From Leucoraja ocellata (taxonomy: Eukaryota): DNA of 64,000 bases. Positions within the stretch are counted from its first letter, which is position 1. The number at the start of each line of letters is the position of its first letter. The translations under genes were made by a program, and so were the position numbers. Positions 1 to 64,000 of this stretch are shown one piece after another. The DNA lies in the NCBI GenBank assembly GCA_036785375.1, contig JAWMAR010000898.1, positions 62,001 through 126,000 on the forward strand. The letters run 5' to 3'. The notes beneath the pieces are model-generated. The model saw only the letters and a program-made list of their open reading frames with translations. It did not search any database and had not been told where the DNA came from.

Positions 1-1228
1 ACAGATTTCCTCCACAGATGCTGCCTGACCCACGGAGTTCCTCCAGGAGTGTGTTTTTTTGACAGTGAAATAAATGTAATTATAAACAAAAAACTAAATC
101 ACAATAATAAAGGAAAATGTTTCTTGGATAAATGGCATCAATGCAGCCATGGAACCAAATCTGAAAAATTCATCTACAACCATCATTTTAATCAAGGTGT
201 ATCCTGTGTCTCTTGACAAGGCTAGGTCACGTTAGTGGTTAGACAGGACCTGCCAACAACAGCACCTGCCAAAACGAGGCAAGGACTGGCAGGTGGGGAA
301 TGTGGCAGAATCGCAACAGTGGTGGTGAGAATGGCACAGGTTATGTCTTCTCTTTGTGAAGTGGAAGGAGATATTCTTTACTGAACTGATTTGGACATAT
401 GGGAATGCATCTTATCAAGCATTTTATATCTACCAGAAAGGTGTAGGACGTAGGGGCCCCTGTCCCAGGTGAGACCCACTGCCTCCTCTTCACACCCTGG
501 TAGCCTGGACCGGAGACTGCTCTGGATGGGCAGCCATGTTCAGCAGGGGGCTGTCAATGGCCATGGCTCTGCAGTTCTCCATCATGTGTACAGGGTTGAC
601 ACAGGGGCAGTGTTTTCCTGTTGACTAGTTACTCCGGTGGCTGCGGAGTATGACGCAACAGTGACAGGGGTGCCAGCCCGACGAGAGGTCACCTGGACAG
701 GACGAGCGCAGCAGCCAGCAACAGATTCTGTCGACCACATCACACCTGGACCCACCAGTCTTTACCTTCCCCACAACCCCCAACCCACAAAGCAAGCAGC
801 TGCATTCCAAGCATGCAAAATCAGTGTTTACTAGTTCTCAAGAGATTTCCTTTTCAGAATGAAAGATTACAGAGCAAGGAAATAGGTTTGATTCTGGCCT
901 TTCAAACCGACTTAGCTCATTGGTTTGTAAGCAGCATGGCACAGGATCAATGGAACCCGATGCTGAAGCAGGCGGTGAGACACGGGCGAGATGGGTCGTT
1001 ACTCTCCTCGGTGCCATGTCCTGGGATTCATTGGCACGTTTTGAATAGAAGAGAAGGAACTTCCAAAAGAGGGTCATGTAAAGATCCCATTCAATCCATG
1101 AGGGGAGCAGTGTTGGGTATTGTGCAGCAGTGGGAATTGGGCACACTAGTGCAATGCAGGCAGGCACCACCATGTTCCTACATCCTTGGAATGCTCTTAG
1201 AGCGAGGGTCATGTGGGCCGCACTGCAA

Positions 1229-1609
<381 letters not shown>

Positions 1610-1877
1610 TCACCAGATACCATCACTAAAAAAGATAGCATCCTTGTTATATTTAATGTCCAACATCTCATTTGGCCAGTGTCCAAATGGATCCCAGGAC
1701 ACACTCCAGACGGTGAGTTCTCAATGTCCTACACAAGGAGGAACACCGATGCACAATTCCCTTCAATTTTCCCATCAAACTCCCCCCAAAGCACAGGCTA
1801 ATCAAAGCACAGGCTAATCATTTCCACATTTTATTCCCCGTCATCTCGGGCATGACCTTGGAATGACAATGTGGTCA

Positions 1878-2198
<321 letters not shown>

Positions 2199-2294
2199 TT
2201 AGGGCAGAGAGAAATCACAACAGAAGGTCCAAACCAACCGTTGAAGCCTAAGACAATCCATGATCACCAGTGGCACAGCCAGTACATCGCCCAA

Positions 2295-3385
2295 AGATAG
2301 ACACAAAGTGCTGTAGTAACTCAGTGGATCAGGCCCACCATCTCTGGAGAAAAAGGATGGGTGACACTTTGAGTCGGAACCCCTTCTTTTGACTATGTAT
2401 GGGGTGGAGAGGAGGGTGGGGTCAAGACTGGTGGCAAGAAAAAACCAGGACCAATCTGGACCGGGCACAAATGACCAAGGAGTTGCCATCACCCACCAAG
2501 GGATCCCACCACTCATCACATCTTCCCGTCTCCACCCCTTTCCACCTTCCACAGGGACTGTTCCCTCCACAACTCCTTGGTTCATTCATCCCTTCCCACC
2601 CAAACCGCCACCCCCCCCCAGGTAATTTCCCCAGCAAATGCAAGAGATGCAACCCATGTTTATACCTCCTCCCTCAACTTCATCCAGGGTCCCCATAAGT
2701 CCTTTCCGGTTAGACAGCGGTTCACCTGTACCTCGTCCAACCTCATCTACAACATCCGGTGTTCCCAATGTGGGCGCTTGTACATCAGTGAGCCAAAATG
2801 TAAACTCGGCAACCATTTCACAGAACATTTACGTTCGGTCTGCCTAGAGCTACGGGATCTCCCAATTGCTAACCATTTTAACTCCCCTTCCCATTCCCAT
2901 ACCGATCTTTCTGTCCTGGGCCGCCTCCATGGCCAGAGTGAGATAACACGCAAACTGGAGGAACAGCAACTCATATTTTGCATGGGCAGCTTACACCCCA
3001 GCAGAATGAACATTAAACTCTATAATTTTAAGTAACTTCTTACTCCCCTCGCCCCCTTCCTCCACCCTAGTTGTTTTACCAGTTCCACAGTGCTTCATGT
3101 TGTTTGCTGCTTGAGATCACACCTTCCCTAGCCAACAGTGGCCATACCAGGCACCGCCCTGTCAGAGGTCATTTGTGGCTGGCCCTGATCGGTCCTGGTC
3201 TATTATCATCTCCAGCTCTTTAAGTACCCCCCCCCCCCCAACCCCTACTTTCAGTCTAAAGAAGGGTCCCAGCCTGAAAAGTCACCCATCCTTTCTCCCA
3301 CGAGATGCTACCTGACCCGTTGAGTTAGTCCTGCACTTTCTGTCCATCTTTGGTATAAACCCACATCTGCAGTTCCTTGTTTCTA
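2295..3385 (+). mobile_element. Penelope-like retroelement (PLE), 5'-truncated, with GIY-YIG endonuclease remnant and an inverted partial copy of its 3' end
   Basis: ORF 2577-3035 encodes FTCTSSNLIYNIRCSQCGRLYI...EHLRSV...PIANHFN...LEEQQLIF (PLE GIY-YIG). About 2295-2477 is a reverse-complement copy of about 3166-3350. Confidence 0.85.
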
Positions 3386-4207
3386 CAGTACATCACTCAG
3401 TTTAGTGGACCAGAATCTATCAGCCCAGGAAAGGCCCTGGTCACCTCTCCCCACAGACTGAGGCTTCCAGTCATCATTGACTCTGCTGGGAGAGACGGCA
3501 CCAGAACAGCTCCAGCAGGCTCCCAATTGATCTGGTGTCTTCTGTGCTCCACATTTAGCTTTCCCCAAAGACCACATCCCGCCCAAATAAAACATATGGT
3601 CAATGGGCTAAAGGGCTGTTTATCATAAGAGCAAATGGTGGATGTTCTTACTACAATCAGTGAGAAGCAGAGGTGCAAGTATGTATTGGCTAGTCATAAT
3701 GCACCTACCTGATCAGTGCACAAAGTGCTTTCTGTTTATTGCAAGGAATTTCCTTTGATATCCAAAATGATGCCAGGAAGTTCTTGAAAGATCTTATTTT
3801 TTAAGATGGATTTTCTTAATTGTGCAAGAAAATGTAAACACTCAGAGAAGTAAGCACTTGGGACCATTATCAGTTTAGTTTATTGTCATGTGTACCGAGG
3901 TACAGTGAAAAGCTTTTGTTGCATGCTAACCTGTCAGCGGAGAGACAACACACGATTATCATCGGCCCATCCACAGTGTATAGATACATGATAAGGGAAT
4001 AATGTTAGAGCACAGTAAAGCCAGTGAAGTCCAATTAGTAGTTAGGATGCAGCTAGTGCTGAGAGATTTTGGGCTACCAAGCAGAAAGTGCAGCAAATGC
4101 AAATTCTTCTTGCAACCTTGGGCCCCTGAGTGGGAGATTTAAACACAGGTCTGGTTTCGACTTCATTTGTCATGCAGTCGTCAAACTGCTATTCCGTGCA
4201 CAACCTA

Positions 4208-4357
<150 letters not shown>

Positions 4358-5007
4358 TCAAAATAACTGCAGACGCTGGAAATCTAAAATGAACGCTGGG
4401 AACACTCAGTAAATCAGGCTACATCTGCAGGAAACAGCGTTTGAGTTTCAGCTCAAAGTGAGTATCGCCAGTTTTTGCCCAGACATTGGATTTCACCCAT
4501 AAACCGGGTGAATGCAATAACATGCGGCAAAGGTCAGGCAATAGTTTGTACCCAGGTGCAAGGCATGGAATCCTCTGCCTTATCCCTAAAAGTAGAGGTG
4601 AAATACTGCACGAGAATGTTCCTCAATGAAACACCAATGAACTGGACATTATTCAAGCATCCTGGGACCGCTGAGTGCAAGATCATTGGAAAAGTGCGGA
4701 GTACTATGGAAAAAGCAGGGTCAGGGAAGGACTCAAGCTGTAGTTAGGGAAAGAACTGAAGCTCAGATATACAGGAGCCATCTCTGTGCTCCCGTGGACT
4801 GGGAACAGAAAGAGAGAAGCACACACATTCAGAGTTGCATTAGCACTCGTCCTTCTCAGCATTAAGATAGCTGTGTGATTAAGATCTTATTCTGGGATGA
4901 TGTTTATCCTGTAACAATAGGTTTGTTGCCATGGTTAATAACACAAAAAGATTAAGAATGGAGCAAGCCCAGTCTCTGGGCTGGGCCGTGATTGTAACTG
5001 GTTGTTA

Positions 5008-5430
<423 letters not shown>

Positions 5431-5459
5431 TCACAGAGGAGAGTAAAGGTTACAGCTAG

Positions 5460-6075
5460 GTCATAAGTGATAGGAGTAAAATTAGGCCATTCGGCCCATC
5501 AAGTCTACTCTGCCATTCAATCATGGCTGATCTATCTCTCTCTCCTAACCCCATTCCCCTGCTTTCTCCCCATAACCTCTGATATCTGTACTAATCAAAA
5601 ATCTATCTATCTCTGCCTTAAAAATATCTACTGACCTGGCCTCTACAGCCTTCTGTGGCAAAGAATTCCACAGATTCACCACCCTCTGACTGAAGAAATT
5701 TCACCTTCCTAAAAGAATGTTCTTTAATTCTGAGACTATGACCTAGACACTCCCCCGAGTGGAAACATCCTCTCCACATCCACTCTATCCAAGCCTTTCA
5801 CTGTTCTGTATGTTTCAATATGGTCCCCCATCATTCTTCTAAACTCCAGCCAGTACAGGTCCAGCGCCGATATGCACTCATCATAGGTTAACCTACTCAT
5901 TCCTGGAATAATTCTTGTAAAACTCCTCTGGACCCTCTCCAGAACCAGCATATCCATCCTCAGATACAGTGCCCAAAATTGTTCACAATATTCCAAATGT
6001 GGCCTTACCAGCGCCTCAGCATTACAGCTCTGTTTTCGTATACAAGCCCTCTTGAAATAAATGCTAGCATCGAGT
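5460..6075 (-). mobile_element. CR1-type LINE 3' fragment with tail
   Basis: ORF 5736-6191: ALVRPHLEYCEQFW...LERVQRSFTRIIPGM...LEFRRMMGD..ETY...GLDRVDVERMFPL; tail gaatggcctaatt. Confidence 0.85.
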
Positions 6076-6389
6076 TTCTTTAGGGTCGGTGAGGGCTGAC
6101 GTTGAACGAGTCTGTGTGGACCTTTCATATATTTAAGGAAATAAATATGATATGATATAGGAAGAGGCCACACTGATTTGACTGGCCACACTGGGGTACT
6201 GATTTTGGATGATCAGCCATGATCATAAGGAATGGCGGTGCTGGCTCGACGGGCTGAATGGCCTACTCCTGCACATATTTTCTACGTTTCACACAGCCCA
6301 TCAGGTTTAGCTTCCATTTTCCTTCCCATAATTTATTCTCTCTCACATGCCATCTATTCCCCTCAATTCTCCTGCCACTCATCTACACA

Positions 6390-6550
6390 CTGGGGGCAAC
6401 ACAGCATCCAGTTAATCATCCTTCCTTGCGATGTGGCAGGGAACCGGAACACCCGGGAAAAACACAAATAGTCACGGAAGAATGTGCAACATAGAATGTA
6501 CCCGAGGTCAGGGTTGAACCTAGGGCGCCGGAGCTAGAGGTAGCAGCAAG
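6390..6550 (-). mobile_element. tRNA-derived V-SINE-like fragment
   Basis: Reverse complement gives ggttcaaccctgacctcgg (B-box-like) and cccgggtgttccggttcc (V-domain-like); related copies near 12835-12965, 29580-29930 and 51500-51575. Confidence 0.55.
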
Positions 6551-8849
6551 TCTTTTTGATAGGAACCTGCACAACAGGCTGGCCAATAAAATAAAACTCC
6601 ATGGAACCCAAGAGAGGGTGACATATTAGGTTCAAAACTGACGCAGGCAGGGAACAAAGTGGAACAATTAATGGGATTTTGTGACCAGGCTCAGCACTTG
6701 GCCCATGCTTGTGCATCATTGTTATTTGTAAGAGAATAAAATAAGAGCCTACAAATGAGGTTCAGGAGGTGGTACCCTGCCCTCGAGCTGCTAGCCCCTT
6801 TACTAAAGTCAATCAGATTGCAATGTCAACTCTACAATCCCGTTTACCTGCGAAAGGCTTTCACTTCCCCGTTCATCAAGAAGCCAACTCTGCTGTCAAA
6901 TAATGACAGAATCTTTCCAGCAGACCGAGGATGATTTCAACAGTAGACAGATCAGTGTTTGAAGAGCAGTGATCTGTAGTGCCAAGGCCCTTGTGCAGCA
7001 GGGTGGGATCTAATTTAGTAGCCAACAATGGCCAAGTGCATCCTGTGCCATACATGCAAGAGGCATTTTGATCAATGAACAGGGAGCAACAAGCTCAATA
7101 GTAGGTGGTCAATGCTCATTTGCATAGTATATATTTTTGCATGTTTGCTGACATGGCTGTAATAAGCCATACATAACAAATTATATTCATCTTTTCTATT
7201 CTTTGTATTGTGTAGAGCAGAAAATTAAAAAAATATGCATTGCATTCACAAGACTTTATAAATGGATGAAAAAAAAAGGTTAAACCACTACATTGGACAG
7301 CTGGGCACATTTTAAACTCGGGCGTCATATTCTATGGATTGCGAGAGACGGAGGAGAAGTGTTGACAGCAATAACACAACTGAATTATGTAAACAGCTGA
7401 ACAACAGAGAGCAGTGAAACCCAGCTCCAGACCTGATGCAGGAAGCTTGCAAGTGGATAACTAAACAGGGTAGAAAGACCTCAACTCAACCTCAAGCACT
7501 GAAAGAGCAGAGAAAGACTTATCCAAAGCAGATAGGACATACTGTTGAAGAGAACTGGTCAGCATGGCCTCCTGTCCAACCCAGCTGACAAAACAGTGCA
7601 AGGCATCATTAGCAGTGGCAACCTATACACTGCATTGGAGAATTCTACAGCTGGGAAGTGACCACTGGCACTGCGATGCTGGAGGAGCTGTCAAGTTAAC
7701 TCCACTCTTTCCTCATAGATCTGCCATTTGTTTCCCCTTAATGTTCATCCACTTTATTGACAGTTATCACTGATTCCACACCCACCATTTCATTTGGGCA
7801 AGTGTTTCAGATCACAAGCGAGCTGTGTCCTCAGCCCACACTGGCTTCTTTGCAAAGTTGTCTCCTCCAGCCATTGGAAGATGATTTATTGTTTATTACC
7901 AAACAATTTGGTCATCACATCTTAGGAAGGATGTTGAGGTTTTTGAGAGGACTTTGAAAAGATTTACTACAATTGTCCCAGGGAGAATGGATTTCAGTTC
8001 CAAAGTTAGACTGTGAAGGCTCAGCATGTTCTCATTGGAGCAAGGAGGGTTGAGAGGAGACTAAAGAGACTGCAGATGCCGGAACCTAGAACTAAAATGC
8101 TGGAAGTACTCAATGGGTCAAGCAGCAGCTGTGGAGGCAAAGGTGCAGGTCAACATTTCGGGTCCATCGGATCCTACTTCAAGGTTGAGAGAAGTTTTGA
8201 CTGAGTTGGCAAGATGATGGTGGGCTTCCACTGTAGTAATGGAGCAAAATTGCTCTCGTTTGCAGAGAGATTCAGGAACAATGGAACAAAGTTGATAGGC
8301 AGGGCAGCTGCATAAACATATGATGCAGTGAGTGGTTTTGAACCTGATCGTGCAGCTTGAAAGACTGTGTCCTGTCATGACTTTCAAACGGAAAGCGGAT
8401 GGGCATAAGAGAGAACATCTCCAAGCCCAGGAGAATGAACAGAAAAACACATCCGATAGATTGCTTTAAAATCAGACAGCGCCGGACACATCAATCCCAT
8501 GCCTCTTTCAAGGATGTAACAAACACTCTTCCAGCTGAGAACTTTAAATAAATCATTGGCTTTGATTAACCCCAATCTGAAAAACAACCACATACTATCA
8601 CTCCCAAATAAAATCATTAATAGCTGGAACCACTCATCAGGTCAGGCCACACTGTGAGAAGAGTAACGGTAGCAACATTCTGACAAAGTGTCTCCAACCT
8701 GAAACTTTAACTCTGTTTTTCTTCCCACCAATGTAGCCTGAATATTTCCAGCATTTTCAGTTTTTATTTTATATTCACAGTATAGAAAGATTTTTATATT
8801 TACATAATTTACATTCCCTTTATGCCTATTTTTGCTATTTACCCATTCT

Positions 8850-9775
8850 TAGTCAGGAGATAGGGAGAGTAAATTGGGAGCACTTGCCCACATCAGACAT
8901 GCGGGAGTTATTTAAAGGCCAGCTGATGAGTGTTCAGGACTGGTATGTTCCAGTAAGGAGGAAGGATAATGATGGCAAGGTGAGGAAACCGTAGATGACC
9001 AAAGTGGTTGGAAATTTTGTTAAAAAATAAAAAGGAAACCTATGCAAGGTTTACGAAGAAATCAGACGTCCTTTGAGGAATATAAAGCAAATAGGAAAGT
9101 ACTCACGAGGGCCATTAGAAGGGCCAAAATGGGCCGTGAAGTGTCTTTGGCGAGTTGGAATAAAGGCAATCCCAAGGCTTTTTACAGGTACATTAAAAAC
9201 AAGAGGGTAACCAGAGAAGATAGGACTGCTCAAGGATGAAGGAGGTCGTTTGTGCTTTGAGTCAGCATGTAGAGGAGGTACTAAACGAACACTTTGCATC
9301 TGTATTCACCAAGGAGAAGCATGTGGTGGACAGTGATATATATCAGTGTAGAAAATACTAATTTGACAGGGCAGTTTGAGATTAAGAAAGTGTTGAGGCT
9401 TTTGAAGAGCATTAAGATGGCTAAATCCCCAGGGCCTGATGGGATCTGTACCAAGTTATTAAGAGAAGCTTAAGAAGCAAATGCCTTGTATCTTCTCTAG
9501 CCACAGACAAGGTCCTGGAGGACTGGACAGTAGCCACTTTGTTCCTTTGTTTAAGAAGGGGAGAGAATCTATAGAATTATAGGTCGATGAACCTCAGGTG
9601 AGTGGTAGAGAAGCTATTGGGAAGGATTCTTCAGGGTAGGATTTACTCGCGTTTGGAAGAGAATGGGCTAAATTAGGGACAGTTAACAAGGCTTTGCACG
9701 CAGCAGATCATGTCTTACTCCTTTTTCGAGGAGTGACGAAGGTGGTTGATGAGGGTAGAGCAATGCTGATGACTT
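8850..9775 (+). mobile_element. CR1-type LINE ORF2 fragment (linker to RT start), degenerate
   Basis: KGNPKAFYRYIKNKRVTRE (ORF 9042-9239), then KSPGPDG-, PLFKKG- and NYR-like coding remnants. Confidence 0.85.
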
Positions 9776-10403
9776 CTTCACATAAAGCGCATAGAATAAA
9801 CAGAATACAAATGGTAACAATAAATACGAGAGCAAAGCAGCAGAATGGTACAAGATGGTGCAAAAATCCAATATGCAAAAGAATATTAAAGTGCAACAGC
9901 CAACTGAGGGAGAATTGAGAGCAAGAATAATTGGCAACACCTTTGCGAAATGAGTGTGAAAGAGGTGATTGGTTCAGGAGCCTGATAACAGTGGGGAAGA
10001 TGTTTTTTAGTTTGGATGTCCGGGTGCCAAGCTCGATAAAAATGGTGGAAGTGACTAACCTGGCGTCACCCTGACCACACCATGGGTTAGCGAGCAGTCT
10101 GCATTGTATTACACTCCACGGATTATGAATCCCCACAGGTAAACTTCCTGCCCCTGCTCCTTACAAAATACTCTATATTTACCTGCATTAAACATCAGTC
10201 TACCCTCTTGCACCCTCCCCTTCTCCCATACCCCGCCCACCCTCACCCACTCCACTTCCCCCATCACCACTCCATCTCTCAAACCCTCCCACCTATCCAC
10301 CCCGGTACAGAACCAGTGTGATGACGATGGTACGGAAGACTAATACAGAACCAGTGTGAAGACGATGGGCCGATTGGCCTCCTCTAGTCAATGGCTCTAC
10401 TTA

Positions 10404-10535
<132 letters not shown>

Positions 10536-10829
10536 CTAGGCTGATCCTGAGCTTGCACTGCCAATTCAGGCCAGGAGCTGCACACCATGCATGCAGCCTG
10601 AGTCTCAGGCTGCAACAGTCATCTCTACAGACTGTGGAAGTGCTGCTGTGCTGCAGGACCTGGGCGCTGGTCCAACCTCAGGTCCTGCTCACTGACCCGT
10701 GGCCTTTGTATTGCAGCAAGGCCCCAGACGAATCTCCGCAACCTTCAGCCTTCTCACCGAGCCCCCAACTTCAGGCCTCACGCCCTGACCTCTGGCCCAA
10801 ACCTCTCAATTCAGCAAACAAGGACAAGC

Positions 10830-11650
10830 TATGTGTGATATATGTAAATGATCTGGACGTAAAAATGGACGGGTTGGTTAGTAAGTTTGCAAATGTCACC
10901 AAAATTGGTGGAGTTGCGGACAGCAAGGGCGGCTGCCGAGTATATAGCAGGATATACATCAGCTCCAAAAGTGGGCAGAAAATTGGCAGATGGAGTTCAA
11001 TCCGAGTTGAGGTGCTGCACTTTGGGAGGACAAATGTAAGGGGACCATTAACAGTTAACGGCAAGATCATTAACAACATTGATGTACAGAGGGATATTGG
11101 GTTTAAAGTCCATAGCTCACTAGAGACAGCAACACAAGTAGGTAGAGTGGTAAAGGAAGCATATGGTAGGTCTGACTTCTTTGGTCATGGCATGAGTACA
11201 AGAGCCAATATGTTGTACCATTATAAAACTTTGGTTAGGCTGCATTTGAGATGCTGTGTGCAGTCAGGTCCTCTCATTACCAGAAGGATGTGGAGGCTTG
11301 GGAGAGGATACATCAGAATGCTGTCTGGACAAGAGGTCATGACTTTTACGGAGGTTGGACATCAGTGGTTGAGGGGAGACTTGACAGAAATATATAACAT
11401 GACGCTAGACATGGAGACATTATCAGTACCTTGTTTCTCAGGGTTGACACTTCAAAGAGCTTTAAAGTGATAGGGGCAACTTTTTGTATACAGAGAGTTG
11501 TGGGTGCCTGAACCCGCTGTCACGGGTGGTGGTGGGGGCAAACAGGACAGCGGCATTTTAGAGGCTTTGAGTGAGACACATGGATATGCAGTGGATGGAT
11601 CATATGCAGGCAGTTTAACTTGGCAGCATGTTCGGCACAGACACTGTTCT
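10830..11650 (+). mobile_element. CR1-type LINE RT C-terminal fragment and 3' tail
   Basis: IYVNDLD...SKFANVTKIGG...VLHFGRTN...QRDIG..VHSSL...YKTLVRLHL within ORF 10391-11470. Confidence 0.85.
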
Positions 11651-11697
11651 AGTTCTAGTGACCTTCCGCCGGTTTCCCCCTCCATCCACTCACTCAC

Positions 11698-11728
11698 TGG
11701 TCAAGATGTCGGGCTCACTGGGCTTCAT
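11698..11728 (-). CDS. GUCD1: GUCD1 coding exon 1, MKPSEPDILT
   Basis: ATG at 11728 in acaATG context within a CpG island, followed by a gtgagt donor; phase 1 matches exon 2; total CDS 708 nt. The N-terminus is poorly conserved, so this exon is less certain. Confidence 0.75.
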
Positions 11729-12114
<386 letters not shown>

Positions 12115-12512
12115 GTGAGGGCAAGGAGCAGGAGGGAGCGAGCGAAAGTGCGGGAAGAGGAGAGGCCGGGGGTAGGGGGAGGGGAAGGAGGGAGGGAGAT
12201 GAGGAGGAGGAGGAGAGAGAGACGGGGGAGAAGGATGGAGAGGACGGGAAGAGGAGGAAGGAGGGAGGGGGAAGAGTAGTGAGGGAGAGGGGAGTGAGAG
12301 GAGGAGGAGGGAGAGGGCGTGAGGGAGGAGGAGCAGAGGACGGGAAGAGAGGGGGAAAGGAGGGAGTTGAAGAGTAGAGGGACCGATGGGGGAGGAGGAG
12401 GGAGATGAGGAGGAACAGGAAAGGGCGGGAAGAGGAGGAGGGAGGGGAAGAGAAGTGAGGGAGACGGGGAGGAGGGGGGAGTGAGAGGGGGGAAGGGCAT
12501 GAGGGAGGAAAG
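12115..12512 (+). repeat. Purine-rich (G/A) low-complexity tract in SNRPD3 intron 1
   Basis: About 400 bp almost entirely G/A, with gaggag and gggag runs and a recurring GAGGACGGGAAGAG unit. Confidence 0.9.
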
Positions 12513-13062
12513 GTAGACAAAAATGCTGGAGAAACTCAACGGGTGCAGCAGCATCTATGGAGCGAAGGAAATAGGCAACATTTCTGGCCAAAACCCTTCT
12601 TCAGACTGATGAGGGAGGAGAGGACGGGAAGAGAGAGGGAAAGGAGGGAGAGGGACCGAGGGGGAAGGAGGAAAAGGGTAGTGAGAGGGGGAGGGAGGGG
12701 TGGAGAGAGACTGGGAGAGGGTGATGTCTGAATGCAATCAATTCCTGTGGTGAAATGTTTTCCCATTGCCACTGTACATGCTACGATAAGGGTTCCACAA
12801 ACTGGCACAATAACATCAGATGGTCCAACACAATCGGGCGGCACTGTACTGCAGCAGTAGAGCTGTCTTACAGTGCCAAAGACCTGGGTTTATATATTCT
12901 CCCAGGGATCATGTGGGTTTTGTTTGGGTGCTCAGGTTTCCTCTCATGTTCCAAAGATGTACACGGGGGTGGGGGGGGGGGGGGGGGGAAGGGTTACACA
13001 TCCTGGCTGGTTTGTTTGCCTTTCTGAAGTGGGTTGTGCTCTGATCCCATTGCCTGTACTGA

Positions 13063-13332
<270 letters not shown>

Positions 13333-14918
13333 TGATTTGCCTGGCTACTGTCCCTGATATTCCGCCAGCAGCTTCAATTCAAACCTGAAAAGTCATTGAC
13401 TTGTTTCCTACCTGTTCCTCTCTCCACAGATGCTGCCTTACCTGCTGCGTGCTTCCAACATTCTGTTTTATTTCATGTTTTCAGCATCTGCATAAACCTA
13501 TGTGACGGTTTGGGTTGTGAGGACGAATATAGATGGAATGTAACAGGAAAACTAACACATCCACTTTGGTAGAAAAGGCAGGGTATTTTGAAAGATTGAA
13601 AGGTTATTAGTGTTCAGTGGAAATTGAGCATTCTTGTACATGGATCATTGATAATTAAAATAGGGGATAGCAAGCATTTGGCCTTGAGAACGTGGGACTT
13701 TTCAAGAAAGGATTTGAGGACAAAAATGGAAGTGCCTTTTGGGGTCCCGGTGAGATTCTGCTTGGATTATTGAGCCCTAGCCTCCTGCCTAAGAAAGGAT
13801 GCATTTCCAAAGGTAGGTGTGCACTGAAGGTCCACCAGAATGATTCATGGGGAGCATTGGTTTATGCGGAGAGATTAGGCAGAGGGGCCTGACAAGTTCA
13901 GATGAAGGGAGGTGATCTGATTGGAACTTACAAAATTCTTACAGGGCATGACAAGGTGGATGCAGGATGAGGATGTCCCTGGCTAGGGTGTCTCAAAGTA
14001 AGGCAATTCAGGGCATAGATGAGAAATTTCATCTGAGGATGGTACATCTCTGAAATGCCTTTACCTCGGAGGGCTATAGAGGCTCATTCAATGAGGATTC
14101 AAATGGGAAATGTGGGTAGTTCTGCTATAATGCGTGCTTCCACATCACAAATGGAATATAATGCAATTGATGAATTAGGGAACACTATTTCTATCATGCC
14201 AGTTGAATTGGCTAGGACGAATTTTCAATCAAGAGCCGGAGAACCACTTAAAAGTTACTTTAGAAATTGGCGAGCAGAAAAAAGCTGACTTGGGAAAAAA
14301 ATGTTGGAAAATATAACTGTAACCTTCCAGCAGTAACCAGACACTGTTGCTTCCTAACACAGTTGCAACTTTCACCATGGGAGGCCATTGATGCTGACAA
14401 GCAATCGCCTCTATTGACACTTGTGCAATGATACCCTATTAAAAATGTTACATACAGTTATGTTACATACATACTTTTACTTAAAGTAACAAAAGTAAAC
14501 AAACATATTGAAATTGCCCTTTTAAAAAAAAATCCAGCTGGGAAAAAAAACATTGTTATTGCGAGTTTAAAATGCTTGTGCTCCGAACCCCCTTTCCCCA
14601 AGTAAGGCAATTATTTTTGTAACATGATTTTCTACAATATGGGGTTTCTTGGGGGCACAACTATTGTGTTACAGCAGAACTTCCTGTTGATGCTAAGAAA
14701 GCTGCGGGATGTGACAGGACTGTTGGACAGGCTGCCTTGAGGGAGATCAGCCTGCTCCTATCTCTGGGGTTTATGTGAAGGCTTCTGATTGCCACTCCAG
14801 GTCTTGGTTGGCTTGTTGTCAGCAGGGCAGTTGCTGTGTGAATACTTGTTGACCCTCTGCATGAAGCCGGCGGAAATTGAAGGTTTGACTCCTTGTCTGA
14901 TTGTTTCTCTCTCTTCAG

Positions 14919-14980
14919 TGGCTGCGCGAGGGAGAGGCCGTGGTATGGGACGAGGGAACATCTTCCAGAAGAGGAGGTGA
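14919..14980 (+). CDS. SNRPD3: SNRPD3 coding exon 3, (V)AARGRGRGMGRGNIFQKRR*
   Basis: Identical to human RG-rich C-terminus; ctctcttcag acceptor; TGA at 14978-14980. Confidence 0.96.
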
Positions 14981-15078
14981 GGTCCTCCTCCCGCCTCACC
15001 GAAGGATTTCCAGGAGCTTTATGTATTTGTTGTTTTATAATTCTGTATACGGAGTCCATTGTGTTGTGGCTGGTTGAC

Positions 15079-15084
15079 AATAAA
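15079..15084 (+). terminator. SNRPD3 polyadenylation signal AATAAA
   Basis: AATAAA about 100 nt after the stop codon, followed by a GT-rich element (tgtgtttggt). Confidence 0.75.
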
Positions 15085-15539
15085 CATTTTCCATAAAATG
15101 TGTTTGGTCCTGTGTAGACAGTGATCTTTTATCCTAGGATTGCCTCCCTCAATGATTGGGCTGAGTTGCCTCTTCCTTCTGATTTGGCCCACTTTTTCTT
15201 CACAACTCTTCCTTCATCACAAAAAAACTTGAGGGCATAGATTTAGGGTAAGGAGGAAGTGATTAAGAGGGGATCTGAGGGGCACTTTGTTCACCCAGAG
15301 TGGTGTGTGCCAAGAATGCGCTGCAATAGAGCATGGTTAAAGCTGGGTCGCTGACAGCAATTGGGACGTGTCTAGATGAGATGACCCTTCTTCCCAACGT
15401 CCTACTGACCAAAGTACGGTCATGGTCAAAGAAGTATGTGAAGATGTCCAAGAGCCGACACCTTGCCTTCAAAGAGACTGGATGTACGTGGGAAATTATC
15501 TCCATATTGAAGAGAAATTGTTTAGAAAAACGACTCATA

Positions 15540-16040
15540 AAGCTATAAAACATGGAAATAGGCCCTTCGGTCCAACTGCATGCTGACCAAAATGCCCCAT
15601 CTTCACTAGTCCCATCAGCCCACATTTGGCTCATATTCCTTAAAACTTTACCTGTCCAAATGTCTTTTAAATGTTGTTAAACTACCTGGCTCAACTACGT
15701 CACCCGACTGCCTGTTCCATAATACACCCTGGTGTTGAAAGGTTGCCCCTCACTAAATCTTTCCCCACTCACCTTAAACCTGTGTCCTCTGATTCTTGAT
15801 TCCCCTACTCTGGATAAAAGACTACATTAATTCTATTTATTCTCCTCTTGATTTTATACACCTCTATAAGATTACCCGCTCATCCTCCTGCGCTCCAAGG
15901 AATAAAGTCCTAGCATGCCCAATCTCCCTATAACCTGGGCCTTCAGATCCTGGTAACGTCTTTGTAAATCTTCTCTGCACTATTTCCTGCTTAACGACAT
16001 CCTTCCTATGTAATTGTGTCTAAAACTGAACAAAATACAC
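15540..16040 (-). mobile_element. CR1-type LINE 3' end fragment
   Basis: Reverse complement resembles other CR1 3' ends in the window (tataaaat...aataga; agtagggaatcaagaatcagaggacacagg; gaagggcctatttcc tail). Confidence 0.65.
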
Positions 16041-16160
16041 CAGACTATTTTGGGGGGAGGGGATTCAAAGGATGGATACTAAAACCATTACAGAAACGTA
16101 CAGGACAGCTCGCCCATGGTGACTATAATGCCTATCTTCAGTAATCCCATTTTCCTGCAA

Positions 16161-17185
16161 TAGGGAGGTTGCACGGCAGTTGGGTCAGGACCCGTGACCC
16201 GTACTGTTGCCACACAACGCCAACTGGAGCACATGCGATGAACTGCAGGTAAGCACTTACCATTGTTTCCAGCGTAGCGGGCCTGTTAAAAAACGCCGAA
16301 ATGGTAATTTTTTGCGCTGTAAATAATTATGGAAATCGGGGTAAGCATGGGGGACATTTATCCTACTTCTGAATTCCAAAAGTGATAAATCTGGCTGTAA
16401 AATTTAAAATTCGCCCACCCATGGTTCTCAAGTGGGTTTTTACATGCAAAAAGAAAATGCTTCTGAAGCAAAATTTATCATTAAAAAAAAAAATCGCAAA
16501 CCATACGTGGGTTTTGAATTACATTTTACTCAGATGCAAGCCAAGGAATGGCATAATTGTTAGCTGTTAATTGGACATAATCATCCTCAGTAAATTGACA
16601 ATATCTTTGAAAGGGAGTGGGTGTTTAAGCTGTCAGGACATTTTATTATTTGCCAAAATATACATCTCAATACATAATGATAGAAAACTTACTTTTCCAC
16701 ACACCACTGGAGATGTTTTAATGATAAATTTAACTTCAGAAGCGTTAAAGTTTACAGCCAGATTTATCACTTCTGAAACTTTTTAGATACCAAAGGAATC
16801 AAGAAAAAACACAAATAATGCCCTACTGTTGATGAAATGCAGTGAGCAAATGCGATAATTGCCAATATTTTCAATCTTGATATCTGCACGGTCAATGTTC
16901 GCCAACCACTTTAATTTTTGTTGCCCCTTCAGCTCTCGTTTCTCTACTGTAATTTCTCCTCACTTTTGGAATTCTGCAGTAGGGTAAATGTCTCTCACGC
17001 TTATCCCGACTTCCACAATTATTTACAGCACAAAAAATGACCATTTCGACGTTTTTTAACGGTTAAGAAAGTACGCGTTTCGTGTATTAACAGTATATGC
17101 CGGAAGCGGCCATGTACACCACATGGATTGAGCTGCTCCGTGTGTCAAGCCCTTTGACCTGATGACCTTACGTGCAACCTCCCTA
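16161..17185. mobile_element. Non-autonomous DNA transposon with a 15-bp terminal inverted repeat and long internal inverted repeats
   Basis: TAGGGAGGTTGCACG (16161-16175) / CGTGCAACCTCCCTA (17171-17185); internal IR of about 100 bp (16285-16385 vs 16960-17060). Confidence 0.8.
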
Positions 17186-17439
17186 TAGGCTTGTGTCCAA
17201 AGGTACTATAGGAGCATCTTTGCTTGTGTCTATACCTTTACTATCCAGGCATATGCCCAAATGCCATTTAAACTGTTATTTTAACTGCACCATCAACACC
17301 TCTCGATGCCCAGCTCTCTCTCAGTGAAGGACTTGCTCCTTCAGGTCTTGCTCCTGATTTCAACTTATTCACACTCTGGGACAGGAGCTAGCAAAGAAAG
17401 ATCTTTGGGAGCTAGTGTCATCTGATGGAAAATCAGTAG

Positions 17440-17722
17440 CTGGTGCACATCTGATCCACGGGGCGGAGAGAGCGCCACCAGCCGGCGGGAGGTGCAGGCA
17501 CCGACTGTAGGAGGTGAGGACCAAAGATCATAGTGCACCGCCCGCCGGCAGGGGGTCTGATCCCCGGGTGGAGGGGCGGAGACAGCGCCGCCCGCCGGCA
17601 GGAGGTCTGATCCCAGGGGCTGAGAGTGCGCCGCCCACTGGCAGGAGGACCGCGCCGCCACTCCTCCGCTCTCCGCCCCCGCCTGAGCCCGGCAGGCCGC
17701 GCGCCGCTCGTGTGGCCGCAAC
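17440..17722 (+). promoter_or_regulatory. MED15 CpG-island promoter / 5' UTR with GC boxes and a repeated CTCF-like unit
   Basis: High CpG density, several GGGCGG/CCGCCC boxes and a degenerate tandem unit directly upstream of the MED15 ATG. Confidence 0.75.
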
Positions 17723-17790
17723 ATGGATGTGAACGTGACGGACAGCGAATGGCGGACCATTGCTTTCCGGCAGAAGGTGGTGGCGCAGAT
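17723..17790 (+). CDS. MED15: MED15 exon 1, MDVNVTDSEWRTIAFRQKVVAQ(I) (KIX start)
   Basis: Homologous to human MDVSGQETDWRSTAFRQKLVSQI; aacATGG Kozak context; gtgagt donor; 68 nt. Confidence 0.93.
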
Positions 17791-18009
17791 GTGAGTGCGG
17801 GGACGCGGCGCGGTGCGCATCGTGCTACCGGCCGGGCACTGACGGCGGAGAGAGGGGGGTGCGAGGCCTACCCGGCCTGCAAGCCGCGGGATTTCCTGGC
17901 GACTGGTAGCCGTCAGCGTGATGGGTTGAGGCCGAGGGGGGAAATCCACGCTGACGGGCGGGCGAAAGTCCCGAGATAAAACGGCGGGAGCTACAGATCC
18001 CCGTTCCCA

Positions 18010-18790
18010 TCACAACCCCCTCCCCCAGTCCCATTCACCCCCGTCCCCTTCACACCCGCCCCGTCCCCTTCATCCCCGCCCCCTTCAACCCCCCCACCCC
18101 ACCCTCCTCCGTCCCCCTCCCTCACCCGCCGGCCCCTTCACACCCCCAGTCCCTTCACTCACCCCCGTCCTCCTCACTCACCCCCCCGCACCCCTCACTC
18201 AATCCCCGGGCCCCTTCACTCAACCCCCCCCCCCCCCGTCCCCTTCACTCACCCCCGTCCCCCCACTCACTCCCGTCCCCCCACTCACTCCCCCGTACCC
18301 CTCACTCACTCCCCCGTACCCCTCACTCACTCCCCCGTACCCCTCACTCAACCCCCCCCAGCCCCTCACCCACTACCCGTCCGCTTCACTCACCCCCCCC
18401 TTCACTCTTCCCCTTCCCCCCCCTCCCCCCCGTCCACTTGACTTACCTCCCCCGTCCCCCTCACTCATCCCCCGCCCCCCCCCCCACTCACCCCCGCACC
18501 CCTCACTCACCCCCGCACCCCTCACTCAACCCCCTCGGCCACCACCCTCCCCCTTCAATCACCCCCCACCCGTCCCCTTCACCTCCCCGCACCATCCTCC
18601 CGTCCCTTCAGGTCCCCATCTTCTTCGCGTCCCCGTCCTGTCCCCTTCATCCCCCCCCCCCCCCCTGTCCCCTTCACCCCCGTCCCTTCACTCCCCCCGT
18701 TCCTTCAGTCCCCCTCCCCCTTCACTCCACCTCCCCCCCCCCCCCGTCCCCTTCACCCACCCCCCCCCCCCCCCCCCATCCCCTTCACTA
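18010..18790 (+). repeat. C-rich degenerate minisatellite (unit about CCCCGT(A/C)CCCTCACTCAC) in MED15 intron 1
   Basis: Many imperfect 17-20 bp units, e.g. tandem ctcccccgtacccctcactca copies at about 18288-18350. Confidence 0.9.
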
Positions 18791-19059
18791 TCTACCAATC
18801 TTCATCCACCCTGCTCCTTATACCCTCAAAGAACTTGAGCATATTTTTCCAAACAATTTTTTATTTGCAAGGAACCTGGGCATCCTTATTCATAAATTGC
18901 TGATAGCTAATATTCGACTGGCTATTGAGAAGGTACTTAGTGTATTGGTATTTTATGCATTAGGATTTGTATTTAGGCATAAAGAGCAAAATTGTACAAT
19001 GTTCCAGTTGGATTACTCTCTGTTGCCAAACCAAGTTTGACACTTTTATATAAGTTGGT

Positions 19060-19330
19060 AAGAGTCGTTGGAGACATGCTGGATTTCCTCAGTCTGCTGA
19101 GGAAGTAGAAGCATTAATGTGCGTTTTTAGATATAGCTTCATTGTGGTTGGTCCAGGACAAATTGTTGGTCTTGGAATTTGAATCTCTCTACCATCTCCA
19201 CTCTGGCACCATTGATGCTGATAGGGGTGTGTACACCATCTAGTTTTCTGAAGTTGATGACCAGCTCCTTCATCTTGCGGACACTGAGGAGGAGGTTGTT
19301 GTCTTGACGCTGTCGCAATTAATTGGAAGA
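19060..19330 (-). mobile_element. Rex1/L2-like LINE RT C-terminal fragment
   Basis: Same family as 36740-36990 and 48740-48840 (atcaatggtgccagagtggagatggtagagagattc, INGARVEMVERF-like). Confidence 0.6.
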
Positions 19331-19939
19331 TACAGCATAGAAACAGGCCTTTCGGCCCACAGAGTCCACATCGATCATTGATCACCATTCACACTAGTTC
19401 TATATTATTCCACCTTTGACACTGTGATGCAGTAGCTCTACCAGCTGGGTCACTATGCTGACTAGCTGCACAAAGCTTTATATCAGCCTCCAGCACTCCA
19501 TCTCATCATTGTTCAAGGTCTGTCCCACGATAGTTGTACCTCATCCAAACCTGCAAATGGAGTTAGAGCAGAATTTGGCCGCACAGTCATGAGTGTATAA
19601 TGAGTTTCATAAAGCGCTAAGAACACATTTTTGTGCAGCCCCTGTTGTGATTTGCATGGAGGATGGTTTGTTGCCTATTTTTACTTACTGTGGTCTAAGG
19701 GTTAGAAGTCAAGGATTCATTCGGGATGAGGGGGGGGGGGGGGTGGGGGGTGCGGCGATGCTGACTCCTAGGTCCAGGAATTTGAAGATGTGTTCGGTTG
19801 AGATTGTGATGTTAAAGGCAGAACTAGAGTCATTAAATAGGGTTGGGACAAAGCCTGGCAAGTGATAGCGGATATAGATGAGATTGGATTGCCAGAAAGT
19901 TGGACAAAGGACAGAAATGAAAACACAAAAACCTATAAG

Positions 19940-21100
19940 ATGATAGAAGAGGCATAAAATGTGAAGGAATATTGGTGAAAGGGTGGGGGAATGAAAAAGG
20001 GAGAAATGGTGTGCATCTGGGTGGGACATAGGAAGGAGATTTGGGAGGGTGTGGGGGGGGGGGGTGAATTGGGATGTTTGTAGGATAGGTACCTAAAATT
20101 GGTGAATTCAATGTTCATACTGTTGGGTAGTAGGCTACCCAAGTGTAATATGAGGTGCTGTTCGTTTAGTTTGCATGTGATCTCACTTTGGCAATGGAGG
20201 AGGCCCAATACAGAAATATCACTATGGGAATGGAAAGTGGTGTTAAAGTGGTTAGCAACCAGGAGATCCAGCAGGCTGTGGTGGACCGAGCACACATTCA
20301 GTGAAATCGTCACCTTGTCTATGCTTGGTCTTGCTGATGTAAAGGAGGCCTCTTTGGGAGCACAAAATGCAGTAGATGAGGTTAGGTCTGAGATGGGTGT
20401 GATGGAGGAGGTATAGAGACAGGTGTTACATCTCCTGCGGTTGCAGAGAAAGTACTTGGGTGGGGGGGGGGGGGGGGGGGAGTGGTTTGGGTCGGAAGCG
20501 ATGAATGAACAAATGAGTCGTGGAGGGAGCAGTCTGTGGAAAGGGTTGGGGATGGGAGGATGTGACTAATGGTGGGATGATGGCAATATCAGAAACTGAT
20601 GTATTGGATGCAGAGGATGATGGGATGAAAGGTGAGGACCAGGACAACTCTATCCTTGTTCTGTTGAGAAGAAGTGAGAGCTGACCCACTGATACAAAGG
20701 CAAAGAAGATGAGGGGTCCATCTATGACAGCAGGTGGGAAACCACATTTACTAAAGAGGACATATTGGAAGTCCTAGAGTGGAAAACATCTTGGGAACAG
20801 ATGCAACGGTGAAATTGAAAGCAGAGGATGGCGTTTTGCAAGAGGTGGAGGTGTAGTGCGGTGGGAGACAATGGGTTATAGCAGATATCAGTCGATAGGT
20901 TGTCCCCTGTGATGGAGACAGAGAGATCAAAAAAAGGGAGAGAGTTGTCCAAGATATCCAATTTGAGGGCAGGGTGGAAGATAGTGGTAAAGGTAATGAA
21001 TCAACAGGTTCTGTACGAGTGCAGCCCTATTGCAGTTATTATAGCGGAGAAAGAGTTGGGGGTGGTGTCAGTGTACCTTTGGAACAAGAACTTTCGACGT
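19940..21100 (-). mobile_element. Penelope-like element fragment (RT thumb plus GIY-YIG), degenerate
   Basis: SLPFFDLSVSITGDNLSTDICY (20722-20961) and VANHFNTTFHSHSDISVLGLLHCQSE...EQHLILHLGSLLPNSMNIEF (19933-20313). Confidence 0.85.
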
Positions 21101-21429
21101 AACCGGGTTCTCCTTGTCCATTTCTGTATTCCCTTTATCCGCTCCAAGCTCACCCCCTCTGAACGCACATCGTTCAAATATTGTTATCAAACCCAACGGC
21201 AAGGGAAGTGTCGTCAAGAGTCTGGAGGCTGGCTTCCACCATGCTGAGGCCAGGTGCCATCTCCTAGACACTTCCTCATACCCCACAGGCAAACACCAGC
21301 CCACTCCTAAACCGTTACTGATCTCGTCCCCTCTGATGCGATCTCTCCTCCACAGCCTCCAGCCTTTTAGTTCCCCAGACCTATACTGCCCATTTCTATT
21401 TCCTCCCCAAAATACACAAAACAACTCTC

Positions 21430-21960
21430 GCCAACTTCTACTGATGCACTGTGGAAAAGCATTTTATTGAGATGCATTACGGCATGTTTTGGGAACAGCT
21501 CCATCCAAGGCTGCAAGAAATGACAGAGAATTGTGGGCGCAGCCCAGACCATCACATAAACCCTTCCATTGACTCCGCCTGTACTTCATGCTGCCTCGGC
21601 AAGGTCATCAGCATAATCAAGGATGAGTCTCACTCCCTCTTCTCCCCTCCCATCAGGCAAGAGGTACAGAAGTGTGAAAATGCAAACCCTCAGATTCAGA
21701 GACAGTTTCATCCCAGCTGTTATCAACCAACTGAACCATCCTATCACCAACTAAAGATCGGTCCTGAGGTTCTATCTACCTCATTGAAGATCGGTGGACT
21801 ATCTTTAATTTGACTTTACTGGACCATATCTTGCACTAAACATTATTCTCTTTACCATGTATCTGTACACTGTGGATGGCTCGTTTGTAATCATGTATAA
21901 TTTTTCTGCTGACTGGTTGGCACGCAACAAAATGCTTTTCACTGTACCTTGGTACATGTG
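21430..21960 (+). mobile_element. Rex1/L2-like LINE 3' end
   Basis: aacttctactgatgcactgtggaaaagcatt...ggcatgtttgggaacagc...agacagtttcatcccagctgttatca, then a tail ending gcttttcactgtaccttggtacatgtgacaataaac. Confidence 0.6.
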
Positions 21961-21984
21961 ACAATAAACGAAACTAAACATCCA

Positions 21985-22620
21985 AAAATGTTGTCTTTAG
22001 TAAACGTAGTTTCCCCTGCTGTCGTAGATGGATCCCTCACCCACGTCTCCTCTGTTTCCCGTAGTTTAGCTCTTGGACCCCTTTGCCCTGTATGAAACAT
22101 GGATAGAGTTACCCGATCCTCGCCTTTCACCGCATTCAACACATTATTCTCCGAAATTTCCACCATCTTCAACGTGATCCCCCCAGCATTCTCATCTTCC
22201 TAAATCCCATCACCCCTTTCCGATTTCTGCAGAGACTGCTCACTCCACAACTCCTTGATTCACTCATCCCTTTCCACCCAATCCACACCCTGCCCAGATA
22301 CTTTCCCCCTGCAACCCCAGGAGATGTGCGACCTGTACCTCCTCACTCGCATCCATCCAGGGACACCAGCAGCCTTTCGGGTGAGACAAAGGTGCACATG
22401 CACCTCCTCTAATGTTACCTACTGCATTCTGCCTGCTGTTTCTCTCGGTTGCTAATCATCCTTTCCCAGTCCCATGCTGATTTTACTTTCCTGGGACTTC
22501 CATTGCCTGAGTGAGACCACACGCAAACTGAAGGAACAACTCTCCATATTCTGCTTGTGTAGCCTACAACCCAATGGTATGAACATTGAAATCTTCTGTT
22601 TTAGACAACTAACTTACAAA
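21985..22620 (+). mobile_element. Penelope-like element fragment, opposite orientation to 19940-21100
   Basis: FRVRQRCTCTSSNVTYCI (22255-22455) and SETTRKLKEQLSIFCLCSLQPNGMNIE (22474-22701). Confidence 0.85.
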
Positions 22621-22873
22621 CCCTCCTCTCTTTCTCCCCCCCCTCCCTCTTCGCTGTGCCCCACCTGCGTGCTATCCAGTCAGCGAAAGGAGTATTCATG
22701 ATTACAATCAAGCCATCCAGTTTATGTAGACACAGGATAAAGAGTATAATGTTTAGTGCAAGGTAAAGTCTGATTAAAGATCGCAACTCCATTAATTTTA
22801 AGATTTTTAAATCGCGATAGGTCTGGATGTTGGGGGATGGTAGTTGGGGGAAAGCAGATTACAGTGTCATTAA

Positions 22874-23761
22874 TAGAGCCAGGATGTTAGGCACTAATAA
22901 ACTCTGAAATAGGCAGGCAAAAAGGCATAATAAAATTACAAAAAAGGCACGAAAAGGCATTTATTGACATAAAAAGGGATATATTTCTACCACCAAAATA
23001 TGGTTAAAAATGATAATATATACTATATTAAATGACCAAAGTTGCCATGGTTGCACATAATTCTCGCATTTTTTTCAAATTATCTGGTGTTAAACTATGC
23101 CGTCTGTCAGACAGAATATGCTTCAGTTGTGAAAACCTTTCTACCTCAGCTGAGGTCCCTGGTGCATACCCGAAACAAGCTACAGACTCTATATTCGTGT
23201 TGATATCTTGTGCATTACAACTACCTTTGAGAACTTTAGCTATGTTTTGTATTTCTTCAAGATCTTTGTTAGCTAAAATCACACTCTCACATTTTCCGTG
23301 TATGTCTTTACCTAATTCGCCAGGAACCTGACGAATATCGTCAGTTACTTTGTTGAAAACCTGCAAGTTATTCACTAATGTTTCGCCACGTTCCTCAAGG
23401 GAAGTGGTAGCTTGTGGGAAGTTTGCAAAATTGGAAGCGATAAATAGATTTTGGAGAAGAATGAACCAGCAGGCAGCGGCATGAATGAATGAACGAACGA
23501 CCGACGGTGGTTCCCCCGGTTTCACCCCGGTAGTGGAAATCTTCTTGTAATTTATACTATGTTAATACGTTAATAATAACAACATTAACATGTTAACATG
23601 GAAAACGTAATTGTAATCACGGTACAACCAGAGAAAATAGCACAACCTTTTAGCAAAAAGGCTGATTTAGCCACTCGATAGTGAAAAAGGCATTATCTTG
23701 GTGAAATCATCAAAAAAGGCTTGAAAAGGCACATGGCATTTATGGCAAAATCCTGGCTCTA
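22874..23761 (-). mobile_element. Internally deleted hAT DNA transposon retaining the transposase C-terminal region
   Basis: 12-bp TIR TAGAGCCAGGAT/ATCCTGGCTCTA; degenerate 8-bp TSD gtcattaa/gttattag; ORF 23028-23525 ends FGYAPGTSAEVERFSQLKHILSDRRHSLTPDNLKKM (hAT dimerisation motif); subterminal AAAAGGC repeats. Confidence 0.88.
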
Positions 23762-24111
23762 GTTATTAGACAGGAGCTAGAGAGGGTAGATTGGGAGCAG
23801 TTGTTATTGGTTAAATCCACAGTTCTGACATGTTGGAGTCGCTTAAGGCCAGCTGATCAAAGTGCAGGATCAGCATGTACTAGCAAGGAGGATGGATAAG
23901 GATGGCAAGGCAAGGAACCACAGATGATCAATGAGGTTGCAAACTTGGTCAGGAAGAAAAAGGAGGTTCAAGAAGATTGTATCAGATGGGATAATGAGAT
24001 ATATAAAGCGAGTCGGAAAGAACTCAAGCGGGCAATTAGAAGGGACAAAAGGGGCCATGAAATGTAATTGGTGAGTCAGATTTTAAAAAATCCCAAGGTT
24101 TTTGATATGTG

Positions 24112-26249
24112 CAGTGCCCACCATAATGTTTGGGACAAAGACCCATCATTTATTTATTTGCCTCTGTTCTCCACAATTTGAGATTTGTAATATAAAAAAA
24201 TCACGTGGTTAAAGTGCGCATTGTAAGTTTTTATTAAAGGGTATTTTTATAAATTTTGGTTTCACCATGTAGAAATTACAGCTGTGTTTATACACAGTCC
24301 CCCGATTTCAGGGCACCATAATGTTTGAGACACGTGGCTTCACAGGTGTTTGGAATTGCTCAGGTGTGTAAATGCTCCTTAATGCAGGTATAAGAGAGCT
24401 CTCAGTACCTCGTCTTTCCTCCAGTCTTTCCATCACCTTTGGAACCTTTTATTGCTGTTTATCAATGTGAGGACCAAAGTTGTGCCAATGAAAGTCAAAG
24501 AAGCCATTAAGAGACTGAGAAACAAGAATAAAACTATTAGAGACATCAGTCAAACCTTAGGCTTATCAAAATCAACTGTTTGGAACATCATTAAGAAGTT
24601 CTGAGCTTACTAATCGACAGATCAGAAACACTCTTCAGGAGTCTGGAGTGGATTTGTCAATGACCACTGTTCGCAGAGGACTTCATGAACGCTACAAGTT
24701 GCAAACCACTGGTTAGCTGCAAAAATAGGATGGTTCGGTTACAGTTTGCCAAGAAGTACGTAAAAGAGCAACCGCAGTTCTAGAAAAAGGTCTTGTGGAC
24801 AGATGAGACGCAGATTAACTTATATCAGAGTGATGGCAAGAGCAAAGTATGGAGGAGAGAAGGAACTGCCTAAGATCAAAAGCATACCATTACATCTGTG
24901 AAACACAGTGGTGGGGGTGTTATGGCCTGGGCACGTATGGCTGCTGAAGGTACTGGCTCACTTATCTTCATTGATGATACAACTGCTGGTGGTAGTAGCA
25001 TAATGAATTCTGAAGTGTATAGACACATCCTATCTGCTCAAGTTCAAACAAATGCCTCAAAACTCATTTGCTGGCAGTTCATTCTACAGCAAGACAATTA
25101 TCCCAAACGTAACTGCTAAAGCAACAAAGGGGTTTTTCAAAGCTAAAAAATGGTCAATTCTTGAGTGGCCAAGTCAATCACCCGATCTGAACCCAATTGA
25201 ACATGCCTTTTATATGCTGAAGAGAAACCTGAAGGGGATTAGCCCCCAAAACAAGCATAAACTAAAGATGGCTGCAATACAGGCAATAGACAATACACAA
25301 TAGGTGCATTTGTTTGGCGGCGCGACTCACCCGTTGCAGCGGCCCCCAGTCTTGTCTTTTTTTTAATTTTTTGTCTAGTTAAATGTAGTGTTGGTGTTTT
25401 TTAATACTGGTTTTAAATGTGTATATGTGGGGGGGCGGGGGAAACTGTTTAAAATCTCTTCCCTGTACGGGAGACCCGACCTTCTGTTGTCGTTGGGGCC
25501 TAGCACCGTGGAGCGGCCTCCAACCTGAATGACCCGGGGGCCCGGGAGACTGCGGAGCTGCGGACTACTCACCATTGTGGGGCTGGCTGGCCTCGGAGCG
25601 TGGGGAGTGGTGGTGACTCGCTGGGTTCACTGTGATGGATGTTTGTGTGAATTAAATTGTGTGTATGTCTAGGAAATTGTCTTTGTATGGCTGTGGAAAT
25701 GGAATTTCGTTTGAGCCTCACTGAGAGTCTTTAAGAGTCCTGTCTAGCTCTCTCTTGAAAGTATCCAGAGAACCGGCCTCCACCGCCTTCTGAGGCAGAG
25801 AATTCCACAGACTCACAACTCTGGGTGAAAAAGTGTTTCCTCATCTCTGTTCTAAATGGCTTACCCCTTATTCTTAAACTGTGGCCCCTAGTTCTGGATT
25901 CCCCCAACATCGGGAACATTGGCCTGACAGAGTATCAACAGAGAAGACACCCAGCAACTGGTGATGTCCATGAATCGCAGACTTCAAGCAGTCATTGCAT
26001 GCAAATACTAATCATTGCTTTCATTTACATGACACTGCTGTGTCCCAAACATTATGGTGCCCTGATATGGGGGGGTCTATGTATAAACACTGCTGGAATT
26101 TCTACATGGTGAAACCAAAATGTATAAAAATAGCCTTTATTAAAATCTGTTAATGTGCACTTAATTTCTATTACAAATCTCAAATTGTGGAGTACAGAGA
26201 CAAATAAATAAATGATGGGTCTTTGTCCCAAACATTATGGAGGGCACTG
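24112..26249 (+). mobile_element. Tc1-like DNA transposon with long IR/DR-type TIRs, decayed transposase and a nested insertion at about 25285-25920
   Basis: TIRs of about 210 bp (CAGTGCCC...GGGCACTG, then TA); remnants KSTVWNIIKK, KVLWTDET, VKHSGGGVMAW, LQQDNYPK, WPSQSPDLNPIEH, MNRRLQAVIACK; stops and frameshifts present. Confidence 0.93.
25310..25725 (+). mobile_element. Unclassified CpG-containing SINE-like element nested in the Tc1 copy
   Basis: Shares gggggaaac..tttaaaatctctt.cc and an AT-rich block with the reverse-oriented element at 44270-44635. Confidence 0.5.
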
Positions 26250-27239
26250 TATGTTTAAAAACTCGAGGGTGACTAGGGAGACTGCTCAAGGATAAAGGAG
26301 GATATGCCTGCTTGGAGTCAGTGGGTATAGGTGAGGTGCTAAATGAATACTTTGCATGTGTATTTACTGAGGTGAAGAACTTTGAGTAGAGTGAGATGAG
26401 TGTGGAGAATACAAATGTGCTTGTGCAGTTTGAGATCGAGAAGGCGGTGATGTTGAGCTGCTGAAGAGAATTAACGTAGAAAAATACCCGGAATTGTAGG
26501 GATCCGGAAGGGAAGTAGAGAGAATCCAGGGAACAATAGGCCGGTGAGCCTCGTATCAGTGGTAGGGAAACAATTGAAGAGAATTCTTCAATATAGGACC
26601 TACTCCCATTTGGAAGAGAATGGGCTAATTAGGGATAGCCAGCATGACTTTGTACATGGCAGGTAATGTCTTACTGACTTGATTGAGTGTTTTGTTAATG
26701 TTACGAAGGAGATTGATGAAGGTAGGTGTGGTGGATGGTGTACACATTGTACACATAAAAGAGCATCTCTGGAGAACATGAATAGGTGATGTTTCTGGGT
26801 GGGGCCTTTCTTCAGACTGATTGTTGAATTATTTCAGCACTTTGTCTCCTTTTGCGTATTAAACAGCAAAGCCGTTTTTTGGTTTCTACCAAGTTTTTAA
26901 GGTGATTCCGACGTGTAAAATCTGACTTGCATAAAGGTTTACAAAATGTAACCCTTGCGTATGTCGGGGAGTGTCTGCATGTAAAATTATGCGTGGCATA
27001 ATTAGGGTAGACGGTCAAAACCCTTTTCCGAGTGTGGAAATGTCCAACACTGGAGGGAATAACTATAAGGTGAGAGGGGGAAAGTTTAATGAAGATGTGT
27101 GGTGTTTTTTTCCAGAGTGGTGGGGGCCTGGAAATCATTGCCAAGGGTGGAGGTGGAGGCAGATACTTTAGTGACGTTTAAGAGGCAAACATTGTGGGCT
27201 GAAAGGCCGATTCCTCTGATGTATTGTTCGATATTTTAT

Positions 27240-28470
27240 GTAATACTAATATGCAAGGGCAGTTTGAGATCAAGCAGGATGTGGTGTTGGGGCAAGTCAA
27301 GAGCATTATGGTGGATTCATCGCCAAGGCCTGATGGGATCTATCCCACGTTAAGAAGAGTAAGCAAGGACATTACAGGAGCCTTAACAAAGGACTTTTCA
27401 ACTTCTCTAGCCACAGGCGAGGTCTGGAGGGTAGAAATGTTATCCCTTTGTTATGAAGGGAAGCAGAGATAATCAAGGCAATTATAGGCTGGCGAGCCTC
27501 ACATCAGTGACAGGAAAGCTATTGGAGTGGATTCTTCATGAGAATTTACACTCATTTAAGGGAATGGGCCGATTAGGGATAGTCAACAATGGCTTTGTAC
27601 ACAGCAGGTCATATCTTACAAAATTGATCCAAGTTTTTGAGGATGTTACGAAGTTGATCAATGAGGGTTGGGTGATGGATGTTGTCTACATGAATTTTAA
27701 TAAGGCATTTGATAAAGTACCCCATGGTAGGCTGATCTAGAAGATGAAGATTCACGGATTTCATGATGATTTGGTTGTATGGATTCAGAATTGGCTTACT
27801 TGTAGGAGACAGAGGGTTGTGGTGGAATTATTCTAGCTGAAGGTCTGTGACCAGTTGAGTTCCTCAGGAATTCGTGCTGGGGCCATTGTTGTTTGTGATG
27901 TATATAAATCACTATCGTGAATAGAAATGGGTTGGTTAGTAAGTTTGCAGACATCAGCAAGATTGCTGGTTTTGTGTTGTGATTTGTGTGGGAATGCTGT
28001 CAAAAGATACAGCAGGATATAGACCAGTTACAGAAATGGGCAGAGAGATGGCAGATGTAGTTTAATCCGAGCAAGCGTTAGGTGTTGCATTTCAGGTGGT
28101 CGAATTTAAGGGTGTACGGTTGATGGCAGGATGCTTAACAGCATTAATGTACAGAGGGAGCTTGGGGTCCAGGTCCATAGCTCCCTGAAAGTGGTATAAT
28201 TAGGTAGTGGTAAAGAAGGCATATGGGCGGCTAACCATCATTGGTTGGGGCTGAGTATAAGAGTCAGGAAGTCATGATGCAGTTCTATAAGACTCCGGTT
28301 AGGCTGCAGTTGGAGTATTGTGTATAGTTCTGGTTGACACAATGCAGGAAAGATGATGGGACTGGAGAGGGCACAGAAGATGTTTACCATAGTGCTGCCT
28401 GGATTAGGTTGTAGGATATACAAAGAGAGGTTGGACAAATTTGGACTGTTTTCTCTGGAACGCCATATGT
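27240..28470 (+). mobile_element. CR1 LINE RT fragment, degenerate
   Basis: SPRPDGIYP, GNYRLASLTSVTGKLLE, DVVYMNFNKAFDKVPHGRL, LERAQKMFT..LPGL. Confidence 0.9.
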
Positions 28471-28871
28471 TATATGTTGGCTTTGGTGTTCACATCCAAG
28501 TTTCAGCATCATTATGGGTGGGGATGCTCCGAGAGATGCCTCATTCAGGTAACCATTAATTGTTCACCTATTGTTCACGATAGGATGTAGAAGGCAGGAG
28601 TTCAACAATGAGATTGTTTAGCTACATCTATTGCTTTGTGATGGAGGCGGGCTACCATTCTGCTTCTGGTTGGCTAACAGTACATGGTGCAAGCCCAGTT
28701 TGGACCAAATGCCCCATTTCCCACGACCACATCCCAGATTAAATCCTGCATGAAGATCTTAATTGGGATATTATAAAGCATTGTGATTTTCCACAGTAGT
28801 TGTGCCTCCCCGACTTGCCTGTTTCCGTTTAGCATGCCGGCGCTGCTGATTGCTCTTTTTCCTGTTTGCAG

Positions 28872-28959
28872 AGACGAAGCTATGCGGACGGCTGGAACTC
28901 CTGTCACCAAATCCAGCAAAGACATGGAGAACCACGTCTTCCTGAAAGCGAAGACCAGG
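28872..28959 (+). CDS. MED15: MED15 exon 2, DEAMRTAGTPVTKSSKDMENHVFLKAKTR
   Basis: Matches human EDAMRKAG..SKSSKDMESHVFLKAKTR; tgtttgcag acceptor, gtaagt donor; 88 nt. Confidence 0.96.
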
Positions 28960-30901
28960 GTAAGTGAAAGTCCAAAAACAGCAGATCTCAAAGAGTAAAA
29001 TAGTACAGAAAATATTGGAACCCCTCAGCATGTCGGGCGAAGGGGCCTCGATCTAAAATGTTAACTCTGGTCCTCTTCCCACAGATTCTGTCTGACCTGC
29101 TGAGCATTTCCAGCATTTTCTGTTTATATTCCTTTGTTATTTATTTGTTGGTTGTATCTTAGCTGGAAGGGGTGATTATTAATGCCCATCCAAATAACCA
29201 TGAACTGTGGGCTTGGAAGTCAATTTTAGAGGGCAGTTTGCATAGCATTACAGTTGCTGTAATGCTATCTGCGATCTTGTGGGCCTGTGATGATGCTCTG
29301 CAGCCAATCCCTTTCCCTTGCCCTAATGGCTCTGTAATTTGTTTTCCATTTCTTTCTTTCTGTCTACCTCCAACATTGCCCAGATATGATCGGTTCACAA
29401 ACTGGAGGGCAAATCCAGTCAGCCTTATTTTCATATTTCTATATGACATAGAAGGAGGATATTCAGTTCATTGAGAATCTGTCAGCGCTTGGAACAACCC
29501 CATCACTCTTTCTCCCTTATTTTTTCCTTAACCGTCCCATATTCCCTTCCCTCTAACGCCATCCACCAATTCAACCACTCTCCTACACACCGGGGAAGCT
29601 TGCAATGGCCAATTAACCTGCCAATCTACAAGGATGTGGGAGAGGCAATCCTGACTTCTCTGTCTGATTGGAATTTACACGTTATCCCTGCGAAGTTTCC
29701 CCCTGAAGCTCTGGTTTCCCTCCACATCCCAAAGACGTGGGCTGGTAAGTTAATTGCCCACTTTAAATTATGCAGGTGAGTGATAGAATCTGGGAGGAGT
29801 TGATGAGAATGTAGGGAAAATAAAAGGGATTAATTTGGATTAGGGTAAATGGTCAGCACAATGGCAGTTGGTAAGATGCTGGTTGAAAATCATCACAACT
29901 CTGGGCTGAAGGGCTTGTTTCTGTGATTACATGTATGGTTGAAACCCACCTTAGACTGATTCACATTTGTCCTTGTTTCTCATCCCTCCTGAACTGCCCT
30001 TTGTCCTTGTTTTGTTCCTATACCTCTGAACACCTAATAGCTCATCTCTTACTGTTTAACTTTCTATCAAGCCCCATTGTGTTGGTTACATCTTCCTCCA
30101 AAGCCTGTTGATATCCCCATGAAGATAGTCGTCTTGAGGTGGAACCTGTCCACCTTGATGCATCAGACTGACTTCAGGGATCTGAAATGGAGACACAAGT
30201 GACTGGAGATGCTGGAATCGATTCAGATGAAAGGTCTCGACCCAACATCGACTGTTCTTTTCTCTCCATGTGTACTGCCTGAACTGCTGAGTTCCTCAAT
30301 CAGCTTTTTGTTTGGCCTCGGGTTGTTTGGACTTGGGTCTTTTTATGTTAGATTAACGAAGATTAAAGGCAGTACGATAGAGCAACATGAAATAATTAAT
30401 CCCTAGTACAGGGTAGATACAATCTGGATGTTATGCCTTTATTTAAAGAGGGCTAAAAGACAAGCCAGGGTACTGGCTTGGTGCACAGGAAATTGAGTTG
30501 GGCTGAAGGGCCTACTTCCGTCTATAGAAATATGAAGTTTCCTGAAGCCAAGGGACTCTTAACAACAGGGCTTTGAACCAAGACTTTGAATAAACGGCAG
30601 GAGAAACAGTTTTAAAGATGGGAAATTTACTGCTGTTATCGGGGCACAATCAGTATCATGCATCAAGATCAGATTGGATAGCCTCATGAAGTAAAGGGGA
30701 GAAATGGGAATGATAGGTAAAACCAGGCAAAAATCCTGGTGCCCTCTTGTTTATAGCATTTTTTAAATGCTTTGGGATTGTTCTTAATCCTACTTGATAA
30801 GGTCACTTTATGGCCCTTTTTTCAGTCCTGGTGATTCCATGTATAAGTTCTTTCCTGCTTCTTCTATATTAAGTAACTATAAGTAATAAGTAACTATAAG
30901 T

Positions 30902-31113
30902 AACTGCAGATGCTGGTTTACTTAAGATAGACACAAAAAGCTGGAGTAACTCAGCTTGTCTGGGAGCATCTCTGGGGGAAAAGGAATAAGTAATGTTTCG
31001 GATTGAGACCCCCTTCTTCATTCTGCAGAAAGGTCTCGACCCGAGACATCACCTATTCCTTTTCTCCAGAGATGCTGCCTGACCCGCTGAGTCACTCCAG
31101 TTTTTTGTGTCTA
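30902..31113. mobile_element. Inverted pair of Penelope-terminal short elements
   Basis: gatagacacaaaaagctggagtaactcagc...tttcggattgagacccccttcttca followed by its approximate reverse complement, ending ccagttttttgtgtctat. Confidence 0.8.
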
Positions 31114-31672
31114 TAAAAGGATTAGTATGCTCCCTTCCCTTTGGACTATCAAATTCTACCTTTTAAATCTCTCACATGAAGGAAGTCCCAGTCACTATTG
31201 GGGAAATTAAACTGCAATACTCTACAATACTCCTCTGCAATGCTGCTGCTTTACGTATTTTCATGATCTAGCTACACATTTGTTCTTCCATCTCCTACTT
31301 GCTATTGTGATGCTTGTAGTACAACCTCATCATAGTGATTGGACATTTCGTATTTTGAGCTATATCCATATTGTCTCCCTGGATGAGCCCTCCAAAATGT
31401 CCCCTCAGTGTACAGCTGTAATATTCTCCCTGAGCACTGGTTCAACTCCCCCAGCTCCTGGAATATTGAGCTGATAGTCTTGCCCTTTTCGCAACCAAGT
31501 CTCTAATGTCAACGACAAGAATGTTGTAAATGAACCAGAGAAAAATCTGGAAAGGAATGGGGCAATGTGAGCACTGGCACTCTTGAAAGGCAGTTTGGGA
31601 ACTAACAACATTTTGTGATATATATCATCAGAACAGGCGGAGTCTTTGTCATTCTATTATGTGTTTCAACAG

Positions 31673-31724
31673 GAAGAGTATCTCAGTCTGGTGGCAAGGC
31701 TTATTCTGCATTTTCGAGACATCC
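31673..31724 (+). CDS. MED15: MED15 exon 3, EEYLSLVARLILHFRDI(H)
   Basis: Human DEYLSLVARLIIHFRDIH; tttcaacag acceptor, gtgagt donor; 52 nt. Confidence 0.96.
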
Positions 31725-32899
31725 GTGAGTACTCAAGAAATTTGCTCTCAACTTTCCTGGAGGAAGTGTTTTTGGTTTAGGAAATGCTTCGAGTGGAGAC
31801 ATGCATTGTCTTTGCTTTTAATATTTGTAAAACTGAAGATGCATTAATAGATTTGGCCATTAGATGACAGTATATCCTGGAAGTGAAAGTGGCTGATGGA
31901 AACTAACTCACTGAATTACAAATGTACCTGCCGCCTTGGTGGATCAGGCATGTTTAGTCAGTTTGATGCTTTCCCATGCTCTAATTTCTTACCTCCAGCA
32001 ACTGGCCGTCTGCACTAGTGGGCGATTAGGTATGCATCCGGGATGCCTAACATGGGTGTAGAAGCTTTATTGCCTGTTTTTTGCCTTTCTTCTGAAGATA
32101 CTGATTATTGGTGGGATGGGAACCCTCTTAGGAATGATTTCATTTTCGTGCCTTTTCCAAATAACTATCCTCTTGTGATCTGAGTTAGTAAATGGCAGCG
32201 ATGATTGTACTCTACAGATCAACGAGATTTTCAACTTTTAAGAATGATGGCTGGCATTTAGCAATATGTTTCACCAGCAATCCCTGGTCATGGTGTTACT
32301 TAGGTGCTGGAATTTGTCTTTGTTGAACAAATAGCAAAGCGTGTGGTGATTTTTGGCCAGATCCTGTTTTTGCTCAGAATGAAGGATCTGAAATTGTAAT
32401 AAAGGGAAAACGTGCAATGTCTTGATATAGTGGTAGGAATTCAAGTTTCAAACCAGAGGTTGATCACAAAATCCAGGCTGAGCTTAATTCTGATGGACTT
32501 CCAGAGGTGTTATTTTGCGGATGAAATATTAATCTTTCAGGTCCCAAATTCCTCTTCAAGTAAGGGCTCGTATTTAAATTACAATTTAAAAACCATACCA
32601 TCTGATCTCATTGCATGAAGAATGCAAATAGCCTGCAAAGATTCACCACCGCTGTTCAACAAGTACTTAATTAATAGATATAAGCACCATTCATGCCACG
32701 GTCTCTCAGAGCCCTATATAATAATGCAAATCAGGGGCTTTATTGCACCCATATCTTTTCCAGAGACGACCAGACACAACTAAGACAAATGGAGAATTTA
32801 AAATTAGTTAAATATTCTGGAATCTACTGGTCTCAGTTCAAAAAACCATGGCACTGATAGATTGTTAAAAAATCCATATTGTTACACTGGACCCACCTG

Positions 32900-33650
32900 C
32901 CAGATTGAGCAATTAAACAGTCAATGGGAAGAGCACGCTTGAAGAAGATCCCCATTATCGAAAATGGCAGGTCTTAGTTGGTGAATACCAAAGGCAGTGC
33001 ATCTGTATCTGCAACCATCTCCTGCCAGAAGTGCATTAGTATAGAAGGCATTTTTCAATCATTTTCATTCATTCCACGAGATGTCAAGATAGCAACCCAT
33101 TTTTTGCGTTGAAGATTGCTCCAGCAATGCAATCTACTATTTCATGCAGTTACAACGTTAGCATCTATCTGGCAATCTGGAAATGTGTTTACAAAATCCA
33201 GTGTGGCTAATTATACCCAGTCTATCTATTCCCAACCATCAGCAAAATGAAGGGCTATTTATCATCCAAGTGGCACCGACTTGCCAATAACCGAACGGTC
33301 ACATTACTCCAGACCTCATCATGCCTTGGTTCAGATAGATAGACACCAAAAACTTGAGTTCCAGCAGAAAACAATTTCACTTAATATTAAGCTAGCGTGA
33401 CATCCTGGTAAAACAGAAGTCATCAGTCAAAGGACAAATCAATGCATAGTTATACCCCTCGCAAGTTGGAGGTCCATCATCTCAGCTCCTGGGCATCTCT
33501 GCAGGAGTTTCTCTGTGCAGTGTCCTCGGCCAAGCTCCCTTTAGCAGCTTCATCAATGACCTTCCTCCCATCATATGCTAGAAGTGGCAACGTGCAGTCT
33601 ATGCCAGCATGCATCAAGCCCTAGATACCATTCAGTCATGGGCTGCCAAC
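32900..33650 (+). mobile_element. Old, heavily decayed CR1/L2-clade LINE RT fragment
   Basis: ggagtttctctgtgcagtgtcctcggccaag...ttcatcaatgaccttcc resembles GVPQGSVLGP...FINDLP at about 33503-33570. Confidence 0.5.
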
Positions 33651-34527
33651 CAGAATAAGAATGTGGGAAATAGAAACAGGAGTATGTCATTTAGCCCCTC
33701 ACCACCCTCTTCACCATTCTGTGGGACCATGGCCAATCCTTTACCCCAGAGTCACTGACCCAGACTAACCCTGTAATTTTTGGTTTTCGTAATATCACCT
33801 GATGATCCCCGTCATGATTATACGGAACCCCTCAGAATTCACTGAGACAATTAAAATTCAACATCCTACAGGTGAAGAAATTCTCCTTATCACAGCCCCC
33901 TTATTTTGAGTTTTTTTTTGTCATATCGACCCTGCCTTGACTGGAAATAATTTGGCATGCTTTAATGTTCCATGGAAGGGGGGATGTGGGGAGCTGCATG
34001 GACGTAGGGGAGGTGAAGGGGAGGGAGGCTAGCGAGCGAGGGCAGGCGCCCCATCGGTGTGATTTATGGGGTGGTTGGAGGCCAATCGGTCTCAGCAGAG
34101 GATTGGTCAGTCTTTTCAGTTGGTTTTATTGAGTAATACATGTCAGGAACATCATGGGGCATAGTCATTTTTATATCAGTTCAACATAGATTTTATGTAT
34201 CTTCTCCCTAATTGGTCTTGCTTTTATTATAGAGATGCATAACACTTGATATCAATGTTATTTAGAATGATATCAATTATTGCCATAACCCTAAATGTTA
34301 GATCTGTACCCTTCAGTATATCCCAATGTTGCACGGATCTAGATGTGTTTTCTCTTGCTCCACTTCAGAGGACAGAGAATCGAATTGTACAGCATATGAA
34401 CTGTTCAATGAGTCACCATTTGGTGAAAGGTTTGCACACTTATTGTTCTGTTCCTCTGAAGTTATAGTGAAGATGCGCAATTATTTTTTTCCACTGTATA
34501 ATTGCTTGATCATTTATGTTTTCATAG

Positions 34528-34548
34528 ATAAGAAGACTCGAGCTGGCG
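34528..34548 (+). CDS. MED15: MED15 exon 4 (21-nt microexon), (H)KKTRAG(D)
   Basis: ttttcatag acceptor, gtaagt donor; phase 1-1 joins exons 3 and 5 in frame; corresponds to human HNKKSQASVSD. Confidence 0.8.
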
Positions 34549-36739
34549 GTAAGTAGTGTTTTAATTCCAAACTGATTTAAGAAAGTCAGGAGATGCGTAA
34601 ATAGGTGCTTGGTAATCAGTGCAACTTGGTGAGGGCCATAGGACATTTTTCCATGCTGTATGTTGAACTGTTATTTTTGAATTAAATGGCTCTCATTTAG
34701 ATGTGCTTGCATTAATTTAACAGCTGAATAATTGCTTTCACATGCAGTTTTGGAACCCTTTGTTTTCCCACAGGGAAACTGTACACCCAGACGATCTTGG
34801 GAAAATCCAAGGAAAGGAGATTTGTTGGATTAGAGAATGGAGATGAACTTGTATGCAACTACATAAATAGATGTTGTCAAGATTTGCCTCTGGGTCGGTG
34901 ATGAATAACCTCACTCATGGTGGAACTCGGGGCAGGTCAAATTAGTTGTCAGCGGGGCTCTTTGTCAAGGGAGAAGTTCATTGGTCCTGTAGATACACTG
35001 GGACCCTTACTGTGAAATGTTTGTTGTGTGAGGAAAAATGTTCAACTGATGATAGCTGACTCGTCTTTTGGGAATGTGTTCACCATTTGTTGACCATGGG
35101 ATGATCACAATGAATGGCGGTGCTGGCTCGAAGGGCCGAATGGCCTCCTCCTGCACCTATTGTCTATGTCTATGTTGGTGATTTCTGAAAGTCATAGAGG
35201 ATGAGTAGTGGAAAACATTTGATCCAGACCTCAGGCACTATGTATATGGAGTTTGTACTTGGCCATGAGGGTTTATCCAGTGTACTGATAATTTTGCAGG
35301 TTAATTGGCTACTGTAGGGTGGGTGGGAGGAGAATATGTGAGGTATTAATGGGCATTTGAATGAATAGGTTATAGGGAATGGGATTGGTGAGGTTGCTCT
35401 GAGAGACAGCATAGACTCTATGGGAGCAATGGCTTCCTGTTTTATAAGGTAATAAAAATATGAGAATGTTGGTTCATCTCAATTGGTCAGAGTTATCTAT
35501 TGGATGTGAATTAGTAGGTATTCATGAATGAATGGAGAACTGGTGCTTCTTCATGGGTGATGGAGAACTGGTTGTTGGTGGGGTAGGGCGGGAGGTGGTG
35601 AAGCTATTTGCATGCGAAATTGTGATGGTTTTAAGTCAGGTATAGTGAAGTGTTGATGGTTGTCCTGGTGAGGAGGATGCCAGTCTTTTCTCTTATACAT
35701 TTTAGTTATCCATCTGACCTCTGGCACTATATCTTCTCCTGTGTTATGATGCTGCTCTGTTATTCTCCCTTGTCCTTTAAAAGTTTGTTTTCCACCGGCA
35801 GCTTGGGTTCTCTCAGTTTGATTTGTGCATTTCATGGTCTTAATTTTTCAGCTATTATTCCCATCTCCAACGTCTCCTTGTGATGTCACAACCATCTGAC
35901 TATTTTGCCTGATAAATATTGAACCTTTGCTGTAGCTTCAGTCTTTGGAATTTCTTCCCTCACCTGTTTCTCTAACTAATACTGTCTCCTCTTTAATTTT
36001 TAATTGTTTTAGCTCTTTGATCATTCTCCTGGTCATTTTTAGTTGTTCTTTATTGATTTGCTGTCACATTTTGTTGAAAGATTTTGTTTGTTTTTTTTTG
36101 CTATACTTACAAATACAGCTTGCAGTTGTAGGTACAGTTCTGTACAACATGGGCTTCTCTGAAGAATGGTTTGCGGAAATGCCACGTAATTGCACTTTCC
36201 ACTTTTCTGTGTGCTGGTCATGAGTAGTGATTTGGACAAAGAAAATTTGCTTTCCTTTTGTTATTTACAGTTGGACCAAAGTTTGAAACGTCTTGAAACT
36301 TTTGACCATAACTACTGCATTCCATTTCTATTATAAAAGCTCTCAATTTAAGAGATGTGAGCATCAACATTTGAGTGCTCCTATGAGAATTCCATGTTCA
36401 CATAGAAATCTCCCAGGTACAAATGCCAACCTGAGTTCAGAGAGCCCAGGACACATTATGCAGATGTTGCTAATAGGCTCAGGGTCAACAGGCTATATTT
36501 CGGAGTGCAGTTATACCTTTCTCGTACAGATAGAAAGATTAAGGGTATACATAGAGTATCAGTTTCACACTGTTTTCCTTTCTATAGAGGTTCAAGATTT
36601 TTTTTGCTTGTGCTGTAATGTGGGATATGATATAAGTTATCTGATAGTTTGGCAGTGGTGAGCTACTTGAACTGTTGCAGCTGAACTGTAACATTCCCAA
36701 CATTCAACCCCCCTCCCCTCCCAGGGGGGGGAGGGGGGT

Positions 36740-36990
36740 TGAATTTGTAAAATGCGTATCTGTGGAAGTTGGTGAGAGGTGTTGGGGACATGCTGAACTT
36801 CCTAAGCCTTCTATGAAAGTAGAGGCATTGGTGTGCTATCTTGGCCATTGCTTCACTATGTGTGGTCCAGGAAAAGATGGTGGTGATATTTACTCTTTGG
36901 AATTTGAAGCTTTCAACCATCTCTACTTCGGCACCGTCAATGCAACCCAGGGTGTGTGTACCACTTCGCTTCCTGAAGCTTTGCTGACAT
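36740..36990 (-). mobile_element. Rex1/L2-like LINE RT C-terminal fragment
   Basis: IDGAEVEMVESFKF..VNIT..FSWTTH......AHQCLYFHRRLRKFSMSP..LTNF in ORF 36663-37130. Confidence 0.75.
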
Positions 36991-37189
36991 TGAGAAAAAA
37001 GTTGTTGGCTTGACACCAGGTCACAAGGACCAGAGGGCACAGCTTCAGAATAAATGATGATCAATGATACTGTACCTAGGTACAGTGAAATGCATTGTTT
37101 CGCTGCGTTTTGGTGTCGACAAAGTTGCAAAGGTTCACCGATCAGTCCTATCTACTGCCTGCCACGGCTGGCAGTAGGACATACCTTGG

Positions 37190-37760
37190 TAATGGAGATG
37201 AGGAATATCTTTAGTCAGAGGGTGGTGAGTCTGTGGAATTCATTGCCACAGGCGGCTGTGGAGGCCATCATTGGGTATTTTAAGAGTGGAGATTGACAGG
37301 TTGTTGATTAGTTTAGGATATCAATGGTTACGGGGAGAAGGCATGAGAATGGGGTTGAGAGGGAAAGATAGATCAGCCCTGATTGAAATGCAGAGTAGAC
37401 TTGATGGACTGAATTACCTAATTCTGCTCCTATGAATTATGAAACATCTTCCCAGAATCTAGCCTGTCAAGCCGTTTAAGAATTTTGCAAGTTCCAATAA
37501 GATTTCCTCTCATCCACCTGAACCTAAACTCTAAAGAATAGAGCCCTAGTCTACTCAGTGTGTTCTCATAGTGCAAATCTTCCATCCTTGGAACCAGTCC
37601 AGTGAATCTTCTTTGCACTGCCTCTGTAGCAAGCACATCCTTTCTCTGGTAAGGATACCAAGGCTATACACAGTCCCTGATATGGAAACATTGGGGTCAT
37701 TTGAGACAGCGAAAAGACGTACTCAAAATCTCTTGAAATAGATGCTAACAAATATCTCCC
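37190..37760. mobile_element. Two CR1 3' fragments in opposite orientation
   Basis: Plus strand MRNIFSQRVVSLWNSLPQ plus tail (37190-37440); minus strand EAVQRRFTGLVPRM...LGLYSLEFR (37430-37640). Confidence 0.75.
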
Positions 37761-38825
37761 TATCTATGCCCTTCATCATTTTATAAACATCTTGAAGATC
37801 GCCCGTTAAAGTCCTACATTCCAGGATGGGTTTGCTCGTAGGGTGGGGGAGTCTTAAATAGAGGGGATGGCTTTCAGGTGAGAAGGGAGAAATTTGAAAG
37901 AGCAGCACGTTTTTCAACAGAGGAACAAGCTGCCAGTGAGGGTGACAAAGGCAGGTAGAATTACAACATTTAAAAGGCCTTTCGACAGGTACCTAGAGAG
38001 GAAAGGAGCAGAGAGTTCTGTGCCTAAGGCAGGCAAATGGCTTTAGAGAAATATTTTACCCCTTGTCTTAAACCTCTGCTAAAGGAAAAAGCTTCTTATC
38101 TGCCCTATCCGTGACTCATAATTTTATAGACCTCAATTTCCCTCTTGGTTTCCTCTGCTGTAAGGAAAATAAGCTAAGCCAAAGAAAACATCATAGCTGA
38201 AGGCAACATTCGGGTGAATACCATCTCCAATGCAATCACATCCTTTTTATGAGGCAACAAAAACGTACACAGTACTGAAGCTGCTGCTTAAATAATGTTT
38301 TATATAGCCTTACCATAACTTTGCTGTCACATTTCTGACCTGGCTAATGATGATGGCCCCGTAAATTATCGTTTTCTATCTGTGCCGATACCTTCAGGGA
38401 TCAATGAACATGTTTGCCGAGGCCCTCTGTTCCTCACTATATCTGAAGCTCTGACTATTCATTGTGCATATTCTAACCTTACTAGGTCACTGAAAATAAA
38501 TTACCATATCACTTACAGGATTAAATTCCATCTGTCCTTTCTCTGCTCATCTGATCAAGTTATTAATGTCCTGTAGCCAAAGATCACGTCTGTCGCTATC
38601 AAAAACATCACAAAATGTTGTGATTTCAACAAACTAGCTAATCTTCCCTCTGAGATTCATATCCAGGTCATTAATGTACCTAACTAGTAAAACAATATTG
38701 GTCTATTGCCTCCCAACATGAGATGTAGAAACAAAAAACTGCAGATGATGGAATCCTGAGGAAAAAAACAAAGCGCCGGAGGAACTTTGCAGGTCAGGCA
38801 GCATATGTGCAGGGAATGGACAGAT

Positions 38826-38853
38826 GACGTTTCGGGATGAGACCCTTCTTCAG
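38826..38853 (-). ncRNA. Minimal hammerhead-ribozyme-like core in a Penelope-terminal element
   Basis: Minus strand reads CTGAAGA-A-GGG-TCTCAT-CCC-GAAAC-GTC: CUGANGA and GAAA cores around a 3-bp stem II, with palindromic ACGU at stem III. Stem I is poor and activity is untested. Confidence 0.5.
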
Positions 38854-39562
38854 CCTGTTTTACTCAACATGAGATGTATTTGTTTATTCCCACTCTTTGC
38901 TTTCTGTCCAATAACCAATTCTCAATCCATCTCAGTACATAGTTTGGAGCGATATGGACCAAGCCTCATATGGACACTAGTCTCACCAACCAGGCCGGTG
39001 AGACTAGTGTAGCCGGTGGGACATGTTGCCCGGTGTGGGCAAGTTGAGCCAAAGGGCCTGTTTCCACACTGCATCACTCTATGATTCTATTATGCACATT
39101 TCAACATGCTCCAACATTGTCAATCAGCTTCCTAGGTGGGACGTTATTGAAGGTGTTCCTTGAATCTAAATGCACACATCCACCAGTATCTCCATATCTA
39201 TTTGACTATTCACATCCTCAAATACAGTAATTCTGTGTTTTTTTTCACTTATGGATGAGTAATCATACAACTCAAGGTTAAGGCCATTGGCAAAAGAACC
39301 AGAGATGAGAATTGTATTTGCACAGTTAACCTGGAATGGTGAGGGGAGCAGATTTAATTGTGACCAACAAAAAGGAGTTGCTTAAAGGGACAAACACTTG
39401 CAGGGTAGTGAACACAAAATCAACTCTTTCAAAGCACAGACACGGGCACAATGGGCCAAAGTTTTTCATCAGCACTGTGAGATCATTTCTGATTTTTATC
39501 TAGGCACTTTTGTTTATAGTTCAACAGAAGTTTTACTTTTGTTTTGTTTCCCTCCCTCCTAG

Positions 39563-39772
39563 ATCCAATGAACGCTTTGCAGAACTTGCAAGGTGGTCCC
39601 ACGGGGAGCTCGAGTGGGATGATGGTCACTCGTCCCCCCGGAGCCCCTTTGCCCGGAATGGCAGGTCTGGGACAGGTGAATCAATCAATATCACATCCTG
39701 GACAGCCTCAGCCGGGTACGTCTGGAATGGTGCCTCATATGCCTGGCTTCCCGCCAAGCACCCAGCAGCAGT
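39563..39772 (+). CDS. MED15: MED15 exon 5, (D)PMNALQNLQGGPTGSSSGMMVTRPPG...GQPQPGTSGMVPHMPGFPPSTQQQ
   Basis: Human DPMNALQSLTGGP...GQPPPGTSGMAPH; ccctcctag acceptor, gtgagt donor; 210 nt, phase 1-1. Confidence 0.94.
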
Positions 39773-42700
39773 GTGAGTAGGATTTGGAGGTTGCAAACTC
39801 CTGAAGTAGACACTTTCAATTTGTTATGCATGGTAGTTTCCTCACTAGACTGTGCCTCCCCCTCAACACCTACCCCATCACATGTTATCCCAATCAGTCA
39901 GTAGCTTAGTTCCGAGAGAATGTATCCCATTGATTTGAATGGTGTCGGGTTGGATAAGAGCATTGGCTTGAAGGGAAGAATGGTGAGAAGGAAGTAACCA
40001 AATCATTCATTTATTTTTGTCCTACAACAAGGTTGATAAATTACGTTGGATAAATTATAGCTCACATTTTACATTTTAGCTCCTTAGTTGAGCCGCCTAT
40101 TTGCTGGACCTGAAGCATCAGTTAATCAGTAACATGCTATTGGGGATGGGGATCAAGTTGGTACTAATAAAGTTGGTACTAATAAATAAGTGGTACATGT
40201 GGTACTAATAAATAAAAATGTCAGCACATGGGTATGTATTATGCATAACACAATGTGCTTATATGAACCTGAGATTACTGTTTAGAATATGTGGAAAATG
40301 TTTCAAAATTCAGTAGGAGTAAATTATAGACCTTCGTCTGGAAATGGCAGGTTCATATTGTTGCCGATCAGATTACTCTGTACCACCACCCTTCTTCAAT
40401 GAATCATCACAAATACAATGTATTGTGGTTGTTGGAACACAGAGTTACTGTACAGAGTTGAGATTGATTACGCTATGCCCAATGCTCAAAGGTGGGAGGA
40501 ACATGAGTGAAATTGGGTGTTTTCCTTCATTGTGCACCTCTGGCACAATGTAGAGGCCAGCTGTGCCTGACTAGTGCTGGAGGAGTTGGCTACTGAGCAC
40601 ATGTGAATGTGTCAACGTGGAGTTGTAGGTAGACTGCGCTTCTTATTCCAGTGACATTATAAAGCCCCAGACAGTAGATTTTACTGTTCATATCACCCCA
40701 CGCCCAATATTAGTTGAAGGTTTTCGGCCCATTTGGAAGCCTTCTTCTAAGCTTTACCCGACGACCCAATGTAGGTATCCTGCAGCAGATTATCAAACAT
40801 TCTGCTCCTCTATTTGAACCTTCCAGGCTTTTGTGGGGGGGGGTTTCAGATTGTTCATGTAGCTTTCAGGGCTATTACGAGGAAATATGAGTTTTTGCAT
40901 TGTACTCATATGGTGTGTAGAGAACACTGAATAAAAATGTGTGGAAAGAATCTTCAATCATGTTCCTCGATGTTTTGGAAAAGTTGATCATTTAGCCCGC
41001 TGTACTTACGCTGAATTTTTGAATGAAATGTCTATTCTTTCTTCATGGTCCTGTCGCTTTGTCTCCAAGTATTTATACAATTCACATATCAAAGTCTGCT
41101 TCTATTTCATGCATTGTAATCCAGATCACAAATATGTGTAATTTTCTACCATCTGCAGTCACTTGTTTTTCCAGAAAAATTCGCACCCAAAATGTCGTCT
41201 GTCCATTTCCCTCAACAGATGCGGTCTGTTCCACTGAGTTCCTTAACAGTTTTTACTTTGCGAAAGATTCCAGCATCTGCAATCTTTTGTACCTCGGTAG
41301 CTTTCTTCTGGTTCTTTTATCTTCTATCAATCATTCATTCTGCCAGTGTTATGTTTTTCTGAAGAAGGGTCTCGATCTGCAATGTCACCCATTCCTTCTC
41401 TCCAGAGATGCTGCCTGTCCCACTGAGTTACTCCAGCATTTTGAATATCTTCGGTTTAAACCAGCATCTGCAGTTCCTTCCTACACATTATGTTTTTTGT
41501 TATTTATGCTAACAAAATGCTTTATGCATTTTAACACCTCTACCAAGTCTTTATGTTTTTCAAAGGGCTTCAGTCTCTCCCATAAACGATTCCCTCATTC
41601 GTATTAACACTGGAGTAAATCTTCTGCTGTACCCTCCCCATGGCCTTGTGTTCTTTGCTAAAGTGTGGCACCTAATTTGAAACATGATATTCCCGCTAAG
41701 GCCCTGACTATTGTTTGCAATGGTTGACATGATTTCCTTGTCTAGGTTGTACTCTTTATTATTTTTCTATCCTTTTGGGCAGTTGCTCAGGGTTGCCTGC
41801 ACACCTGCAGGCTGCTGTAAGAGGGACAAGAGGTGGTTGACGGACTGATTGGCTGGTTGTTTGAAAGGTGATCAGTGCCTTCCTGGGCACTCTTTCATTG
41901 GAGTTGTCAAAGGCCTGGGATTCTCATGAGTTAATGTGAATTATACATTTAGTGAAGAGACTGAAAATATTAGGTGTTTTTCCTGTCCTCTGTGAAATCA
42001 TTTATCGCATCTATGCTTGGAATAAGAGTTCCTGTTTTGCAAGTTTGGTTTTGGGTATGTCAGGGTCAGCTGGAATTGATGTCCGGGGTATTGTATTGTA
42101 TTGATCAGCCATCCTCCCAATGTATTGAACAGTTTTGCAGCAACATCATTGGTGATAGTTCAAAGCTTTAAAGTGTTTGCTATAGGCAGTCTGACTCTCA
42201 AGCATCACTTTTGCCTGAGAGCTGCCTGACCCTCAGATGGTCAAAGGTTGTCCTGACATATTTGTGGTGCTCATGAATTTCATCATCCATTGCTTTGGGA
42301 GCCATCTCTCAGCAATGGATGATGCAATTCATGGTGATCTCACCCATCTTCACCCCCACATGTTGTAACACATCATCCGAGTTGACATTCTGATCTATTT
42401 TCCATTTATATGCTCAACTAAGGTAGGTTTCTAATAATTGGTTGTCTCTTCTCCTTACCTCTCTTTACTTAACTAATTAAAAGTAATCCACACTGCTCTA
42501 GTAAGGCTTATGTATTCTATAAGCTTGGAGTGAAATCCTAAATTTACAACAAATGTTAGACAGAAATTAAATGCATGATCTTTGGGCCAAACAGCCAAAG
42601 GTCCTCGGTGATGCCATTAATCATAACCGCCTTCAAGGAAGGATAAAGTCTAATGTTGATCATTGCAGAGGTGACTCCCTGCTGACACCCATGCAAGCAT

Positions 42701-44269
42701 TGGCACATAGGTCCACCTCAACCGTCTCTTCCCAGCTGCCAGGGCTACATTCAGCCCATCACAAGTCACAGTGGACATGATCTTCACATTGCGATAACAC
42801 AAAATAAATGCAGTGAAGAGCAACAACGAATTTACAAGGTTTTTTATCCCCTCAAGAGTTTTCAATTCTATCAACTGTATCTGTGACAGACAAATCAATC
42901 GCCAGTGAAAGATGGGGCAAGCCAGGCTGTCTCTTTATATTAATACGCAATTTATTGTCACATGTACCTAGGTACAGTAAAATGTTTTGTTTTGTATACA
43001 ACCCGCTGAAATCAACCTGCAGACCTCACCTATGTCCACAAAGCATCGCCACTTTTCCGACAAAGTCACAATAAGTTCATCGAACAGTCTTATCTTAATT
43101 CTTCCTGATTTCCCCTCAAAATGTTGCACCTTACCTCTGAACAGCTTAACAGACAGACAGTTCAAGCTTTGGGAGTCTATTCCAGAACAAAGCTCATCTA
43201 ATACAACGGTTGCAGACAACACTCTCCAATCAATGACTCATTCATGTGAAGATGATCTTACACCAAAAATCCAGAAGACCAAGACACTCTACCCACTCGC
43301 CCCTATTGTACAGCACTGCTATCTAAAGGTCCATAACAAGACCTTGGGGAAAATGTGGACTATATCATGATGAATTTCAAAGATTTGTGCATGTATATCC
43401 ACAGCGCTCTCTTCCACTTCATTTAAAAGAGATACATTATTTTCCTATTGCCTTTCCTCAGTCTTCCTGTTCAAATGCATTGCCTCACACTTCTGTGCAT
43501 CACGATTGTCAACCATGTGTCTGCCATGTTACCCTCTCTGCCTTTCCTTGTTGTTAACTGTAATCGGAGTTTGTTTATTTGTCATGTAGTGTGGCAGCCA
43601 TTTGTTATCCATTCCCAACTTTTCCCTTGGTTGTTCCAAATGACGCAGTTGGTGACTGCATTGATGAGTCTGGAATCACATTAAACTGGATAAGGATAAT
43701 AGATTCTTTTCCTTAAAGGGCAGATGTTAGCCAGATGTTTTACCTGCTCCAGAACTTGCATTTATTGAGACTACATGAATTTCAAATCCCTTGTTACCAT
43801 GTATCAGAAAGAACTGCAGATGCTGTTTTAAATCGAAGGTAGACACAAAATGCTGGAGTGTGAAGGATCTCGACCCAAAACGTCACCCATTTCTTCTTTC
43901 CAGAGATGCTGCCTGACCCGCTGAGTTACTCCAGCATTTAGTGTCTTGTCACCGTGTTGGGATGAAACCTGTGCCTCGAAATATAATCCAGGTCTTTGGA
44001 GTTTTCAAGGTCATGTCCTCTGCACTCATAGAAATGACAGTCATTAAATTGTACAGTATGGAATCTGGTCATTCGGCGTAGCAAGTCCACGCCGGCCTGT
44101 CGTTTTAACCCTATAGTCCAGCATCTAGTTCCCAGTCCTCTGTGCTTGTGATTCAAATACTTATCTAGACAGTTCAAGAATGTATTGTATTGTATTTATT
44201 AGTTGTATATATGCATTTATTGCACTGTAATTAATTTATTAGCCCAGTATTTAAAAACATACAATGAAT

Positions 44270-44635
44270 TTGATTTGCCATAGTCACACCAATAAAGTAG
44301 CAAGACACAGAACTACATAAAAATTAACATAAACATCCACCACAGTGCACTGTGATGGAAGGCAATAACGTATTATCTTGTTCCCTTCTTTTCTCCCGTG
44401 GTCGGGCAGTTGAACCATCCGCAGTCGGGGTAATCGATGGATGGAGATACGATACGGAAAACTTCGCATCTCTGTCGAGGAAAGAGATTTTAAATGTTTC
44501 CCCCAACTCCCACGTAATAAAAAACAAAAGATACACTAAAACATACATTTAACAACAGACTAAAAACAACAAAAGAAGAAAAGGACGAGACATACTGTTG
44601 GCGAGGCTGCCATAATACTGCGCCACTCTGTGGCC
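44270..44635 (-). mobile_element. Unclassified SINE-like element related to 25310-25725
   Basis: Reverse complement has gtggcgcagtattatggc..., an AT-rich block and gggggaaacatttaaaatctctttcc. Confidence 0.5.
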
Positions 44636-47099
44636 CAGCTTCAACCCCAGTCCAGGCACTCGCCACTCTCTGGGTGATAAAGGTCACCTTGTATCATTCA
44701 AAGTCAATGGGACAGCTCCCTTTGCTGCCCTGCTGCTGTGCTAGGCTGTGTACTCAGTGTGGCCTTGATGCAGTCACTGCTGGGAACCCAGGTGAACCCA
44801 GTTCCTAGCATCGCAGTGCAGGTTCAGAGCTGTATCAGCTCCGGGTGGCAGGGGATTTTGGCACCAGTGGGGGCAGGGGGGATTTTGCAAAAATTAAAAA
44901 CATTCAACAGTCCTTGAGGTTTTTTTAAAGATCTATAAAACATTAGCACACTAAAAATCAGCTCAGTAAATAATACTAACTTAAATAATAAATGCTTACC
45001 TTATTCCAAGCAGTCAATTGTTCCCATCCCCAGCCCAGGAGCTGTGAAGTCACACAGATGATGATGCTCCACTAGACCCATCTGAGCAGCTCGGGAGCAC
45101 CCGCAGTCGATGATGGCAGAGTGACTGAGGCCAATGCCGTCGCTGGAAAAAGGGAATTGCACAGGATTGTTGGATGACTTCCAGAACATGCGTTGCATGA
45201 GATGGGAGATCTGTCCCGTTCATTGATGTCAAGTGCAGGAGAGACCAACTTCCATAGTTCACTTTTTGCTTTCAGTTCCAAAACCAGTTTGTATCTGTGT
45301 AGCTTGACACTTTGGGGTGATTGAAGGAGGTGGATTGAAGAGACTGGAAGCATTAGTGGCATGGGTATTGGAGGAGGGGGAGCTGTTTCCAGGGATGGTT
45401 GGGGAAGAGGGTGGGGTCAATGAGGGGGATTCCCTCCTCAGATGCTACCTCTAGCATTTTGTATTTTACTTATTTAGAATGGTTTTTGGAAGCAGCCAAT
45501 AGCGTGGGAATGTGATTAAAATAAAGGACCTCAGATTGTACATTGAAGGAACTTAATGATTGGAGAGGTCATTTTTTTGTCAGAGGCTGTTTTGCACCAA
45601 GAATGGATTGTGAAAGCGGAGAAGGAATGAGTACACAGAGAAGGTGCTGCCAATGAAAATTGTCTGCCGTTGGTGATTGAAGGAGGTGCAATCTATAAGT
45701 TGGTTTCAGAAATTGGAGCAATAAGAGCATATGGGTTAGAAACCAGATATAATAATAATAAGAGGTTGGGGTGAAAAGATATTCAAGAAGAGCATGAGGA
45801 ACTGAGGTTAGATAAGAGGAAAAAGTAGCAGCGGGTCATGTTGTTCGGATGCTGAGGCAAGAGAAAATCTATAATGAAGAAATGGTTACAGCCTGGATCT
45901 AGAGGTTAATGCTTTATTCATAAGAATAAATAGGCAATACAAATGTACTGCTTGCACAAGTAAGGCACTCTTTTTGTAGCTTGAACTGATAAGTAACAGG
46001 TTACATCATTCTCTAAACCTGCCAGACAATAACTCCCTCAAACCAGAAAGGATGTGGAGAGGATGTTTCCACTATTGGGACAGTCTAGGATCTTAGGTCA
46101 TAGCCTCAGAATAAAAGGATGTGCCTTTAGGAAGGAGATGAGGATGAATTTCTTTAGTCAAGGGGTGGTGAATTTGTGGAATTCATTGCCACAGACGGCT
46201 GTGGGGGCCAAGTCAATGGATATTTTTAAGGCAGTGATTGATGGATTCTTTATTCATAATTCTTTTTTAATGAGACTAATGGAAGAAAAATATCGTCATG
46301 ATGTAATTCATGTGCTCCCTTGCAATAGTATTCATTTACAAATGGGGTTTAATGGTTGGATCACTACTGCGTCTGAGGGGTAATGTGTGTAGGAAGGAAC
46401 TGCAGATGCTGGCTTACTCCGAAGATAGACACAAAATGCTGGGGTAACACAATGGGTCAGGCAGCATCTCTGTTCCTTGTTTGTTATTTGTACCTTTTCA
46501 TACCTCTATTTTCCCTACCCCTGACTCTCAATCTGAAGAAGGATCTTGACCTGAAACATCACCTCTTCATTTTCTCCGGAGATGCTGTCTGACCCGCTGA
46601 GTTACTACAGCATTTTGTGTCTATCTAAAGGGTAATGTATTGTGAGCCCACAATTCCACATTCCACAGTAACTTCTGTATCACTGCTGTTCTAGGATTTT
46701 TTATGGTGCAGATGAGGTCTTAAGATTGGGGTAATAATTTTTATAATTTATTTGGTGAACCACATTGATTACCAATTGCTTCTCAGGGGTTTTCAGCAGA
46801 ATGGCTTGCTGTCACTTGAAATAAAAATTAAATTGTACATAGGCCTGGAAGGTAACCTGTGATCATGTTGAGTGCTGTGTGCGTGGCACTGTGCTCTTTT
46901 GAAGCTATTAAGCTCAACTGAAATTTGTGCCTTATAGGATTCCTAACTTTTGATTGATCTGTACAAACTGTTCCTTCCTGTGAGTAACGTGAGGCACACT
47001 TTGCCTCGTTGAAGCAGTGGCCAGATCCTGAGTCAGTCTTGCACTTTGAACAAGAGGAACAAAGTTAGTGATGTTCTCGTTTACAATCCAATCCCCCAG

Positions 47100-47293
47100 C
47101 CCAGTTACAGATGCAGCAGATTGCTCAGCAGCAGCAGCAGCAACAGCAACAGCAGCAACAGTTCCAGGCGCAACAGGCTGTGCAACAACAGCAACAACAA
47201 CAGCAGCAGCAGCAACAGCAGCAGCAGCAACAGCAACAACAGTTCCAGGCACAGCAGCAGATAATGAAACTGCAGTTGCAGCAGCAACAACAG
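47100..47293 (+). CDS. MED15: MED15 exon 6, polyQ exon: (S)QLQMQQIA Q12 FQAQQAV Q20 FQAQQQIMKLQL Q5
   Basis: Equivalent to human TQLQLQQVAL-polyQ-FQAQQ-...IKL; atcccccag acceptor, gtactt donor; 194 nt, phase 1-0. Confidence 0.92.
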
Positions 47294-47854
47294 GTACTTC
47301 CCTGTCCATAACCCAGTTTACAGCACATGGCCATCCATGCCATGATGCTTCCAAATGCTCATCAGAATCATGAAATATTGCATGTGTAACTTCAAACACC
47401 CTATGGCTAAAAGGAATTCTCTTTGAGTCTCCTCCCGATCTACTGCCCATACCATTGCGTTGAATATAGTTTTAAAGCATTATAGTTACTGCTGTAGAGA
47501 AAGGGCAAATTTAAAAAAGTGCAGTTTGTGAGATTAGGTTTTGAGAGGACCATTCAGTGGTCTGATAACGGTGGAGAAGGAGCTGTTACTGAATCTGGTG
47601 GTACTTGTTCAAGCTTTGGTATCTTCACCTGACGGGAAGGGGTGCAGAGGGAATGACTGGGGTGGAAATGGTTCTTGATTATGTTGGCTGCTTTCCCTGG
47701 GCCACCCAAAATGTAGATGGAGCCCATGGGGGAGAGACTGGTTTATGTAAAGAACTGGGATTCATTCACAACACTTTGCAATTTCTTGTAGTCTTGGGCA
47801 GAGCTGTTGCTAAACAATGGAATGATGCATCCCAATAGGATGCTTTCTGTGTTA

Positions 47855-48580
47855 GAAACATAGAAATTAGGTGCAGGAGTAGGCCATTCGGCCCTTCGAG
47901 CCTGCACCGCCATTCAATATGATCATGGCTGATCATCCAACTCAGTATCCCGTACCTGCCTTCTCTCCATACCCTCTGATCCCCTTAGCCACATCTAACT
48001 CCCTCTTAAATATAGCCAATGAACTGGCCTCAGCTACCCTCTGTGGCAGAGAGTTCCAGAGATTCACCACTCTCTGTGTGAAAAAAGTTTTTCTCATCTC
48101 GTGTTGCATCTATAGACGTTGGTAAGAGTCGTATGAGACATGCTGAACCTCTCTGGTTGTCTGAGGAAATAGAGACATGGTGTGTCTTCTTGGCTTGTAC
48201 TCCCTGGAGTTTAGTAGGATAAGGGGTGATCTCATCGAAACCGACCGACTAATAAAATACCTAGATAGAGTGGATATGGAGAGGATATTTCCGGTAGTGG
48301 AAGTGTCTAGGTGCAGCCTCAGAATAAAAGGATGTATCTTTAAAATGGGGCAAAGGAGAAAATTCTCTAGCCATAGAACGGTGAACCTGTGGAATTCATT
48401 GCCACAGACGCAGGTGGAGTCCAACTCATTGGGTAGTTTAAGATGGAGTTTAAGGTTCCTAAATAGTAAGGGTGTCAAAGGTTACGGGCAGGGGTCAGGA
48501 GAATGAGGGTGAGAATGAAAAATAGATCAGAGCAGACCCGATGGACAAAATGGCCTAATTCTGCTCCACCGTCTTCTGGT
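47855..48580. mobile_element. CR1 3' ends: minus copy 47855-48100 and plus copy 48185-48580
   Basis: Minus copy carries the canonical tail (aggccattcggcccttcgagcc); plus copy encodes LGLYSLEFSRIRGDLIET...VNLWNSLPQ. Confidence 0.8.
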
Positions 48581-48879
48581 CTTATGGCCGTAGCTTCAGT
48601 GTCAAGAGTCAAAAGTGTTGTCGTATGTCCCAGATAGAGCAATGAAATTCTTACTGCTACTGCAGCAGCACAATAGAATGTAAGCATAGTACACTGTAAA
48701 CAATATAATAAACAAGAGAAAAAATGTGTTCGTTCCAGGACAAATTGTTGGTGATGTTTACACCTAGGAACTTGAAACTCTCGACCATCACCACTTAGGC
48801 ACCATTGATGCTTGTACAATACTTTGTTTCCAGAAGTCAACAACTGGCTACTTTGTCTTGCTGACATTGAGGGGGAGGT

Positions 48880-49071
48880 TTAAGAAGGAACTGCAGATGC
48901 TGGAAAATCGAAGGTACACAAAAATGCTGGAGAAACTCATCTATGGAGCGAAGGAAATAGGCAACGTTTCGGGCCGAAACCCAAGGGTTTCGGCCCGAAA
49001 CGTTGCCTATTTCCTTCGCTCCATAGATGTTGTTGCACCCGCTGAGTTTCTCCAGCATTTTTGTGTACCTT
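48880..49071. repeat. Young palindromic (inverted-pair) Penelope-terminal element
   Basis: Perfect 45-bp inverted repeat 48938-48982 / 48985-49029 with a 2-nt loop; outer arms 48911-48939 / 49043-49071. Confidence 0.92.
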
Positions 49072-49492
49072 TGAGAGAGAGGTTGTTGACTTGACACCAT
49101 GTTACTGGGCTCTCTATCTCCTTGTTGTACTCCATCTTGTCATTGGTCAAAATCTGGCCCACTACGATGGTGTTATCTGTAAACTATTTCATAGAGTTAG
49201 GGCAGCATTTGGCTGCATATTTATGAGTAAACACAGAGTATAGTAAGGAGCTGATGGGGGTGCTACAGTTAATTCACAGCTTTCATCTCCACCAGTGGTG
49301 AGCAAGGCCTGGTAGTGATGGGAACAGGACTATCATTATATGGCATTGGATCTGGCACTGGTGGGTATAATCATGTCGCCATGGCATTTGGAACCGATCT
49401 GGTGGATGCTGCACTGGCAATAATGAAGTAGGGTTGGTGTGAGGAATTTCTTGAGCTCATGTCACAGTGTAAAATCCTCTTTGTTCACACAG

Positions 49493-49708
49493 AGATTGAT
49501 GCAACAACAGCTCCAGCAGCATCAACATATCCAGCTCCAGCAGCTCCAGCAGTTGCAGTCTCAGTCTCAACCCCAGTCACAAATGGCACCACAATCCCAA
49601 CCACAGCCCATGGTTGCACAGGTACCTGGCCAGGCGGGCCAGGTTTCCATGTCTTCATCCTTGACGCAGCAGCAGCTACCACCGATCAAGCTTCAGGCCC
49701 AACAACAG
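49493..49708 (+). CDS. MED15: MED15 exon 7, RLMQQQLQQHQHIQLQQLQQLQSQSQPQSQMAPQSQPQPMVAQVPGQ...PPIKLQAQQQ
   Basis: Q/P-rich like human exon 7 (PPQSQTQPLVSQ...PPLKF); ttcacacag acceptor, gtagtc donor; 216 nt, phase 0-0. Confidence 0.85.
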
Positions 49709-51020
49709 GTAGTCATCCTTGTGTTATTAACTGGGTATCATCGTGCTGTGGACTGTGACGTTGGCATCAGGTACTGAGCTACGGGGTAGCCCTGGAGTGG
49801 AATAACTGGCATCTCTTACCTCAGTGGTGATGCAGAAAGATTTTCATTTAGTGTCAGAAGATCAGCTGTTCTGATGTACAGTTCAGGTGGAGCTTTCTTG
49901 TGTGTTAGTCTCAGCTTTACCTATGGAGTGAAAAATCCTGGGATATTACAGAACAGGAGGTCATTGGTCTACTGTATCTGTTCCTGCCCTTGAAAGCTCC
50001 CTCCAAATAGCTCTCTTATGCTTCCAATCTTTCCTTTTTATTTATTTTTTTAAATCTACTTTTTTGAAACCTTTTTCTGAATCTGATTCCACCACCCTTT
50101 CAAAAGATTAATGTCAGATCACAGCAGGTCTCTAAAATATTTATCTTGTTCTTCAAGAAATTGCAGATTCATTTCCCCTACCACTATAAACAGTTTAATC
50201 CATTTACCAAAGCCTGTTAACCCCAGTAATGTAGATGTGTTCTGTTGCAATGGCCTTTGCCCTTTTCTGTTGTAAAGTGAACAATCTTGGGTTATCTACT
50301 TAAAGCCCTACTCAAATATGCTGCATTAACTTAGTATAAAAGATACTTAAGGCATATATAATGAGTGTCAGGAAGTAGCTGATGATTTTATTTTGAGCCG
50401 AAGAGTGTGATCTCGACTCTTACATTTGAAGCCAACATAACCGATCATGGCCGCTGAGGCCCTGCATATTGCCAGAGGATCCTGCCGCTGTGAATAGCCC
50501 TGCCCATTGAATTGGCTTCATCGAGCCTCAATGTTTCAATAGCTTGTGCCATAATTGATGCAAATATGGTATTCAACATGCAATATGATCTCACCACAAA
50601 GTTATTCCAGAACATGCATATTTCAATCTTAATTTAATTTCTGTTCCTTGATTAGCTGGATTTAACTGGGAAATTCACAGCAGCGGAATTAACATTTCAA
50701 CGTTGTCAATGATCTTGGAATTAAGCAATGCTTAAGGGGTTTACACAAGGAACTGGAGATGCTGGAATCTGAAGAAGGGTCCCGACCCAAAACGTAACCT
50801 ATCCATATCCTCCTGAGATGCTGTGTGACCTCCTGAGTTACTCCAGCACTTTATATTTTGCATAAGAGCTATCTGGTCCATTGTTCTTGTGTCCTGGCTC
50901 GTAGGAGAAATTCTATTCTGCTGCCTTCCCTCATCAGACCTGTAACTGTATTTGGTACCCTTTTGGAAGGTTTTATGGGATCTGACTATTTAGATTACAT
51001 TTTGTCAAGTAAAAAGGCTA

Positions 51021-51283
51021 TGCCTCTGTCCCACTTAAGAAACCTGTATGGAAACCTCTGGAGACTTTGTGCCCCACCCAAGGTTTCCGTGCGGTTCCCG
51101 GAGGTATTTGTCAGTCTCCCTAATGGTCTAAAGTGGTGTCCGCATCTTCTATAGAGCATAGAAGAAACCACTTTCCACCATTAGGGCGACTGACAAAAAC
51201 CTCTGGGAACCGCACGGAAACCTTGGGTGGGGCACAAAGTCTCCAGAGGTTTCCGTACAGGTTTCCTAAGTGGGACAGGGGCT
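51021..51283. mobile_element. Fold-back MITE (Harbinger-like ends) with inverted arms of about 105 bp
   Basis: GCCTCTGTCCCACTT...ctaatggt / accattag...AAGTGGGACAGGGGC; the ORF track gives the same peptide (NLYGNLWRLCAPPKVSVRFPEVFVS) on both strands. Confidence 0.88.
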
Positions 51284-51747
51284 TTAGTATCATCTTGTAT
51301 CTAGTTTTTACCATAAATCGTGTTTTTATGAATTTATTACGACACAACAAGGGCTTTAGCTGGTCGTGCCTAAACATTCCCCCAATAGAGCAATCCCATC
51401 TGTCCCATTCACCACCTATCACTTCTTTGTAGTCTTGTAACTCAATCTCTCATGGGCATGTCAACTCCCCATTGATTCTTTACTTATTATCCAGCATTAA
51501 AGACAATTTGTAGCGGGCAATTAACCCACCATCACATTTTGGGACGTGGAAGGAAACTGGAGCACCTGGCAAGCTTCCTCTGGTTAAATGATCCTTCTTG
51601 GTGTTACTTCCTCCTGTACATTGATTCTGCACTGATTGACAGTTTAATTCTGAAAATGTTTCAAAGAACAGAAGTACATCAGTGGAAATGAGCAAAACTT
51701 CAGTACAAATCCAATTAATTGGCACATCTTTTATGCTTTTGTTTCAG

Positions 51748-52083
51748 GTCCGTGCGCAGTTTCCTCAGGGGCAGACGGTCCAGGCCCAAGCACAGGCCCA
51801 AGCTCAAGCTCAGGCACAAGCTCAAGCCCAGGCTCAGGCCCAAGCCCAGGCTCAAGCCCAGGCCCAAGCTCAGGCTCAGGCTCAGGCCCAGGCCCAGGCT
51901 CAAGCTCAAGCCCACGCCCAGGCCCAAGCTCAGGCCCAAGCTCAGGCCCAGGCCCAAGCTCAGGCTCAGGCCCAGGCTCAGGCCCAAGCTCAAGCCCAGG
52001 CTCAGGCCCAGGCCCAGGCTCAAGCTCAAGCTCAAGCTCAGGCACAAGCCCAGGCCCAAGCACAAATGGGAGCAGGAGGGCAG
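51748..52083 (+). CDS. MED15: MED15 exon 8, VRAQFPQGQTV-(QA)22-HA-(QA)24-QMGAGGQ
   Basis: Starts VRA and ends QM..G.Q like human exon 8 (VRAPMVV...AQMVAPGVQ); ttttgtttcag acceptor, gtaagg donor; 336 nt, phase 0-0. Confidence 0.92.
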
Positions 52084-53849
52084 GTAAGGAAAGTGTGAGT
52101 GTCTGTCGTCCTGCCTCAATGCATGAATTGATCAGGGTGTGGTGGGATTTCTGGTGTATTACTTTGTTTCTGCAGGTTTCTTTTCCCGGCTGTTAATTGC
52201 ACGTTTTTGTAAAGCACCTGCTTCTGAATAATAAATCAGCCCTGCCTCCAATTCTTTTCTCCCCCAAATGTGGGTATTTGCAGCCATAGGAGAAAATGGA
52301 TATCTGTCAATGTATTTAATACTTGATGGTTAGCCTGCTTTAGCAATGATAGAGGCATGGTTCAGATATCATGTGTTTCACATTTTAGGTGGTCTAGTTT
52401 CTGGTGCAGGTCTGTTGCTATTCCACTGATGTTCTTTCCTGAACCAGGGTGCAGATCTTCCCCGACTTCCTGCTGAAATCAGTGCTGATGTGTTGCGTAT
52501 ACCCAAACAGACTTTGGTTTCCAGAGCTAAAGTCACCATCACCTCCTGGCTTCTTCCCCTGCTGTTCCGGTGAATGTTTATGGAGTCCACCAGGGCAGCT
52601 CCATCTTGTGCAGGTACTCAGCTCTTGAGCTGGAAAATCTGCCCATGAGCCTGCTTCGGACTCAACCTGGTACAAAATGGACACCCCAGTCAATGACTGG
52701 TGACATCGGTTCCTGGGTTAAAAGTAATGTAATATGGTTTTATTATTTGTTTCAGTTGGTTTCAATGATTTTACATGATTTTTAGTATGTAGTCATGCTG
52801 TTTAGATAATTCAGTTTCAACAAGTTTAACATTTTTCATTTTTAACAATATGTTTATGTACATTGCATCATTGGTGGCCTGTGCCAAGGGGCTCTGACAA
52901 GGAGTCGAGTCGAGGGCCTCAGTGATGTCTGCCTGTACTGAGAGTCTCCGACCTGGGGGTGGAAAGATTGGTGGCTGCCTGTACTGAGAGACTCTGACCT
53001 GGGGATGGAGCCTCAGTGATGTCTGCCCGTGGGTGGACCTTGTAATGAGACTGACTGAACTTAAGGTTGGGCCATATCAGTGCTGGGATCCAGGATCCCT
53101 GATCTGGACCATGCTGTTGGCCACACTGGAACAATAACTAGGCACAGGGTTAGATGGCCAGCAGTTTTGCAAGATCTGCCCTGTTAACTTGTTGTTTCTG
53201 ATTTAGTTCGCAGACTCGCCAGATTCAGAACTGGCCCAGGTGTGGTGATGGAGTCAGTGTAAGAGGTGGAATCAGAGTTAGCTTTCGCTGGCAAAACATT
53301 TATTTCACCTTTAGCAAGCAAGCTGAGAAGGCAGGGAAAGCAAAGGTTCAGTAAAAATCAGAAATTGCAGATGCTGGAAGCTAAACCACAAACAGTAATG
53401 TCTGAAGAATTCAGTTAGTCAAGCAGCTTCTGGGGACAGAGAAACTGTTCAACTTTTCATATGGAAGACACTTTCTCAGTTCTGATGAAGGGTATTTGAC
53501 CTGAGCTATTAACTGGTATCTCTTTCCACAGATGCTGCTTGACTGGGTCAACTCTTCCTGCTTTTCTGTTTGTGTTTCAGATTTTGAAAACTTGGAACAA
53601 AAACACATGCTCAGCAGGTCAGACAGCATCTGTGGAAAGAGAAACGGTTATCGTTTAAGATTGGATTTCATTCATCACAACTGATAATGACGAGCTAAAG
53701 AAGAATATTTAATTGCAGAGAGGGTGACCATAGGGAATTTCTGGACAGTTACAGAGTGCCAAAGCAGTGTTTTGCAAGTAGCAGGTCAGGGTGATATAAC
53801 GAAGATGGAAACATGATACAGCAGAAATGGCCAGTTCTGATACAAAAAA

Positions 53850-54400
53850 AAAGTGTTTTTTCTTAGTTGATGAATTTGTGTTGATTCTGGAGGGCTACAA
53901 AGTGCCCAGAAGGAAGATGAGGCCCTGTTTCTCAAGCTGCCATTGGATGCCATTGTACCAGTACAGGGAGTTACAGACAGAGGTCAGGTTGGGAATGAGA
54001 TGGAGAATTAAACTGTCGGACAACAGGAAAATCAGTCACACACGCAGACTGAGTCCACGTGCGCCGCCAAGTGATTGGCCATTCTGCGTTTGCTTTCTCC
54101 AGTGTAGAGGAGACCGCCTTGTTAGCACTGAATGCAGTAGAAGATGTGCAAATGAATTGCTGCAGACTATTTGGGTCCCTGGATGGTGAGAAGGGAAGCA
54201 CTGAAAGGGCAGGTGTTGCTTCTCCTGCTGTTGCACGGAAAAGTACTGTAAAATGGGGTTGGGGACAGAAGAGCAGACCAGGGAGTCACAAAGTAAATGA
54301 TTCCTTCTAAGTGCTGAAATGGGTAGAGCAAAGACAATGTGTCTGGTCGCTGAGTTTTGTTGGAGAGGTATTTTACTTGCACATGTAGACCAATCTGGTC
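53850..54400 (-). mobile_element. Old Penelope-like GIY-YIG fragment
   Basis: QQFICTSS...DFPVVRQFNSPSHSQPDL (ORF 53971-54201), homologous to 2577-3035. Confidence 0.75.
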
Positions 54401-54739
54401 TACTTTTACTGTTTGATTTGCATCTCAGCAGTTAATGCTTATCTGGCTGAAAGAAAGAAGTTAACATGTGCAGTCTGAATAGTCACGCCGGTGATTAGGC
54501 AGACATTACAACAAAGAGACAGGCCCTTTAGCTCAACGAATCATTGTATAGCTTTCACATGAACTGCCGTTGAAGTCCATGTACTTAACCTGTGCAAGTG
54601 TGCCCTTCACTCCTGATAGCCAATTTGTTTGAATGTTTGCGTGATGGCCGGTTCATCTGCCAATACATTCCATAGCTTCAACTCTACATCAATAAAAACA
54701 TAGTTTTAAATTCTCTGTGCAGTGGGGAAAAATGCTAGA

Positions 54740-56090
54740 ATCTGGTGTTAACGCTGTGGTAACAGAGCATTTAGAATTCTGATTTTTGGAACATTGGAAT
54801 GTCTTCTGAGGCCAAGGTTACTTGTACAAGAAGGATGGGTTGCACCTGGACTGGAGGGGACCAATATCCTGTAGGGAGATTTGCCAGTCCGATTCTGGAA
54901 GGTTTAAACTAAAGTGGCAGGTGGTTGGAAGGTCAGCAAATGGGAGGGCTGATGGGAAGCCAGAGATTAAAATCAGTAAGTCTCAAAGGAAGGCCAGGCA
55001 GTATTAAGCAATATGGTGTAACTGATGGTCTAAAATGTGCTTATTTCTTCACGTAGTATCGTGGATAGAGCAGATGAACTTAGAGCATGAATCACTGTTA
55101 GCCACTCTGATCTTGTGGCCATTATGGAGACTTTGTTGCTGAAGAGACAGGGCTGGCAGCTCAACATTCTAGGGATTTGATGTTGCAGACATTATAGGGA
55201 AGGAGGTAGAGGGTGAAGATTTGACTTTACTAATCAGAGAGAATGTCATGGTGGTAGTCGGAGGGGACATACTAAGGGTTTGTCCGCTGAAGCAATATAG
55301 GTAAAACTCAAAAAAAGAAAGGTGCAAAAACTGATTGGATTATACTGCAGGTCTCCCAATAGCCAGTAGGAGATAGTGGAACAGATATATAGATAGTTTA
55401 CAGAAAGATACAAAAACAATAGGATTTTCATAGTGGGCAAATTTAACTTTCCCAATATGGACTGGAACTTATTCAGTGCAAAAGGCTCAGATGGGGCAGA
55501 ATTTGTTAGGTGGATCCAAGAGGGTTTCTTGAATAGTATGTGGATAGTCCATCTCAAAGAAGGGCCATACTGGACCTTGTACTTGGAAACAAGCCAGGAT
55601 TGTTGACTGGCGTTTCAGTGGAAGAGTATTTTGGGAACAGTGATCACAACTCCATAACTTTTAAACTAGTTAGGAGCAAGGATAAGCTTGGACCTTGGGG
55701 AAAGGCACTAAATTGGGGCAATGCGGAATACAGCATTATTAGGCAAGAACTACGGCGAATAAACTGGGAGCAGTTGTTATTGGCATTTGACATTTGGGGG
55801 TCATTTAAAGGACAGCTGACCAGAGATGACATGTTCCAATAAGGAGGAAAGAAAAGGATGGCAAGGTAAGGGAACTTTGGATGACCAAAGAAGTTGTAAA
55901 TTTGATGAAGAAGAAAAAGGAAGTATATGTAAGCCTTAGATAAAATCAGGCAGGGCTTTTGAGGAATATGGAGTAAGCAGGAAAGAACTCAAGCGGGTAA
56001 TTAGAAGGGACACAAGGGGCCATTGGCGAGTCGGATTTAAAAAAATCCCAAGTCTCTTTATACTTACATTAAAAACAACCAGGGAGAAGG
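54740..56090 (+). mobile_element. CR1 LINE: ORF1 esterase end plus ORF2 APE endonuclease, degenerate
   Basis: YKKDGLHL (54822), IVGKFNFPNMDW-like sequence near 55430, AILDLVLGN...GNSDHNSITF...NWG.A.Y..IRQEL (55540-55842). Confidence 0.88.
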
Positions 56091-56092
56091 TA

Positions 56093-56296
56093 CAGTGCCC
56101 TCCATAATGTTTGGGACAAAGACCCATCATTTCTTTATTTGCCTCTGTACTCCACAATTTGAGATTTGTAATAGAAATAAATCACATATGGGTAAAGTGC
56201 ACATTGTTAGATTTTATTAAAAGCCATTTTTATGCATTTTGGTTTCATCATGTAGAAATTACAGCTGTGTTTATACATAGTCCCCCCCCATTTCAG
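56093..56296 (+). mobile_element. Solo truncated TIR of the same Tc1 family as 24112-26249
   Basis: TA followed by CAGTGCCCTCCATAATGTTTGGGACAAAGACCCATC...; about 200 bp closely similar to 24112-24311. Confidence 0.92.
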
Positions 56297-59200
56297 TTAT
56301 TGCCTTCCATCTTCTCCCTACGTCTGCTTAGCCCCCAGATTTAATTGTTCCTGTGTAATTACCACTACCTTCGATGTAATGACATTGCCATTCATACCTT
56401 CCTCTCGCCTTTCTCAGCATTGCCCCCATAACTCCCCCCCCCCCCCCCCCCCCCTCTTCATTCTACTATCTTCTCCAATAGCCACACTCCTCCTCATAGT
56501 TCTTGCTCATGCAACTACCAGAGATCATCCTTTACCTCTTAACTTTGTTTCTTCCCGGATTTCAAACACTTTCACCAGCATTACCGCAATTAATGCTCAT
56601 TGTGTGGAAACTGTTTTGGAGAACTTCTCTATTCAGTCTAGAAATGTGATGCTGAGTTTACAGTTACCTGTTGCTTTAATTCCCTGTCCCATTCCCACTT
56701 TGTGTTGGGTCATAAAGTCATACTTCATGGAAACTGGCCCTTCGGAGAAACCCACCCACGCCGTACAAGATGCCCTATGGAGGGTATTCCTGTTTGCTTG
56801 CGCCTGGTCCATGTCCCTCTAAACCTTTCCTATCTATGTGCCTGTTTCAATGGTTACCAATCTGAAATGTAACTCTCTTCCTCTCCATAGATGCTGCCTC
56901 ACCTTCTGAGAATTAAAATCTTCTAATTTTATCCCAGTTAGTTGATGTTTGGCTTAAATATTGGAATCATTTTTCAGTCCTTTGCTTAGAAGGACATGGG
57001 ACAGATTGCATATTTTTGAGGGGAAATTGTGTGTAACTAACAAATGAATTTTCTGAGGGAAAGAAGGGCCAACAAGAGAAGTTCATTTTATGTTGCCCAC
57101 GTACATTTTTCTAAGGCTTTCGACAAGATCTGGGAGGCAGGTCAAAAATTACTGTCATGCAAATCCAATTGAGTGACAAATTGTATCTTAAATTTACAGC
57201 GACAGAGGATAAAGAGCTATGGTTTGCAGGTATTTTTGCAGCTGCAAGGCTAAATCCAGTGGGGCTCCGCAGGGTTCAGTATTCTGACCCTTGCTATTTG
57301 TTAATGCTTAATGATTTAATTATAGTGGGCCCGATGACTCAATAAAGATTGCAGATGGTTTAAGTATTTGATTCTGTGGTTACCAGTGAGAGGTAGACCT
57401 TTAGACCACAGGAAGATGTAGATAGCGTGGTCAGTGGGACAGAAAAGTGGCAAACAGAATTTGATGTGGAGAGGAGCGTGGTAATGCATCTGGGGAGTTG
57501 AAATGTTAAGGGCATCTACAAAATAAGGGAGGATTCAGAGAGACGTAGATGAATAAATTGGAGGATATTTCTACCTAAAATAACAGAAGATGCCAAAAAG
57601 CGGTTTGAAATCATATGAAATTATTTTCCATCTGAGCATAAAATACAAGAGGAAGGAGGTTATAGGTAAAGAACACTTGTTGGACCTCAGCTTGAGCTCC
57701 ACATATACTCAGCACACATAGGTCTTAAATAATTGATAGAAGGGTTAGAGTGGAGATGAAGAAAATGATTCCACTCCAACATATGTGGGTCTGGAACTAA
57801 CTGTCTGAAGCATTGGTGGATGGAGAACCCCTCGTCGCGTGTGAACAGTACTTGGCTATATATTTGAAGAACAGAGGCCTGCAGGGCTACAGACCCAGCT
57901 TGGGTTGGATGAGGCTGGTAGCTTGTTTCAATCTAAATGAAATACAATTGGGTGAATGATCTATTGGTATAATACATTTTCTGTGATTTTCTGAAACCAA
58001 TGTCTGCAGTACTACACTGGGCAGTTTTTCATCTCCCTGGTCCGGGAGCAGTAGATAGAATTTAATATGTTCTCGCTGAAGTTCAAGTTGCACTGGAAGA
58101 GGGCAGGGATTGGCAACTCACTAATGCTAGACTTTGCTGGCAGTGGCAAGAGATTATCCATCTCACAACACCTGGGGTTGGTGTGAATTACGACATTTGG
58201 AAAAACTTTTGAAAAGGTTTATTGGAACATAGAAATAATGTAACGGAAAGGGCTGGAGCTTTGTGAAATAATAGTTCCCTTAGATACTAAGATCAGGAAC
58301 AGAATATCAAACTGAACACGTCCATTTTGGAAATCATGCCATAAAGTATTTTTAGAGTGTTATTTATACATCTAGGAGAGTACATTGGCTGGATGAGCAG
58401 TTGCCATGGCAGCGGGATGCCAGACTGGTACTAGTTTTGCACTTCATGATTGGGCAATTTAAAAAGTAGTTAGCGGGGAGGAACAAAAGGTAACCTAGAT
58501 ACTTAGCCAATGGGGTAGAATGTGGAGATCAACTTGCTGTTCAACATTGGATGATATTCCTCATGCTTAACAGATCTGGTGGACGCCGCAAAGATGTGGT
58601 TAGACACAAGGATAGGCAGTGCATGATAATGCCGACTAGAGCTGTTGGCCAGGTTGGTGGACAGACATATCTCCTGTCCTTAAAGTATGTGTTATGACGT
58701 GTATAATATCATAGAATGGTTGCAGCACCAAAGGAGTCCATTCAACCCATTGTTTCATGCCAGCTCTATAAAAGAGTGTAAACGAAGTTTTCCCGATCAG
58801 TTTCTATCCAGCTCTAGCCTGTTGCATGTTGCAATGCTTCCATTTTAATTGCCTCTCATTTCCCTTTGCTGGCTGTTTGTGTTTCTGTGAACTAATTGAA
58901 CCATTGGATCATCTGTCTTGCAGTCACTGCTCGAGTTGCCTCTTTTGTTTGAGTATTGCTGAATATAAATTTTATTTTTGAAAGCACACACGTCCTTTAT
59001 AAAAAAAATAAGGAGCAGATGGGAAAAGAAGACGTTTTGATTTCTGTTTCACTATCATCTAAATTCTTTCCACCTGCAAGGTGTTGTATTTTAGAACATC
59101 AATTTTCTTTAAGTGTCAGGAGTGAAAATTGTCCAGAAAAACAAGAGTACTCCGCAGCCTTGAAAGAAAATAAAATTGGAAGAGAACGAGTTTTGGGAAA

Positions 59201-60405
59201 TATGCTTTTTGTATTTCTCTCTGTTGCAATTTGTTTTATAACTTTTCCCCTTCCTCTGTTCCATTTCTGTTCTGTGGTATAATGGTCACTGGAAGAACAA
59301 AATCTCACAGAGGGATGAAAGATCAAGCCATGGCAAGGGGTGCAGCACAATTCAGTTGGTGAAACAGGCCGATTACCTCCGTGCAGAGCCATTGTGTGGG
59401 TTCAGCTCCATCATCCTGAAGGCAACAAACATTGATGCAATATATTTAATTCAAATTTAATATTAAAATGTCATCCCTCTGAAAGATTTTGAATGAATGT
59501 TAGGGGAAGGAAAGTCAGGTTTTTGAGCTGGGAAACCTACTGCACACGAAAACAAACTCAAGCATGTGGAATGGCTCATTGGACCACCAATGAAACCAGG
59601 TTCCAACAAGCATCATTATTGCTGGGGAGAGGTGGAAGAAGTACGTGCTGCAGACATTAACATTATTCCTCAGTTCAGTGATGTCCCGTGGCTGACATTA
59701 TCAATAACAATGATTGATCAACCTGATCATTGGGCATGTGATCACCATTCTCATCTACATTTCGTACTCATGCAAAACTTTTTTGTGCATTTGTTGCTAA
59801 AATGTTCAGGTGAAAACAGTGTCTGTTTGAACCTTTTAGTCATTGAACATTTACTTTGGTTAAGCATGGTGCTAGATGTCTATTCAGTAAATGTATGCAT
59901 GGTACATTTACATATGCCCAACAGTTGATTAAAAAAAAAAAGTCCATTCAAATTAGACCAAGATAACTTAAATGGTGCTGCAGTAACTACATTTGAGATC
60001 ATCCACCAATTTCTAATGTGTAGCAACATTGTAGAAGTTAACAAATGTGTGAGATAGTGAGGTTTAATCTGGATCCTTTTTCATCTCCAGCAAAAGTAGA
60101 TATAAATTGAGCAATATTTTTTCTTGGATTTAAACAAGTCTGTGAACTGATTCCATTGGGAACAGAAATGTGAATCTCTTTATTGCTCCCATTAGACACT
60201 GGGTGTGTTCAAATCAGCTTTGCTTTTCTCTATCAGATATGCCACACAACAGAAATGCTTAATGTAACAGAAGTTAGTGACAGCTGCAAGCTGCCCTGCA
60301 TTGAAGACTTTGAGCCCACAGAGGACGTGTGTGCTTCTTTTTGGTCCTTGCAGCACTGCATTCTTGTTTTGCGATTATTTGTCTGTTGTCCCTCTGTCCT
60401 CAAAG

Positions 60406-60513
60406 ATGATGTCTTCTATGACCCGCATTGTGCGACCACGGTTCCCACCTGCCTCTGTTGCATCGTCCACGCCTCAAAACTCCATTCCTCTGGGAGGACA
60501 GCAAATGGCACAG
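60406..60513 (+). CDS. MED15: MED15 exon 9, MMSSMTRIVRPRFPPASVASSTPQNSIPLGGQQMAQ; gene continues beyond the window
   Basis: Human ...IRARFPPTTAVSAIPSSSIPLGRQPMAQ; tgtcctcaaag acceptor, gtattt donor; 108 nt. Confidence 0.92.
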
Positions 60514-61009
60514 GTATTTAACTGTACTGCAGGCTGGTCTGTAGGTTGACTAGTGGGGAGAGCTTGCTTTTTGTGCATTAGGTTTGGATTCTTTTAAACT
60601 AAAGGTTTGACTGAACTGTTGTGAAATTCTTTTTGGTTGTCTCAATATTTTTAATTCATCGTGTTCCTGTATGCCAAACAGGTGCTGTTGCTCTCTAAGA
60701 TTAGGGCCAAAACAAACTGTATCCTTTCATTCAATTTGGTAATTCTTCCCCTGACACAGACGTGTGTGGGATCAGAAAGGTCCTGTTTTATCCAATTTAA
60801 AATGTGTGAAGATTCTCAGAGAGAGGAATAACTCAAAAGAGAATGGAAATAAAAAAATGTTAGGCAGACTCTTTATCTGGTTGAAAGCAACAAAATATGG
60901 TTTGGACAAATCGTGGTAAAAATTTGAATATTTTATGAATCATGTTGGAGTGTGATTGAAGACAACCTCTATGGTCTCATTTCTGCCATGTGGGAATGAA
61001 ACACCATAC

Positions 61010-63160
61010 TACACTTTGCTAATGTAACTCCATTTTTTAAGAAAGGAGAGAGTGAAAATTATTGATCAGTTAGCCTGACATCAGTAGTGGGGAAGCTGCT
61101 TGAGCCGATTATTAAAGATGTAATGGCAGCGTATTTGGAAGACAGTGACTGGATTGGTCAAAATCAGCATGGATTTATGAAGTGAAACTATGCTTGACTA
61201 ATCTTCTGGAATTTTTTGAGGATGTAACAGTAGAATGGATAAGAGAGAGCCAGTGGATGTGGTGTATCTGGACTTTCAAAAAGCCTTTGACAAGGTCCCA
61301 CACGAGAATGTGCAAAATTAGAGCAAATGGTATTGGGGGTAGGGAATTGACATGGATAGAGAACTGGTTGGCAGTTACTAGTGGGGTGCCGCAAGTCTCG
61401 GTGCTGGGACCCTAGTTATTTACAATATATATTAATGATTTAGACGAAGGAATTAAATGTAACATTTCAAAGTTTGCGAATGACACAAAGCTGGATGGCA
61501 GTGTGAGCTGCCAGGAGGATGCTATGAGGCTGCAGCGTGACTTAGATAGGTTGGGTGAGTGGGTATATGCATAGCAGATGCAGTATAATGTGGATAAATG
61601 TGAGGTTAACCACTTTGGTGACAAAAACAATAAGGCAGATTATTATCTGGTGCCAGATTAGGAAATGGGGATGTGCAACAAGACCTAGTGTCCTTGTACA
61701 TCAGTCACTGAAAGTAAGCATGCATGTACAGCAAGCAGTGAAAAAAAATTATGGCAAGTTGGCCTTCATAGCAAGAGGATTTGAGCATAGGAGCTGTGAC
61801 GGCTATCGCTATCAAAATATTGAGGGGACGGGGACACACAATTTCTTGGCGGCTGCACGCGCATGCGCACACTCACAAACACGCGAGGCTTCGGAGGCTT
61901 CTGTGGGCCCTGTGAACGGTAATTATAGCTCAATCCAGCTCTAAATGCAGCTCAACTCTGCCTGTCTCGCCGGGTTAACCTACAGCCCTGCCTAGACCGA
62001 CGAAATACTAATCTGGAGCCGTGGAGCTAACGCCGCTTCTCCGCACTGGCTGTAAGCCCGGGTCATATTTCCCTTAAGTCCAGGCAGGGCTGTAGGTTAA
62101 CCCGGCGGGACAGGCAGAGTTGAGCTGGGTTTAGCGCTGCTTCTCTGCGCTAGCTGTGGGCCTGGGGGCACCGCGCCTGTCTGACTCCCGCGTCTCTGGC
62201 CACTCTGGTGGGGACGGGGCTGGTCCAGTGGCAGTTCAGCAGCGATTGGAGAGCCGGCCGGGATCGATCCTGGCTGTAGATGAGGCGCAGGTCTGTGTCC
62301 AGGGCTGCTGTTGTGACCCTATGACCTGGGCACGATTCCAATCACCGCGCTCTATCTTCACTCCCACCCCCCTACTTCTGACCGTCATCTCCCTCCTCCA
62401 ATCATCGCGCTGAATCATCATGCCCGCTGACCGATGTCTCTCGTCCAATCGGCGCCCTCAATCAGCAGTCTCACCCCAGTCTCGCGGAATCCGGATTACA
62501 AAAAATTGGGGGGGGGGGGGGGGGGATCGTCCCCCACCTCTCAATACAGAGGGGGGGGGGCGTGTCCCCCCTGGCCCCCCCCGGGATTTCCGCCTCTGCA
62601 TAGGAGGCTGGAGGTACTACTGCAGTTGTACAGGGTCCTGGTGAGACCGCACCTGGAGTATTGTGTGCAGTTTTGGTCTCCTAATTTGAGGAAGGACATT
62701 CTTGTGATTTTGGAGGTTCACAAAGTTAATTCCTGGGATTTGTGGGACTGACATATGATGAAAGGATGCATCGACTGGGCTTATATTTACTGGAATTTAG
62801 AGGGATGAGAGGGAATCTTATAGAAACATATAATTCTTAAGGTATTGGACAGGCTAGATGCAGGAAAAATGTTCCCGATTTGGAGGAGTCCAGAACCAGC
62901 GGTCACAGTTTAAGAATAAGAGGTAGGCCATTTAGAACTGAGATGAGAAAAAACCTCTTCAGCCAGAGAGTTGTGAATCGGTGGAATTCTCTTTCACAGT
63001 AGGCGGTGGAGGCCAATTCACTGGATGTATTCAAGAGAGAGTTTGATATAGCTTTTACGGCTATCGGAATCAAGGAATATGAGGAAAAAGCTGGAACAGG
63101 GTACTGGATGATCAGCCATGATTGTATTGAATGGCCTACTCCTGCACCTACTTTCTATGT
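61010..63160 (+). mobile_element. CR1 LINE RT to 3' tail, interrupted by a hAT-type element
   Basis: CLTNLLEFFEDVT, VTSGVPQVSVLGP, LYRVLVRPHLEYCVQFWSP, and tail gaatggcctactcctgcacct. Confidence 0.92.
61794..62598. mobile_element. Non-autonomous hAT-type DNA transposon, CpG-rich, with a perfect 8-bp TSD
   Basis: CATAGGAG at 61786-61793 and 62599-62606; imperfect TIRs CTGTGACGGCTATC vs CAGAGGCGGAAATC (reverse complement of right end); internal 50-bp inverted repeat. Confidence 0.85.
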
Positions 63161-64000
63161 TTTTATTTATAGGTCGATTCTGATGACCTTCATTGTTTTC
63201 ATCTCATCTCCACTTAAGAAGCAGACTTTCATATTTCCAGATAATTTTGTTGACAGAAGCTAGGCATAGATGATACTTGAGATCCATGTACCAAGAGATT
63301 GCAGGCTGTAATTCAGTAATCCACTGTTTAGCTTTACTACACCTGAGTAGAGAGGGGAATTCAACTACATTTCCTGTTCTATTATCATAGGCCCACCCAC
63401 TTTCCAATCCCCGGTTTGTAGAGTTTACATCTGCAGGGATCAGAATTATGTGGATTGTGACTCCATGGATGAATAGCCTCAGGGACTTAGTGGTCGTTTG
63501 GGAAGATGGATAAGGAAAGTGGTTGTGGGAGGGATCTAGAGAGTGGGAGTCGGGGTCAGAACGGACTATATGCCAGCAAGGGAGAGAAAAGAGGTAGTTT
63601 TGAGAATGTGTATCTTGCTATGGTGAGTTGTTTTAAGGAATATCTCCACATCTGTCAATAATCCACATTGCTCACACATTGGCTTGATCAAAATGTTCCA
63701 GGGTTAAATGTAATAGTTTTTTTGAAAATTAAACTAAATTTCAAAAAGGGTATTATAAATAATTAACTGAATTTAAGAAATGAGTGTTTGAATGAAGTGG
63801 ACAAAACCCCATCAGGTTTCCATAACTGATGATAGTGTGGGGATTGAGGTCTTGGATTTCTCTATTGTGGTCATTTTTGTTTCTTTGACGTCTGGCCCAT
63901 ATTGAAATGTAAAGCAGCTTCAGATTAGTGTGCAGTTTGTTTTATCAATGTCTTTAAGTTATTAAAAACAAATTAATACACAATGGGAAAAAATCTGCCT

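What the first reader, a model, noticed from the sequence alone, without database searches (positions are those of the whole stretch)
51781..52065. A (Gln-Ala)47 tract in MED15 exon 8, absent from human MED15 but reminiscent of yeast Gal11/Med15
Seen: 47 dipeptide units, (QA)22-HA-(QA)24-Q, inside a properly bounded in-frame exon. Codons are scrambled (CAG/CAA with GCC/GCT/GCA, never GCG), yet there is only one amino-acid change. That pattern points to selection on the protein repeat, not a fresh microsatellite. Established: the human exon has only a short QTAVQTAQAAQ-like stretch; budding-yeast Med15/Gal11 and Cyc8 and human TCERG1 carry QA repeats; Q/A repeats favour helical or coiled-coil and self-associating states. 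Inference: convergent evolution of a long QA module in the activator-binding region of a vertebrate Mediator tail subunit, potentially tuning condensate formation or activator contacts in this lineage.
Basis: partly seen in the sequence, partly recalled or inferred. Interest (0 to 1): 0.78.

Follow-up and report, generated by a model that had tools for sequence, protein, structure and literature searches.

The report
Long Gln-Ala tract in fish MED15
A cartilaginous fish carries 47 alternating glutamine-alanine pairs in its gene for the transcription co-activator MED15, and close relatives splice the same exon into RNA; the repeat likely replaces glutamine-rich sequence lost next door, which would make it a natural test of whether such floppy protein regions need a set composition rather than a set sequence.

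Summary
Both splice junctions are read in RNA of a close relative, whose exon measures 330 nt, so it is neither silent nor an assembly artefact. Unit order is as scrambled as a shuffle; duplication alone reproduced that in at most 0.4% of simulations, so many synonymous changes stand against one amino-acid change: selection on the protein is supported. No bony-vertebrate or other animal MED15 retrieved has more than 8 alternating residues, but the exon is an old Q/A-rich, length-variable segment (human 37 aa, caecilian VQAQAQAQASQM, a frog with 104 aa of QQQAA repeats). New here: exons 6-7 are about 30-70 aa shorter than in comparators, so total length (786 vs human 788) and glutamine fraction are ordinary. 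AlphaFold predicts one non-amphipathic helix. Likeness to yeast Med15 Q2, Cyc8 and TCERG1 is analogy; 'activator-binding region' is unsupported and function untested. Exon 8 of sharks and chimaeras could not be obtained, so the tract's age is open. A new variant of a known kind.

The parts
17723..17790 (+). MED15 coding exon 1 (ATG; start of KIX/Med15_N domain)
   Evidence: translation and GT donor; tblastn to paddlefish MED15
28872..28959 (+). MED15 exon 2 (KIX)
   Evidence: PF09606 match over cut-off; AG/GT
31673..31724 (+). MED15 exon 3 (KIX)
   Evidence: PF09606 match below cut-off; tblastn; AG/GT
34528..34548 (+). candidate exon 4 (21 nt, HKKTRAG)
   Evidence: best of 3 candidates by phase and likeness to bichir HKKSQGP; inferred, not checked on RNA
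39563..39772 (+). MED15 exon 5 (G/P/M-rich)
   Evidence: tblastn E 8e-14; AG/GT
47100..47293 (+). MED15 exon 6, polyQ (CAG 34 / CAA 15)
49493..49708 (+). MED15 exon 7, Q/P-rich, 72 aa
   Evidence: RNA depth about 45-55 in X23, none in the bin upstream; donor fixed by the joint
51748..52083 (+). MED15 exon 8, 336 nt, phase 0/0, model residues 284-395
   Evidence: exon 7-8 joint in 50 reads; exon 8 tail before exon 9 in 37 and 65 reads
51781..52065 (+). (QA)22-HA-(QA)24-Q tract, model residues 295-389, predicted single helix
60406..60513 (+). MED15 exon 9; exons 10-18 lie beyond the window (to about G000:C898:150270)
   Evidence: RNA depth about 50-75; tblastn; PF21539; P0121/P0226

Best explanation
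The tract is a genuine polyGln-Ala segment of MED15's glutamine-rich disordered region that likely grew by hexamer slippage from a short vertebrate QAQAQ seed in exon 8, is likely held to Gln and Ala by purifying selection, and is predicted to be a long helix that likely stands in for glutamine-rich sequence lost from exons 6-7. Shown: the sequence, the exon structure, splicing at both ends in a close relative, near-equal exon length there, the scrambled codons, the short exons 6-7 and the ordinary total length. Inferred: slippage origin, selection, and that the tract's job is generic: a soluble, helix-prone, weakly self-associating spacer between KIX and the Mediator-anchoring C-terminus that keeps the length and glutamine content of the region in the usual range. 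It would contribute to homotypic coiled-coil or condensate contacts as the human polyQ part does, not form a specific activator-binding surface.
For: Splicing: joint 49708|51748 in 50 raw reads (35 starts) at exon-7 depth of about 45-55 in run X23, and in contigs X1 and X6; exon-8 tail precedes exon 9 in 37 reads (agreement 1.0, X23) and 65 reads (0.95, X24). One 2276-nt contig of X1 carries both flanks; record coordinates give exon 8 = 330 nt. Selection: positions 1, 2, 4, 5 of all 47 hexamers invariant, 1 non-synonymous unit; order not different from 20000 shuffles (p 0.17-0.44); duplication-only models match in 0-0.4% of 1500 runs in each of 16 settings and need about 10 or more synonymous transitions to reach 5% in the most favourable settings; with 10 synonymous events P(at most 1 non-synonymous) is about 1e-5, with 5 events 0.003-0.01. 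Seed: birds/turtles VQAAQAQAAQMGASGQ, caecilians VQAQAQAQASQM. Budget: exons 6+7 136 aa/78 Q here against 168-206 aa/83-120 Q in 10 of 14 comparators that parsed; exons 6-8 together 248 aa/129 Q against 204-250 aa/94-141 Q in 9 of those 10; Q fraction of the exon 5-9 segment 0.42 against 0.37-0.47 in 30 proteins; model 786 aa against human 788. Helix: residues 8-110, mean pLDDT 91; hydrophobic moment about 0 at 100 degrees. Literature: QA-containing model peptides form coiled coils of intermediate stability (PMC4049302, section 7); the helix of the Cyc8 QA/Q tract is needed for function (PMC4543046 passages).
Against: Comparators were hand-picked, some are isoforms, and most of the 30 proteins are turtles. 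The order of events (loss first or gain first) is unknown without sharks and chimaeras. The simulation leaves out gene conversion and unequal crossing-over, which could shuffle old variants without new mutation; with only 3 independent synonymous events the test is marginal (p 0.04-0.08). AlphaFold from a single low-complexity sequence tends to give helices; strict alternation also fits a beta-strand (moment 2.6 at 180 degrees). A yeast construct lacking KIX, Q2 and Q3 complemented most phenotypes (bioRxiv 2024.05.04.592524, section 9). RNA is from relatives (organisms A, B), not from the best DNA holder (organism C), and letters inside their tracts were not seen.
Confidence: 0.5

Rival explanations
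1. Tolerated expansion: a slippage-prone hexamer grew in a permissive disordered region; selection only removes stops, frameshifts and disruptive residues, and the length has no role.
For: Exon 8 varies from 21 to 51 aa in most vertebrates and reached 104 aa in one frog; annotated isoforms without exon 8 exist in turtles and bats; yeast Q2 deletion is largely tolerated; the relatives with a similar length are close (0 differences in exons 7 and 9 for X1, 3 in 217 nt of exon 7 for X6), so conserved length is a shallow test.
Against: Mere tolerance should let in S, T, V, P, E, L and others, which are one base away; only one His is seen against many synonymous changes. Exon inclusion looks near-constitutive in the relative's RNA.
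Confidence: 0.27
2. Specific convergent module: the tract gives this lineage's MED15 a function shared with yeast Med15 Q2, Cyc8 TR2 or TCERG1, tuning activator contacts, localisation or condensates in a QA-specific, length-dependent way.
For: Strict alternation over 95 residues, longer than human TCERG1 (38 units) or yeast Q2 (aa 417-480); Cyc8 TR2 length changes expression of 89 targets; one study found at least 17 QA units needed for TCERG1 repression of C/EBPalpha (as reported in bioRxiv 2021.07.16.452643); by far the longest such array in this assembly.
Against: No amphipathic face and no hydrophobic or charged residues to form an activator-binding surface; human MED15 coiled-coil/amyloid activity was mapped to residues 141-316, upstream of exon 8 (PMC7997880); the Q-rich region alone did not form nuclear condensates (PMC8597291); another assay found the TCERG1 QA tract dispensable.
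Confidence: 0.2
3. Artefact: the tract is an assembly expansion or the exon is not used.
For: Short-read contigs of organisms B and D break inside the tract; no RNA run of the best DNA holder was laid.
Against: No duplicated 41-mer in the exon; an independent transcript contig gives 330 nt; organism B contigs hold 207 nt from the 5' side and 112 nt from the 3' side; junction reads on both sides.
Confidence: 0.03

Closest known systems
Vertebrate MED15 (ARC105/PCQAP; Pfam Med15_N PF09606, Med15_M PF21538, Med15_C PF21539)
   Same: Domains, exon order and phases, total length (786 vs 788 aa human), Q fraction of the disordered region; exon 8 begins VRA and ends QMG..GQ as in reptiles and birds.
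   Different: Exon 8 is 112 aa of strict QA alternation against 21-51 aa of mixed Q/A/V/P; exons 6-7 are shorter.
S. cerevisiae Med15/Gal11 Q2 tract (aa 417-480; bioRxiv 2024.05.04.592524, PMC8558680, PMC7094212)
   Same: Alternating Gln-Ala tract in the central disordered region of the same Mediator subunit; length varies between alleles.
   Different: About half as long and interrupted by QAA units; lies among yeast activator-binding domains that have no shown counterpart here; no intermediate animal sequence carries it, so independent origin is inferred.
Human TCERG1 38-unit quasi-tandem hexamer / (QA)n tract (bioRxiv 2021.07.16.452643; PDB 7abg_A4)
   Same: Same repeat type, similar length, CAGGCC-based, in a transcription co-regulator.
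   Different: Unrelated protein; has a central pure CAGGCC run, which this tract lacks (longest pure run 3).
Yeast Cyc8/Ssn6 TR2 (PMC4543046)
   Same: QA array with helix-dependent, length-dependent effects on target genes: the best model for how a QA tract can work.
   Different: Co-repressor; QA array is followed directly by polyQ; function shown there, untested here.
Rhinophrynus dorsalis MED15 exon 8 (P0008)
   Same: Independent expansion of the same exon to about 100 aa, 94% Q+A.
   Different: Unit is QQQAA/QQQA, not QA; exons 6-7 are not shortened.

Membership tests
MED15 (ARC105) orthologue | N-terminal KIX (Med15_N) domain | tested here: met
   PF09606 30.7 bits over cut-off 24.1 at exon 2
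MED15 (ARC105) orthologue | Med15_M and Med15_C domains at the C-terminus | tested here: met
   P0226 E 7.5e-49 and 1.2e-37; PF21539 on the same contig; human chain 7emf_O E 5e-193
MED15 (ARC105) orthologue | Intact, spliced, single locus | tested here: met
   no stop in exons 1-9 model; only C898 passes the cut-off (best candidates only); junction reads in relatives
polyQA repeat (PMC4049302) | Alternating Gln-Ala run of four or more in a translated protein | tested here: met
   47 units; exon spliced in frame; translation itself inferred
polyQA repeat (PMC4049302) | Helical / coiled-coil structure | tested here: inconclusive
   helix predicted from a single sequence; no heptad amphipathy; no experiment
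Yeast Med15 Q2 tract (by descent) | Tract shared through intermediate lineages | tested here: not met
   longest alternation 8 residues in 200 proteins of 430 aa or more and 4 residues in 150 distant representatives
Yeast Med15 Q2 tract (by descent) | Position among activator-binding domains ABD1-3 | not testable with these tools
   no vertebrate equivalent of these domains was mapped in the passages read
Fresh hexamer microsatellite | Long pure run or block duplications at DNA level | tested here: not met
   longest pure run 3, repeated blocks at chance level; contrast pure CAGGCC/CAGGCA arrays elsewhere

The most novel reading that the evidence does not exclude
A cartilaginous-fish lineage swapped about a third of MED15's polyglutamine region for a 14-nm Gln-Ala helix while keeping overall length and glutamine content, arriving independently at the same repeat that yeast Med15 uses. 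The Mediator tail would then be selected for a glutamine and helix budget, with QA as a recurrent, less aggregation-prone solution.
Probability: 0.22. Interest if true: 0.62.

Novelty: new variant of a known kind. Interest (0 to 1): 0.38.

Why it matters
How the glutamine-rich region of MED15 works, by exact sequence or by bulk composition, is an open question for coactivator disordered regions. This allele keeps length and glutamine fraction while changing the pattern completely, so a swap into human or yeast MED15 tests the question directly. It also adds a vertebrate case to the short list of long QA tracts in transcription co-regulators (TCERG1, Cyc8, yeast Med15). If the tract is only a tolerated expansion it is a curiosity and an annotation note.

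Tried and rejected
Getting exon 8 of sharks or chimaeras failed: three homologue searches, one representative search and one cluster look-up gave only C-terminal cartilaginous-fish pieces, a 93-aa Rhincodon fragment and a Callorhinchus model (P0225) that lacks the exon 6-10 region; absence from these lists says nothing about sharks. Alignments A1 and A3 of single exons were misaligned, and A2 was not used. Complex prediction of two copies of exon 8 gave no verdict. The ESM Atlas gave no usable hit. No Pfam family matches exon 8. The look-up of sequencing runs listed no holder on record as RNA; RNA evidence comes only from the lays. Earlier findings of the scan: nothing relevant. The model had the exon-2 boundary off by one base (one stop); corrected; the segment measured starts at exon 5 and is unaffected. 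A hidden Q-rich exon between exons 6 and 7 was looked for in the three plus frames and not found. Rejected: absence of GCG as a sign of selection (CpG avoidance suffices); a canonical heptad coiled coil (no amphipathy). Paper searches without a description of this tract: MED15+glutamine-alanine (yeast papers only), MED15+shark+polyglutamine, Leucoraja+Mediator+MED15 (none), MED15 with cartilaginous-fish terms (none of the 20 listed of 2454 holds MED15), polyQA+Mediator+evolution. Supplements were not read; Figs S2/S4 of PMC7997880 (vertebrate MED15 orthologues) could bear on novelty.

Full report
Observation. The exon at 51748-52083 has an AG acceptor and GT donor, 336 nt, phase 0 at both ends, and reads VRAQFPQGQTV-(QA)22-HA-(QA)24-Q-MGAGGQ; codon counts are CAG 26, CAA 21, CAC 1, GCC 22, GCT 21, GCA 4, GCG 0. 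The window lies in a 3.44-Gb assembly. Of 73 matches to a 35-base QA-coding pattern (GCG excluded by the pattern) at 18 places in the assembly, 36 are this tract. Of 8 other places translated, two scrambled arrays (11 and 7 units) sit in zinc-finger homeobox frames and six are pure CAGGCC or CAGGCA runs of 6-9 units without a recognisable gene around them. The reversed control pattern matched 217 times, so short arrays are common; the length is what stands out.

The gene. PF09606 matches exons 2-3 and PF21539 matches only this contig over its cut-off. Nine exons in the window translate to 431 aa without a stop, and with the downstream part the model is 786 aa (exon 4 is a candidate); human MED15 is 788 aa. 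The C-terminal protein clusters at 90% with Callorhinchus milii and Rhincodon typus entries, which places the organism among cartilaginous fishes; I did not resolve it further. The tract is residues 295-389.

Is it spliced, and is the length real? Reads were laid on the two flanks, not on the tract. In run X23 (RNA, organism A, about 5% of the run read) 50 reads from 35 starts join exon 7 to exon 8 at GT..AG, at an exon-7 depth of about 45-55; contigs of X1 (organism A) and X6 (organism B) show the same joint. Before exon 9 the loose ends read the exon-8 tail in 37 reads of X23 (agreement 1.0) and 65 of X24 (0.95). One X1 contig (2276 nt, depth 31.5) was laid in both calls: window 49705 is record 1986 and window 60404 is record 1654, which leaves 330 nt for exon 8, one unit less than here. 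X6 has 207 nt of exon 8 on one contig and 112 nt on another, breaking inside. Unnamed transcript-type proteins also begin MGAGGQ-MMSSM (P0226, 48 contigs). Limits: these are close relatives (0 differences in exons 7 and 9 for X1; 3 in 217 nt for X6), the letters inside their tracts were not seen, and no RNA of organism C, the best DNA holder, was laid.

Selection. Positions 1, 2, 4 and 5 of all 47 hexamers are invariant; positions 3 and 6 are split about evenly. Repeated blocks and adjacent identical units are at shuffle level (p 0.17-0.44; 7 adjacent against 9.5 expected). Growth by tandem duplication from an already mixed seed, with no new mutation, matched this in 0-0.4% of 1500 runs in each of 16 settings; about 10 synonymous transitions were needed to reach 5% in the most favourable settings, against 18% for a pure shuffle. 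Ten synonymous events against at most one non-synonymous has a neutral probability near 1e-5; five give 0.003-0.01; three give 0.04-0.08. So protein-level constraint is supported unless conversion shuffled old variants, which I did not model. This shows constraint on residues, not on length.

Relatives. In 200 MED15 proteins of 430 aa or more (redundant, rich in isoforms of turtles, birds and mammals, with some fishes and amphibians) the longest perfect Q/A alternation is 8 residues; 111 of 200 were parsed for exon 8, three of them wrongly, giving 21-51 aa except one. In 150 distant representatives the longest is 4. The exon is nonetheless Q/A-rich across vertebrates: VRAQLVQQQQAAAAVQAAQAQAAQMGASGQ in birds and turtles, VQAQAQAQASQM in caecilians, and 104 aa of QQQAA/QQQA repeats in Rhinophrynus. 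The tract is thus an expansion of an old seed at a site that has expanded at least twice.

No net gain. Exons 6+7 give 136 aa with 78 Q here, against 168-206 aa with 83-120 Q in the 10 of 14 hand-picked comparators that parsed; exons 6-8 together are 248 aa with 129 Q, against 204-250 aa with 94-141 Q in nine and 299 aa with 169 Q in Rhinophrynus. The segment from exon 5 to exon 9 is 330 aa at Q fraction 0.42, against 273-383 aa and 0.37-0.47 in 30 proteins of 760 aa or more, mostly turtles. No Q-rich exon hides between exons 6 and 7. The tract therefore re-patterns the region more than it extends it.

Structure and mechanism. AlphaFold2 on the single sequence gives one helix, residues 8-110, mean pLDDT 91, pTM 0.54; low-complexity input makes this weak. 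Alternation gives no hydrophobic moment at 100 degrees and a maximal one at 180 degrees: a helix with no stripe, or a two-faced beta-strand. From papers: model peptides with polyQA form coiled coils of intermediate stability (PMC4049302, passages and section 7); Cyc8 TR2 length tunes 89 targets and prolines in it abolish function (PMC4543046, passages); human MED15 residues 141-316 dimerise as a coiled coil and convert to amyloid, and this part is the least conserved in sequence among vertebrates (PMC7997880, abstract and passages); Med15 condensates need the Q-rich region plus a downstream hydrophobic motif (PMC8597291, abstract and passages); yeast Q2 is a QA tract at 417-480, and a construct lacking KIX, Q2 and Q3 complements most phenotypes (bioRxiv 2024.05.04.592524, passages and section 9; bioRxiv 2022.12.29.522246, passages; PMC8558680 and PMC7094212, passages); TCERG1 has 38 units with conflicting functional data (bioRxiv 2021.07.16.452643, passages; sequence seen). 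PMC4770211 (passages) added nothing specific. I commit to a generic role, a helix-prone Q-bearing spacer and weak self-association segment that replaces lost polyQ (0.5), over tolerated expansion (0.27), a QA-specific module (0.2) and artefact (0.03).

Known and new. It is a member of MED15 and of the polyQA repeat class. It works like the yeast Q2, Cyc8 and TCERG1 tracts at most by analogy; descent from yeast Q2 failed the test on intermediate lineages. I found no description of this tract in five paper searches of a library that lacks most subscription journals; supplements were not read. Verdict: real, apparently undescribed, a new variant of a known kind; interest 0.38.

Noticed in passing
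L027:3-2699 (G000:C223) and L016:3-2828 (G000:C98), minus strand: The next longest codon-scrambled QA arrays (11 and 7 units) lie in two zinc-finger homeobox open frames (Pfam homeodomain and C2H2), by recall ZFHX3/ZFHX4-like. C545 carries the same matches as C98 and may be a duplicate haplotig.
   Followed up: partly
P0008 (Rhinophrynus dorsalis MED15): Independent 104-aa QQQAA/QQQA expansion in the same exon 8.
   Followed up: partly
P0229 (Logan, 2 contigs): An isoform joining exon 8 directly to exon 10 (MGAGGQ|VNNT), skipping exon 9.
   Followed up: no
window 51781-52065: The four GCA units are units 2, 6, 44 and 47, all near the ends, as if the ends are older and the middle grew later.
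   Followed up: no
window 51030-51290 and 50768-50852: An element with long inverted ends and a short high-copy repeat in intron 7; both draw very high depth in all four runs.
   Followed up: no
P0225 (Callorhinchus milii): The database model lacks the Q-rich exons and carries unrelated sequence there, probably a mis-prediction.
   Followed up: no
window 12174-12507 and 18022-18789: Purine-rich and C-rich minisatellite arrays upstream of and just inside MED15 intron 1.
   Followed up: no
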